From: Sedimentisphaerales bacterium
GTDB lineage: Bacteria; Planctomycetota; Phycisphaerae; Sedimentisphaerales; Anaerobacaceae
DNA length: 64,000 bases
Reading direction: 5' to 3'
Assembly (NCBI GenBank): GCA_963708075.1
Contig: OY970194.1
Location: forward strand, 4,864,001-4,928,000
Numbering within the stretch: the stretch's first letter is position 1; the number at the start of each line of letters is the position of its first letter. The position numbers and the translations under genes were made by a program. This document shows, piece by piece, positions 1-64,000 of the stretch. The notes beneath the pieces are model-generated. The model ran no database searches, had not been told where the DNA came from, and was given only the letters and a program-made list of their open reading frames with translations.

Positions 1-474
1 TGGTGTGCACGATGCCAGCTCGCAGGAACGATGTACTATCTCGGCCTCTTCGACGATGAGGTCGAGGCGGCCCGCGCCTACGACCGCAAAGCGGTCGAAT
101 TGTTCGGCGAGTTCGCCCGCCTGAATTTCCCCAAAGAATGGCCGCCCGAGCGCCGGGCGGAGGTCTACGCCCAGCGCGACGCTGCCAAGACTGAAGGCAA
201 GAGGGTGAGAAGGAAAGAAGGTAAGACAGTGAGGGCCGGAAAACCGCGAGCGATGGGGACGAAGGACGAACCCAAGCCAACTCGCAGGAAAACAAAAGGG
301 CGCAAACGCGAACACTCCACCAAAATCATCAATCGTAAATCATCAATAATCAATCCCAAGGGGCCGCCGGGACGCAGGGATCGCAGACGTACGACGAAGC
401 GATCACCCCAGAAGGCCCAGAGCAAGGCGCGACTCAGGAGCCGAAAAGGGATAAGGACGGGGCGACAGCGGTAG
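1..474 (+). CDS. AP2-domain DNA-binding protein (5' truncated by window; often HNH-AP2), with basic low-complexity tail
   Basis: Frame is open from position 1 (WCARCQLAGTMYYLGLFDDEVEAARAYDRKAVELFGEFARLNFP), which matches the AP2 motif YLG.F...EEAA.AYD......G.FA.LNF. Confidence 0.75.
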   Translation, partial: WCARCQLAGTMYYLGLFDDEVEAARAYDRKAVELFGEFARLNFPKEWPPERRAEVYAQRDAAKTEGKRVRRKEGKTVRAGKPRAMGTKDEPKPTRRKTKGRKREHSTKIINRKSSIINPKGPPGRRDRRRTTKRSPQKAQSKARLRSRKGIRTGRQR

Positions 475-560
475 AGTGGGCTCCGCCCTGGTTGTTCTAC
501 ATATCTCGGGATGGTAGAGCCGCGATTCTGATGAGAAATGCCATGTTTCGGCCGCAAAGC

Positions 561-757
561 AAGCCCGCAGGGCGAAAGATCATAGCCCAGCGATTGATCG
601 CTGGGGACAGGGGTCGCACACAAAACGAGTCCCGTCCGGGACGAAAGAACGCTCTCGGCCGGCGCTTTTCTTTCGCCCCTGCGGGGCTTGGTATGATTCC
701 GGACTCTCGTACCCACCGTTGAAACGGTGGGCTATCATCACCCGTCCCTGCGGGACT
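561..757. repeat. REP/REPIN-like palindromic doublet (family A)
   Basis: Hairpins agcccgcagggcg, cccagcgattgatcgctggg, gtcccgtccgggac, gcccctgcggggc, cccaccgttgaaacggtggg and gtccctgcgggac. The two halves are approximate inverted copies, and the same units recur at 20421-20706. Confidence 0.75.
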
Positions 758-981
758 ATCTTGACACATGTGTAGAACAACCAGGGCTCCGCCCACCGCT
801 CTTCTGAATAAAAGGAATCATGTTGCACGCGGAGACGCAGGGACGCGGAGTCGGAAATACATCTCCAGCCGGTTTCTTTCTCTGCGTCTCAGCGTCTCTG
901 CGTGAGATGGTTTTTGCTTACGGCCGAAGGCCGCGATGCGTCTTGGGGCCTCTTGCCTCTGGCTTATCACCTATCCCTTGT

Positions 982-1090
982 CACCTATCGCTTATGATCG
1001 CTTATCGCGTCCCGCGATTCCCCTTGCCCGAACCCCAACTCCCGGCTAAGCCGAGCGCGACGGCTTTGGAGGCCGAAAAGTGATTTCGAA
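982..1090 (+). repeat. Left copy of ~110-bp direct repeat flanking vapBC
   Basis: cacctatcgcttatgatcgcttatcgc...ggctttggaggccga..tgatttcgaa is repeated at 1942-2065. Confidence 0.9.
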
Positions 1091-1134
1091 AGATGCGCCT
1101 GACATTTCATGTCCTCCCGCGTTGCCGATTCCCG

Positions 1135-1184
1135 TTGACAGAAGATGCGGTCCGCTGTACCATGTATGTGTATGTATGTGTATG
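1135..1184 (+). promoter_or_regulatory. sigma70 promoter and tandem-repeat operator of vapBC
   Basis: TTGACA (1135-1140), 17 bp, TACCAT (1158-1163), then gtatgtgtat x2 (1164-1183). SD aaggagg at 1188-1194. Confidence 0.65.
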
Positions 1185-1199
1185 CTAAAGGAGGATCCC

Positions 1200-1427
1200 A
1201 TGGCAACCAAGACAATCAGTATCGACACAGAGGCATATGACCGGCTCAAGGCGGTTCAACAAGAGGCCGAGTCGTTCAGCCAGGTCATCAAGCGGGTGGT
1301 TCGAGAGCCGCTGGACGTGAGACGATTCGTCAAGCGGATTGGTGAACAGCCGATCAGCGACGAGGCCGCCGCCGCCATTGAATCGCAGATCAGAAACCGG
1401 CGACAGCCCTCCGGCAGGAGGCGCTAA
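1200..1427 (+). CDS. vapB: VapB-family antitoxin
   Basis: MATKTISIDTEAYDRLKAVQQEAESFSQVIKR is a typical VapB/DUF217 N-terminus. SD upstream and TAATG overlap with the PIN gene. Confidence 0.85.
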   Translation: MATKTISIDTEAYDRLKAVQQEAESFSQVIKRVVREPLDVRRFVKRIGEQPISDEAAAAIESQIRNRRQPSGRRR

Positions 1428-1834
1428 TGGCTTGCCTCGATACCACGATCCTGATCGATCTGGCCGGCAGGAACTCTCAGCGGAAACAGCAGGCAACCCG
1501 CAAGATTGAGGAACTGGCCAGAAACGCGCAGACCCTCGCGACGACCCGTTTCAACATCGCCGAGCTCTATGTGGGCGTAGCGCGATCCAGACGACCCGAA
1601 GAGGATGAGAGAGCCGTCGCCACTTTGCTGAGCGAATTCGAGGTTCTGGAGTTCAACGATGCGGCGGCCCGCGTCTTCGGAGCCATTACCGGGTTTCTCC
1701 AGCAGATCGGCCGGCCTGCCGGCGATATGGACGTCCTGATCGCCGCCACGGCCATGACATACGGCCACTCCCTGGTCACCCGCAATCCCCAGCACTTCAG
1801 GCACATCCCCACCCTGATCGTGGAAGACTACTGA
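1427..1834 (+). CDS. vapC: VapC PIN-domain toxin
   Basis: PIN motifs LDTTILID, E(LYVG), DMDVLIAATA and LVTRNPQHF. Confidence 0.92.
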   Translation: MACLDTTILIDLAGRNSQRKQQATRKIEELARNAQTLATTRFNIAELYVGVARSRRPEEDERAVATLLSEFEVLEFNDAAARVFGAITGFLQQIGRPAGDMDVLIAATAMTYGHSLVTRNPQHFRHIPTLIVEDY

Positions 1835-1941
1835 GCACGCAGGATGGGCTTCAGCCCATGCGGCAGATTCTTCTCTCCGCGTCTCAGCGGCTCCGCGCGA
1901 GAACATTTTGCCCACAACCGTAGGCCATGACGCAATCTTGG

Positions 1942-2065
1942 CACCTATCGCTTATGATCGCTTATCGCTTCCTGCGATTCCACTTGCCCGAACCCCAAAT
2001 CCCGGCTACAGTACTCTTGGCTAAGCCGAGCGCGACGGCTTTGGAGGCCGAGAAATGATTTCGAA
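1942..2065 (+). repeat. Right copy of direct repeat flanking vapBC
   Basis: Near-identical to 982-1090, with a 15-nt insertion (cagtactcttggcta). Confidence 0.9.
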
Positions 2066-2164
2066 GAATGTAGCTGACACCTTTGGTTCCACTTGGCATG
2101 GAGTCGGCTGCGGGCCTGTTCATGGTGGACGGACAGCTACGGTGTTCCGCCGAGGGTAAGGCAC

Positions 2165-2983
2165 ATGGCGTGGACTTCAAAACATCTGAAATGGCTCGTT
2201 GATACAGGCAAACGGCTGTCGACGGCCGACGGCAAGCAAGTAGGAGTCTGGGAGTTCCGGCACGAGAAGGATGAGAGTATTCTCTCTGTTTGGGCAAAGC
2301 ATTTTCGGAATCACTACTGCCTTGATTGCGACATTGATGATCTCAGAAGAGGCTACGGATATTCGCGTGCTGAATACTTGACTCAGATCAAGTTTCCCGA
2401 TGCGTCTGCTGCTCCCGGCCCAAGTATTCGCGCTGGGGACTTCGCCGAAATCCTCGTGGCTGATTATCTGGAGTTCATTCTGAAGTATTGGGTTCCTCGG
2501 AGTCGCTATGCTGACAAGACCGTACGCAATGAATCCACCAAAGGATGCGATGTGTTAGGATTCACGATAATCAAGGATGGGGAAGACTCCGCTGACGACA
2601 CGCTTGCCATGTTTGAGGCGAAGGCTCAGTTCTCGGGCAATGGACGCAAAGTACGGCTCCAAGACGCGATAGATGGATCAAGCAAGGACCAGGTGAGAAG
2701 AGGGGAGTCGTTGAACGCAGTCAAGCAGAGACTACGCGACAGGCAGCACCCTGAAGACGCGAAGCGAATAGAGAGGTTCCAGAATCCTGAGGACCGGCCC
2801 TACAGAGAACTGTATGGCGCCGCAGGCTTGTTTTCGACGCCCTTGTTCGACCCTGATTCGGTCGGCTTGACAAGCGCGAATGGCCACCCGAATGCAGAGA
2901 ACCTAATCTTACTTGTGATTCACGGTGACCAAATGATGAACCTTGTCCACGACCTGTACAGGAGAGCAGCGGATGAGGCCTGA
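2165..2983 (+). CDS. hamA: Hachiman anti-phage protein HamA (DUF1837-like nuclease)
   Basis: GDFAEILVADYL...GCDVLG...FEAKA is a PD-(D/E)xK-type signature. Overlaps the downstream SF2 helicase. ATG at 2165. Confidence 0.75.
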   Translation: MAWTSKHLKWLVDTGKRLSTADGKQVGVWEFRHEKDESILSVWAKHFRNHYCLDCDIDDLRRGYGYSRAEYLTQIKFPDASAAPGPSIRAGDFAEILVADYLEFILKYWVPRSRYADKTVRNESTKGCDVLGFTIIKDGEDSADDTLAMFEAKAQFSGNGRKVRLQDAIDGSSKDQVRRGESLNAVKQRLRDRQHPEDAKRIERFQNPEDRPYRELYGAAGLFSTPLFDPDSVGLTSANGHPNAENLILLVIHGDQMMNLVHDLYRRAADEA

Positions 2984-5900
2984 AAGAAAGTCACAGGTTC
3001 TTTTGGGCATTACCCGTGCAAAGGCGAAAATGTTCGAGTACGGTGTTCCCGAGGAGCACCACATTCAAATCCCGCGGGACCCGGCCAAGCTGTTCCCTTT
3101 GGCCATAGGTCTATTAGGTGACCTTGCCGCAACAAGTTGTGACGCTGACTCCGCTGAGGATTTCTTGGGCGAGTTGCGTAAGAATCTTCATTTCTCCTCG
3201 CGATTCTTCGATGCCTACCATCAAGCCCAACTGAACGACTCACTTGACCCGTATCTCCTTTTACTGGGAGCTGCGGCGTATTACCTTTGCGACTTGCCGG
3301 GCAGTTCACTTGTTCTGGCGAGACACCTTGGCGAAGGCTGTCCCGACCTGGGTGGGTGGGGATTAGAGCACTTGCTGGTATGGCTGCTTCACGGCGATTG
3401 GTCCACTTATACCGATGAATCAGATGGTCCCTATGGCAAGGACATCGATGCGATTTCACAGGCGATGGTGCGGTTTTTTGCAGGTGGCAGTGAGAGCGAG
3501 AGCCTCTTTAAGAAAGCCATGGGTCTGCGGAAGGCCGTCTACGCCAATGGTACTCCTCGACAACTACTTTTCGCAGATCTCATTTCCGCGGTGGTCAAGA
3601 AACGGTTTGAGAATTCTACATGGTGCTGTCTGCCCGAGTACACGGGGCTTCCTGTACAACTGTGGCAACCGGTTCTCCAGAAGAAGAGCTTCATGCGTGA
3701 ACTGTGGCCCGCGCAACGCCTTCTTGGTAAGCACGGTATCTTCCGGGGAGAATCCGCAGTTGTGCAGATGCCCACAAGTGCGGGAAAGACCAAAGCGACG
3801 CAGATCATCATACGGAGTGCCTTTCTTGCTCATCGCACGTCTCTTGCCGTAGTTGTCGCTCCATTCAGGGCACTATGCCAGGAGATTAGGAACAGCCTCA
3901 TCGAGGTCTTCCGCGATGAACAGATAGGCGTCGATGAGCTCACGGATGTGTTGCAGGCGGACTTTGAAGTGACGGAGCTTCTACAGACAACGTGTGTTCT
4001 CGTAGCGACCCCTGAGAAACTCATCTATGTATTGCGTCATGCTCCGGAACTTGCAGAAAAGATCGGGCTGCTAATCTACGATGAGGGCCACCAATTTGAT
4101 AGGGGGGAGCGGGGGATTACGTATGAGCTTCTCCTCACGTCGCTGAAATCAATGGTTCCTAAAGGGGCCCAGACGATTCTGCTCTCAGCCGTAATAAGCA
4201 ACGCCAAGGCCGTTGGAGACTGGCTCAATGGAAGCGCTTCCCAGGTAGTCTCCGGCACCAGCCTCATCCCGACATATCGGAGCGTTGCCTTTGCGAGTTG
4301 GTTGGACAACCAGGGCCGGAAGTTATCTGTCGGCTGGTTAAGGTTTGGCGATCCGAACCGCAAGGACGATTATGAGTTCTTCGTGCCACGAATCATCGAG
4401 CAGCAACAACTCAAGAGGAGAAAAGAGGGATTTCCCTCAATGAAAGCGGATGATCGAGGCAAAGAGACGTCACTATACCTTGGCCTAAGACTTTCGCACC
4501 GTGGGAGCGTGGCGATCTTCTGTGGTAGAAAGGACACGGCGTCTGGTTTATGCGAGACAGTCTTAGAAGCGTACAACAAGGGCCTCACTATTCCCTGTCC
4601 AAGGACCTACTCATCTGAGGAAGAAATAGGGCGTCTCCATTTTCTCCACGCGTGCAACCTTGGCAATGATGCGACGATGACCCAGTGTGCTGCTCTTGGC
4701 ATCTTTGCTCATCATCGTAATACCCCTCACGGTATTCGCCTTGCGATAGAGCACGCCTTGAAGAAGCGCCAGGCGAGTTTTGTCATCTGCACATCCACTT
4801 TGGCCCAAGGGGTAAATCTTCCGATCCGCTACTTGATTGTGACCAGCGTGTATCAGGGATCAGAGCCGATGATGGTGAGGGATTTCCATAATCTAATTGG
4901 ACGTGCTGGTCGCGCCGGAATACATACTGAGGGGAGTATCCTGTTCGCAGATCCCTCTGTCTACGACAAACGCACGTCCCCCACAGAAAACTGGAGATGG
5001 AAACAAGTCAAGGAAATGCTGGAGCCAAGCAATTCCGAACCGTGCGCGAGCGCACTGTTGTCACTCTTTGAGCCTCTGCACAGTGATGACCGCAAGTACG
5101 AGATCCCGATGGCCCCATTAGATTTCGTTCGTGCGTACATAGAGGGCGCGACAGCAATGGCATCACTCCTCCGAGGAATTGCCTCCCAACATGCAGATAA
5201 GGGTTTCAGCATAGGTGGGCTTGAACAGCAAGTAAGCCACAAAACGGGCATTATATCGTCTATCGAAAGCTACTTGATGTCCAACTGGGAAGAGGTTGAT
5301 TCTGCGGTGCGTGAAGAAGATACCATTGGACTTGCGAAAGGGACGCTCGCTTACTTTTTGGCTGCCAGCGAAGAACTGAGGGCGCAGGTTGTAGAGTTGT
5401 TCCAGCTACTGGGACAGAACATACTGCGTAATGTCCCAGACCCTTCAAAGAGGAGGGTCTACGGCAGGACCCTATACGGGGTCCGGGCCGCAATCGACAT
5501 CGAGAATTGGGTGAATGAGAATATCCGTGAGCTTTCCTCCTCCGACAGCCACGACGATCTCCTTGCGGCTCTATGGTCAATCATGGCAAAGAACATTGAG
5601 AACAACACCTTCAAGAAATGTGATCACCCTGAGGTGCTGAAGGACGTTGCTCTCAGATGGATCAAAGGAAAGTCATTTCACGACTTGCTTGCAATCCTGG
5701 TGGCAGCCGACGCAAAACTGATCTGGGGCCAAAAGCGTCGCGAGTTCAAAACGGACCACATTGTTGACGTTTGTGAGAATGGCTTGGCATATGACGGCAC
5801 TCTTGTGGTTGGCGCCGTGATTGAACTCGTAGCACTACTCTACCCGGAAGATAGCGAAGACCTCATAGCCATGCTACAAGGACTGCAGAAGAGGCTGAAA

Positions 5901-6109
5901 TATGGTCTACCATCCTCTTCGGCGGTGATTCTGTACGAACTGGGTTTTGCTGACCGCGTCGTGTCCATCCATTTGAGTGAGGTTCTTGCGCAGTACCGGC
6001 GCAGAAATGGAGAATTCTGCGTAGAATCAGGAGGCACGAAGCCGAAATGCGGAAGGTGCTGAGCCAGTATCCGTCATACTTCAACGAAAGGTTAGAGGAC
6101 CTGCTGTAG
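2973..6109 (+). CDS. hamB: Hachiman HamB DEAD/DEAH-box (Ski2-like) helicase; probable 1-nt frameshift near 5990
   Basis: Motifs MPTSAGKT, DEGH, LSAV, TSTLAQGVN and NLIGRAGR. The called ORF stops at 6062, but another frame continues QKWRILRRIRRHEAEMRKVLSQYPSYFNERLEDLL* to 6109. Confidence 0.8.
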
Positions 6110-6181
6110 CCAAATCCGCGTGGAATTCCGGGGTGGAATTCCGGGGACGCCTTACTTATTTCAGTTTTGTTTTAGTATGGT

Positions 6182-6673
6182 GTGCCCAGACATGCGATAC
6201 AATCTGACGAGGTAACTATAGTGGATGATTCTCAGGAATACGTGACGCCGGAACCTGCACAACTCGATCGTAAGCGTAAATCGCTGCAAGGACGCATTCG
6301 CAAGGACCTCATTACGTTCGTGCAACTTGGCGACCCAAGCCGGAGTTTCGCGAGGTACGAGCGATTGGCGAAGGCGTTCAAGCTTCGGTACAGGACTGAC
6401 GCCGAGCGCCGGTATCTGGACGACATGCTTGGCGATATTTGCCGGCACGAGCACGAGCACGGCCGGGCTATGCTATCGGTTGTTGTGGTCAATGATGAAC
6501 TCAAGCCGCAGCCGGGGTTCTTTGCGTTGGCAAGAGAGCTTGGGAGGCAGAAACCGGGAGAGGGTGACGATGAATTCGTCTCACGGGAGAGGGCGGAACT
6601 CTTCGAATACTGGGGATCTCATAAAGACCCCATACGCAAGGAAAGAAGAGAATCCCGATCCCGGGGGAAATGA
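6182..6673 (+). CDS. Hypothetical protein
   Basis: 163-aa ORF with the motif LGDIC..EHE.GRAMLSVVVV....PQPGFF..A, which I recognise from uncharacterised small proteins. Start uncertain. Confidence 0.55.
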   Translation: MPRHAIQSDEVTIVDDSQEYVTPEPAQLDRKRKSLQGRIRKDLITFVQLGDPSRSFARYERLAKAFKLRYRTDAERRYLDDMLGDICRHEHEHGRAMLSVVVVNDELKPQPGFFALARELGRQKPGEGDDEFVSRERAELFEYWGSHKDPIRKERRESRSRGK

Positions 6674-6904
6674 TGCGGTTGCAGAAGGGGGGCGGGGGCC
6701 GAGTCTCAATTATCAACTATTCGCCACTGGAATGGGGTCGGGGGTCCACATTTCACAAACGGTTCCTGGCTTGCTCACAGGCATGGGCAGACCCTCGGCA
6801 AGCCGGCGTTTGCCGCTGCCACCCGGAATTGAGTTCTTGCTGTTTTGACGCCAAATCCCGCGGGCGCAGACAGTCCGAGGGCTGTTTGGCAGGCACAGCC
6901 GGGC

Positions 6905-11848
<4,944 letters not shown>

Positions 11849-12501
11849 GAAATTCCTTTCTGTTGCTGCCACGGTTCATCCCTGAGGAGGCAATCGCATC
11901 GACACACCTGCGATTGGGAGCAACAGCAAAGGCGCAGCCGGTTTCACGGCGTCCGGCTGTTATGCAAGCCCGACAACCTTGTCTGCCTGGGTAGTATCAG
12001 AGCGCAGCAACGAACCCGCGCGGGATTCCTTGCGGCCTTAGCCCCCAAACTGACGACTGCCACGGTACCCCGGGCCAACAAATGCCCGGAATGCCACTAA
12101 GCCACCCCAATTCAGATGTAAATGTGGTGATGCCTGCTGTTCCGGCCATGTTGCCAACAAAGGAACACCGGCGCCACTTGCCCCCCAAGAGTCCAATTCG
12201 TGTGCTTATACCAACAGCCAAGGTGATTTGCAACCGCTCGGCCGATAATTCTTTTTCGGCCGGCGGCCGGCTTTGCGACTACATTTCGTGGCGGAACAGC
12301 CCCCATTCGTCATGCTGAACGAAGTGAAGTACTTGGGCAACGAGTGCAATCAACCCTGGACTTCCCAGATAACACGCGCAGCGCCATCTACGTCTTTTGA
12401 GGTGGCAGGCTTGTTGCGGCAAATGGGAGCCGCTGTATGATGGCCGCCACTGGCCCGGCGACGCAGTTGGGTAAGGCTATCCTGGAAATCGAGGTTAAGA
12501 G

Positions 12502-14322
12502 ATGATCCATGCAGCGCGAGTCATTTGTTTCACGTTACTGTCAATGGCGTTTTCTTCTCGCGCTGCGGCGGAGGATTTCACCGATGCCATCCGCGCGTAC
12601 CTGCAACAGCGTGTCGAGGCTGAAAGGCGGGACGTCGGCATCGTGGTCGGTATTGTGGACGAGCATGGCAACCGCACTGTCAGTTGCGGCAAACTGGATA
12701 ACGGCACCGATCAGGAGGTCACCGGCAACACACTGTTCGAGATCGGCTCGATCACGAAGACGTTTACGACGCTGTTGCTGCAAGACATGATTGATCGCGG
12801 CCAGATGAAGCTGGATGATCCCGTGGCAAAATACTTGCCCGAATCGGTCAAGGTGCCGACCCGCAACGGCAAGGAAATCACCTTGCTCCAACTGGCCACG
12901 CACACCTCCGGGCTTCCGAAGATCCCCGACAACCTCGACCCCAAACGTGCCGACAACCCCTATGCTGACTATACCGTCGAGCAAATGTATGCCTTCCTGT
13001 CCGGCTACAAATTGGCTCGCGATCCGGGAACGCAGTGGGAATACTCCAACCTGGGAATGGGATTATTGGGTCAGGCAATCGCGCTGAAAGCTGGAATGAG
13101 CTACGAATCGCTGGTGGTGGACCGGGTGTGTCAGCCATTGAAGATGGACAGCACGGGGATCACGCTGACGCCCGAACTGAAATCCCGCTTCGCCACCGGA
13201 CACAATGAATTCGGCTACGCCGTGTCAGCTTGGGATACTCCGACTTTGTCCGGCGCCGGCGCGTTGCGCTCGACGGCCAATGACATGCTGAAATATGTGT
13301 CGGCCAACCTCGGCCTGACGCCGTCCAGCCTGACACCGCTCATGGAAAAGACGCACGACATTCATTTTGACCAGACGAACGGACCTCACATTGGCTTGGC
13401 CTGGTTTACCACGTCCAGCATGCCAGGAGCAAAAATCATACTGCACGACGGAGGCACGGGCGGTCACCGCGCGTTCGCGGGTTTTGATAAGGCGCAGCGT
13501 CGCGGCGTGGTGATCCTGTCGAATTCGAGCGGTGTCATTGACATTCGCAACCTGGGCTGCTTCCTGCTCACAAGCGAATGGCAATCGAGCCGACGGCCGA
13601 CGGAAACGGCCACAAGCAGCCAACTTCTTGGTTCGTACGTGGGCCAATACCGGCTGAAATCCGATGCAGCGCCGCGCAGGTTCAAGCTCTGGCCATTTTC
13701 CCGCCACAAAGATGGCGCCGCTTCCCAATCCAAGATCGGTATCCGCTGTGAAGGGGATCGGCTCTTCGCCCAAGTCATGGGATCAAGATCATGGCCGGCG
13801 GATGCATTCCTGCCGCCCGGCCATGGTGAATTGCTGGCACAATCGGAGACCCGCTTTTTTGAAAGGCTGAGCGGCACAGCGCTGACGTTTTCTCGAAATG
13901 CCCGGGGCAAGGTGACTGGCTGGACAATCGACTACCAAGGCAAAACGCTTTCTTATGAAAGAACTTCCGATCAGCCGCCGAAAGCTCCCGAACCGGTCAA
14001 GCCGCGTGTCGCCATCAGGCTGGACCCAGAACTTCTCGATGCCGTCGTTGGCGAGTACGAGATTCCGCCGAAAGAGCCGTTTCCTGCTGGAGGCAAAGTC
14101 AGGATCTGGCGAGAAGGAGATCAGTTGGCCGGACAAGTCTGGGGCGAAAATGCCGCCCGGGGCGTTTTCGAGATTTATGCCGAATCGGAAACGAATTTCT
14201 TCCTCAAACTCAATGGTGCGCAATTGACCTTCATCAAGAATGGCAAAGGACAAGTGATGACCGTCATCCACCATTCCTCTCACGCGGGAGTTCCGGACAG
14301 TGTGGGAAAGAAAGTCAAATGA
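12502..14322 (+). CDS. Serine hydrolase, beta-lactamase/AmpC family, with C-terminal DUF3471-like domains
   Basis: FEIGSITK (SxxK), LATHTSGL, YSN and HDGGTGG; signal peptide. Confidence 0.88.
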   Translation: MIHAARVICFTLLSMAFSSRAAAEDFTDAIRAYLQQRVEAERRDVGIVVGIVDEHGNRTVSCGKLDNGTDQEVTGNTLFEIGSITKTFTTLLLQDMIDRGQMKLDDPVAKYLPESVKVPTRNGKEITLLQLATHTSGLPKIPDNLDPKRADNPYADYTVEQMYAFLSGYKLARDPGTQWEYSNLGMGLLGQAIALKAGMSYESLVVDRVCQPLKMDSTGITLTPELKSRFATGHNEFGYAVSAWDTPTLSGAGALRSTANDMLKYVSANLGLTPSSLTPLMEKTHDIHFDQTNGPHIGLAWFTTSSMPGAKIILHDGGTGGHRAFAGFDKAQRRGVVILSNSSGVIDIRNLGCFLLTSEWQSSRRPTETATSSQLLGSYVGQYRLKSDAAPRRFKLWPFSRHKDGAASQSKIGIRCEGDRLFAQVMGSRSWPADAFLPPGHGELLAQSETRFFERLSGTALTFSRNARGKVTGWTIDYQGKTLSYERTSDQPPKAPEPVKPRVAIRLDPELLDAVVGEYEIPPKEPFPAGGKVRIWREGDQLAGQVWGENAARGVFEIYAESETNFFLKLNGAQLTFIKNGKGQVMTVIHHSSHAGVPDSVGKKVK

Positions 14323-14430
14323 TCGCTCCCATCCGCATCATTTGTCTCGCGATCCCATGATCGGTGTTTTCCCGGCGCACTGCGGCGAGGCATGAGGTTA
14401 GTCATACGCACAGCCGGCCATGGGCGGCCT

Positions 14431-15352
14431 CTAGTTGCGGTACTTGTCGATGGGTTGGGGGACCTTGTCCGTCGGGTCGCGCAGGTTGATGTACTTCACG
14501 CCCGCGCTGAGCGAGCCATACTGCATATAGTAGGTGTAGAGCTTGGCGAGCTTCTGCTCATCCTTGGCCTCAAGATGCTTGGCCCATTCGTCGATCTCCG
14601 CGCCCCAGATGATTTGCGTGTCGTCCTTGGTGTGAAGGATGATGTGAGGGTTCTCGCGAGCGCCGTCGGCCCTTGTAGTTGCCAACGTCGATGCTGGCGA
14701 TCTGCTCCAGCAGAGGGGTTTGCGGCGCGTATTCCGCGTCCGCGCGATGCAGAAGGCTGATCAGGGTCACGGCCGCCTCCAGGTCGTCGCGGTCGTACCG
14801 CTCTCCCGGCGTCGGGGGCAGCCCGGCCGCCAGGCCTTTGACTTCAACAATCGGCAGTTGCGGCATCGGCATTTGGTCCAGCACAACGAGGTCCGAATCC
14901 ACATAGTATTGCCATGAGCCCCTCTGGATCATGGCCACGGGCTTGCGCCAGCGGGCCTTCACACGCACTGCGTCATGGGTGATCTGGACGCGGACGTCGG
15001 CCAGCCAGACCATCGGCTCAAGATTGCGTGCAACGACGGCCGCTGTATCATCCTTGATCGGGAACCAGTTGCCGCCCGCCATGGCGGCGACCCTCGCCTT
15101 CAGATCATGGTTCGCCCAGTTCGGGACCTCCACCAGGATCAGCGACCCTTCCGCGCCGGCATTTGCCCCTCGTACGATTCCCTCCGCGTAGCGCAGGCCG
15201 AAGCCTGCTGCCACCAGCAGGCCAATGACGATCGCCAGTTTCAGCATGACGACCCAATTCCACCGCCGGCTCGCAGTCCGACTCTTGCTCCTCGTATTGC
15301 GCCAGGAGAGAAACCTCTCCTTGATGCTCACTCTTTTCTTCTTATCTCCCAC
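14431..15352 (-). CDS. ftsQ: FtsQ/DivIB-like cell division protein; frameshift near 14649
   Basis: Follows ddl, has a single TM helix and a POTRA-like VRVKARWRKPVA segment. ORFs 14570..15412 and 14431..14685 join as ...SREPHIILHTK if one extra base is removed. Confidence 0.6.
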
Positions 15353-15429
15353 GTGCAGCCTCACCTCGTCTGTCTTATGAACTGGAGTCTTGCAAGACTC
15401 TACCAATCGCAAACCGACTCAACAAGGGC

Positions 15430-15503
15430 GCCATGTCTACGCTTGCGTAAACATGTTCCACTCGATGGGCAAGACATGCTTACGCGAGCGTAAGCATGGC
15501 ACC
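15430..15503. repeat. REP-like doublet (family B, GGGTGCCATG type)
   Basis: gccatgtctacgcttgcgtaaacatg ... catgcttacgcgagcgtaagcatggcaccc. Copies at 19662-19691, 44712-44790 and, degenerate, 34769-34796. Confidence 0.8.
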
Positions 15504-15589
15504 CAAGCCCTAACACATCCTGTTTCTTCCGACACCCGCCGCAAAGCGGCGCAGCGACTTAAGAGTTCACCGCCCTCCAGGACGGCAGT

Positions 15590-16588
15590 CTACGGTTTGA
15601 CCCGACAATTCCTCCGTGCGTGGACCCTTCGCACGATCTGCGTGCACAGGTCCTTCATGGGCAACCCAATCTTCGCCGCCGCCTTGGGAAGCAGCGAGTG
15701 GCTGGTAAAGCCGGGAATCGTATTCGCCTCCAGGGCATAGGGTGTGCCGTCATCGGTCAGGATGAAGTCCATCCTGGCGAAATCCCGGCAGCCCAGTGCG
15801 TCGAAGCACGCGAGCGCCGCCCTGCCGATCCGCGTGCGTATGCCTTCATCCTCGATCGTGTCGAAGAGGTACTGCGTCTGATCGCTGACATACTTGGCGT
15901 GGTAATCATAGAAATCCGTTTTGCTGCGGATCTCGATGATGGGGAGCGTCTGGCGTCCGAGAACGCCGACAGTCAGCTCGCGTCCGCGGACAAACGACTC
16001 GATCATGCAGTCGCCGAACTCCGCGTGCACCTGCCGGGCGGCCTCGATGGCCGCTTGCTGCGTCCCCACGATGTGCACGCCGACGCTGCTGCCCTGCCGG
16101 ATGGGCTTGACCACGAGCCGCCCGCCGGGGGTCTGGATTCGCCGTTCGAGCTCCTGCACGTCCATGTCCGGGCGGAATTCCACGACCGCCGGCACGCTCA
16201 CGCCCGCCTCGGCGAACAATCGCTTGCTCGCCATCTTGTCGAACGCCAGCCGGCTCGCCCGCGGGCCGCAACCGGTATACGTCAGGCCCCGATCTTCGAG
16301 GACTTGTTGAAGCTGCCCGTCCTCGCCGAATTCGCCGTGCAACGCCAGAAAGAAGACGTCGACGTCTTTTCTGTCCAGAACCTGCATGTCGTCGGGTCGA
16401 ATATCCGAGACAATTACATCGAATCCGCCTTCGCGAAGGGCCTCGGCGACATACCGGCCGCTCTCGAGGCTTACTTCACGCTCACGCCCCACCCCGCCCC
16501 GCAGGACGGCGACTTTGACCGGATCCTGGTGATCCGAAGTTTGATGTTTGATATTTGATTGTTGATTTGGCGAGAGTTGCTCTATCAT
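15590..16588 (-). CDS. ddl: D-alanine--D-alanine ligase
   Basis: GG...EREVSL.SG, LHGEFGEDG, KP..QGSSVG, YDYHAKY and EANTIPGFT.HSLLP. Confidence 0.95.
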   Translation of the reverse strand: MIEQLSPNQQSNIKHQTSDHQDPVKVAVLRGGVGREREVSLESGRYVAEALREGGFDVIVSDIRPDDMQVLDRKDVDVFFLALHGEFGEDGQLQQVLEDRGLTYTGCGPRASRLAFDKMASKRLFAEAGVSVPAVVEFRPDMDVQELERRIQTPGGRLVVKPIRQGSSVGVHIVGTQQAAIEAARQVHAEFGDCMIESFVRGRELTVGVLGRQTLPIIEIRSKTDFYDYHAKYVSDQTQYLFDTIEDEGIRTRIGRAALACFDALGCRDFARMDFILTDDGTPYALEANTIPGFTSHSLLPKAAAKIGLPMKDLCTQIVRRVHARRNCRVKP

Positions 16589-16947
16589 TGCCGATCTCTT
16601 CCGAGTTTCGAAGTTCTTACGCCCGATGTAAAAATGGCCGTTAGCGCGTCGGACTCTGCCAGGAGGGCAGCCACTCGTTTTTCCGGCAGAAGCCCGCCTT
16701 CAGTCACCAGTTCGAGCCAGAAGCAGGTTTCGTCTGCTTCCTCTGCAACTGTGCCGAGTTTCGCCGCAAACTCCGCCTTGGACCGCGCGCGGCAAGCCGC
16801 CCGGTAATTCGCCCCGACCGAAGTCCCGCTGCGCACCAATTGCCCTCCGATCGCCCTCCCGACTGTAGTTCTCGGCAGTGCTCCGACCAGCTTTATTGTC
16901 CGCAGGGCGAACTGCTTCGTCCTGGCTTTCAGTTCGGCGATGTTCAT
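16585..16947 (-). CDS. Four-helix-bundle protein (23S rRNA intervening-sequence protein family)
   Basis: LKARTKQFALR...QLVRSGTSVGANYRAACRARSKAEF..KL..V.EEADET.FWLEL is the family signature. Confidence 0.92.
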   Translation of the reverse strand: MNIAELKARTKQFALRTIKLVGALPRTTVGRAIGGQLVRSGTSVGANYRAACRARSKAEFAAKLGTVAEEADETCFWLELVTEGGLLPEKRVAALLAESDALTAIFTSGVRTSKLGRDRQ

Positions 16948-17000
16948 CCGGCGCGCTCTTAAAAATCAAACATCAACCATCAAAAATCATACTTCAGTGG

Positions 17001-17882
17001 CTACTGCCACACTTCAAGCTCAAGCTGCAACTCGACGTCGAATCGCTCGCGGACTTTCTGCCGGATCGTATCGATCAACTGCATCACATCGCGACTGGTG
17101 CACCCTTCTCTCGCCACGATGAAATTCGCGTGCTTTTCGCTGACCACCGCCCCGCCAACTTCAAAGCCCTTGAGGCCGGCCCGGTCGATCAAGGCCCCGG
17201 CCGCCCCTTCCGGCGGGTTCTTGAAGACGCACCCGCAGTTCCTCGTATTGAGTGGCTGGGTATTCTTCTTGTAGATCCAGCTCTCCTTCACCGTCCGCAG
17301 GATCTGCTCCGGGTCCGCGGGCGTCAGTTTCATCTGTGCGTTCAGAATGAATCTGGCCCGGATGTTCACCGAGCGGTAGTCGAAGATCAACTCCGGCTTT
17401 TTTTTCTCGAAAACGACGCCCTGAGCATCCATCAGCGTGACCGTGTCGATGACCGAGCCGATGTCTCCGAATCGGCCGCCGGCGTTCATCCGGACGGCCC
17501 CGCCGATCGAGCCGGGAATCCCCGTGAGCGTCTCAATCCCGGAAAGGCCCTTCTCGACACAATCGAGGACGAGCTTGCTCAGCTCGGCCCCGGCCCACGC
17601 CGTGACCTGCTCTTTCTTGAGCTCGGTGCGGCCGAACTCCTCGCCTTCCAGCCGAATCACCGCCCCGCGAACGCCTTCATCACTGACCAGAAGGTTCGAG
17701 CCGCGGCCCATCACGTACATGGGGATATGGTTCTCGTTGCAGCGGCGGACCACTTCCTTGAGCTCCTTCGTGGTCCTCGGCCGAATGAAATAGTCGGCCG
17801 GACCGCCTAAGCGGTACCACGTGTGCGGCGCCAGGACGTGGTTCTGTTCAACGATTTCGTCCAAGCCGGTGAATATACTCAT
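17001..17882 (-). CDS. murB: UDP-N-acetylenolpyruvoylglucosamine reductase
   Basis: GGPA, GRGSNLLV, GIPGSIGGAVRMNAG, CGCVFKNP, VSEKHANF and LELEV. Confidence 0.95.
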   Translation of the reverse strand: MSIFTGLDEIVEQNHVLAPHTWYRLGGPADYFIRPRTTKELKEVVRRCNENHIPMYVMGRGSNLLVSDEGVRGAVIRLEGEEFGRTELKKEQVTAWAGAELSKLVLDCVEKGLSGIETLTGIPGSIGGAVRMNAGGRFGDIGSVIDTVTLMDAQGVVFEKKKPELIFDYRSVNIRARFILNAQMKLTPADPEQILRTVKESWIYKKNTQPLNTRNCGCVFKNPPEGAAGALIDRAGLKGFEVGGAVVSEKHANFIVAREGCTSRDVMQLIDTIRQKVRERFDVELQLELEVWQ

Positions 17883-19248
17883 CTGCCACCTTCCAGACAT
17901 CGCCGGCGCCCATGGTCACCACGAGATCACCGCTGCGGACGTGCTGTTCGAGATAGTCGCACACCGCGTCAAAGCCTCCGATATGTTCTGCGTCCGTTCC
18001 ATGCTCCCGGATTCGCCCGGCCAGGATTTCCGCGTTGACCTCTTTGCGCGTGGCCTCCGAATCGCGCACGAAGTAGATCTCCGGGAGGATCGTCGTATCC
18101 GCCTGGGTGAAACTGCCGGCGAATTCGTCCAGGAGGGACTTGGTGCGGCTGTACTGGTGGGCCTGGAAGACGCACCAGAGCCGCTGCGGCCGGTATCGCT
18201 CGCGAATGGCCTTGAGACTGGCCCGGATCTCGGTTGGATGATGGGCGTAGTCGTCGAGCACGGTGACGCCGTTGAACTGTCCCTTGAGCATCAGCCGGCG
18301 GTCCATGCCGTGGAAGCCGTCGAGGACTGGGAGGATGCGTTCCGGCTCGATGCCGATGCACGCGGCCGTGGCAATCACCGCCATGGCGTTGAGCACGTTG
18401 TGGCGGCCCGGCAGGGAGATCCTGGCCGACCCCAGACAGATTCCCTCTCGGAAAACGTCGAACTGATAGAATCCGTCCTTCTCGCGGATGTTGCCCGCGG
18501 AGAAGTCATACTGCCCATCCAGCCCAAACGTCAGGACTGTGCGTTCGTCGCCAAGACGCCTGATGAGCTCGGCCGTATTGGGGTCCCCGCCATTGGCCAC
18601 AATCAATCCGCCCGGCTTGGTCCCCAGGGCGAACTGGTAAAACGCGTCAATGATGTCCTGCTCATCCCGGTAACAGTCGAGATGGTCCCGCTCGATATTC
18701 AGGATGGTGGCGACTTGCGGCTGGTAATTCTGAAAGCTGCGGTCGTACTCGCAGGCCTCGATGACGAAGTAGTCGCTGCGTCCGCCGCCGGAGGAGCCGC
18801 CCAATTGGGTGATCTCCGCCCCGACGACGAAGTTGACGTCGACGCCGATCTGCTTGAGGCACCAGGTCAGCCAGCCGGTGGTCGTGCTCTTGCCGTGCGT
18901 GCCGCTGATGGCGATCCCGTCGAACTGGTTGAACAGGTCGCCGAGCATCTGGGCGTACTTGACGACGCGACAGCCCTTGCGCCGGGCGACCTCCAGCTCG
19001 GGATTGCTCTCCCGAACCGCCGCGGAGATCACGACGGTATCCGTGTCCGGCGGCAGATTGCCCGCGCTGTGGCCGATGTGGATATCCGCCCCCAGCCCGG
19101 TCAACCGTGAAGTCACGGCGCTGGCCGTCTGGTCGGAGCCGCTGACAACCGCCTGGTTCTCCAGCAGCAGCCGCGCCAGGCCGCTCATGCCCACGCCCCC
19201 GGCCCCGATGAAATGATACTTCCTGCCTGCTACCTCTGGACGACTCAT
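17848..19248 (-). CDS. murC: UDP-N-acetylmuramate--L-alanine ligase
   Basis: HFIGAGGVGMSGLA, GTHGKSTTT, EACEYD, DDYAHHPTEI and MGAGD. Start uncertain. Confidence 0.95.
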   Translation of the reverse strand: MSRPEVAGRKYHFIGAGGVGMSGLARLLLENQAVVSGSDQTASAVTSRLTGLGADIHIGHSAGNLPPDTDTVVISAAVRESNPELEVARRKGCRVVKYAQMLGDLFNQFDGIAISGTHGKSTTTGWLTWCLKQIGVDVNFVVGAEITQLGGSSGGGRSDYFVIEACEYDRSFQNYQPQVATILNIERDHLDCYRDEQDIIDAFYQFALGTKPGGLIVANGGDPNTAELIRRLGDERTVLTFGLDGQYDFSAGNIREKDGFYQFDVFREGICLGSARISLPGRHNVLNAMAVIATAACIGIEPERILPVLDGFHGMDRRLMLKGQFNGVTVLDDYAHHPTEIRASLKAIRERYRPQRLWCVFQAHQYSRTKSLLDEFAGSFTQADTTILPEIYFVRDSEATRKEVNAEILAGRIREHGTDAEHIGGFDAVCDYLEQHVRSGDLVVTMGAGDVWKVADEYIHRLGRNR

Positions 19249-19559
19249 GACCTCGACCACCTCATACCGGTGGGCGGCCTTGACCGTCACCGTCCGGGTT
19301 CTCAATCTCCGGGTAACTCATTGCATCCCTTCTTTCAACTTAGGCCTCCCTGCCCAAAAACATCGGCACAGTATAGTGAAAACCCTCAGCAAAAAAAAGC
19401 ACGAAACGCGAAATTCGACCTGCGATCTGCGGCGTGCAGCCATCTCGCCGCGTCACGTGAGAACGAACACACAATTTGCGCAACGCGCGAGCACATCAGG
19501 CATGGTCATGCTATGGATGCAGGTACGTGTTGCCATAGGGAATGTCGAAGGTACCGGAC

Positions 19560-19646
19560 GGGTGGCAGCGGCAAGCGCAGCCTGCGGAGCTTGCCGATGG
19601 CGAATGGGCAGACCATCAGCAAGCTGGCGCTTGCCGCTGCCACCCG
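19560..19646. repeat. REP-like doublet (family C, GGGTGGCAGCG type)
   Basis: gggtggcagcggcaagc...gcttgccgctgccaccc. Copies at 33413-33492, 34709-34750 and a half copy at 6795-6824. Confidence 0.8.
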
Positions 19647-19750
19647 ACGCCCTATTCGAGGCATGCTTACGCGAGCGTAAGCATGGCACCCTGCGACTGA
19701 TCAGAGTTGTCCGTCAAGGCTGATTAGGAGATCGCAGACTAGCAGGCGGC

Positions 19751-20200
19751 TCACCGTCGCGTCGCTTTGGAGCGGCGTGTGCCCACCTCGTCCCTGCTTT
19801 CCTTGTTGTGGTCTTCCAGCAGCTTCATCGCCTTCTTGACATCGGAGACTTTGAGGACCCCGGTCGTGCGTCCGCCACTGGCCCCGGCGGTGCAGTAGGC
19901 ATAGGAGATGTTGATGTGTCCCTTGGCCAGCTTCTCGGCCACGATGGCGAGGGCCCCGGCCTTGTTGGCCAGGTTCACACACAGGACCTCCGTCTCGTTG
20001 TAGGGCATGTTCAGCTTTGAGAGGATCTCCCGGGCCTTGTTCGGGTCTTCGAACACCACGCGCATGACGCCATGCTCGGCAGAGTCCATCATGGTGATCG
20101 CCGTGATGTTGATTTTGGCGTTCGCGAACTCCCCCAGGACCTTGGCCAGCACGCCGGGCTTATTGACCATGAATACCGAAAACTGCGGTGCAACGTACAT
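19751..20200 (-). CDS. Tandem ACT-domain protein
   Basis: QFSVFMVNKPGVLA and LANKAGALA..A.KLA..HINISYAY. Confidence 0.85.
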   Translation of the reverse strand: MYVAPQFSVFMVNKPGVLAKVLGEFANAKINITAITMMDSAEHGVMRVVFEDPNKAREILSKLNMPYNETEVLCVNLANKAGALAIVAEKLAKGHINISYAYCTAGASGGRTTGVLKVSDVKKAMKLLEDHNKESRDEVGTRRSKATRR

Positions 20201-20420
20201 TCCTTTGTCCTTCCACGATTTGCCATGTCCAATCTGCGCTTCTGTCAGCCAATTGCTGTCGTCCCACCCATTCCGGCCTGGTTCGCCAGTTCAGGCATGC
20301 TGCGATTATCGCATACGCAACCCTGTTCTTCAACCAGAATCTTGCCGGCCCCCGGCCCGGGGGTGCGGTCGGCATACGGTGGCGGATTCGGATTCCACCC
20401 GACACAAGAGCGCAGCCCAG

Positions 20421-20706
20421 TCTTCTTTCGCCCCTGCGGGGCTTTGGGATAGGATTGGCTATGGGTACCCACCGTTGAAACGGTGGGCTATTGTCGATCG
20501 CCCCTGTGGGGCGGATGGGCCGACGCAAGAGGACTGGGGCGAAGTCCAGGCTCGAAGGGCGATAGAGAATAGCCTTCAATTTGACAGGACCACAAAGCTC
20601 AGCCATGGCGCAGTCCAAGCCCGCAGGGCGATAGAGAATAGCCCAGCGATTGATCGCTGGGGAACCGGGGCCGAGGACAAAAGCCAGTCCCGTAAGGGAC
20701 GAAAGA
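20421..20706. repeat. REP-like cluster (family A units in swapped order)
   Basis: Shares tctttcgcccctgcggggctt, tacccaccgttgaaacggtgggcta and tagcccagcgattgatcgctgggga with 561-757. Confidence 0.8.
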
Positions 20707-20958
20707 GGCGCAGTCCGCACACGGCGGCTACACGCCGCCACCGAATTCCGACCACACCCCCGGCCCGGCAGCAGCAAAAAATGAGGCGACGGACCTTGCC
20801 CGCAACAGCCCGTAATCCGGTGGGCGTCCCTTGGCACGGTCCGGGAAAACCGGCCAAACAGGGCTTTCTGGGCCGCAAACGCCCTTTGTAAGGGCTTGTG
20901 TCGCGACCATGTCGAGACAAAAAAATGCGGAAAAATGTGAAAATTGCGAATACCGCCC

Positions 20959-21066
20959 TTGACCGGAGGGCGTCCGTGGTGTAATATAAGTATAAATACG
21001 TATAGCAATGCAAGCCCCTGGGTAGTCTCGCTTCCTCTCCCTCCGTTTGCTCAGGGGCTTTTTTTT
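20959..21066 (+). ncRNA. Candidate small RNA (promoter, single hairpin with anti-SD loop, U-tract)
   Basis: TTGACC (20959-64), 17 bp, TAATAT (20982-87). 14-bp stem 21012-21025/21047-21060 with a CU-rich loop, and T8 at 21059-21066. No real gene lies upstream on the + strand. Confidence 0.5.
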
Positions 21067-21275
21067 CTTCCTTGGGCCAGTGTACCGCTACCCTGGCCCA
21101 TCTGAGCCCGGCCGCACCGCATGAATCAGCAACGTTTCGGGGTCTACCATCCTTCTTTTCGTTCGCCTGGGCGCAGAGTGAAGTGCAACACGCCGGAAAT
21201 GTCACTTACGGCTGCAAAATACGTAGTTTCACGTATGGTACGGAGTCGGAAAACCTCTCGCGTGGTGCCGGTTTT

Positions 21276-21365
21276 GTCATCCTGACGCAAAGCCGAAGGA
21301 TCTGGCCACCGAATATGAGGGTCCTCTCGCTCGCGGCCCAGATCCTTCGCTGCGCTCAGGATGAC
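21276..21365. repeat. Palindromic element GTCATCCTGA..GAAGGATCT / AGATCCTTC..TCAGGATGAC
   Basis: Clear inverted arms; degenerate half copy at about 12309-12333. Confidence 0.75.
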
Positions 21366-21509
21366 AAGCAGGGCGCACGAAGTAATCACAATTCATATGA
21401 CAGGGCGTCTTTCGCAAACCAATGACCGGTAAAGGCAGGCGCGTTATGCGTCTCGCCGCCCGCTTCGGTCGTCGGCCGTTGTCAATCGGGATTTGGCTTG
21501 TCGGCGCAG

Positions 21510-24500
21510 CTACTTGGGCTCGTACGTGATCTTCAGATGAGCCGCCTTGTCGGGGGCGCCTTCATAGGCCCAGAATCGGCGGTCTTCCTCGAAGTCGGAA
21601 CTGGTATAGAGGATCACAATGGCGTTGCCGGCCGACCAGCCGGGTCTGTTGACCACCTCCTGGAGGACTTGGGCGATGTCGGGGCTCTCGTACCAGGTAT
21701 TCGGGTTCCAGGCAACTTCCCAGTCCCAAGCCCGCGAAGCGGTTGTCCCCTTCACATTCGAGAGGCGTTTGACCGTGAAGTCGACGGGGTTGTCGGCCGC
21801 CTCGGCCTGGAGCTTGGCCATAATCCGGCCGGTCAGGCCAAACGTGTACGAGCAGATGCCCAGCGTGGCGCTCTTGATCGCAGCCCCCTGCGGGATCTGA
21901 ACGCCCTGGAATCGCATGGCAGCCAGAGACTCGCCGACGATCAGCACGTTGTTACTGAGTTCCTGGTAGGAGCCGTACTTCATGCCGTGTACGTCATCCG
22001 CCCCGGCTGACACCCGGTATTCCACCGTGACTTCCCGCTGGACCGAGATGCGCGCGGTGGCTGGTTTCGATTTTCCTCCGAATGGGGCTGTGCCGCCGTC
22101 ATCGGCCAGGAACGTGAAGCTGTCCTGTCCCACCCAGCCGGCGTCGGGTCGATAGACAACCTGGTTGGCCGGCAGCGTCGAGGGGACCTGATTGATGGGC
22201 GTGCCCCCGGCGACACTCTCCAGCCGGCCATGTCCCGGCAGCGACGCAATAGCGTACGTGATCTTGCCCGGCGGCTCCGGCGAGCCATCGTCCGTAGCCT
22301 GGAGGGTCACGACCGCGGGCGTATGGATTGCCGCGATCACATCAACGTCCTGGGCGACCGGGGGAGCCGCCTGGGTCGAGCGCAGGGTGGCTGTCCCCGC
22401 TCCCGAGACTCGCTTGACTGCCAGCAGGACGGGCATATCCGACGGGGCCACATAGCTCAAAGACTCGTCGAGGTCCATGGCTGCATTTGTGCTTGAGGCA
22501 AGAATCACCGGCGTGCCGGTTCGGCCTGGAGTCATGCTGTACAGGTAGAGGTCGAAATCCGCCTCAGCCGGGTTGTCGAGGGACAGGCTGACGCCGCGCC
22601 CGGCCGTCAGGTGCACGGTCCGTGCCCAGACGCGTTTGTCCGTGGCCTTGCCGCCCAAGCTGACGCTCGCATCGGTACCGGGTGCATAGCTCTGGCTGAT
22701 ACCCTCAACCGCTGCATCGGGGTTGATCATCCCGTATCCTTCGTAAGAGTCTTTCGAGATGGGCCAGTTATTGGGCCCGCTACTGTCACGCTGCAGGGTC
22801 GGATTGTCGTTGCCTGACTCCCGCTTGGCGTTCGTCTCCGACGCCGTGGCGCACAGAAGCATCTTCACGTAGCGGGGCAGGTCACTGGAGTTGAAATCCC
22901 AAAGGGCGCCCTGGTGCCCCAGAGCTTCAATCACCAGGGCCGCAGAACCCGCAACGAATGGTGCGGCCAAGGAAGTTCCCATCGCCGGCGTATAGTCGTT
23001 GGCCATCTGATCCTTGTCGTTTCCATCCGCGGTGCCGCTGTCCACAGACATCACGGACGTGTACCGCGGGGAGCCACCCGGGGCAAGGACGTCCGGCTTG
23101 TAATCCTCGTTTTCGCACGGGTCCAGGAACCCACGTGATGAGTAGCTGGTGAGGACATTCTCATCATTTGCCGCACCAACTGTGAGGGCCATCGCGGCTC
23201 GTGGCGGGTCCGCCATGTTCCGCTCGGCCGATGTCTTCGCATCGCCGCTATTGCCGGCGGCCGACACCACAACGATCCCGTTATTGACGACGGTATTAAC
23301 CTTGTCGCGCAGCGGCACACTCTCCAGAGGCAGGTCATTGTCGTCAGAAAGCCCATAACTGAGACTGATGACCTTGATCTTCGTTTGTGCCCGGCGAACA
23401 ACCAGATCGTCCAACGCCACCGAGAAGTCATTGTCATCGACCACCCCATCGCGCGTCTCAACCTTGACCGCCGCCCATCGGCAGCCCGGTGCGACGCCGC
23501 CGAATTTGTTGAAGCCATCGCCAACGCCGGGATAGGAATTGATGGTAGTCATGATGACAGCGTCTTCCAGCATGGAGGTCTCATAGCTGGCAATCAGAAC
23601 CGTGGAGAAAAGCGAATCGGGCGTGCCTGTCAGGACGGCGTTCATCGATGCCACCCCCTCCCCTATGTCGCCTCCTGTCGTTCCAGTCCAATCGAAGTCG
23701 CTGAGGAGGGTCCCTCTGGTCCAACGCACATGGATCAGGGCGGCAAGATTACCGCCATCCCAGTGTGCCGCGGAGTACACGTTCGAAAGGCCGATAGGGA
23801 GGCTTATAGGATCCACCAGATGAATCGAATCGGATGAGGGTGCCACATAAGTGTAGCGAAGCTTCTCGTTCGCCGCGCCGCCGGACTTGCCTGTCCCGAG
23901 GGCCACGCCGGCACAGAGGCTGCCGTGGCCGGCATAGTCCACGGGGCTCGGCTCGTTGTCGTCGGTGAAGTCGCGCCAATAGACGCATCGGCCGGCCAAA
24001 TCGGGGTGTGTGCCGTCCACACCGGTGTCGATGAATGCGATGGTCGTGTTCGGATCGCCGTGGAAGCCGGTGGGAGTTCCGGCAAATCCGGGCTGCCAGA
24101 TCGGTCGTACCCGACCGGTCCGCGAGGACAGGTCCATGTACGCGACGAGCCGCCGAATGGGCTCCACCTGCACGAGGCTTGGCCCCATCACGGCGGGCAG
24201 AAACGCGACCTGCTCACGCGGGATTCGTCCATTCCAGCCATAGGAGATCGCCTGGAACAGGTATGTGATCTCGCCGCCCATGGCGACGAAATCATCGATC
24301 TGCTGCTGTGTCACGGGCGCATTGAAGACCAGTTCCACCGTGATCATGCGACCATCACCGACTTGCCCCTGAGGTGTCGCGACGGAGATATCCTTCCGGC
24401 GAATCACCCTGCTTTCCAGGTCATCATTGATGCGGTTGCCGTTCAGGTCGGCCGGATACACCTCGCTGATCACCGGAGCCACCTGCAGCGGTGCGGGTGG

Positions 24501-24668
24501 ACGCAAAGTCCCGGCCCCGATCAGCCCCGGCGACAACAGCAGGCAAGCCAAAACCACCAGAAACAAAGGCGTCCGGATCACGTTCTTCCGACCTGCCCAG
24601 TTCTCTCCTGCAAAGGATTTCGGGGATGTCTTGGCATGACGCGATGCGCACGGCGACAGTGGATTCAT
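21510..24668 (-). CDS. Secreted S8 (subtilisin-like) serine peptidase with C-terminal accessory domains
   Basis: Catalytic motifs IAFIDTG, GHGSLCAG, AAGNSG and GTSLAAPFVAG; signal peptide. Confidence 0.9.
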   Translation of the reverse strand: MNPLSPCASRHAKTSPKSFAGENWAGRKNVIRTPLFLVVLACLLLSPGLIGAGTLRPPAPLQVAPVISEVYPADLNGNRINDDLESRVIRRKDISVATPQGQVGDGRMITVELVFNAPVTQQQIDDFVAMGGEITYLFQAISYGWNGRIPREQVAFLPAVMGPSLVQVEPIRRLVAYMDLSSRTGRVRPIWQPGFAGTPTGFHGDPNTTIAFIDTGVDGTHPDLAGRCVYWRDFTDDNEPSPVDYAGHGSLCAGVALGTGKSGGAANEKLRYTYVAPSSDSIHLVDPISLPIGLSNVYSAAHWDGGNLAALIHVRWTRGTLLSDFDWTGTTGGDIGEGVASMNAVLTGTPDSLFSTVLIASYETSMLEDAVIMTTINSYPGVGDGFNKFGGVAPGCRWAAVKVETRDGVVDDNDFSVALDDLVVRRAQTKIKVISLSYGLSDDNDLPLESVPLRDKVNTVVNNGIVVVSAAGNSGDAKTSAERNMADPPRAAMALTVGAANDENVLTSYSSRGFLDPCENEDYKPDVLAPGGSPRYTSVMSVDSGTADGNDKDQMANDYTPAMGTSLAAPFVAGSAALVIEALGHQGALWDFNSSDLPRYVKMLLCATASETNAKRESGNDNPTLQRDSSGPNNWPISKDSYEGYGMINPDAAVEGISQSYAPGTDASVSLGGKATDKRVWARTVHLTAGRGVSLSLDNPAEADFDLYLYSMTPGRTGTPVILASSTNAAMDLDESLSYVAPSDMPVLLAVKRVSGAGTATLRSTQAAPPVAQDVDVIAAIHTPAVVTLQATDDGSPEPPGKITYAIASLPGHGRLESVAGGTPINQVPSTLPANQVVYRPDAGWVGQDSFTFLADDGGTAPFGGKSKPATARISVQREVTVEYRVSAGADDVHGMKYGSYQELSNNVLIVGESLAAMRFQGVQIPQGAAIKSATLGICSYTFGLTGRIMAKLQAEAADNPVDFTVKRLSNVKGTTASRAWDWEVAWNPNTWYESPDIAQVLQEVVNRPGWSAGNAIVILYTSSDFEEDRRFWAYEGAPDKAAHLKITYEPK

Positions 24669-24934
24669 TCTCTCCTCCTTTTTACTAGAACGCAGGAGAT
24701 CGCGGATTCAACCGTTCAGAACCCAGGCCTCCCAACCCAAGGACGCATGCGAAGCGAAAGACGATATCTCGCCGCAGTCCAACGCCCGCCCGGCGTGCCT
24801 CCACAGGCGTCACCCAGGGAGCTGCATTCATGGTACACCTTTCCTCCGCGCCGCGTCAAGAAAAAAGGACTTCCATGCAGCAGAAACCCGGCGTTGGAGG
24901 ATGCAGAGGGGGCATGGGTGTCGTGACATCGCCA

Positions 24935-24963
24935 TTGACCCGGAAGGCGCCGGCGGGTATAAT
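24935..24963 (+). promoter_or_regulatory. sigma70 promoter
   Basis: TTGACC, 17 bp, TATAAT; SD aaggagg before ATG 25004. Confidence 0.7.
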
Positions 24964-25003
24964 GAGCAGATTGTGGGCATGATGGAAAAGGAGGACTTCA
25001 CCA

Positions 25004-26034
25004 ATGGGCACCCAGCGTCGCCCGACAATTCGTCAATCACACGTTGGCAGCATCGAACGAACATCTTTGTTGCTCCTTCTTGTCGTGTATCTTGGACTGG
25101 GCGATGCGCGGGCGGAGGACAACGTGCCGACCGATCCGAATAATGTCATTGCGCAGGCGGAGTTGATCGCCCGGGTAACCGCGGAGAGCCAGGCGAGCAA
25201 GGCTGAGGCGGTTCAGTGGGCACAGGCATACGGGTATCCGACCCGCTATGAGGACGGACAGCGTGTCTTCGAGCTGATGGCGGTCTGGAAGGACCGGCCC
25301 GTGTACTATGCGACAGATAACGTCAACGCCGCCATTTCTACCGCCGCCGACCGCGAATCTGTGGCAGTTCGATGAGGGCAGTGGAGAGACCTGCGCACGA
25401 TTTGGCAGGGAACCGGCATGGGACGATCCGCGGCGCTCGATGGGCCGCCGGGCGGGTGGGCGAAGCCCTGGCCTTCGACGGCGTCGATGACTATGTGGCA
25501 CTGCCGGCCAATGATCCGGTCTGGCTGCCGCGGTATGATTTCACGGTCGCCTTCTGGGTCTACTTCGATAGGGGGGACGCCTCCAAGGCAATGGAGGTGA
25601 TCTTTGACCTCAATTGCGCCAAGAGCTCCTGGCCGACCAACGAGCATGGCGCCTATATCTTTAGGCGCTCGGGCAAAATTGGGTTCCAGATGATCGCGAT
25701 GGGCAGATCGCGCGAGGATCTCTACACCAACACGGTGTTCGACGAGGGGAAATGGTATCACGTCGCCGCCGTCCGGAGCGGCACGCGCCAGCAGATCTAC
25801 GTGAACGGAGAGTTGGACAACAGCCGCGGTTGCTCGTCGTCGCCCATCGACTACACCGGGGCTTGGGACGACGATACGGTCAGTCTTGGATCCTACAGTA
25901 ACCCCCGCCTAACCATAGGTAACCTCATCGTATGGCAGCGAACGTACTATCTCAAGGGCAAGCTCGACGAAGTCGCCCTCTTCTACAGGGCACTGTCCGC
26001 CGCGGAGGTTCGACAGCTATACGAGAAACAATAG
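25004..26034 (+). pseudogene. Disrupted secreted protein: S8-propeptide-like N-terminus joined to a LamG domain across two frameshifts
   Basis: Frame A ends PVYYATDNVNAAISTAAD, frame B reads LWQFDEGSGET, and frame C reads AHDLAG..ALAFDGVDDYV..WYHVAAVR..LDEVALFYRALS. Confidence 0.6.
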
Positions 26035-26667
26035 CCGGGCCTGCACCATCTGTCAGATGGGCGAGCAAAAAATCGTCGCGACGATCGATCAGTCTCGGTG
26101 ATTACCCGTGAGAGGCCTTGGGCATTGTCTCTGCGCTGCCGGTAACCAATGCAGTGATCGCGGTGACGCGTCGAGTCCCTTATGCCCCCGGACGCGTGCC
26201 CTGACGACCGGCGAAAATTGTTTGGAAAAACTGCGTTGCGCAGAGGACGGCAGGCGGCACTAATAGGTGTTTGTGACATGGACGGGTGGACGCGTTCGAC
26301 CCGATACTCATGGCTACGTGCCTGTGGGGGCGACCCTCCGGGGTTGCCCCGAACGATCCAGGCAAGCCCGGAGGCCTGCCCTACTCGCCGAGGACCGCGG
26401 CGGCCAGCCGCATCCAAGATCCGGGGGGCGTGCCAGGCCGGCAGGATGCTGCCTGCGAATAGATAATCGTGACAGATTCTCCGAACTGCCCGTAGTGACC
26501 AAGGCTGCGAGAGGACCACGCTCGCGGCCTTTGGTCTATTCAGGCTCACTTCGGTCGTTCCCAGCGGTGTCAGGAGCCTCACGTTCTTTCATTCCCCAGG
26601 TGCGCGGGGTACAGTGGTGCATCTCTATAGGTGAAGAGGCACGCAATGTCTCGGGCTGACTTGGAGA

Positions 26668-27204
26668 ATGTCTTTGGGACAGCAGCAGGACAAGGTACTG
26701 GAATTGCTGGACACGCACGGGCGGCGGCTGCACCGGCTTCTCGGCCGGCTGACCCGCAGCGAGGATGCGACCAGCGATCTGATGCAGGAGTTGTTCCTGC
26801 GACTGAGCCGCTCAAAAGGGCTGGAGCGGGCCCGCGACCCGTATGCCTATGCGTGGAGGGCGGCGGCGAATCTGGCATTCGAGTGGCGAAGGCAGCGGAA
26901 GATCAGGCTGCAACCGCTGGAGGAAGACATTCGCGAGGATGAGCCAGAGGACCAACCGGTGGGCAAGGTGATTCAGGACGAGCAGGTCCAGCGGGTCCTG
27001 GAGGCGACCTCCCGACTGGATGAGCTTGCCCGCAATGTCATCGTGATGCGGTTCGTCGAGCAGGAGCCCTACGAGGAGATAGCCGCGAGATTGGGCAGAG
27101 ATGCGGCCTATCTGCGGTCGCTGTGTTCGAAGACCCTGGTCCGGCTGCGACAGATGTGCGGCGACTACGAAGCGGGCCGCACAGATAAAGGGGGTGCATC
27201 ATGA
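26668..27204 (+). CDS. ECF sigma factor
   Basis: DLMQELFLRL (region 2) and YEEIAARLG (region 4); overlaps the next gene. Confidence 0.85.
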   Translation: MSLGQQQDKVLELLDTHGRRLHRLLGRLTRSEDATSDLMQELFLRLSRSKGLERARDPYAYAWRAAANLAFEWRRQRKIRLQPLEEDIREDEPEDQPVGKVIQDEQVQRVLEATSRLDELARNVIVMRFVEQEPYEEIAARLGRDAAYLRSLCSKTLVRLRQMCGDYEAGRTDKGGAS

Positions 27205-28949
27205 CGCAGAGGCATGAGCAGGAAATCATCAGCGCCCTGGAGAAGGCCGGGCAGTTCGAGTTGCCGAAAGCGGCGGTCGAGCGCGACTTGGAGCGAGTGC
27301 GCCAACTGCTGGCCGGCGAACGCCGCAAGCGAAACATCTGGCGGACAATTGTGCAAAGCCGGTGGGCAAGACTCACTTCTGTGGCCGCTGTTCTGGTGAT
27401 CGCTCTTCTGGCACTTACGCTTTTCATGGAGCCGACCCCTGCCGCGGCGAAACTGCTCGCCCAGGTCGCCCGCAATATGGAGAAGCTGGCGTGGGCCAAG
27501 ACGATTACAGAGAGCTATGCCCCAGGCAAGGATGAGCCCGTCAGCGTCGATGCTACCTGGACGGACGTGAGGGGCAAGCGCGTCTTTGCGATCTATGGCC
27601 ATAAGTACATCCACCTGATGGATTACCCGCGACGACAGTGGACTGTATATCAGCCGGAGACAAACGACATGATCGTCAAGCCGCTGGAGGGCGAATGGGT
27701 CTCCCCCGCGGAATCCGTTCAGGAGTACGCTCGTAAACTCCGGAACGAGGGAATCGAGGTCACTCCATCTGAAGAGGCGCGTGAGGGCAGGGATGTGATT
27801 GTCCTGCAATTTGACGAATCGCTGAATTACCTGCAGGGCAGCGGGCCGGCCACGAACATGATGATGAACGGCAGGCATGTAAAGACCATGCGTCATAAAC
27901 TCGTCATTGACAAGCAGGATCACCTGCTGGGTGCGTCCGAAATCACGTACCTGGACCCGGAGGGCAATGTGATCGTCACTCAGAAATCAACATCTGAGCC
28001 TGTCCAGACGGGACCCGCGGACGTCTACGAGCTCGGCGTACCTCGGGATGCGAAGATCGTCAATAAGGTACCGGAGGAGCGCATGCAACAGGTCCGCCAG
28101 GACATTACCGCGCACCGGAGCCGCTTCCTCGACACGTATATCGCCGTGATCACGGAAGCCCTGACAAAGAACGGACAAGAGCAAATCATCGAGGGCATGG
28201 TGGTCTTCCGACGGGCCAAGGAGCTGCGCGTGGACGTCTACCGACGGCTCTACAGTCAGCCGGACCACATCACACCGCTCTACCACAGCGAGCTCAATGC
28301 TTCGCTGACGCGTCTGAAGACGTATTGGCCCGAAGAGGAAAACTGGGGCATCCAGTCGATGCGTTTGTACGACGGGCTGTGGCAATACGTGCTTGAAGTG
28401 CAGGACGACAAACTGGTCGCATGGGACAAGCAGCGCCGGCCGGATGGGGATGCATATTCGGACGACGATCTCGATGATTTCGGCTGGCGGACCTTGTGGT
28501 GGCTCAACGAGCCGGAGCACATGTTCGAGGACGACTACTCTCGCACGCACGCGCTGATCGCTATGGAGCTGACCGCACAGTGGCAAGGATACCGGCCGCC
28601 GAAACGGCAAGTGGCATACGTCGATCCGCAAAAGGACTACATCTGCCGGCGATTCATCGACGAGGAGCTCTTCGACGCTCCTTGGCAGGAGGACAAGAAC
28701 TGGATCGACAAGGTGCAGGACAAACAGCGTCTGAGGGAGAGACGCAGGGTGCGCGATGTGACGGAGTACGGCCGGACCTCGGCGGGACAATGGTACCCGA
28801 AGGTGATTACCGAGACAGGACACGAGCTACCCTACGGCCGGTCGAGAGAGGACGTGGCCAGGGTCATCCGCATTCACCTGCTTGCCGAGCACCCGGAGTT
28901 CCCCGAGGGCATTTTCGATCCCCAGAAGCTGCCGCAACCCACGAACTGA
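27201..28949 (+). CDS. Putative anti-sigma/membrane-anchored protein with large extracytoplasmic region
   Basis: Short cytoplasmic N-terminus and a single TM helix (SVAAVLVIALLALTLF); ATGA-coupled to the ECF gene. Confidence 0.7.
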   Translation: MTQRHEQEIISALEKAGQFELPKAAVERDLERVRQLLAGERRKRNIWRTIVQSRWARLTSVAAVLVIALLALTLFMEPTPAAAKLLAQVARNMEKLAWAKTITESYAPGKDEPVSVDATWTDVRGKRVFAIYGHKYIHLMDYPRRQWTVYQPETNDMIVKPLEGEWVSPAESVQEYARKLRNEGIEVTPSEEAREGRDVIVLQFDESLNYLQGSGPATNMMMNGRHVKTMRHKLVIDKQDHLLGASEITYLDPEGNVIVTQKSTSEPVQTGPADVYELGVPRDAKIVNKVPEERMQQVRQDITAHRSRFLDTYIAVITEALTKNGQEQIIEGMVVFRRAKELRVDVYRRLYSQPDHITPLYHSELNASLTRLKTYWPEEENWGIQSMRLYDGLWQYVLEVQDDKLVAWDKQRRPDGDAYSDDDLDDFGWRTLWWLNEPEHMFEDDYSRTHALIAMELTAQWQGYRPPKRQVAYVDPQKDYICRRFIDEELFDAPWQEDKNWIDKVQDKQRLRERRRVRDVTEYGRTSAGQWYPKVITETGHELPYGRSREDVARVIRIHLLAEHPEFPEGIFDPQKLPQPTN

Positions 28950-28954
28950 TGATG

Positions 28955-29860
28955 TCACGGCCTCGTGAGGAACCCGGCGGTGGAGGAGAGGACTCGCTGG
29001 CGGAAATGGGTGTGCTGCTCGTTGGTCTGCTGTTCGCGGAGGTCCTTGAAACTGGCCCGGCAGAAGTGGCAGCCCATCGTCGCCAGGTGGAAGTCGACGT
29101 AGTCGAACCATTCGGGGGACAGGGTTTCGAGCAGGAACGCGCCGAGGGTGTTGCGCTTGGGGCAGCTCAGCCGCTGTGATTCCCAGATGTCCGTCAGGAG
29201 TTCGTCGGAGTAGGCGATGGAGATGTCCTTGAGGGAATCATCCTCGATCACCTCGCGGCGGATGCGCTTGAGGCAGCGGTGCTTCATGACCCTGACGGCG
29301 CCTTCATCGAGCTTGAGCAGCCGGGCCACATCGACGTTGGAGAGGTGACAATAGAACACCAGGTCGGCGATTTTCAGATCGCGGAATCGCCTGCCCTCCT
29401 GATACCTCTTGACCATCCGCCGCATAATTCCCGTCAGGGCCTGCCGCAGCAACTGGAACTGCTCGTCGTGGCTGACGCACCAGCTCACGCTCGGATCGGC
29501 CGAGGCCACCCACGCAAACGAATCGGCGGGCCCGTCGTCCGTGCCCGTGTGACAGACATCCTGGATCAGGCACACCGTCCTCGCCCATCGCGTCCGGAAG
29601 CGGTTGGCGATCTCGTTACGCAGAATGGTGAACAGGTAAGTCTCGAGGGTGGTCTCGATCTTGAGGTTGCCCACGATCTTGACGAAGGAGGTGAACGTTT
29701 CCTGGACGATATCTTCGGCGTCGGCGCTCTGGGGAACGCGCGTCATGGCGAAGCGCAGGAGCCGGCCCTGGTACTCATCGACCAGCCGGGCCCACGCCGC
29801 CGTGTCCCCTTGCCGGATCGCCTCCAGCAGGCTCTTGTCATTTGGATGAGGATCGCCCAT
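28955..29860 (-). CDS. ECF sigma factor with C-terminal Cys/His zinc-finger-like extension
   Basis: AEDIVQETF, region 4 (DVARLLKLDEGAV) and tail CP...FHL...GCHFC. Confidence 0.85.
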   Translation of the reverse strand: MGDPHPNDKSLLEAIRQGDTAAWARLVDEYQGRLLRFAMTRVPQSADAEDIVQETFTSFVKIVGNLKIETTLETYLFTILRNEIANRFRTRWARTVCLIQDVCHTGTDDGPADSFAWVASADPSVSWCVSHDEQFQLLRQALTGIMRRMVKRYQEGRRFRDLKIADLVFYCHLSNVDVARLLKLDEGAVRVMKHRCLKRIRREVIEDDSLKDISIAYSDELLTDIWESQRLSCPKRNTLGAFLLETLSPEWFDYVDFHLATMGCHFCRASFKDLREQQTNEQHTHFRQRVLSSTAGFLTRP

Positions 29861-29946
29861 ACGATTGATTATGGATGATGGATAATTGATGATTGATTAT
29901 TCAGCCCACCCGTTGGCGGCATTCCGCTCCAATCATCAATCGTCCA

Positions 29947-32900
29947 TCACTCTTTATCCATTCTATCGACCGGGCCCAGGTACTGGTCCAACCATTTCAC
30001 GATTTCGTCATAGTACTCTTTGTGATATTCCGAGGGGATGCCGTGCCCGCCGGGGAAGAGGACATGCCTTTTCTGCGATTCGGGCGTCCCCAGCAGGTCG
30101 AAAAGCGGCTTCTGGGCCATCTCGTACGGAAACAGCGAGTCCTGTCTCCCGTTGATCATCAGGATGGGGATTTTGACCCGCGGGGCGAAGTTTGCCGGGT
30201 CGGAGGCAGGGTGCCTCTGGCAGGCGCAGATGCCCCCAAGCAGCAAAACCCCGGCCTTGAAGCGGCTTTCGACGGCGATCATCAGTGGGCCCACCTGGCC
30301 GCCCCAACTGATGCCGACAAAAGCGAGCCTGCCGGTGTCGATGTCCTGCCGGGTCTCAAGGTAATCGATGGTCCTTCGCAGGTCCTGCGATTCCTGGACG
30401 TACAGGTTCCTGCTGAGAATGCTGTCGGGCGGATACAGGGGCCTGTCGAGCCGGCGTTCGTAGGTTCCCTTGTAGAACGGGACAATCACGGCCCTGCCGC
30501 TTTCGAGGAGAGCGGTCATCTCGTGCTTGTGCGCCCGCTCGTCCCAGGCACTGTCGCGGGCTTCGCCGCCGGGGTACCAGATGACGGCCTGGTACGGCGG
30601 CTTGACCCCGTTGGGCAGGTACAGATAGGCAATGACGCGCTCGTTCGGGTAGGCCGCATCGAACGTGATTCTTTCCCGCTTGCAGGAATTGCGATCGCGA
30701 TCGATGGACTCGACCTGTGCGTTCAACTCGGTGCGGTCGTACTTGTACCACGTATTGATGTAGGAATCGAAGACGTCATCGGTGACGGGCGTGAAACTCT
30801 GCCAGTCCCGGTGCTTACGCTGCACGGGACTGAAGGCCGGGCCGGGCACGGCCTGCTTGCCGTCGGGGTACAAGGCGCATCGCAGGCCGTTGGCGGCGTC
30901 CCTGTCCCACGGCGAGCGGACCTCGCCGGCGACGAAGATGTACTCATTGTCCCCGTACGCGCCGCCCAGGATGCCGCGGGCGTCATTCTCGCCTTCGATG
31001 GCGTTGTAGCACCATTCCCGGACGTTGCCGGCGGCGTCGTACAGGCCGAACCGGCCCGTGCCGGGATACTGGCCGACAGGGGCGGCGGCGCCCTCGAAGT
31101 TGCTGTGGCACGCGACCCGGTACGGAGAATCATCCACCCCGGCGGCGAAGAGCCAGTGAAAGATCGTCGGCAGGTCCTTGCCGCGGAAGCGCGCGTAGGC
31201 GGCGGCCTCGTACCAGCTCACGCCGCCAACCGGATAGTCGCCCTGCCCCAACGGATACGTGCTGTTCTTCCAGCCCGCCGGACCGGGATTGCCGCTCTTA
31301 TCGCGGAACAGCTCCATCGCCTGCGGCCAGGGGAGAACCTGCCCGTTCTTGACAAACGCCTCCTGCCAGAACTCTTCTCTCTTATAGCCGCCGATATCGA
31401 CGAACTGTTTGTACTGCCGATTCGTCACTTCATGCTTGTCGATCAGGAAGGCCGGGGCCGAGGGAATACATCGCTCGCCGTGAAAGATGCCGCATTGCTT
31501 GAGCTCCGCCGAGGGAATCCAGACCATGTCCGCCGGGAGGCTGCCTTTGCGGTGCAGGGTAAACCCCAGGCGTCCCTTTGTAAGGGTGGCAGGGTCCATC
31601 CAGACCGAAGGCAGATCGTTGGATCGGACCACGTCGAGCGATGAGAACCCCGCCTTTTCGATCCGCCAGCGGTACGTGCCGTAGGGGATCCGGGCACGCT
31701 CGATGGGCGAGCGGCCGAGATACTTCCACCGGGGACTCTTGTCGGGATACTCGCCGATGTACACCCTGGCGCCGAGCGGCGTCGTGATGATCGTGCATTC
31801 GCGCGCCAATCGGGGCCATCGGGCGATCAGCAACGGATCGTCGTGAATCAGGCGTTGGGCCTTTTCCGCCAGCGTGAAGGCCTGGAAGTACTCCTTTGCC
31901 GCCAGGAACCGGTCGATCTCCGCCATCGCATGCTGCTGGGCCCACTGCATGGTGTAATGCCTCCACGTGATCGTGACGGCGAACGCCGTGGCCACGACCA
32001 CCGCGGCGGCGAGGGCTACCGTCACGGTGCGGCGGCGGACGAATTTGACGACCCGCTCGACCGTTCCGGCGCGTTTGGCGACGATCACCCGTCCTTCGAG
32101 ATAGCGGCGCAAATCCTCGGCGAATTCGCCGGCACTGCTGTAGCGTCGGCTCGCGTCCTTTTCCATCGCCTTGCAGCAGATGGTTTCCAGATCGGCGGGA
32201 ATTCGCGGGCTGATCTGCCGCGGGGGACGCGGGTCCCGGTTGAGAATCTGGCCGATCACCTGTTGCTGGGTGTCGCCGTCGAACGGCGGCTCGAGGGTCA
32301 GAAGCTCGTAGAGCGTCACGCCGAGCGAGTACACGTCGCAGCGGTGATCCACCTTGTCGTGTCCGCCGGCGATTTGCTCGGGGCTCATGTACCGGGGCGT
32401 GCCGAGGAACGAGCCGGTGAGGGTCACCCCACGCTCCTTGCAGATCCGGGCGATTCCGAAGTCCAGCAGGACGAGCCGGCCGTCGCTGGCCAGCATGAGA
32501 TTCGACGGCTTGACGTCGCGATGGACGATCCCCTCGGCATGCGCGTAGTGCAACGCATCGGCGACCCCGCTGACCAGCCGCGCCACTGTGCTGAAATACT
32601 CGCCCTCCGATTTGCAGTCCCGCAGCACGCACGGTACAGGGGATCTGCTGCCTGTCTCGTCGTCCGCCGGGGCTTTGGAATCACCTGCGGCCGGAGCGGC
32701 GGGCGGAGCGGATTCAGCCGATCGGGCCTCACGCAGCTCTGCGATGACCTCGTCGAGGCTCTGCCCGTCAATCATCTCCATGGCGAAGTAGCAGACGTTG
32801 CTCTCAGCGCCCTCGGCATAGATGGTGACGATGTGCGGATGGTGGAGCGTGGCAGCGGCCCGGGCCTCTCGATGGAATCGCTCGACCGCCGAAGCGCCTC

Positions 32901-33261
32901 CGGCCAGACCGATGGGCAGCACCTTCAGCGCGACCCGGCGGTTGAGAGAGACCTGCACCGCCTGATAGACCACGCTCATCCCGCCGGAGCCCAGCCGCCT
33001 CTCCAGCCGGAAGTCGCCGATCTGCAGATTCGGCTCCAGGCCGACGACCGGGATATCCGCCCCGGCCATACTCTCCCGGGCGGGCGTCGCGGTCGGAGCT
33101 TCGGGGGCACAGTCCGGCTCCAGGCCCGCCCGCAACCGGCTTACGGCCGTCGCGCAGCGATCGCACACACGCAGATGGCGTTTCCAGCCCGCCAATTCCT
33201 CCGCCGAGGCCGTGGCCTCGACGAACGCCGCCATATCTCGCTGTGATAGACAACCCTTCAC
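29947..33261 (-). CDS. Ser/Thr protein kinase fused to FGE-sulfatase (SUMF1) and alpha/beta-hydrolase domains
   Basis: HLRVCDRC, LGSGGMSVVY, VALK, HRDVKPSN, DFG and GTPRYMSPEQ; TM helix; EVTNRQY, VSWYEAAAYA and GNVREW; GISWGG nucleophile elbow. Confidence 0.92.
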   Translation of the reverse strand: MKGCLSQRDMAAFVEATASAEELAGWKRHLRVCDRCATAVSRLRAGLEPDCAPEAPTATPARESMAGADIPVVGLEPNLQIGDFRLERRLGSGGMSVVYQAVQVSLNRRVALKVLPIGLAGGASAVERFHREARAAATLHHPHIVTIYAEGAESNVCYFAMEMIDGQSLDEVIAELREARSAESAPPAAPAAGDSKAPADDETGSRSPVPCVLRDCKSEGEYFSTVARLVSGVADALHYAHAEGIVHRDVKPSNLMLASDGRLVLLDFGIARICKERGVTLTGSFLGTPRYMSPEQIAGGHDKVDHRCDVYSLGVTLYELLTLEPPFDGDTQQQVIGQILNRDPRPPRQISPRIPADLETICCKAMEKDASRRYSSAGEFAEDLRRYLEGRVIVAKRAGTVERVVKFVRRRTVTVALAAAVVVATAFAVTITWRHYTMQWAQQHAMAEIDRFLAAKEYFQAFTLAEKAQRLIHDDPLLIARWPRLARECTIITTPLGARVYIGEYPDKSPRWKYLGRSPIERARIPYGTYRWRIEKAGFSSLDVVRSNDLPSVWMDPATLTKGRLGFTLHRKGSLPADMVWIPSAELKQCGIFHGERCIPSAPAFLIDKHEVTNRQYKQFVDIGGYKREEFWQEAFVKNGQVLPWPQAMELFRDKSGNPGPAGWKNSTYPLGQGDYPVGGVSWYEAAAYARFRGKDLPTIFHWLFAAGVDDSPYRVACHSNFEGAAAPVGQYPGTGRFGLYDAAGNVREWCYNAIEGENDARGILGGAYGDNEYIFVAGEVRSPWDRDAANGLRCALYPDGKQAVPGPAFSPVQRKHRDWQSFTPVTDDVFDSYINTWYKYDRTELNAQVESIDRDRNSCKRERITFDAAYPNERVIAYLYLPNGVKPPYQAVIWYPGGEARDSAWDERAHKHEMTALLESGRAVIVPFYKGTYERRLDRPLYPPDSILSRNLYVQESQDLRRTIDYLETRQDIDTGRLAFVGISWGGQVGPLMIAVESRFKAGVLLLGGICACQRHPASDPANFAPRVKIPILMINGRQDSLFPYEMAQKPLFDLLGTPESQKRHVLFPGGHGIPSEYHKEYYDEIVKWLDQYLGPVDRMDKE

Positions 33262-33671
33262 GGCGTCACGGCTCCCATCAATATGTCCAGGATTTCCACC
33301 GTTATTGTACCCGATGGCACAATTCAGAGCAAGCCGCTGGTAGTCCTGGGGGGACGATTTTACAGTGCGTGTTCGCCAAACCCGCTGTGTTCGTCCAAAG
33401 TTCCTGAACTCCGGGTGGCAGCGTCAAGCGCAGCTTGGCGATGGTCCGTCCACTCGCCATCGCCAAGGCCTTCGGCCTTGACGCTGCCACCCTCTGCGCA
33501 GTTCACACAGGCCTGAATCGCAAGAACGTGGGACAAAGCCAACCCATCGCGCGGTGATGGAATCGGGCGGGTCTGGACGCGTGGGGTCGGTGCGGGTATG
33601 ATGGGTAAAGTTGTGTAGAGTGGTTCCTTGATTCGCAGAGCAAGCTGGGTTCATCGGGTCCGAGGTGGAGC

Positions 33672-34676
33672 ATGTCGAAGCAACTGGATCGTCGCGAGTT
33701 TCTGAAAACATCGCTGGCCGGCTCGGCCGTCGGGGCACTGGGCCTGAGCTTCGAACAGCGGGCCCTGTTGGCGCAGACCGGGAAGCCGCCGGCCGCCGCA
33801 GCATCAGAGGGCTCGACGGGGGCCATGCCGGTGGGCCGGCTGGGCAAGCTCAAGGTGACAAGACTGATCGTCGGGGGCAACCTGACCAGCGGGTTCGCGC
33901 ATAGCCGCGACCTCATCTACGTGTCCGGCCTGTTGAGACAGTACTTCACCGATGAAAAAGTGTTCGAGACCTGGGAGCTCTGCGAGCAGTGCGGCATCAA
34001 TACGGCGATCCTGCGGCTCGATGACCACGTGATCGGACTGGTCACCAAGTACTGGCACGAGCGCGGCGGCAAGTTCCAGTGGATCGTCCAGGTCAAGCCA
34101 CCCAAATTGGACATCGGTAGTTTCAAGACCGACATTCAGAAGTGCGTGGATAACGGGGCCGTCGGGGCGTACATGCAGGGCGGCGTCGGCGATGGGCTCG
34201 TGAAGGACGGCCAGATGGACGTGCTCGGTGAGGCGCTGCAATGCATCAAGGACGCCGGACTCGTCGGCGGCATCGGCGCACACGACCTGCAGGTCCCCAT
34301 CGCCTGCGAAAAGGCCGGCCTCCAGCCGGACTTCTACATGAAGACCCTGCACAGTCCCAGCTACTGGTCCTTCAATCCGCGCAAGGAGAACTGGGATAAG
34401 TTCCACGTCGGAGGCAAAACCGACCGCGACAACGTCTGGTGCACCCAGCCGACGGAAACGGTCGAATTCATGAAGACCGTCAAGAAGCCCTGGATTGCTT
34501 TCAAGGTCCTGGCCGCCGGCGCCATCCACCCGAAGGACGGCTTCAAATACGCCTTCGAGAACGGCGCCGACTTCATCTGCGCCGGCATGTTCGACTTCCA
34601 GGTCCGCGAGGACGCCATCATCGCCAGGGACATCCTCAAAGGCACCATCCCCCGCCAACGCCCCTGGTGCGCATAA
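33672..34676 (+). CDS. Tat-signal protein, aldo/keto-reductase-like barrel
   Basis: DRREFLK signal, TRLIVGGN and KPWIAFKVLAAG; strong SD and GC3-rich codons. Confidence 0.75.
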   Translation: MSKQLDRREFLKTSLAGSAVGALGLSFEQRALLAQTGKPPAAAASEGSTGAMPVGRLGKLKVTRLIVGGNLTSGFAHSRDLIYVSGLLRQYFTDEKVFETWELCEQCGINTAILRLDDHVIGLVTKYWHERGGKFQWIVQVKPPKLDIGSFKTDIQKCVDNGAVGAYMQGGVGDGLVKDGQMDVLGEALQCIKDAGLVGGIGAHDLQVPIACEKAGLQPDFYMKTLHSPSYWSFNPRKENWDKFHVGGKTDRDNVWCTQPTETVEFMKTVKKPWIAFKVLAAGAIHPKDGFKYAFENGADFICAGMFDFQVREDAIIARDILKGTIPRQRPWCA

Positions 34677-34707
34677 GAAAACTCGAAGCACGAATATCGA
34701 AATCCGA
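34612..34707 (+). repeat. Left boundary repeat (3' end of the 33672 gene plus downstream sequence)
   Basis: 33 bp (34612-34644) identical to 36650-36682; similarity continues through aaaactcgaagcacgaa.atcgaaatccga. Confidence 0.9.
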
Positions 34708-34968
34708 CGGGTGGCAGCGGCAAGCGGAGCCTGCGGAGTTTGCCGATGGTATTGCCGGTTATCGCCAAGTGCCATGCTTATGCTTGCATAGGCGTGTCTT
34801 GTCGACGGGGTTGGGCAGGTCGCGTATCCTGTTGTCTGCTTCTGGCACTGCGGTTGGTAGTTAAGATGTGACCGCGGTCTTCTTCGCACGGAGTATGGTC
34901 GCAGCATGGGGGAGCCCAGACGTGGACGGCTACCTGTGAAGGACCATCATGGCCGGTGACTGTCACCG

Positions 34969-35286
34969 TCAGCCTTGATGGGCGGCAATGTAGAGACGAA
35001 TGGCCTCGTATGCCAGTTCCTGGATCTTCTTGACGAGGAGATTCGCTTCCTTGTCCTGGCTCCTCGGGGCCTCGCTGGCTGCCATCGTGAGAAGGCCGGC
35101 GTGTACGCCGAAAACCGAGGCCAACTCGTTGAGACTCTCCAATCCGATGCCGCGCTTTCCGTTCTCCAGCAGGCTGAGGTAGTTCACCGTCAAGCCGGTC
35201 CTTTCGGCCACGTTCTGCTGAGTCATTCCCAAATCCAGTCGAATTTGGCGTATGGCCTCACCGAGTTTTGATTTCGATATATTCAT
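34969..35286 (-). CDS. XRE-family HTH transcriptional regulator
   Basis: LGEAIRQIR...MTQQNVAERTGLTVNYLSLLENGKR...L..LA..FGV. Confidence 0.88.
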   Translation of the reverse strand: MNISKSKLGEAIRQIRLDLGMTQQNVAERTGLTVNYLSLLENGKRGIGLESLNELASVFGVHAGLLTMAASEAPRSQDKEANLLVKKIQELAYEAIRLYIAAHQG

Positions 35287-35332
35287 GCAACCACAACCAT
35301 TCAGAAAAAGGCAGGGTGAACATACTCTCATC

Positions 35333-35602
35333 CTACCCACTGCGGATGTTTCGCCAAATGCTGTAAGCTTTTTTCAGAACACCAAATACCACTTTGAGAA
35401 AATCAGGGGAGTCCACGAGGTTGGATAATTCTCGCCTTATTCGTTCGAGTTCCTCGACAGCATCATTGATGTCGTTTCTTATCGTTTGCGGGATCCCAGG
35501 TCTGGCCTTCAGGTGTAGCAGCAGCGCTCGTATATCATCCAGTTGCTGCTGAAACCTCCTAACCTTGGATTGTCTGTTCTCGCCTCTCCGAGATGCGTCC
35601 AT
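35333..35602 (-). CDS. 89-aa helical hypothetical protein
   Basis: SD gaaaggag 7 nt before ATG; helical, coiled-coil-like composition; directly upstream of the XRE gene. Confidence 0.65.
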   Translation of the reverse strand: MDASRRGENRQSKVRRFQQQLDDIRALLLHLKARPGIPQTIRNDINDAVEELERIRRELSNLVDSPDFLKVVFGVLKKAYSIWRNIRSG

Positions 35603-36220
35603 AACAGCACTCCTTTCGTACAACGCCTCAGCATTTGATCGAAGTGTCCGTAATGGAGATCAAGCCTGTCCACCCCTGCCTATGGGTTCAATGTGGACTT
35701 ATCCATATTCACCTATCCCATAGAGACTGCCCTCCTTTCTCATGATCGAAACCTTGGTAACCGAGGGAGATACGTGAACCAATGGCCATGGATCAGACTA
35801 CACTCATGGAAACTGCCCTCCTTTCTGCTGTCAGACTACCGTGGCATAGCACGAGTTCAGTGCTTCATCTTCACTTCCTTTCGTAACTAACCCTCGCCCC
35901 AAGATGGCCGACATGGCCAAAGGGGCTAAACCTGTTCTTTCGGCTCGGCAACACACCGATGCCGCATACACCTGCGGGCAACACACTCATACCCCGGTTG
36001 CGCCGGGTCGCCCGCTGTCGCCCGGCACAAGGCGGCACATAGGTGCCAACTCACGGCTACGTGACACTGCACCTCCTTTCGATCGAGTCGTGCCCTCGCG
36101 ATGGTAAGGCGGCACATCACGCAAGGCAGGCTCCGTTCCTGTGACATAGTGAGGCAGCATCTCGGTTCTTTTAAAACCCCTGATTCCGGTATTCGGTTTT
36201 CAAAGAACACCCTTCATGAT
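35603..36220 (-). other. Structured leader with repeated SD motifs and minigenes
   Basis: Five GAAAGGA(G/A) motifs. Minigenes MKH* (35868-35857), MSVV* (35807-35793), MG* (35721-35713) and MDKSTLNP* (35706-35680). Confidence 0.55.
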
Positions 36221-36254
36221 GGAGGATAGTACAGGCACATTGACTTAAAGTCAA
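36196..36254 (-). promoter_or_regulatory. sigma70 promoter with palindromic operator and boxA-like element
   Basis: TTGACT (36254-49), 17 bp, TACTAT (36231-26). Palindrome TTGACT-N3-AGTCAA at 36240-36254. TGTTCTTTGAAAAC at 36209-36196. Confidence 0.7.
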
Positions 36255-36561
36255 ACATAAAATCGAAAAAAAAAGAAAAATTTCTTTCGACCCTTCTTCC
36301 CCGCCGCCCGGTCAGTGGCTTTCCTTCTGCTCGCCAGCAGTATACCCGACGCATATGACCGCCGTCAAGGTTCCCGGCAGCCAACTGCGTGGACTGGATA
36401 GATGTGGTACGGCTGGAATGAGGGGGGTGGCTGGTGGGTTTGGTGAGCTGAGCGAGGGACGAGACAAATGCAGCGAAGACACGATGCGTTCCGGGTTCTG
36501 CAAAAGACAAGCCCTGCGAGCGATGCTTGCAAGCTTCGGGAATATCAGGATGTGTGTGCTA

Positions 36562-36645
36562 TTACAGGGTTGCGCGTTTTCGCAGCCAGGTGGCCGCGCC
36601 AGTACCGATGCCCGCCAGAAGCAGGGCACCCGGAGCAGAGACAAC
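36562..36645 (-). pseudogene. Orphan PEP-CTERM-like sorting-signal remnant
   Basis: VVSAPGALLLAGIGTGAATWLRKRATL* resembles the tail of the 42504 protein, but has no credible N-terminal body. Confidence 0.55.
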
Positions 36646-36649
36646 CGCA

Positions 36650-36741
36650 ACGCCATCATCGCCAGGGACATCCTCAAAGGCAACGTCCCTGGTACTCGTA
36701 GCTCCTGGCAAAAACTCGAAGCACGAACATCGAAATCCGAA
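36650..36741 (+). repeat. Right boundary repeat
   Basis: Degenerate copy of 34612-34707. Confidence 0.9.
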
Positions 36742-36835
36742 ACAAATGCGAAATGACGGAAACGCTATCGCAGCACGATGCCTGCGTTTCAGATTTCGCT
36801 GCAGTGAGACCGATTGTGGATTTCGAGCTACCCTG

Positions 36836-39800
36836 CTATGGCGATTCGATCCGTTTGAGTTCGCCAAGATACAACAACTGGCCTGTTCGGGGATCAACCT
36901 CTCCGATGGCAATGATGTCCGTATGGAAGCCGCGAATCCTCATGTTCGTGATCGCGTGGCCCCCAGTATCGAATGCCGCAGGCAGCACGATGCCCAAATC
37001 GGCGTCTTTGCCGGAGAAATTCAGAGGAACATAAGGATAGCGCGTGTCGATGTTCCAGCAAATTGCCGCATCGGCATAATGCCCGTGAAGAATGTTCACG
37101 TCCTGAACCTCGTACAACAGAACTTTGAAGTCTATCCGTATCGGCGGCTGCATCCCGTCCATCCTGACCAAGTAGTATGGGCTCACATCAACTCGCATCC
37201 CATCGGTGAGCGGCCCGAAAGACCACTTGCCGGGGTAGATGGCCAAGTCCGGGTCCAAGGAAAGACGATAGTCACCGATAGCGACTAGGCCGGTAGTGAC
37301 ACCATCGTTGTACGCCATTTCATTCCAAAACCGTCCATTGGAGAAGGACGTATTTGTCATCTCCGTGACCATCAAGCTGGTGCCATCATCATAGTTCACT
37401 GTCATCGCCCCGGCGACCTCGCTGATCCATTGGCCCTCCGGCCCATGGGTCCACTGAAACGTCCTCTTTCCATAGTCCGCCAGAACCACATAGTCGGGAT
37501 AGAACACGGTCTTGACCGGCGGCTTTGAATCCTCGCACTCGATCTGCTCCCATCGCAATCGCGGATAGTCCCGGCCCTCGCAGATCGTCCAAATATCCTC
37601 CGTCCCGTTGGCGGTCTCATCCACGAAGTCCCAGCCGGCGTCGAGGAAGGTCCTGGCGGTTTGCACCTCGGCAGTCGTCTTGCCGTAGCTATCATCACAG
37701 CCTATGGCCTCAGGATCCGGCTCTCCGAACATCTCTGCCAGGCCGCTGACCTGGCGATCCCAGAAGTAAGATTCGAACACACTCCCGGGAGCTCCGACGA
37801 ACCCGCCCACTCTGCCTCCGCCCGAGACACGACCGGCAAAATAACAGCGGGAGACCGCGCCGGTGAAAAGCGTGGGGGCATCCGGGTTGTAGGCGTACTG
37901 GAGCACCCTGTAGTCGATTCCTATAAGTCCGCCCACGTAGTCGCCGCCGGTGATCGTGCTGGTCGAGTAGCTGTTCGTCATGTTGCCCGCCCAGTTCGCA
38001 CCGACCAGGCCGCCGACATTGTTCGCATCCCCCGAGATGCTGCTGCGCGAACAGCAGTTGCTGATGGTGGCGCCGATCCAGTGCCTCCCTACCAGGCCAC
38101 CGACGTTGTTTGCGTCGCCCGTGACTTTGCCGGCGGAACTGCACTCCGTGATCGCCCCTTCGTTGGCTCCCGCCAGGCCGCCGACATCTTCGCTGCCATT
38201 GACCGCTCCGTCACTATGGGACCGCGTCATCGCATCCGAATTCACTCCCACCATGCCGCCGACATACGTCTCCCCACTCACGGAGCCGGCATTATAGCAG
38301 TTGTCGATCACATCGGAGTTGCTCCCAATCAGCCCACCGACTTGAGACAGACCGTTGACCAGACCCGCATTGTAGCAGTCAACCACGGCACCGGGACTGG
38401 AAGGCCGATCCCACTCGTCGCGACTGTTTCCTGCCAGCCCACCCACCGACTGTCCGCCATCGACCGTGCCGTTGTTGCCGCAGTGCGTCACATGTCCGCA
38501 GAAGTTGTCCCCGATCAGCCCGCCAACATTCTCGGCGCCGTAAACCGTGGCAGCGTTACGGCAAGAGTCCAGCGAGCCGCCGTTGGAGCCAACCAAGCCG
38601 CCGACAGACCTCTGACCGCTGACCAGGTTGGCGCTGTCGCAGCGGGTCACACGAGCTGCGTTATACCCCAGCAGCCCTCCGACCTGCTCCGTCCCGGTCA
38701 CGACGCTCGTGCTCCGGCAATCCGCCACGTCGCCCGAACCGTGATGGCCGATCAGCCCCCCGACAGACCACGCGCCCTTGATCGTGCCGGTGCTGTAGCA
38801 CCGGGCCGCCTCCCCATCCGTGAACCCTGCCAATCCGCCGACATGTTCCTCTGTGCCGGTGATGTTCGCGTCCACGATGCGCAAGTCCCTGACCTTGGCG
38901 CCGAGCACCACCTGGCCGAACAGCCCCAGATGTCCTCCGCCGGTGACGGTCAGATGGGAGATCGTCAGACCCGCGCCATCGAATGTGCCGGCAAAAGAAG
39001 GGATCACCGGTACCGCCCAGCGGGTTCCCGAGAGATCAATGGGAGCATCCAGCCGATAGTGCGCGCAGGGGCCGTAGTGGACCACAGCCCCCAATTCACC
39101 GGCGTCGGATACGAGATAAGGATCTTCCGCCGTGCCCCGGCCCGACAATTGGGGCGGAGTGTATCCGCCGAACATCGACAGGACTGGATGGCCGCCTCCC
39201 TCCGGCATCTGCCAGACCTCGGACGTTCCGTTGGTGGTTTCACCGACCCAGTCCCACCCTGCGGCGAGATAGGTCTGCTTGTCATGCATTGGGTTCGCAG
39301 CCGCGGCTGCAGTCCCCAGGAACCTGCGTCTGGCTGGCCCGCCAACGTTCGATGACTCCCCGAAACAGCCAATCACAGTCCCCCAGCCGGAGGTTACCGA
39401 TCCCCCGGCAGGCTTGCCGGCGATGGTGACCGGGCCACTACTGTAGCAATGAGTCATAACCCCCCAGTTCTCCCCCAGCAGTGCCCCCGCACTGCTCTTG
39501 CCATCCACGGCGGCGGTACTGTAGCACTGGGTCACAGTGCCCCAGGAACCGTTGTTTCCCACCAGCCCGCCGACACTCTCGTTACCCTTGAGCGAGCCGG
39601 TCGTATAACAATGGATGATGGCGCCGCCATTGCCCGCCGTCAGCGCACCGACACGCCAATCCGTACCAGCGACGTTGACGTCTGTCACTGCCAAGTCCCT
39701 GACCTCAGCCCCATGAGCCACCCGGCCGAACAGTCCCAGGTATCCGTCACCTGCGATGGTCAGGTGCGAGATCGCCCGGCCATCGCCATCGAACACGCCG

Positions 39801-41026
39801 GCAAACGAAGGGATCACCGCCGTGCCCCAGCGGATGCCGGACAGGTCGATCGATGCCGCCAGCCGGTAATGGGCGTACGATCTGTAGTTATGCATCGCCC
39901 CTAACTCCGATGCGTTGCTGATCAAGTAGGGTTTGTCAGGTGAGCCTTCGCCCTGCAGCCGGGGTGGGGTGTAGCCCTGGAAGAACGCCAGCACCGGATA
40001 GCCCCCTGCCGCCGGCATCTGCCAGACTTCGCACGTCCCATCCTCCGCTCGACCGGCCCAATCCCAGCCGGCATCCAGATACGTCTGCATGTTCTGCATC
40101 TGGGCCGTGGTCAGGCCCCTGCCGGCGCTCTGTGCGCTCGGGGCTTGTCCTGAAGTCTCGACATCCCAGAAGCTCCCGTTCACGCCGGCATCAGCGCGGC
40201 TGAATCCCGCCAGCCCGCCGGCGTAACTTGTGCCACCCCGGACCACGCTGATGCTGTAGCAGTGAGTCACAGCCCCCAGGTTGTTACCTACCAGCCCGCC
40301 AGCGTACGATCCACGGCCGTGAACTGCGCCGCTGCTGTAGCAGAAGGCTACCATACCTTCGTCATTCCCCCCTACCAGCCCGCCGGTGCTCGCTCCAATG
40401 CCATCGCCATCGACGGTAGCGCCACTATAACAGCCGGTCACCTGGCCCAAATTGTACCCCACAAGCCCGCCAACAGAGTTGCCTTTGCCACTGACGACGC
40501 CGGTGCTGTAGCAGTGGATGATCGAGCCGCCGTTCGATCCGGCCAGTGCACCCACGGACCACGCGTCACCGACCTTCACTACGGCATGGATCAGGCCCAG
40601 ATTGCGAATCTCGCCCCGTGGCCCGCCGACATATCCGAAGAGCCCTGCATAGGGATACTGGTCGATGGCGGTGAGAGTGAAGTTGGCAATCGTATGTCCA
40701 TTCCCGTCGAAGACGCCTGTGAAAAGGTCCTGCGGAGGACCGGCTCTGTCCGAGTTGGTCTCCAGGGCAATGATCTGAAACGCCGGCCGGCCCTCGCTGC
40801 CGTCGTAGGCGGAGAGATCGACGTCGGCCATGAGCTTGAAGTGCTTGTCCCAGTCGTTGGGCTCGGCGCCGATGGCATTCATCTGCTCAGCCGTCCAGAT
40901 TTGATAGGGCTCGTCCGCCGTGCCGCTGCCCCCGCCATACTTCCCTTGGGCTGAAACGGTCATGCAACAGAGCACGATCAGTGCAAGGATTGTTCGCGGG
41001 CTTCGTCGTTCTCTTATGGAGAGCAT
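36836..41026 (-). CDS. Large secreted GLUG-motif protein
   Basis: Signal peptide, YGGGSGT..EPYQI, three repeated modules with FxGxFDGxG, many VGGLVG (GLUG) motifs and AGWDF/W. ATG 41026 with SD. Confidence 0.88.
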   Translation of the reverse strand: MLSIRERRSPRTILALIVLCCMTVSAQGKYGGGSGTADEPYQIWTAEQMNAIGAEPNDWDKHFKLMADVDLSAYDGSEGRPAFQIIALETNSDRAGPPQDLFTGVFDGNGHTIANFTLTAIDQYPYAGLFGYVGGPRGEIRNLGLIHAVVKVGDAWSVGALAGSNGGSIIHCYSTGVVSGKGNSVGGLVGYNLGQVTGCYSGATVDGDGIGASTGGLVGGNDEGMVAFCYSSGAVHGRGSYAGGLVGNNLGAVTHCYSISVVRGGTSYAGGLAGFSRADAGVNGSFWDVETSGQAPSAQSAGRGLTTAQMQNMQTYLDAGWDWAGRAEDGTCEVWQMPAAGGYPVLAFFQGYTPPRLQGEGSPDKPYLISNASELGAMHNYRSYAHYRLAASIDLSGIRWGTAVIPSFAGVFDGDGRAISHLTIAGDGYLGLFGRVAHGAEVRDLAVTDVNVAGTDWRVGALTAGNGGAIIHCYTTGSLKGNESVGGLVGNNGSWGTVTQCYSTAAVDGKSSAGALLGENWGVMTHCYSSGPVTIAGKPAGGSVTSGWGTVIGCFGESSNVGGPARRRFLGTAAAAANPMHDKQTYLAAGWDWVGETTNGTSEVWQMPEGGGHPVLSMFGGYTPPQLSGRGTAEDPYLVSDAGELGAVVHYGPCAHYRLDAPIDLSGTRWAVPVIPSFAGTFDGAGLTISHLTVTGGGHLGLFGQVVLGAKVRDLRIVDANITGTEEHVGGLAGFTDGEAARCYSTGTIKGAWSVGGLIGHHGSGDVADCRSTSVVTGTEQVGGLLGYNAARVTRCDSANLVSGQRSVGGLVGSNGGSLDSCRNAATVYGAENVGGLIGDNFCGHVTHCGNNGTVDGGQSVGGLAGNSRDEWDRPSSPGAVVDCYNAGLVNGLSQVGGLIGSNSDVIDNCYNAGSVSGETYVGGMVGVNSDAMTRSHSDGAVNGSEDVGGLAGANEGAITECSSAGKVTGDANNVGGLVGRHWIGATISNCCSRSSISGDANNVGGLVGANWAGNMTNSYSTSTITGGDYVGGLIGIDYRVLQYAYNPDAPTLFTGAVSRCYFAGRVSGGGRVGGFVGAPGSVFESYFWDRQVSGLAEMFGEPDPEAIGCDDSYGKTTAEVQTARTFLDAGWDFVDETANGTEDIWTICEGRDYPRLRWEQIECEDSKPPVKTVFYPDYVVLADYGKRTFQWTHGPEGQWISEVAGAMTVNYDDGTSLMVTEMTNTSFSNGRFWNEMAYNDGVTTGLVAIGDYRLSLDPDLAIYPGKWSFGPLTDGMRVDVSPYYLVRMDGMQPPIRIDFKVLLYEVQDVNILHGHYADAAICWNIDTRYPYVPLNFSGKDADLGIVLPAAFDTGGHAITNMRIRGFHTDIIAIGEVDPRTGQLLYLGELKRIESP

Positions 41027-41306
41027 GTCTCTTCCTCCGCTCCGATTCCGGGCCATGCATTCACGGCCCATCTTCTCCTGTTTTCACGCACGCACCGCCT
41101 CCATCCGGCAGAATGTTACCTCCTGGTCTCCAAGCCTACAGTATATCAGACACAGACCATGGCAGTCAATTTAAGACTCCCGCAGGTACAGCCACACAGT
41201 CTCGCCGGCATGGGTTGGCGTTTGTCAATTGCGAGTCCGTCCGCTATACTGGGTGGAACCGACCGGTGTGGCAGCAGAGAATACCGGATATTGAGAAGGG
41301 GGAACT

Positions 41307-41921
41307 ATGAGCGCACGGAGGATTTTGGCGGCGGCGCTTGTGGCCGTGGCGCTGTGCCCTTCGGCGTATGCCCAGAAGGTCGAGTTCACGCCTTTCTACG
41401 GCTATGCGTTCAGCGGAGAACTGACGGACGCCAATACCGGCCAGGAGTTCGAGATCGACGAGTCCGCCTGCTACGGCGGGATGCTCGACTTGCCTCTGAG
41501 TGACACAGAGCTATTGGGGTTCTTCTACAGCCGGCAGGAGACTGAGTTGAAATCAGACGACAGCCTGTTCGGCAAGCGGACCCTCTTCGATCTCGATGTG
41601 GACTACTACCACCTCGGCGGCACCCTCATCATTCCGAATCCGCCCTGGGAGCCGTTCGTGACCGGCACGCTCGGCGTCACTCATCTCAGTCCCGATGCCT
41701 CGGGCACGGACTCGGTCACGCGGTTCTCGCTCGGTCTCGGCGGCGGCGTGCGATACTTCCCCACCGAGCATCTGGGTCTGTACCTGGGTGTCCGGGGCTT
41801 CCTGACGTTCATGGAGGGCGATACGCTCTTTCGAAGCGAGTCCGGGGCCGCCACGGTCGTGGTTGATGCCGACGGCCTCTGGCAAGTCCAACTCCAGGCC
41901 GGCCTGGTCTTCGCCTTCTAA
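41307..41921 (+). CDS. Outer-membrane beta-barrel protein
   Basis: Signal peptide, amphipathic strands and C-terminal AGLVFAF. Promoter TTGTCA-17-TATACT at 41222-41250. Confidence 0.85.
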   Translation: MSARRILAAALVAVALCPSAYAQKVEFTPFYGYAFSGELTDANTGQEFEIDESACYGGMLDLPLSDTELLGFFYSRQETELKSDDSLFGKRTLFDLDVDYYHLGGTLIIPNPPWEPFVTGTLGVTHLSPDASGTDSVTRFSLGLGGGVRYFPTEHLGLYLGVRGFLTFMEGDTLFRSESGAATVVVDADGLWQVQLQAGLVFAF

Positions 41922-42008
41922 CCGAGCCAGGGGGCAGTCACACGTGATACACTCTCTGTGTCGAGCGTGGAGACTTGGCAAAGGACTACTTGGTTGGAGG
42001 ACAAGAAG

Positions 42009-42374
42009 ATGAGATCTTATCATGCCTTGATCACCATCGTGGTGTTGCTTCTTACCCCATTTGCGAGCGCCGACATTACTGGCTGGAACTGCGATGATGA
42101 CGGTGATGGCGCTATCGTGATGAATACGCCTACATGGACCGCAGTTCCTGGTGAGGAGGGCCAGTACCAGTACTTCCTGACTATGAGCGGAACTCAGTAC
42201 TCGTATCCGGCCCATGTGGAAGGAGATTTCGCCACGGGCGATCAGGACTTGAAAGTCCTGCCGGCCCACCCGGGACTGGGGACGAGACAGTACAGGGGTA
42301 AGATCGACGGGGGTTGGGGGATGAGGAATTGGGAGAGCCGCGAACGCCATCGACTGTCCTCAGGCGGCTCATAG
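42009..42374 (+). pseudogene. Probably truncated secreted protein
   Basis: SD and signal peptide MRSYHALITIVVLLLTPFASA; plausible sequence to ...GDQD, then the composition changes abruptly. Confidence 0.45.
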
Positions 42375-42436
42375 TCCACTTTGTTCCGTATGATTAGCTG
42401 GGCCGTTCGGCCACAAATGGGTCACATGCCAATAAG

Positions 42437-42462
42437 AAGGGCCGAGTTTCTGACTCGGCCCT
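42437..42462. terminator. Hairpin between convergent genes
   Basis: aagggccgagt-ttctg-actcggccctt. Confidence 0.6.
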
Positions 42463-42503
42463 TGTGCATGCATGGTTTCATCGGCGGTTTTCGCCGGGAC
42501 GGA

Positions 42504-43109
42504 TTACGACTGCTTGCGTCTCAGCCGCAAGCCCGTGCAACCCAGGCCGATGGCAGCGAGAAGAGCCGCACCGGGAACGGGGACCACGTGCGCTGTGCCC
42601 TCGAAACTCACCTCGTGGAAGATGGCATACTGCCGGGCGATGATTTCAGAGTGATTGGTGGTTATCTCAAGGTCTACCGTCTGCACGTTCGAGGCTGCGA
42701 ACGCGAAAGTCTGCAGGCTTTCGACGTCCGTGGCGCTGCCGGTGAATGAGCCGACGACTGCGGCGAGCGGATCATAGAACGTCAGCGTGAAGTCTTTGAT
42801 GCCCTCGCCATCGTTGCCGATGCCGCCGCCATTGTTCCACAGATTGAAGCCCGTCAGGTCGTATGCAGCGCCCAGATCGAACGTCACGTTGTACGGCCCC
42901 GCCCATGTGCCTCCCCCGTCATATCCGAGGGCCAGCCACGGAACGGCGGCAGTCGATCCGTCGATCACGCTGGCGGCAGACGACCCGTATGCGATTGGAT
43001 CCGCGGTCGTGGCAGTGATGGGTGTCAGGGACGCCATCGCCGCACCCTGAGTCAAACCGATGACCAGCAGAACGCCTGCTGCCAACATGGTGATACCATT
43101 AGCTCTCAT
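42504..43109 (-). CDS. PEP-CTERM-like (VPVPG) surface protein with discoidin/F5-8-like domain
   Basis: Signal peptide, TFDLG...LWN, and C-terminal VPVPGAALLAAIGLGCTGLRLRRKQS. Confidence 0.8.
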   Translation of the reverse strand: MRANGITMLAAGVLLVIGLTQGAAMASLTPITATTADPIAYGSSAASVIDGSTAAVPWLALGYDGGGTWAGPYNVTFDLGAAYDLTGFNLWNNGGGIGNDGEGIKDFTLTFYDPLAAVVGSFTGSATDVESLQTFAFAASNVQTVDLEITTNHSEIIARQYAIFHEVSFEGTAHVVPVPGAALLAAIGLGCTGLRLRRKQS

Positions 43110-43565
43110 AGCCTCCTCCTTCACCTCTAAGAACGCCACACAGGGCGCGATCCACCATCGCTCCTGCAAGCAATCAGGTCATTATACGACGGTTGTCCCG
43201 AAACCGTCAATGGCAAACTGGGCAAGATAGATAGAATTGGCAAAATTCTTGAATGAGACGGCGGGCAGTATCCACGCCCTTCTTATCGGGGGCTTGAATT
43301 GTCCCTGAGAATGGGGCGAAACTGCGTCTTTCAGCCAAGGAATGCGGGTAGTGCCTCAGCCATAGTCGGCCTGTGTTGCCCTTACTGACTGTCGGATTGC
43401 CATCCTGATTCCGTCCGGCCGGGATGGCCAGGCGTGGATCGGGGCCGCGAGGTCGGGATCAATTTCGCCTCTGGAAGACAAGCAGGGGACAAGCTGAGAG
43501 CAGCAGGGGGTAGTATGCATCGGCCGTGTGTTCGTAAGTGCTTGATTTTGCAGGGCTTGCGGACT

Positions 43566-43617
43566 TGGCCCAGTGGGATTTGAACCTGTGACCAAGGGAT
43601 TATGAGTCCCCTGCTCT
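43566..43617 (-). pseudogene. Degenerate 3' part of a tRNA with CAT anticodon (Ile2/Met-like), probable att remnant
   Basis: agagcaggggactcataatcccttggtcacaggttcaaatcccactgggcca. The anticodon arm is intact, the T-stem is mismatched and the 5' acceptor strand is absent. Confidence 0.7.
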
Positions 43618-43720
43618 CCCACCGATAGACTTCCGGTTTAGGAAACCGATGCTCTCAATGCCGGGGACGAACCCCACCTGTTTGGGCCGACCGCCACCGG
43701 TTGCGCAGAGCCGCGAATGG

Positions 43721-44542
43721 TCACTGCTTCTTTTGTCCGCCGAGGAGGTCTTGGAGGCCTTCGGTGACGGACTTGCCGAGGTCGCCGGTGCGGTTGGGGT
43801 CACCGGTTTGGGGCGAGCCGAAGATCATCCGGCTGATGTCGATGGCTTTGTCGAGGATGCCCGTGATCTCGCCGACGGTTTCCTTGGGCAGGATGCCGCC
43901 GCCCTGTTCGGCAATGCCGGCGGCGACGGCCAGGATGATCTTGCTGATCAGCACGGCGGTGTCCATCCTCTCGTCGCGGCCGAGGTCGGTCATCATGATG
44001 TTGCCCAGGGTGAACTGGGCGGTCTGCGGCTTGCCGGGGACGCCGGACAGGCTCGCGTGCACCGTGATGTTCGAGATCTCCAGGGTGTCGATCAGCAGCC
44101 GCTTGCCGGTGGGTGCCCGCGGCTCGCGCAGAGGCTTGATGACTTCGTACAGGTTGTTCTGAAGCCCTTGCTGCTCGACGAACACCTCCATGTTCGCCAA
44201 TTGCATGTCCGTGATGTGCACCTCATTGGTCAGGAGCGAGCCGGCGTCGGCCGTGACGTTCACTCGTTCGAGCGTCAGCAGCGCGGGGCCCTGAAAGCCC
44301 GCGGGGTTTGCCACGGTGATCTTCTGCAGGCCCACGGCCCCTCGCAGAATCGCGACGTCCGCCTTGCCGACCCCCACAGGGACGTTGAGCGTTTTCGTGC
44401 CGGCCTCTTCCACCGCCGTCTGCACGATCTTGTCGGCAAACAGCGCCACCGCCACGACGCCCACGATCGCCAGCACTACCAGAACAACGATGATGAACAG
44501 AACCGCCTTCAGCAGCTTCCGCAGCTTTCGTGTCTTCCTCAT
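43721..44542 (-). CDS. AsmA-like membrane-anchored protein
   Basis: N-terminal TM anchor and the motif L..I.VANP.GF. Confidence 0.7.
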   Translation of the reverse strand: MRKTRKLRKLLKAVLFIIVVLVVLAIVGVVAVALFADKIVQTAVEEAGTKTLNVPVGVGKADVAILRGAVGLQKITVANPAGFQGPALLTLERVNVTADAGSLLTNEVHITDMQLANMEVFVEQQGLQNNLYEVIKPLREPRAPTGKRLLIDTLEISNITVHASLSGVPGKPQTAQFTLGNIMMTDLGRDERMDTAVLISKIILAVAAGIAEQGGGILPKETVGEITGILDKAIDISRMIFGSPQTGDPNRTGDLGKSVTEGLQDLLGGQKKQ

Positions 44543-44821
44543 TCTCAATCCCCTCTCACATACATCCCAGAGACAGTCACTGTGATGTCATTCCCGCGAA
44601 GGCAGGAATCCGGAGCCCTGCGACGCATTTGTGACCCCCGCTCACGATCAGGTCGATGGCAGGCCTTGCGCGGGGCTGACATATCCAAGCCCGGCTTGCA
44701 TCCTTCCGGCTGGGTGCCATGTCTACGCTCGCGTAGACATGTCTGGTTCGACGGGCAAGGCATGCTTACGCAAGCGTAAGCATGGCACCCAGTGGTTGCC
44801 GCATTGGCTCGTCACGGCTCA

Positions 44822-46099
44822 TTACACCGTGCCGCCTTCTTCGCGGGTGATCTTGGCACCGGCGCGGTTGAGCCGCTCTTCGATGCGCTCGTACCCCCTG
44901 TCGATATGGTACACGCGGTTGATCGTGGTGATCCCCTCGGCAGCCAGTCCGGCCAGAACCAGGGCGGCCGAGGCACGCAGGTCCGACGCCATCACGGGAG
45001 CCGCGATCAGCTTCTTGACCCCGGTGACAATGACGGCCGGCCCTTCCTTGCGCAGGTTTGCCGCCATACGATTCAGTTCGGCAACGTGTAAAAACCGGTC
45101 AGGAAACACCTTTTCTACCACGACGCTGTTGCCGTCGGCCAGGGCCAGGACGGCCATGAACTGCGCCTGGAGGTCGGTGGGGAAGCCCGGGTACGGCTGC
45201 GTCGTGATGTCGGAGGGCTCGATTCGCTCCCGGCCGACGACGGTGCAGCCATCGCCGTTCGATTCCACGGTGATTCCCATGCTCTGCAGCTTGTCCACGA
45301 CCGCCATCATGTCCTCGAGCCGGCAGTTGCCGATGTGGAGTTCGCCGCCGGTGATCGCGGCCGCTGCCATAAAAGTACCCGCCTCGATCCTGTCCGGGAT
45401 GATTCGGTATTGGACGGGACGCAGGTACTTGACTCCCTCGATGACCAGCCGGGGCGACCCGATCCCGCTGATTCGGGCGCCCATGGTGTTCAGGCAGTTG
45501 GCCAGATCGACGATCTCCGGCTCGCAGGCGGCGGACTCGATCACAGTCTTGCCCTTGGCCAGCGTGGCGGCCATCATGACGTTGGCGGTGCCGAGGACCG
45601 TCGAGCCGAACGCGCCGCCGAGGAAGATGTTCGCCCCGGTCAGGCCGTTCGGCGCCTCGGCGATGACGTACCCGTTCTTGAGGTGAATCTCGGCGCCGAG
45701 CTGTCGTAGGCCGGTAAGGTGGAGGTTGATCGGCCGGTCGCCGATCGCGCAGCCGCCGGGCATCGAAACCTCCGCCCGGTTGCACCTCGCCAGAAGCGGG
45801 CCAAGGATGCAGATACTGGCCCTCATCTTTCTCACAATATCATAGTGTCCGACGGGATTGGTGATGGTCGTAGCGTCGATCGCAAACGAGCCATCCGCCT
45901 GCCTGTCCGCCTTGCAGCCCAGCGAGTCAAGCAACTCCTTGAGGACGGCAATATCGGCAAGCTGGGGCACGCCGGTAAGCAGTGAGCGGCCGGGGGCGAG
46001 GATCGAGGCCGCCATGATCGGGAGTGCTGCGTTCTTCGAACCGCTGACTTCGATGCGACCGGAAAGCCGAACCGGTCCTTCAATTTGGAACACGTCCAT
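44822..46099 (-). CDS. murA: UDP-N-acetylglucosamine 1-carboxyvinyltransferase
   Basis: GSKNAALP, MRAS, PGGCAIG.RP, PGFPTDLQ, DLRASA and HIDRGYE. Confidence 0.97.
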   Translation of the reverse strand: MDVFQIEGPVRLSGRIEVSGSKNAALPIMAASILAPGRSLLTGVPQLADIAVLKELLDSLGCKADRQADGSFAIDATTITNPVGHYDIVRKMRASICILGPLLARCNRAEVSMPGGCAIGDRPINLHLTGLRQLGAEIHLKNGYVIAEAPNGLTGANIFLGGAFGSTVLGTANVMMAATLAKGKTVIESAACEPEIVDLANCLNTMGARISGIGSPRLVIEGVKYLRPVQYRIIPDRIEAGTFMAAAAITGGELHIGNCRLEDMMAVVDKLQSMGITVESNGDGCTVVGRERIEPSDITTQPYPGFPTDLQAQFMAVLALADGNSVVVEKVFPDRFLHVAELNRMAANLRKEGPAVIVTGVKKLIAAPVMASDLRASAALVLAGLAAEGITTINRVYHIDRGYERIEERLNRAGAKITREEGGTV

Positions 46100-46207
46100 G
46101 TGTTTTGACTACTTCCGAATGATGACTTACTATATTATTGACAACAAGGTGCGGGGGACTGCAACCTGAGCCTCCTGCATCCGATGTGCAATACTACCTG
46201 ACTTATA

Positions 46208-47083
46208 GTGAATTGTAAATCGGAATCTGTGTCAAACGGAGCGGAACAACTGAACAGCGTCACCTTTGCAGACAAGTTGCTCTTCACGGCCGGGGTTCTG
46301 CTCTTCGCCCGGTGGCTGCTCGCCACGTCCCTGGGACGGACCGCCCTGGCCGACTCGCCGCCCCGCCGCAACAGGCTGGCCCCCTATGCCCCATTTATCC
46401 CCTTCGGCATCTGGTTCCTGGGCACCCTCGTGCTTCAGTCGATGGCCCACCAGATCGTCGGCTCCCTCGCAGGCTGGCGGGGCACGTTCGTGGACAATCT
46501 CGTCTTTTGCCTCGGAGCGGTGATCACCATCGCCGTCATCCTGCTCATCGCCAGGCTCACCTTTGCCCGGGGCCTGCGGGGCTTCGGACTGAGGCCCCGG
46601 ACCATTCCCCGCGACCTGGGCTGGGCCGGGATCTACCTGCTGGCGATCCTGCCCATCGTCATGGGGATGGTCGCCGTCACGATATACATCGGAAAGGCTC
46701 TTCTGGGTCAGGATTTCGAGATGCCCAAGCATGTAGGACTGGAGCTGATCACAGAGTCGCCGGCGCTTCCCTTGCAGATCCTGATTATCTTCCTGGCCGT
46801 GGTGATCGCCCCATTGGTCGAGGAGATGCTCTTTCGCGGCATGATTCAAACGACGCTCCGCTCCTACATCCGCCGCCCCTGGCCGGCGATCATCATCACA
46901 TCCATCTTGTTCGCCAGCGTCCACGTAAACGCCACGCATTGGCCCGCCCTGTTTGCCCTGGCCATGGGCCTGGGCTACTCCTACGAAAGGAGCGGCTCGC
47001 TCTTTCGTCCGATCTTCATGCACGCCCTGTTCAACGGCCTGACCATCGCCGCCGCCCTCGCCGAGTCCCCCCCACCGGCATAA
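46208..47083 (+). CDS. CPBP/CAAX (Abi) intramembrane metalloprotease
   Basis: EEMLFRG, FASVH and HALFN; multiple TM helices. Confidence 0.88.
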   Translation: MNCKSESVSNGAEQLNSVTFADKLLFTAGVLLFARWLLATSLGRTALADSPPRRNRLAPYAPFIPFGIWFLGTLVLQSMAHQIVGSLAGWRGTFVDNLVFCLGAVITIAVILLIARLTFARGLRGFGLRPRTIPRDLGWAGIYLLAILPIVMGMVAVTIYIGKALLGQDFEMPKHVGLELITESPALPLQILIIFLAVVIAPLVEEMLFRGMIQTTLRSYIRRPWPAIIITSILFASVHVNATHWPALFALAMGLGYSYERSGSLFRPIFMHALFNGLTIAAALAESPPPA

Positions 47084-47089
47084 AACCTC

Positions 47090-47113
47090 GTAGGGGCGAA
47101 TCATCATTCGCCC
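47090..47113. repeat. REP-like palindrome (family D, GTAG type)
   Basis: gtaggggcgaatcatcattcgccc; inverted copies at 51484-51507 and 52224-52247. Confidence 0.8.
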
Positions 47114-47401
47114 GCACACCTCCGACACGGATTCACGCCAATTTCGAATTTGACACGGATTTCCCCGCATGTCATTCCCGACCCCCGATCAGGTCGAGAG
47201 CTGGCTCTGATCGGGAATCCAGGATTCCTGCCACTTCAAACTTCAAACATCAGACTTCACACTTCCCTTCCCATCATAAATCGTAAATCGAAGATCCCAA
47301 CCCCCTTGCCTGTTTCTCCGCTCGTCCCCATAATACTCCCCACAGAAACACCTTTGATGGGTCTGTAACGAACGAATCTGGAACAGGAACAGAGGAGTCT
47401 C

Positions 47402-48667
47402 ATGAAAACATCGACTAGTCGGTCCCGGTGCCTGCTCGTGCTTTCAATCGTAAGCTGCTGCTGTTTTGCCCCCGCGAACGCCCGGGCGGAGGACTGGCCC
47501 CAATGGCGCGGGCCCAATCGCGACGGCAAGTCCGCGGATACCGGCCTGCTCAAGGAATGGCCCGCCGACGGGCCGAAGCCGGCTTGGAAGGCGACCGGGC
47601 TGGGCAAAGGCTACGCCAACATGTCCGTGGCCGCGGGCCGGCTCTTTACCATGGGGGACAAGGAGGCCGTCGGGTACGTGATCGCTCTCAACGCCGCGGA
47701 CGGCAAAATCCTTTGGTCCACCAAGGTCGGCGCCGCTGGCGCGCCCGGCCCGGCAGACTGGAGCTATCCCGGGCCGCGTTGCACGCCCACAGTCAGCGGC
47801 GACCTCGTTTTCGCCCTCGACGCCTGGGGAGAGATGATTTGCGTGACCGCCGCCGACGGCAAGGAGCAGTGGCGCAAGAATTTCGATAAGGACTTCGGCG
47901 GCAAGCCTCCAACCTGGGGCTTCTCGGAATCCCCCCTCGTGGACGGCGACCAGGTCGTGGTCACCCCCGGCGGGAGCCAGGGAGCCATGGTGGCGCTCGA
48001 CAAGAAGACCGGCCGGCTGCTCTGGCAGTCCAGGGACTTCACCGACGAGGCCCACTACTCCTCCATCGTCCCGGCCGACATCGGCGGCATACGCCAGTAC
48101 GTCCAACTCACCGCCGCCAGCGTCGTCGGCATCTCCGCCAAGGATGGCAGCGTCCTGTGGAAAGCCCCGCGCAAGGGCAACGTAGCCGTCATTCCGACGC
48201 CGATTGTGGACAGAAATCTGATCTATGTCACCTCCGGCTACGGCGCCGGCTCCCACCTCTTCAAAGTGACCTCCGACGCCGGCAAGTTCTCCGTCGAGCA
48301 GGTCTACGCCGAGAGAGCCATGGCCGTCCATCACGGCGGCGTGGTTAAGGTAGGCGAGCACGTCTACGGCTATTCCGACAGCAAGGGTCTGACCTGCCAG
48401 AATTTCCAGACAGGCGAAATTGTTTGGTCGGAAAAAGAGAAGATCAAAAAGGGCTGCGTCTCCTACGCCGACGGCGCCCTATACTGCCGCGAAGAAGACA
48501 CCGGCACAATGGTCCTGGTGGAGGCATCCCCAACAGGCTACACAGAGAAAGGCCGCTTCCCCCAGCCCGACCGCGCCAAAGAAAAAGCCTGGCCCCACCC
48601 CACCATCGCCAACGGCAAACTCTACCTCCGCGACCAGGACCTGCTGCTATGCTACGACGTCAAGTGA
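47402..48667 (+). CDS. PQQ-binding-like beta-propeller protein
   Basis: DWPQWRGPNRDG, repeated A.DGK..W motifs and HP.IANGKLYLRD. Confidence 0.9.
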   Translation: MKTSTSRSRCLLVLSIVSCCCFAPANARAEDWPQWRGPNRDGKSADTGLLKEWPADGPKPAWKATGLGKGYANMSVAAGRLFTMGDKEAVGYVIALNAADGKILWSTKVGAAGAPGPADWSYPGPRCTPTVSGDLVFALDAWGEMICVTAADGKEQWRKNFDKDFGGKPPTWGFSESPLVDGDQVVVTPGGSQGAMVALDKKTGRLLWQSRDFTDEAHYSSIVPADIGGIRQYVQLTAASVVGISAKDGSVLWKAPRKGNVAVIPTPIVDRNLIYVTSGYGAGSHLFKVTSDAGKFSVEQVYAERAMAVHHGGVVKVGEHVYGYSDSKGLTCQNFQTGEIVWSEKEKIKKGCVSYADGALYCREEDTGTMVLVEASPTGYTEKGRFPQPDRAKEKAWPHPTIANGKLYLRDQDLLLCYDVK

Positions 48668-48813
48668 TGGGAAGACCCTTGGCTGCGCACAAATCGCGGG
48701 GAAATCGACACGGAATCTGGGCCTACGACACTCAGCTCGGGGCTGAAGAAGTGACGTGTTCCTGGAATCCGGAAATGCGAAACATGGCCTCGCCAAGCTC
48801 CAGTTGTCAACAG

Positions 48814-49821
48814 CTAACGGTCGAGATTCGAGGCCGCGGGCTCCCCTAGTCTTGGATCAAATAGGACCAATTGCTGTGAGCCCTGTTCGATCTTTTTCGG
48901 CGGCCCATGCTCAGCATTATCAAAGTGTCCGCCCAGAGAGTCAAAGCGAAATTTGCTTGCCTCCAAATACTCTTTCTGTGTCTCGAAGGCTAGCCATCTC
49001 CTGTGCGCCTGTTCGGCGACTGCTCCGGTGGTGTTACTTCCGGCGAATGGATCGAGTATCAAATCGCCTTCATTCGTAAGGAAGTCGATGAAGAACCGAG
49101 GCAGTTGCGGAGGGAATCGGGCTGGGTGCGGCTTGATCCCCGCTCGATTGCAGGCCTGTAGATAATAGCCATTGCTATCGTTGTTGCCGAATTCCAGCAG
49201 GTTCGGCGGGATAGAGCCACCCAGGTCCTTACCAAATTTGTCGGTGATGTTATGACCCGAAGGACGCCTCTTAGCTTTGTAGCCCCGTTCTATGAGGCGG
49301 AGCATGTCTTTGCTGTATTCACGCAGAACCCTCCGATTGTCCGCCTTTGGAAATGGGCTTTTTGACAACCACCACACGCACTCAACAGAGTCCTTGATTC
49401 TGATCTTTCGCACTGTGACCCACTCGGCAGGAGAAGGCAATTTGGCGGGATTGTACCAATAGAACTCCTGTGCAAGGTGGAATCCCAATTCATCACACAA
49501 CGCTATCAGAAGCTTGAAGTGGTAGAGAGAACGGGTCGGCTGGCCCTCGTTGTAGCTGCCCCCTATATCGATGACAAGACTCCCATCGGGTGCAAGTACC
49601 CGGTGGAAGTGGCGTGCGAATTCGAGGAACCACGGGACATACTCATGCTTCTCTACATTGCCATATTCCTTCTTGAAGTGAAGTGCGTATGGTGGGGATG
49701 TTACGATGAGGTTAACTGAATCATCGGGTAAATCCCTCACCAGGTCCCGCGCATCCCCTAAGTATGCAACGCCGAGATCTGTTGCATAAAAGGGTTTCCT
49801 TTTGATGAACTCTGCTATCAT
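48814..49821 (-). CDS. N4-cytosine (beta-class) DNA methyltransferase, M.PvuII-like
   Basis: TSPPY precedes [29 protein letters not shown] and HPARFP recall M.PvuII. Confidence 0.9.
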
Positions 49822-49880
49822 GCCATATCAGTCCTAACTTACAGGCACATCATAGCATGAGTTCATCCGGGAGACAAGAA

Positions 49881-50447
49881 TCATGGTTTTGCAGAATCCA
49901 CGATTTCGAATACTTCCAGCAAGTCGCTACGCCACGGCGGTGCGGCGGGCTGACAAATAGGATGCATTACCTCCAGCCGGTCTGGTTGTTTGCGGTGGCG
50001 CGCCAAGTCTCTTGCAGGGGCGTAGAGATATTCCCAAGCCCCTTTCTGGTTGAAGAGGCAAGCGGCGACCACGTCAAATTCGTCCGGGCGGTACAAGCGT
50101 GTCTTCTCCCCAGTTTTGGAGTCGACGCCGCCTCGTGTCTTTTGCAGTTCCACCCTGAACGACCCTGTTTCCGCACCCTTGCAGCGTTGCCGACCACTCC
50201 TCACGTTCTTGCACTGTATGGTCAGTTGCTGAGCTTTGTAGCAAAGGAAGAAATCCGGTTCCTTGTCTTTGTCGCTCCACCGCAACTCCGATATGACACC
50301 TTGCTTCTGCAGCCCCTGCAATGCCCGAAACAGGTAGAGCTCGGCAAGTTTCCCTCTGACATCAACCTGCGCACGGAAGCCACTGCTAATCGCGTCAAGG
50401 ATGTCCCTTGCCGATGCGTTGAGGCTCCTCTCCAGGGGATGCTCAAT
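49881..50447 (-). CDS. Putative PD-(D/E)xK restriction endonuclease (start uncertain)
   Basis: RGKLAE...EPDF...IQCKN; lies between the controller gene and the MTase. Confidence 0.6.
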   Translation of the reverse strand: MEHPLERSLNASARDILDAISSGFRAQVDVRGKLAELYLFRALQGLQKQGVISELRWSDKDKEPDFFLCYKAQQLTIQCKNVRSGRQRCKGAETGSFRVELQKTRGGVDSKTGEKTRLYRPDEFDVVAACLFNQKGAWEYLYAPARDLARHRKQPDRLEVMHPICQPAAPPWRSDLLEVFEIVDSAKP

Positions 50448-50448
50448 A

Positions 50449-50682
50449 CTATTTCTTTGTCCTTGAATTTCCGAGGCCACGAAACAGTTCCTTGATGTCC
50501 ACATCCAATGCACGGGCCAAGTCCGCAACTACCTGTAACGTGATGTTCCTCTCACCCCGCTCAATGCCGCCAATGTACGTCCAGTGACGCCCGGCAGCTT
50601 CCGCAAGCTGCTCTTGAGTCCAGCCCCGTTTCTTGCGCAGGTCGCGCACGCGCGACCCGAATTGTTCCTGAATCGTTCCCAT
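50449..50682 (-). CDS. R-M controller (C) protein, XRE HTH
   Basis: FGSRVRDLR...WTQEQLAE.AG.HWTYIGGIERGERNITL is the C-protein signature. Confidence 0.85.
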   Translation of the reverse strand: MGTIQEQFGSRVRDLRKKRGWTQEQLAEAAGRHWTYIGGIERGERNITLQVVADLARALDVDIKELFRGLGNSRTKK

Positions 50683-50721
50683 TGAGCCGGAGTATCGCCG
50701 AACGCAAAGCGAAGGGACAGA

Positions 50722-50732
50722 GACTATGAGTA
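50722..50732 (-). promoter_or_regulatory. C-box-like operator half
   Basis: TACTCATAGTC (ACT-N3-AGT) about 40 nt upstream of the C gene. Confidence 0.55.
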
Positions 50733-51661
50733 TTATTCGCATGAGAGAGAAACAGAACATGTAGGGGTGTTCTGCTTCTCTGGGAAAAAGTAGAGGTGTC
50801 AGAGATCAAGGGCGTCAGGTACTCTTTGAGGTGTCCCCTTTCTTCCTGTTCTTCGTGGTGAAGAGCCCTGGATTCCTGCGCCTCGATCTGAGCTTGCCCT
50901 CGACCTGATCGAGGGTCGAGGGCGAGCTTCGTGAGAATGGCATGCACAATGCAGTTTTCGCGTGGTTCGCGTCCCTCGATCAGGTCGAGGCCAGGCTTTC
51001 GCGGTTTCCATATCTGTGTTCATCGGCGTTCATCAGCGGTTGACAATCAGAAGAATCGGTGTGCGGTGCACACCCTACAAAATCTGCGTCAATCGGCGAA
51101 ATCTGCGGATGAACGAGATCGGTGGGCGGAGCCCACGCTGCCGCTGTCGGCCGGATTGTGGCCGCGTCACTTTTTCGAGTGTCTCTGTACTACTACTTGT
51201 TGGAATCTTGTTTTCCTGCGCAGATTTTTCGACGGGGTGACACGTAAGCTACTGAAACCACACGAATTATGTCTCGCGCAGAGACGCAGGGACGCAGAGT
51301 ACAGAACGTGTTGCGGCTCGGCCTTTCTCTGCGCCTCCGCGTCTCTGCGCGAGTCGATTTTTGGTTGCGGCCGGAGGCCGCGCTGGGTCCTCTGAGGCCT
51401 CTGTGGCGGCTTCTTTGTCTTGCGCTTTGCTTTGGACTTTTTGCGGGGTGACTGGCGGGCGGATGGTGGTTCGGGCGTGGTGCGGGCGAATGATGATTCG
51501 CCCCTACGGGCGGCGTGTTGGGCGAGGAATTGGGCACGGCGTTCGGGGGCCATTTTTCGGGGAAATTCTGGGGGGACGCCTTATTTGATTTGGGTCGCGA
51601 ATCGAGTATGCTTGGGAGCTTGAGAGTCCTGGCTCTGTGAAGCGATGAATGGAGCACTGTC

Positions 51662-52262
51662 GTGGATGAAGAGAATCTTTCGGTACCTGTCCGACGACAA
51701 CCCGAAAACACAGGCTTCGAAGAGTTGAAGTCCGTCAACCGGCATGGTGCGGAATACTGGAGCGCTCGCGATCTCCAGCCGCTGCTGGGCTACAGCCAGT
51801 GGCGCAGCTTCGAGAAAGCTGTCGCGAAGGCTATAACCTCTTGCCAACAATCGGGTAACGACCCGGACCATCATTTTGCGCGCGCGCAAAATGATCGTTC
51901 TTGGCAAAGGCGGGCAGAGGAATGTGGATGATTACTGGCTGTCCCGTTTCGCCTGCTACCTGATTGCTCAGAACGGTGACCCTCGTAAACCGCAGATTGC
52001 CCTTGCTCAGAAATACTTCGCGATTCAGACCCGGCGGCAGGAGATGAGCGATGCTTATCAGCAGGACATGGAGCGACTGGAACTGCGCAAGCAGACGACG
52101 GAGGAATTCAAGGCGTTGTCGGGCGCAGCGAGACAGGCCGGTGTGCAAAGCACGATGTTTGGCGTGTTCCACGATGCGGGCTACAAGGGCTTGTACGGCG
52201 GCCTGGGGAGCGACCAGATCATAGGGCGAATGATGATTCGCCCCTACGGGAATTGGCCGTAG
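51662..52262 (+). pseudogene. dinD: DNA damage-inducible protein D, frameshifted and 3' truncated
   Basis: [44 protein letters not shown] and [12 protein letters not shown]. Frameshift in (GC)5 at 51878-51887; the gene ends in a REP. Confidence 0.8.
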
Positions 52263-52414
52263 ATTTCCTGGCAGCATTCGGGTGGCCATTCTTCGGGGAC
52301 GTTGACAATTTACGATTTGCGATTTACGATTTACGGGTACTTCGGCTGAGCCTGTCGCCAGGGCGAGGCCGAATGGTGGATCGTAAACTATAAATCGTAA
52401 ATCCGCGGGGCCCT

Positions 52415-52750
52415 ATGGACCTGAATGAGCCTGCAATCACAGTCGGGTATGGAACGGACGTGACGATCGCGACGTTCAACGAGCTGACCATCATCGAGGA
52501 ACAGCAGATCCGCGATCTGGAGGCCGAGCTGGTGGCCATTGTCCAAAACAATGGGGCCAAGAAGCTCCTCCTGAACTTCGAGAATGTCCAGTTCATGTCC
52601 TCTGCCTTCCTCGGTCTGCTGGTGAAGGTCCACAAGCGCGTCATCGAGGCGGGCGGCACGCTCCAGCTCCATAACCTCAACCCGAAAATCCACAAGGTCT
52701 TCGAAATCACCAAGCTGACGAAGGTCCTCGACATCGTCCGGGCGAAGTAA
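52415..52750 (+). CDS. STAS-domain anti-sigma-factor antagonist
   Basis: LNFENVQFMSSAFLG.L and VFEITKL. Confidence 0.88.
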   Translation: MDLNEPAITVGYGTDVTIATFNELTIIEEQQIRDLEAELVAIVQNNGAKKLLLNFENVQFMSSAFLGLLVKVHKRVIEAGGTLQLHNLNPKIHKVFEITKLTKVLDIVRAK

Positions 52751-54253
52751 TCACCAGAGCTTTTGCTGATCGACGTTGTCCACCTGCTGCCTCTTGCCGC
52801 GGGCGGACTTCGTCGCTTCCACGATGTCAAAGGCGGCTTTCGGGCAGGCGCCCTTCGGACACTGTCCGGTCCAGCAGTACAGGCAGAGCTTCTCTCTGGG
52901 TAGCCCGATGGCCTTGATCATGTCGTCCACCGTCTGGTACCGCAACGTCGTGACGCCCAGGTCGCGGGCGATCCAGTCCACCATCTTCGCGTACTTCTCC
53001 GAGGTGTCGTCGATGTAGGGCGACACGTCCGCCACGTCGTGGTTTTCGAGGCTGCGAATGGCCCTGCGGGCGGCGAGCTCGGCGACGGAGCGCGTGGACA
53101 GGTTGAAGATGCAGGGGAACATCAGCGGCGGACAGGCGGGCCGCACGTGGATCTCTTTGGCGCCGCCGTCCCACAGCTTCTGAATCGCGAAGTTCTTCAA
53201 CTGCGTGCCCCGGACGATGGAGTCTTCGCAGATGACGATGCTGTTGCCCTCGATGACTTCGCGAACGGCGATGAGCTTCATTTTGGCGATCAGGTCGCGT
53301 GTGTGTTGGGATGGGGGCATGTAGCTTCGGCCGTAGCCGGGGGTGTACTTGACGAGCGGGCGGCGGAACGGCTTGCCCGACTCCATGGCATAGCCCAGGC
53401 CATGGGCGATCCCCGAATCCGGGACGCCCGCGACCAGGTCCACCTGAATGTCCTTGTCCCGCCTGGCCAGGCAACGACCGGACCTCTCGCGTGCCACCTC
53501 GACGTTGATCCCCTCGTAATCCGAGGCGGGAAAGCCCGTGTAAATCCACAGGAAGGTGCAGATCTGGTTCGCTTTGCCCCGCCCCGGCCTCTGCTGCACG
53601 AGCCCGTCCTCGTTGATCAGGACGATCTCGCCCGGGTCGAGGTACTTGACCGGCTCAAATCCGAGGTTCGGAAACGCACAACTTTCCGTGGTCACCGCCC
53701 ACCCGTCCTTGCCCCGGCCGATGACCAGCGGCGTATACCCGAAGCGGTCCCGGGCGGCGTAAATCCCCGTCCGGTTCAGCAGCAGCAGCGAGCAGGAGCC
53801 CTCGATCGCCTCGAACATCTTCTCGATCCCGTCCACCAGGTCCGTACCCTGCGAGATGAGCTTGGCGACCAGCTCGGTCATGTTCACGGCCCTTCGGCTG
53901 ACCTCGCTGAAGGAAATCCCGCGCTTGAGCAGCCTGGCGGCCAGCTCCTCGTCGTTCTCCACGACGCCGTTAGTGACCAGGCAGAATGGCCCGAATCGCG
54001 AGTTCTGATAGATGGGCTGCTCTTCAAGGGCGCTGATGACGCCGATGCCCTTGCCGCCCTCCATCTGCCTGTAGCCCTCGAAGAATTTCGATTTGAACTG
54101 GCTTTGGCGAAGATCGTGGATGTGGCGGGTGAATTCGCGTCCCAGGATGGCGATGCCGCCGTATTCGGTGCCAAGATGAGAATGATAATCCGTGCCGTAG
54201 AGGAGAATCTCCGCACAGTCTGCCTTCGATACCACGCCAAAGATGCCGCTCAT
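52751..54253 (-). CDS. purF: Amidophosphoribosyltransferase (Ser-start variant)
   Basis: ARDRFG, GVPDSG, EDSIVRGT, ACPP and C.YCW. N-terminus MSGIFG. Promoter TTGCGT-17-TATCCT upstream. Confidence 0.9.
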   Translation of the reverse strand: MSGIFGVVSKADCAEILLYGTDYHSHLGTEYGGIAILGREFTRHIHDLRQSQFKSKFFEGYRQMEGGKGIGVISALEEQPIYQNSRFGPFCLVTNGVVENDEELAARLLKRGISFSEVSRRAVNMTELVAKLISQGTDLVDGIEKMFEAIEGSCSLLLLNRTGIYAARDRFGYTPLVIGRGKDGWAVTTESCAFPNLGFEPVKYLDPGEIVLINEDGLVQQRPGRGKANQICTFLWIYTGFPASDYEGINVEVARERSGRCLARRDKDIQVDLVAGVPDSGIAHGLGYAMESGKPFRRPLVKYTPGYGRSYMPPSQHTRDLIAKMKLIAVREVIEGNSIVICEDSIVRGTQLKNFAIQKLWDGGAKEIHVRPACPPLMFPCIFNLSTRSVAELAARRAIRSLENHDVADVSPYIDDTSEKYAKMVDWIARDLGVTTLRYQTVDDMIKAIGLPREKLCLYCWTGQCPKGACPKAAFDIVEATKSARGKRQQVDNVDQQKLW

Positions 54254-54588
54254 GCTCTGCCTCCTGTGGGTTGCCCGAACCCGTGGGGTTAGAGGACTCC
54301 TTACCTGATGCCTTCCAAGAGTACGCCACAGGATACCAGAATCCCCGCCACGACGCAAGTGTTTCCGCATCACCGCCCCGGCGAGGTGTGCGACTACATT
54401 TCGTGGGCCCCAATGGCTTCGCTGGGCGAGCGAGGACGCCCACCCTACGCCGAGAGCCGTCGGCGCTCTTCGTAGGTCGTGCGTCCTCGCACGACCCTTT
54501 TGCACCGCGTGAAAAAGGCTCAAAAGACGAGCTTTCCCAACCGGCCGACAGAATCTTCCCCACGAAATTTAGTCACACACCCGGCGAG

Positions 54589-57060
54589 TCACCCGATGAA
54601 CAGATTCACGTTCGCGGACCCCGCCCGATCGAGGTACATGGCCACGCCGCCCTCTTCCACGCCGTCGATCAGTTCCTCGCGTTTGATGCCCATCAGGTCC
54701 ATGGTCATGGTGCAGGCAACCAATCGCACGCCGCTGTTCCTGGCGGCCGCAATAAGCTCGGGCAGAGAAAGGACGTTTTTCTTTCTCATGATCCCTTTGA
54801 TCATGGCGGTTCCCAAGCCGGCCATGTTCATCTTGGACAGGGTGGTTTTGCCGGCCCCGCGAGGCATCATCCAGCCGAACATCCGCTCGATGAAAGTCTT
54901 GCGGACCGACACGGCTTGCGAGCGGCGAAGCAGGTTCAGACCCCAGAAGGTGAAGAACATCGTCACGTTGCTGCCCATGGCAGACGCCCCGTTGGCGATG
55001 ATAAAAGCGGCCATCGCCTTGTCAAAGGCATCGCTGAAGACCACGAGGGTCTTGTCGGTGGAAGTCCCTGCTTGCACAGGCGTTCCGGAGGCTTGGCCCT
55101 TCTCCACGACGGCGCGAAACACGCCTTTGACGAGCTGCTTCTCGCGCAGCCGGTTGCCGGTGGTGTGACACCAGCCGTCCAGGTCCGCGGCGAAGGCAGG
55201 GTCGGAGACAGAGATTCGCACGGCCTGGCCGGGCTGAATCTGGTCCATGGCCTGCTTGAGCTGCATGATCGGGCCGGGACATTGCAGGCCGCAGGCGTCA
55301 ATCTCCTTAACGATATGAACATGGCCGTCGGAAGCGGGCCGCACGTCCTGGCCGGCCTGGCCTGTGTCGTCTTTGATCTCACGCTGAATCTTAGGTTTGT
55401 CTGACATCAATCCTACCACCTGACCATAGGTCTTGTACCCGCCTGAGAGATTGCGGCAGGCCAGCCCGTTCTGGGAAAGGATGCGGCAAGCCAGGTAACC
55501 CCGCAGGCCGACCTGGCAAAAGACCAGGGCCTCTTTGTCCTTGGGCAGCTCGCCGAGCCGGCTGCGCAGCTCGTCGAGCGGAATGTGCACCGATCCGGGG
55601 ATGGTGCCCTGTTGAACCTCCGGCACGGTGCGCACGTCCAGGAGCAACTGTTTGGGGCCGGGATTCACCACGTCCGCCACGTGACAGATCCGAGCCTCTT
55701 TTCGCAGCACGTTGGCGGCCACAAAACCCGCATAGTTGACGGCGTCCTTGGCCGAGCCGAAAGGCGGGGCATAGGCCAGTTCGAGTTTCTCCAGGTCGTA
55801 CACGGTCATGCCTGCCCGGATGGCCACGGCCAGCACGTCAATCCGCTTGTCCACGCCCTCGGCCCCGACACACTGCGCTCCCAGTATCTTGCCGGTCTCC
55901 GGATCGAAGAGGAGTTTCAGGCTCAGTTGCGTTGCGCCCGGATAGTAGCCGGCGTGATTGGCCGGGTGCACGTAGACTTTCTCGTAGGCCAAGCCCGCCC
56001 GCTTCAGGGCCTTCTCGCTAAGTCCCGTCATGCCGACCGCCAAGTCGAAGACTTTGCAGATGGCAGTGCCCTGAGTCCGCTCATAGACGGCATCTCCGCC
56101 GAGCGCGTTGATGGCGGCGATCCGCCCCTGCCGATTGGCTGGTCCGGCCAGAGGGATCACGGTGGGGAAGCCGCCAACCAGGTCCTGAACCTCCACGGCG
56201 TCACCGACCGCATAAATGTCGGGGTCTGATGTTCGCATATGGTCGTCCACGACGATGCCCTTGCGTTGGCCGATGGTCAGGCCCGCTTCCGCCGCGAGCT
56301 TCACTTCCGGCCGGACGCCCACGGCGAGGATGACTAACCCGCATGGGATGACCCGGCCCGTACTGAGTTGCGCCTCCAACTGGCCGTCCCGGTCTTGAAT
56401 GGCCGTGACACTGTTGCCGAGGCACAGGTCCACACCCTGCAGACGCAGATGTTCGTGCAGGGGCGTGGCCATCTCCGGATCAATCGGGCCCATCACCTGG
56501 GACTCGAGCTCCACCAGCGACACCGCGAGCCCGCGATGCACCAGGACCTCCGTCATCTCCAGGCCGATGTATCCACCGCCAACCACAACCGCAGACTTGG
56601 GCCCGCCCGCATCCACCACGGCTTTGATTGCGTCCATGTCCGCCAGACTGCGGAGGGTGAAGACCCGCTTGTGGTCCGCGCCGGGGATCGGCGGCCGGAC
56701 CGGCTCAGCGCCGGGACTCAGGATCAAAGCATCATAAGGCTGCTCGTATTGTGTGTCTTTGGCTTTGTCATGCACCACCACGGTCTTGGCTTGGCGATTG
56801 ATGCGGATGACCTCACTGCGGGTGCGGACATCGATAGCGAATCGCTGCCGCATCGCCTGGGGGGTTTGTACTAGAAGCCGTACCCGATCCTTGATGATGC
56901 CGCCGACGTGGTAAGGAAGCCCACAGTTGGCGAACGAAATATCGCCGCCTCGTTCAAACAGAACGATCTCGGCCTCTTCACTGATCCGCCTGGCCTTGGC
57001 CGCCGCCGACGCACCCCCTGCCACCCCACCCACAATCACAATCCGCTTACGTTGCCCCAT
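54589..57060 (-). CDS. CoA-disulfide reductase-rhodanese-TusA-DsrE fusion
   Basis: GGVAGG, SFANCGLPY and YAPPF; rhodanese FCQVGLRG; TusA DACGLQCPGP; DsrE-like FFTFWGL...ACTMTM. Confidence 0.9.
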   Translation of the reverse strand: MGQRKRIVIVGGVAGGASAAAKARRISEEAEIVLFERGGDISFANCGLPYHVGGIIKDRVRLLVQTPQAMRQRFAIDVRTRSEVIRINRQAKTVVVHDKAKDTQYEQPYDALILSPGAEPVRPPIPGADHKRVFTLRSLADMDAIKAVVDAGGPKSAVVVGGGYIGLEMTEVLVHRGLAVSLVELESQVMGPIDPEMATPLHEHLRLQGVDLCLGNSVTAIQDRDGQLEAQLSTGRVIPCGLVILAVGVRPEVKLAAEAGLTIGQRKGIVVDDHMRTSDPDIYAVGDAVEVQDLVGGFPTVIPLAGPANRQGRIAAINALGGDAVYERTQGTAICKVFDLAVGMTGLSEKALKRAGLAYEKVYVHPANHAGYYPGATQLSLKLLFDPETGKILGAQCVGAEGVDKRIDVLAVAIRAGMTVYDLEKLELAYAPPFGSAKDAVNYAGFVAANVLRKEARICHVADVVNPGPKQLLLDVRTVPEVQQGTIPGSVHIPLDELRSRLGELPKDKEALVFCQVGLRGYLACRILSQNGLACRNLSGGYKTYGQVVGLMSDKPKIQREIKDDTGQAGQDVRPASDGHVHIVKEIDACGLQCPGPIMQLKQAMDQIQPGQAVRISVSDPAFAADLDGWCHTTGNRLREKQLVKGVFRAVVEKGQASGTPVQAGTSTDKTLVVFSDAFDKAMAAFIIANGASAMGSNVTMFFTFWGLNLLRRSQAVSVRKTFIERMFGWMMPRGAGKTTLSKMNMAGLGTAMIKGIMRKKNVLSLPELIAAARNSGVRLVACTMTMDLMGIKREELIDGVEEGGVAMYLDRAGSANVNLFIG

Positions 57061-57320
57061 ACCAATCCTATTCCCATTGAGACCTCACGACGCCACCATA
57101 CCCACGCACCAGTTATACCCCCTCCCCCCCACCCCGGTTCACGCACAATATACCCCCAAGAGCCCCTCGCATACAGCCGCCCCGGCAAGGTTCCATCAGG
57201 AACACAGGAGACGTCCGTCCCCGGTCAGTCGGACGGCCCTCCGCTCATTTTGCCACCCCCGCAATGTGGTTTCTCGACTCACGCGCGCCTTGAGAATCAG
57301 CGCCGTTTCGCATGCAAGCT

Positions 57321-59789
57321 CTACGACCAGATACGACACCACCTCGACAGGGCCCACCTGAATGACGCCCAGCCTACCCTCTCGCACTCCGCCAGTACCG
57401 TGCGCGCTTCTTCGAGGGTGGGCGAACGGAGCTTCGTCAAGATTTCCACCGCACGCCGTGCGTAGGGCAAGCCCTCCGCCTGCTTTCCCTGCCGGCCTAA
57501 GGCATGAGCAAGTCGAAAGCAGTTCTCCGCAATCACTTTCTCATGGCGGAGCCTCTCGGAAAGGCGCAAGGCGTCCCTTGCCAAAGCTTCGGCTTCAAGC
57601 CAATCCTTCCGGTCCAAGGCAAGAGCAGCCAACAGCCCCGTGTAGGTAGCCACCCCGTTTCGGTAGTGGACAGCACGTGCCACACTCAGCGCTTCATGAT
57701 AGTAGTCTTCCGCTACAGCAAAACGCCCGGATAGGCGTTCGACATCGGCAATGTCCTTCAGGGCAACCGCCTCGTGAGCAGTGCCCCTGGATGACTCGCG
57801 GCAAAGAGCGAGAGCCTCTTGATGACTCCCAATGGCTGTGACGTAATCCTGTTTTAACCGGGCGTAGAGGCCGCACAGACGCTTGGCCTTCGATTGCTCA
57901 AGAGCAGCGGTAGGAGCCGCTCCCCAATGAAGTGCTGCGCAATTCGCGCACCCCTTCACAGCTTCTGCCTCGCCTCGCACGTAGTGGACGTAGCCGGCCT
58001 GGTAGGTCCGCCATCCGGCATTATGGTGATCGCCAGCAGCCAAGGCCTTGGCTTCGGCCTTCTGATTGAGCGAGAGCCGTTCATCCCAGCGCCCGGTAAA
58101 GTTCAGAAAATCGGAGAGGTGCTCACACACGTGTTGAAGCCGGTCATTGGGCCCGGCAAGGAAGAGGGGCAGGGCCGAAGCCACGATGGGCCAGGCGGTA
58201 TCGAGCATTGGGAAATGCTCGTGCTTCTTCCCTCCGTTCTCAGTGACAAGCGTATAAGCGCGATTCTCCAGCCGGTTGCCGGTTTCTGCGACGACTCCGG
58301 GCCGTTTGCGCCGCAGGAACTCGGCGACCATCGGCACGAGGGTGAAGGCTTCTGCCCCCTGATCGGGGACAACGAGGGAGTGGTTGGCGAGGCTGCATAG
58401 CGCGATTTTGACCAGATCTTCTTGGAGATCCACGACATCGGCGACGTGCTCCACTCTTGCCGGAAGGGTGAAATGAGTGAGAGCGCAGAGCACGAGCGTC
58501 TCGTCTGCGGTGAACTCCTCCACGAGATCGTCGAAGATGAATCCCAGGGGGTTGTCTTTGGGTGGGCAAGTGCTTAGGAAGTGCAGGGCGTCGTCGAACG
58601 TGCGGCAACTGCCGCGGCCGAGTTGCCCCGCCAGCCAGCGCAGGAGCAGTGGCTTGCCGCCGGTCCGCTCATAGAGGGCGAGGCGCTGTGCCTCGCTGGT
58701 TCTGTGGAGCAGGTCGTTATGTTGGGCGAGATCAGCAAGGGTCGCCAGCGCGGCAACCTGGTCGAGCCGTTCGAGCATGAGTTCCTCGGAGCCGAAGCCG
58801 ATACGGCGGCGGCTAGTGAGAATGGCCTTGCAGCCCTGGGGCAGGCGTTTGACAAAGGTGAAAAGCTGGTCGCAGTCGGACTCGGGGAAGGATTCGAGAT
58901 TGTCAAGGATCAGCAGCGCCTTCGTGGAGCGCAGAGTATCAAGCAGAAGGCGGACACGCCGGTCCGCCGGGGCCTCTGTGATTCCCACCTGCCCCAACTC
59001 GCGAGCAAGCTCGTTGAGCATTTCGAGAAAGCCTGGCAGAACGAAGGGTCCGAGCACGTGCACGCCTTCGTCGTCCAACTCGCGTTGTTTCGCGGACAAG
59101 AAGATGATTCGCTGGAACTGGTCGGGCGTGCAGTCGTAAGCAGCCCGGACGGCGAGCGAGGTCTTGCCCATGCCGCCGGGCCCGTCGATCAATACACCCC
59201 AAGTGCGGTTCTCGGGATCAAGGGCTTCTCTGATCTGCTTCAATTCCTCCGTGCGCCCGAAGAACGGCTGGATGCGCGGAAGGTTGTTGGGAACGGCCGT
59301 GGAAAGGGGCTTATGATCGTCATCGGGAGGCTTGGTGTAGTAGTCCTTGGACTTGCCCTCATTCAGGGCGAGACGTTCGAGGATGAGATCGGCGGCCTGC
59401 TCGGGCGTCAAGTCATCGAGGTCAGTATAGCCGGCGAGGCCGTGAAGACCCTTGCCTTCGACACACCCGAAGCGAGTCAGCATGACTTCTTCGACCTTGC
59501 GTTTCTTCAGCAGGCCGAAGATGGCATTCCACTCCAAGCCGCACCACTCCTTCTTATCGTAGTCCGGGCAGAAGACCGCAACGACAAGGTCAGCCTCCTT
59601 TTCATAGAGGTCCGGCAGATAGAAGGCGAGGTCACTGCGCGAGAATTCCGCCTTGTGATACTTGTCATACAAGATTTTCGGCTCGCCGAAATGATTGGCG
59701 AGGATCGCCGCAACCCTGGAGATAAAGTCCCGTTTCTCCCCAGCAAAGGAGAAGGCGACGCGGAATCGTTTGGCGTTTGGGTCAGGCAT
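57321..59789 (-). CDS. TIR + NB-ARC/STAND ATPase + TPR protein
   Basis: VAFSFAGE..., KEWCGLEW (TIR with catalytic Glu), FFGR..EL, GPGGMGKT, LLILDNLE, ILTSR and GKPL; C-terminal TPRs. Confidence 0.88.
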   Translation of the reverse strand: MPDPNAKRFRVAFSFAGEKRDFISRVAAILANHFGEPKILYDKYHKAEFSRSDLAFYLPDLYEKEADLVVAVFCPDYDKKEWCGLEWNAIFGLLKKRKVEEVMLTRFGCVEGKGLHGLAGYTDLDDLTPEQAADLILERLALNEGKSKDYYTKPPDDDHKPLSTAVPNNLPRIQPFFGRTEELKQIREALDPENRTWGVLIDGPGGMGKTSLAVRAAYDCTPDQFQRIIFLSAKQRELDDEGVHVLGPFVLPGFLEMLNELARELGQVGITEAPADRRVRLLLDTLRSTKALLILDNLESFPESDCDQLFTFVKRLPQGCKAILTSRRRIGFGSEELMLERLDQVAALATLADLAQHNDLLHRTSEAQRLALYERTGGKPLLLRWLAGQLGRGSCRTFDDALHFLSTCPPKDNPLGFIFDDLVEEFTADETLVLCALTHFTLPARVEHVADVVDLQEDLVKIALCSLANHSLVVPDQGAEAFTLVPMVAEFLRRKRPGVVAETGNRLENRAYTLVTENGGKKHEHFPMLDTAWPIVASALPLFLAGPNDRLQHVCEHLSDFLNFTGRWDERLSLNQKAEAKALAAGDHHNAGWRTYQAGYVHYVRGEAEAVKGCANCAALHWGAAPTAALEQSKAKRLCGLYARLKQDYVTAIGSHQEALALCRESSRGTAHEAVALKDIADVERLSGRFAVAEDYYHEALSVARAVHYRNGVATYTGLLAALALDRKDWLEAEALARDALRLSERLRHEKVIAENCFRLAHALGRQGKQAEGLPYARRAVEILTKLRSPTLEEARTVLAECERVGWASFRWALSRWCRIWS

Positions 59790-59895
59790 ACGTCGCACCT
59801 TGTCGCTTCCGGCAGCCGCATCGGGACAGGGCACCAGAACAAGATTGCGGCCGGCGGTTCTCATACGCACTTCATGTCCCATCGATACAAGTAAG

Positions 59896-59924
59896 AGGAT
59901 ACCGCCAAATTGGCCGCGTGTCAA
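59896..59924 (-). promoter_or_regulatory. sigma70 promoter of TIR-NB-ARC gene
   Basis: TTGACA, 17 bp, TATCCT. Confidence 0.65.
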
Positions 59925-59930
59925 TGGCTA

Positions 59931-61076
59931 AGTAGGTAGCCAAAAGTTTTCACAGGAACGATTCTCTTCGCGTGTATGATGGGGTACATGCGAAGAACGA
60001 AGAGCGCCTCAGAACGTGGTTTCGATCGATATGATAAACATCGTCTTACGCGGGCCTTACAGGGGGTCGCTGACATTCGCACCTACCGGCGTATCGAAGC
60101 GATCCTGTTGGTGGCCCAGGGTCGGACGGTTCCGGAAGCAGCGCAGATCACCGGGACCCGGCCGTGGAGCGTCTATCGCTGGGTGCGGGCCTATCTGCAC
60201 ACCCATTGTCCAGACCGCCTGCAGGACGCACCGCGTTCCGGACGGCCTCCGGTCGCCACGCCGATCACGGACGCCCGTCTGGTACGCGAGTTCCGCCGGG
60301 ACCCGATGCGTTTGGGCTATCGCGCCACGGGTTGGACGGTGTCCTTGCTGGCAGATCACCTCCAGCAAAGGTACGGGTGTGCAATCTCGCCTCGTACCCT
60401 GCGGCGGCGGATGCGGGACTTGGATCTGCGGTGGAAACGTCCCCGGTATGTCTATGCGACCAAGGACCCGAACCGAGCCCAGAAAAAGGGGGCCTGGTTC
60501 GCCGCCTGAAACGGATGCCGGCGCTGGCGGTGCTGTTGTTTTCGGATGCGACCATCCTCCGCTGGTTTCCGCCCTTGCGCTATGTGTGGGCGTTTCGCGG
60601 CGAACAGGCGCAGGTCAAGATCACGGGCCAAAACGACAAACGGGTTCTGTTCGGCACGATCAATCCACGAACCGGACACCGGGTGGTCCTGCGTCGGCCC
60701 CGCCAGCGGCAAGAGGACTTTCAAGCCTTCCTGCGGGAGTTGCGGCGACGGTATCCCGGACGCCCGATTTGGCTGTTGCTGGACAAGGCCTCTTTTCATC
60801 AGGCGATCAAAAGCCAACGACTGGCCACCCACTTGGAGGTGACCCTCTTGTGGTTGCCGAAGCAGTGCCCGGAACTGAACTCTCAGGATCATCTCTGGAA
60901 GGAGTTGAAACGGTTGATTGCGGCCAATCGCCAGTTCCAAACGATTGATGATGAGGCGGCCTACGCGGAACAGTGGCTCTTGGGACTAACTGCGACCCAG
61001 GGCCTCCGCAAAGCCGGTGTCTTGTCGGCGGATTTCTGGCTCAAGGCTTTTGTGTGAAGACTTTTGGCTACCTACT
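59931..61076 (+). mobile_element. IS630-family insertion sequence
   Basis: 24-bp terminal IRs (agtaggtagccaaaagt[t/c]ttcaca, one mismatch). TA duplicated at 59929-30 and 61077-78; the empty site would read CTAG. Confidence 0.95.
59976..61057 (+). CDS. IS630 transposase, two ORFs joined by -1 frameshift
   Basis: orfA is HTH (PRSGRPP, LRWKRPR). Slippery AAAAAGGGGG at 60483-60492. orfB is DDE-like (FSDA, LLDKASFH, PELNSQDHLW). Confidence 0.9.
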
Positions 61077-61156
61077 TAGTGGGACGGGAAGGGACAAGGC
61101 AGCGGTGTGCACAGCACACCCTACCGGCTCTCGCCGGCGCACAAGCAGAGTCTGTC

Positions 61157-62392
61157 TTATTCGGGGTACTGGAGGTACCTGGCCCGCATCTGCTGGAAGG
61201 TTTCGCACTCGGCGTCCCAACGCTTCCGCAAGTCTTCGAGAGGTGAGCCGGCAAGGATGGCTTTGCGGATGGTGCCGGTGCCGCAGAGACGGTCGAAATG
61301 AGTCGTTCGCCATTCGAGCTGGTCTTTGTGCAGGGCATGGATCGCGGCAACGATCTCCACGCCGGTCCGGAAGGGTTCGAGCTTGTCGCGGTCGGTGACG
61401 GCGAGCTTGATGCCCCGGCATAGCCGGTCTTTGTGCTTGGAGGACGTGGGCGTGAATGTGGTTGTCGCGAAGGAGATGCCGGGCAGGCGCAGCTCGTTCA
61501 GGCGGGTGCAGAGCTTGTCCGCATTCAGCCACGGCGCCCCGAACTGGCGGAAGGGCATGGTCGTGCCGCGGCCTTCGGAGAGGTTCGTGCCCTCCAGCAG
61601 GCACAGGCCGGGATAGATCGTCGCCGTCTCCAGGTCCGGCATGTTCGGCGACGGCTTGATAAAGGGCAGGCCCGTCCCGTCGTACCACATGCGGCGATTC
61701 CAGCCCGTCATGGGTACGACGACAAGGTCCGCTTTCACGCTTTTCGCCAGCCAGCCCTCGCCGTTGATCATCTTCGCCAGCTCGCCGACGGTCACGCCGG
61801 TCCGCACGGGGATGGGGTACAGGCCCACGAAGGTGGCGAACGCCGGTTCGAGGATCGGACCCTCGATCTGCAGACCATTGATCGGGTCTGGCCGGTCCAG
61901 AACGACAAATCGCTTGCCGTTTTCCGCGGCCGCCTCCATCGCCAGTGACATCGTATAGAGATAGGTATAGAATCGCGCCCCCACGTCCTGAATGTCGAAG
62001 ACCAGGACATCGACGTCGGCCAGCATGGCAGGCGTGGGCTTATTGATCTTGCCATAGAGACTGTGGACAGGCAGGCCGGACACGGGATCAGTCTCATTGC
62101 CCACCTTCGCCCCGGCCTCCTCGGTGCCGCGCAGGCCATGCTCGGGGCTGAACAGGGCGACCACCCGCACGTCAGGCAACTCCCGAAACACATCGACAAT
62201 GTGTCTGCCTTGGCTATTATAGGACGTATGATTGGCAATAATACCGACGCGCTTGCCTCGGAACAGATCCTTATGCTCCCCAACATTATCCAGCCCGGTC
62301 CGCACCGCCGCCGGGCAGCAGCCCACCAGCCATCCAGCCGCCATGATACAGGCCGGAACCCACATAGAGACAGGTTGAGCGATCATGGGCAT
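61157..62392 (-). CDS. namZ: Exo-beta-N-acetylmuramidase (DUF1343)
   Basis: NHT, FSPEHG, FDIQDVGARFYTY, LDRP.P, PSPNMP and SEGRGT..PF. Confidence 0.9.
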   Translation of the reverse strand: MPMIAQPVSMWVPACIMAAGWLVGCCPAAVRTGLDNVGEHKDLFRGKRVGIIANHTSYNSQGRHIVDVFRELPDVRVVALFSPEHGLRGTEEAGAKVGNETDPVSGLPVHSLYGKINKPTPAMLADVDVLVFDIQDVGARFYTYLYTMSLAMEAAAENGKRFVVLDRPDPINGLQIEGPILEPAFATFVGLYPIPVRTGVTVGELAKMINGEGWLAKSVKADLVVVPMTGWNRRMWYDGTGLPFIKPSPNMPDLETATIYPGLCLLEGTNLSEGRGTTMPFRQFGAPWLNADKLCTRLNELRLPGISFATTTFTPTSSKHKDRLCRGIKLAVTDRDKLEPFRTGVEIVAAIHALHKDQLEWRTTHFDRLCGTGTIRKAILAGSPLEDLRKRWDAECETFQQMRARYLQYPE

Positions 62393-62811
62393 GAATACCC
62401 CCTGTAGGCAAGCTGCCGGGCGCGCCACGCCATGAGGTCTTCGTATTCGGCGCAGGTTCGGACGTAAAACTCAGAGAAATCGTCTTCGCGGCCGGGGTGG
62501 ATAAACAGGACACGTCCTTTCAGCGCCTCGTGCCGAAGTACGGGCCCCGCCGTATCGAGCACCGTCAGATCGCAGGTGACGCCGCAGGCCTCCTCGACCT
62601 TGCCCGCGATTTCCAGAAGTCGATCTATGCTTTGGGCGTCCGCGCTCGTCAATGACACACCAATGTCTAGATCGGATCCTGCGTGCACGATGCCATCCCG
62701 GGCCGAGCCGAAAACTATTGCATACTCAATAGACTCGCTGCCGGCCAAAACGGAAGCAAGACGCTGCAAGTCAATCGCCTTGCCCTCCGTCGCCGCTGAT
62801 GGAATAGCCAT
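62383..62811 (-). CDS. Minimal nucleotidyltransferase (MNT/MntA-like)
   Basis: FGSARDG....SDLDIGV...CDLTVL. Promoter TTGACA-17-TATAGT at 62910-62882. The start could instead be 62838 or 62865. Confidence 0.8.
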   Translation of the reverse strand: MAIPSAATEGKAIDLQRLASVLAGSESIEYAIVFGSARDGIVHAGSDLDIGVSLTSADAQSIDRLLEIAGKVEEACGVTCDLTVLDTAGPVLRHEALKGRVLFIHPGREDDFSEFYVRTCAEYEDLMAWRARQLAYRGYSCP

Positions 62812-63423
62812 CCGGTGTTTGCGTGATCCGGCTTTCACGTCGCTGTCTCCACATATCTCAATCAAGTACAGGACTCTCCCGACTATAGGGGGCAGGCAGG
62901 AGGATGTCAAGCAGGCGTGCGCGGTGATCGCCAAACGCGACGGGGCGCTGCTGGGAAGATGGTTCTATCTGCATCAGCACTATTCTCGGACTTCTCCGCC
63001 GGACCTGTGCCGGCAAAGGAGGGGGATATTGGGCGGATGCGCTTGCCGGTCCGTTCTCAAGGGGACGTCCCTGCAAATTGTGCAAGCCTCGTTCAAAATG
63101 CAAGGATCGTGGGGCCGACACGCCATTCAGCAGCGGGAATCAGCCGGAGAAGGGGCCGGCTGGCGAACCCAATGCGTCGGAGTCCGTAAAAATTAGGGAA
63201 TTTCCTCTTGCATTTGTGTCGATGCTGAGGTATCCTATTTGTTTTCCTCGCTTCTGGTGATGGAGGGGGGTATGGCTACCTACCAGTCACCTAGAATTCA
63301 CGGTGATCTTCGGAATTTGCGGGGACTCACCAACCGATAAGCGAGTACGTACTATCGCCGGGCTATCGGAATACCCGGCTGGTGGGAAGAAATATTGTCT
63401 TTGAACGACTGTTGTTGACGAAC

Positions 63424-64000
63424 ATGGAAAAGATCGGAAAGATTCGAAACATTGGAATATCGGCGCATATCGACTCGGGCAAGACGACCCTGAGCGAGCG
63501 CATTCTATACTATTGCGGCCGGATTCACCGGATGCAGGAGGTCCACGACGGCGACGGGGAGGGCGGCGCGACCATGGACTTCATGGACCTGGAGCGTGAG
63601 CGCGGCATCACGATCAAGTCGGCCGCCACGCAGGTCGCCTGGCGGGGCAACAGCATCAACCTGATCGACACCCCCGGCCACGTGGATTTCACGGTCGAGG
63701 TCGAACGGTCGCTGCGCGTGCTCGACGGAGCGATCATGATCCTGTGCGCCGTCGGCGGCGTGCAGAGCCAGTCGTTCACTGTCGATCAGCAGATGAAACG
63801 CTATCGCGTGCCGCGAATCGCCTTCATCAATAAGATGGACCGCGTCGGCGCCGACCCGGACCGGGTGCGCCGCGATATCCGCGAGAAGCTCGGCCTCAAC
63901 GCCGTGCCGATCCAACTGAATATGGGCATCGCCGAGGGCTTCCAGGGCGTGATCGACCTGATCACGATGGAAGCAGTTACGTTTGAGGGTGAGGATGGGG
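63424..64000 (+). CDS. fusA: Elongation factor G (3' truncated by window)
   Basis: Manual translation: [28 protein letters not shown]...ERERGITI...[10 protein letters not shown]...FINKMDR. Promoter TTGCAT-17-TATCCT at 63208-63236. Confidence 0.96.

Follow-up and report, generated by a model that had tools for sequence, protein, structure and literature searches.

A probable composite leader carrying repeated Shine-Dalgarno sites and very short open reading frames upstream of a rare two-gene XRE cassette

The minigenes of lambda bar consist of a Shine-Dalgarno (SD) sequence followed by a two-codon open reading frame (ORF) and are toxic in trans through peptidyl-tRNA drop-off. Sponge RNAs of the CsrB/RsmZ type are separate, terminated transcripts with many GGA motifs in hairpin loops, and the STAB-SD element of cry3A reads GAAAGGAGG. 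In the long 5′ UTR of Bacillus thuringiensis cry3A, an SD-like site situated well away from the main start codon pairs with the 3′ end of 16S rRNA and is proposed to keep a 30S subunit on the RNA; it occurs singly, does not start translation and blocks RNase J1 (PMC4113751). Very short translated ORFs that act in cis, located in a long leader or within an operon, have also been described. According to the parts of the respective reports that deal with them, a two-codon minigene in the LEE1/ler leader of EHEC raises expression of the next gene (PMC3262186), and a very short translated ORF of axe-txe, mg2, does the same, with mRNA protection as the proposed route (PMC8708949). In Sinorhizobium meliloti, upstream SD-plus-start sites alter downstream expression by coupling or occlusion, as stated in the portion of the preprint that treats them (bioRxiv 10.64898/2026.05.12.723736). 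Our literature search returned single cases of STAB-SD and of minigenes, and no array of such kind among the papers listed.

The region examined in the present study belongs to a 64,000-nucleotide stretch of DNA from a member of the Sedimentisphaerales, hereafter referred to as the window, and precedes an 89-aa ORF (ORF89) and an XRE helix-turn-helix gene (Table 1). All elements listed in a preliminary description of the window sequence are present where it had placed them. These comprise the promoter, the motif TGTTCTTTGAAAAC at 36209-36196 on the minus strand, five GAAAGGAR motifs on the same strand within 36080-35610 and the short ORF following each of them, as well as a 15-nt identity at 35826-35812 and 35740-35726 (91% when extended to 22 nt; repeat family D4) and a number of short direct repeats (families D17 and D9, and gtagtctga twice). 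We conclude that the tiny ORFs form a genuine and unusual cluster, and that neither a boxA element nor a sponge RNA for proteins accounts for it. Judging from the sequence comparisons reported here, the stretch is very probably a patchwork leader, made up of a promoter with a 5′ hairpin, four copies of an initiation region and a captured 176-nt leader domain. The best reading overall, which we hold with a confidence falling just short of even, is that of a composite, cis-acting and ribosome-loaded leader of ~600 nt on the transcript of a rare ORF89-XRE cassette.

Table 1. Positions of the features discussed in the text, numbered from the first nucleotide of the window.
Feature	Position	Strand	Details
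TAT-signal gene	33672-34676		3′ end is the island-flanking repeat
Low-GC island	34612..36740		45-52% GC vs 60-66% in flanks
Imperfect ~100-nt direct repeat bounding the island	34612-34707 and 36650-36740		3′ end of TAT-signal gene
42-nt genome-wide repeat	34708-34750		from repeat search
Sigma-70-like promoter	36226..36254	-	TTGACT (36254-36249), 17 nt, TACTAT (36231-36226); promoter scan score 9/12; A/T-rich tract upstream
Five-codon ORF ATG AAG GGT GTT CTT TGA	36200..36217	-	start approximately at predicted transcript 5′ end; possibly leaderless; read from sequence
5′-proximal hairpin	36165..36208	-	arm GTTCTTTGAAAAC (36208-36196) with arm GTTTTAAAAGAAC (36177-36165); 13 bp, one mismatch
12-nt perfect direct repeat ATGTGCCGCCTT	36117-36106 and 36040-36029 (span 36029..36117)	-	repeat family D17
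SD1	36066..36080	-	GAAAGGAGGTGCAGT; 11 nt complementary to 16S 3′ end; copy of ORF89 initiation-region repeat
26-codon ORF	36067-35987	-	GTG at 36067, after SD1
Captured 3′ domain of genus-wide structured leader	35863..36038	-	176 nt; nhmmer; ends in SD2 and ATG AAG
SD2	35882-35875	-	GAAAGGAAG; 3′ end of captured leader domain
Minigene ATG AAG CAC TGA	35868-35857	-	after SD2
SD3 with ATG AGT GTA GTC TGA	35793..35826 (minigene 35807-35793)	-	AGAAAGGAGGGCAGTTTCC
SD4 with ATG GGA TAG	35713..35740 (minigene 35721-35713)	-	AGAAAGGAGGGCAGTCTCT
Eight-codon ORF MDKSTLNP*	35680..35706	-	weak SD; read from sequence
GAAAGGAR motif starts	36080, 35882, 35825, 35739, 35617	-	motif scan
Two-gene cassette with sharp homology borders	34984..35635	-	SD5, 89-aa ORF and XRE gene
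SD5	35617-35603	-	GAAAGGAGTGCTGTT; initiation region of 89-aa ORF
89-aa ORF	35602-35333	-	ORF89 family homologues
XRE helix-turn-helix gene	35286-34969	-	HTH_3 match 1.6e-13

The motif GAAAGGA[GA] occurs at 510 sites on both strands of the 7,515,525-bp genome. The 520-nt stretch holding five of these sites is the densest in the 7.5-Mb genome, all others containing two at most except for overlapping stretches of the same locus, and the cluster is unique in the genome at this scale. Counted over the whole window, the motif is unremarkable on its own (7 sites vs 3.68 ± 1.99 expected, with at least seven in 9 of 100 shuffles). Clustering of the motifs at the locus exceeds chance, and the five are not independent of one another because four of them are copies of one repeat. 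The cry3A-type core GAAAGGAGG was found at 77 genome sites, four of which are followed by a start codon after 3-12 nt and an ORF of up to five codons, namely SD3 and SD4, one family leader and one TTG case elsewhere. Sites combining an SD with a minigene are almost confined to the present locus and the family leader (three of the four in the genome), and the layout noted in the preliminary description, a strong SD and then an ORF of 2-4 codons, is both real and rare in its own genome.

The pattern GAAAGGAG(G)[TG]GC[ATC]GT has four matches in the genome, all at the present locus and corresponding to SD1, SD3, SD4 and SD5; by this shared pattern, the four are copies of the translation-initiation region of ORF89 itself. 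Each copy consists of an 8-11-nt complement of the 16S rRNA 3′ end and a spacer. Since the 16S 3′ end reads ...CACCTCCTTTCTA, SD1, SD3 and SD4 are predicted to pair with it perfectly over 10-11 nt, far in excess of an ordinary SD, and it is this extended anti-SD complement that is enriched in the leader. SD3 and SD4, the pair joined by the 15-nt identity, keep an ATG at 9 nt and their ORFs close after 2-4 codons, while SD1 has lost its ATG. The flanks of SD3 and SD4 are unalignable, and outside a core of 15-22 nt the copies align neither with each other nor with any other sequence in the genome or the genus. As calculated from the coordinates, distances of ~115 to ~465 nt separate SD1 to SD4 from the downstream ATG of ORF89. 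Accessibility of the SDs in the predicted fold is partial, with a mean unpaired probability of 0.37-0.65 vs 0.38 overall.

On the evidence of its homologues, ORF89 is a genuine gene. It is 72-76% identical to two of them, each 89 aa long, and a search of 1.84 billion proteins with a profile of the three sequences retrieved 29 representatives at E<=1e-3, almost all of which measure 77-99 aa. No relatives were detected in 60 related genomes, two weak matches lying inside long ORFs, nor in 400 other genomes of the phylum, and searches of genome contigs, viral contigs, plasmids and phages yielded none further. The related loci used for comparison, L005 and L006, are both on metagenome contigs. DNA identity of 77-86% to these loci is restricted to 35635-34984 and stops abruptly at both ends; beyond ~20 nt upstream of the SD, L005 and L006 carry other sequence, and the flanks differ in all three loci. 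Both genes are present in L005, and L006 retains the first 37 codons only of ORF89 in a truncated cassette. These sharp ends indicate that the unit is a small SD-ORF89-XRE cassette, of which the long leader is not part. An SD5-type initiation sequence also heads ORF89 in L005 and L006, and L005 has an independent 62-nt tandem duplication comprising the SD, the start and ~13 codons, the upstream copy being in frame with GTG in place of ATG. The common initiation sequence, together with this duplication, suggests that the array in the window is best read as a multiplied initiation region. An expectation that boxA and SD arrays would recur upstream of ORF89-XRE homologues did not hold, the long leader being absent in L005 and L006; L005 shows no more than the tandem duplication of its SD-start region.

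ORF89 is modelled as a three-helix bundle (pLDDT 79.5). It has no PADLOC match, its Pfam and PHROGs matches are weak and below threshold, no sequence of a solved structure matched at E<=0.1, and Foldseek returned generic helical bundles alone, all at E>=0.6. The earlier suggestion of a toxin-antitoxin or defence-like partner was not borne out by the PADLOC, Pfam and solved-structure comparisons. In particular, the recognisable toxin family beside the XRE protein by which a type II toxin-antitoxin system is identified was not found, the neighbour being the predicted three-helix bundle.

A further component of the patchwork is the captured 3′ domain of a structured leader found throughout the genus. 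An HMM of 25 full leaders (nhmmer) matches the window at model positions 264-445 of 451 with an E-value of 3.9e-21 and detects four copies in the genome, comprising two of full length, one partial and the window copy. Positions 35984-35866 of the window are 81% identical to a paralogue at G000:C1:6047056-6047175, which forms part of the 5′ UTR of a secreted-protein gene. In an alignment of the 3′ domain including 22 of the 25 distinct leaders and the window (L041, L042 and L046 were left out), compensatory changes occur at 15 of the 24 predicted pairs, and in helix P3 the window copy has a compensatory C-G pair at a position that is U-A in all 22 others. Covariation of this kind indicates that the window domain is structured and that its helices have been retained. 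The 12-nt repeat ATGTGCCGCCTT flanks a 65-nt segment containing SD1, and its second copy lies at the 5′ edge of the captured domain.

The ATG AAG closing the domain corresponds to codons 1 and 2 of a pilin-like gene, the coding sequence of which is missing here. Homology ends after ATG AAG with no coding remnant, and ATG AAG CAC TGA is therefore a truncated gene start; a tblastn search of 34500-36900 with 18 family proteins found no remnant of a family coding sequence (best E-value 0.032). Alignment to a decayed longer coding sequence, which the preliminary description had named as grounds for rejection, applies in part, as this one minigene is a truncated gene start from a family of longer genes; a 94-aa ORF at 35926-36210 has no homologue. 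The 5′ domain of the family leader was not detected in the window either. A pairwise alignment with the short variant L052 gave a score reached by 11 of 300 shuffles, which is not significant, and a covariance model (R1) of the 5′ domain with its SD-minigene and two hairpins had its best minus-strand match at SD1, with 1.2 bits and an E-value of 2.1.

Within the genus, the structured leader itself is present in 20 of the 24 genomes; elsewhere in the family it was detected in 4 of 60 genera, with one strong match among these, and it is always located ahead of signal-peptide proteins of one superfamily. One such protein was modelled (pLDDT 83.5) and shows weak likeness to chaperone-usher pilin domains (best Foldseek E-value 2.2e-3, none at 1e-3; TM-scores 0.34-0.43). 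The full leader measures ~400 nt, and its consensus fold, based on 20 of 25 leaders (excluding L044, L045, L046, L050 and the short L052 variant), contains 85 pairs, 32 of which have compensatory changes. A comparison with Rfam gave a chance-level row only and nothing at or near a family threshold. Among 26 distinct leaders, 22 carry AAAGGAGG >150 nt before the start of the gene, at -315 to -335 in 21 of them and at -209 in one short variant. In 18 of these 22, the conserved, exposed GAAAGGAGGT leads into an ATG-Thr-(X)-stop ORF, with the ATG 6-8 nt downstream of the SD, a Thr codon next and the stop after two or three codons. This small ORF has 10 sequence forms, the core of which falls into two length classes exactly 3 nt apart. 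In the consensus fold the SD is unpaired, and GUGAUGACA pairs with a downstream segment, so part of the conservation of the SD-minigene may be structural. Judged by these alignments, the family leader is a conserved relative of the SD-minigene design, and as a conserved, covarying RNA of this length and distribution with no Rfam match it possibly outweighs the array.

The whole assembly is located on a low-GC island bounded by an imperfect direct repeat. Contigs of four DNA runs confirm the window sequence and the right junction of the island, and the latter is bridged by an independent contig (run X2, record 14). Marks of rearrangement include the flanking duplication, the 12-nt direct repeat and the truncated cassette in L006. 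No close orthologue of the C-terminal 354 aa of the neighbouring GLUG protein was found in 23 other genomes of the genus, where the best full-query match was 45% and a single partial one 68%. The ORF tail at 36562-36650, considered as a possible PEP-CTERM sequence, had no Pfam match.

Several explanations of this assembly were weighed against the favoured one. The preliminary description had proposed a boxA-led, Nus-protected RNA acting in trans, whether as a sponge for ribosomes, tRNA or CsrA or in partnership with the 89-aa protein, and we consider this very improbable. It is true that TGTTCTTTGAAAAC equals the organism's own rrn-leader motif AGATCTTTGACAA at 10 of 13 positions (by our own count, and as a likeness of sequence only), that the genome encodes CsrA (PF02599, 89.9 bits) and that strong SDs with ORFs of 2-4 codons fit a bar-type layout. 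However, an inverted copy of the supposed boxA was found, and the MFE and centroid folds alike predict that the motif pairs with it as one arm, the 5′ one, of a 13-bp hairpin; neither L005 nor L006 has the motif ahead of its cassette (0 of 2), the leader as a whole is likewise missing there, and the boxA/Nus claim is not supported. A CsrA sponge fares no better, given that GGA is not enriched in the leader (12 vs 14.5 ± 3.0 expected), that the MFE fold places only one of the 12 in a hairpin loop, and that no minus-strand terminator-like site was found between the promoter and ORF89, or down to 34969 (36226-34969), to set the leader apart from the ORF as a separate RNA. The region returned a single chance-level snoRNA row from Rfam with nothing at or near a family threshold, and the ORF89 protein could be assigned to no known family of toxins, defence proteins or RNA-binding proteins. 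It is also improbable, given the promoter scan, that ORF89-XRE is expressed from its own proximal promoter near 35663-35635, with the upstream leader being an orphan transcript or silent. Since homology with L005 and L006 does not extend upstream of 35635, the cassette is likely to carry or acquire signals of its own, and an inverted repeat, TTGATC-N17-GATCAA, adjoins this border, but there is no sigma-70-like site there, the scan having detected minus-strand sites at 36254 and 36368 and no others.

The main rival, somewhat less probable than the favoured reading, is that the leader is a non-functional scar, produced by serial tandem duplications of the initiation region and illegitimate recombination with a host leader, in which case the upstream copies would be decaying and the minigenes would be closed remnants. 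The duplication in L005, with its in-frame upstream copy and altered start codon, would represent an early stage of this process. The fragmentary and rearranged make-up of the island argues for such a scar, as the cassette borders are sharp with different flanks at all three loci and truncation in L006, the leader domain is truncated on either side, the SD1 segment is flanked by a direct repeat and a ~100-nt duplication flanks the island. Neutral decay, however, should wear SD cores and flanks equally, and three copies keep their 10-11-nt pairing. SD3 and SD4 also retain an ATG at equal spacing despite unalignable surroundings, and the captured domain retains its helices. The perfect SD cores amid unalignable flanks argue for function. 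Counting against the favoured reading, that of a composite cis-acting leader, are the absence of the long leader at both related cassettes, the fragmentary state of the captured domain, the further rearrangement marks of the island, the loss of the ATG at SD1, the negative search for RNase J, the partial accessibility of the SDs and a predicted leader fold that is modestly better than those of shuffles (z = -2.0).

If the composite leader is functional in cis, transcription would begin near 36219 and continue through into ORF89-XRE. The over-long SDs would be bound by ribosomal subunits and the minigenes translated, ribosome occupancy would shield the long leader from endonucleases, and expression of the downstream genes would be raised or tuned in cis. 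RNase J was not found (no TIGR00649 match in a genome that is 92.8% complete) and genes for RNase E/G and RNase Y are present, so any protection would be against endonucleases. The XRE protein might in turn repress the promoter through a palindrome over the -35 hexamer. This hexamer lies inside the palindrome TTGACTTtAAGTCAA (36254-36240), which occurs once in the genome and may be the XRE operator. The mechanism as a whole, in which ribosome loading in cis tunes the downstream genes, is proposed by analogy and is plausible rather than probable. It is somewhat unlikely, though conceivable, that the lineage uses a dedicated cis RNA module in which a 10-11-nt anti-SD complement and a 2-4-codon ORF together form a ribosome-dependent stabiliser or gate, kept once in the leader of the pilin-like genes throughout the genus and multiplied here into three or four copies, which would drive or tune an accessory XRE operon.

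Among the described systems, lambda bar resembles the locus in having an SD followed by a tiny ORF, toxicity in trans being a feature of bar. CsrB/RsmZ sponges share the repeated GGA-containing, SD-like motifs, although in the present leader GGA is neither enriched nor presented in loops and there is no terminator. The likeness to STAB-SD is closer, as the GAAAGGAGG core is common to cry3A and the present leader, and the latter has SD-like sites in a 5′ UTR, distant from the main start, with 8-11 nt of 16S complementarity. It differs in having several sites, most of them with start and stop codons, in a genome where RNase J was not found. The leader of the pilin-like genes is related through its 3′ domain, of which window positions 36038-35863 are a member, but the window copy lacks both the 5′ domain and the downstream gene. 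The LEE1/ler and mg2 minigenes are comparable in their sequence features, ORFs of 2-4 codons with an SD in a long leader being found here at SD2, SD3 and SD4. Those two systems have one minigene each, in contrast to the present locus, where as many as four follow one another and the SDs are over-long. Similarly, the S. meliloti sites, in the part of that study concerned with them, are single and close to the main ribosome-binding site, whereas a spaced array here extends over 470 nt.

If the SD-minigene units do act in cis, the locus would provide a natural case of a single bacterial leader tiled with several sites that hold ribosomes, and one outside the Firmicutes and Enterobacteria, the source groups of STAB-SD and leader minigenes. 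If it is a scar only, it would show that tandem duplication of initiation regions can yield strings of tiny ORFs. By analogy, and to the extent that the cited sections describe them, the closest tested precedents for the features of the leader are 5′ stabilisers and cis-acting leader minigenes (PMC4113751, PMC3262186, PMC8708949); the literature search also listed PMC5737220. The stretch would be a variant of these known leader-minigene and SD-stabiliser elements, and its composition is explained by the components identified here.

A conserved and covarying 5′ leader RNA of approximately 400 nt precedes genes for pilin-like signal-peptide proteins in 20 of the 24 genomes of the genus. In this leader an exposed GAAAGGAGGT motif is accompanied by a conserved ATG-Thr-(X)-stop minigene approximately 320 nt upstream of the gene, and comparison with Rfam gave no hit that reached or approached the threshold of a family. 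This genus-wide RNA may be of greater interest than the SD-minigene array of the window itself.

Features identified in the window, in related loci and elsewhere in the source genome (G000, contig C1)
Feature	Location	Strand	Remark
Genus-wide leader copies	L001 (pilin-gene locus of the source genome) 4734-5179 (= G000:C1:6046741-6047182); G000:C1:7386942-7386505; loci L020, L024, L028-L052		
Second sigma-70-like site, TTGACG-18-TATACT	window 36339-36368	minus	score 10 of 12
Five-codon ORF, ATG AAG GGT GTT CTT TGA	window 36200-36217	minus	start approximately at predicted transcript start
Tandem 62-nt duplication	L005 (metagenome locus) 492-570		SD, start and first codons of ORF89 homologue
12-nt tandem repeat containing AGGAGG	L006 (truncated metagenome locus) 361-400		upstream in L006
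Repeated hairpin element, CTTACTTATTTCGGTCTTGAATTGA-like	L005 136-165 and 425-450; L006 637-660 and 805-830		
Imperfect ~100-nt direct repeat	window 34612-34707 and 36650-36740		brackets 2-kb low-GC island
ORF tail ending in VSAPGALLLAGIGTGAATWLRKRATL and stop	window 36562-36650	minus	at island edge
42-nt repeat	window 34708-34750		>100 copies in this genome
Acido-Lenti-1 RNA, four matches	window 562-757 and 20468-20661		above Rfam threshold

The second sigma-70-like site lies 110 nt upstream of the promoter (TTGACT-17-TACTAT) proposed in the preliminary description. The five-codon ORF overlaps an arm of the 5′ hairpin and is possibly leaderless. Among the related cassettes of SD, ORF89 and XRE gene, the duplication in L005 creates three SD-like motifs within approximately 70 nt, as well as an in-frame extension initiated at GTG. 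The CTTACTTATTTCGGTCTTGAATTGA-like hairpin element occurs on the cassette flanks in both metagenome loci.

The direct repeat at the edges of the low-GC island represents the duplicated 3′ end of a TAT-signal gene, with 95-97% identity in two blocks and a diverged 25-nt middle; no integrase is present. The ORF tail resembles a PEP-CTERM sorting signal, gave no match in Pfam and is possibly a fragment of a gene at the edge of the island. The Acido-Lenti-1 matches are arranged as two facing pairs approximately 20 kb apart, which might delimit an element. The 42-nt repeat resembles a REP-type element, and many copies of it were also found in further genomes of the genus.
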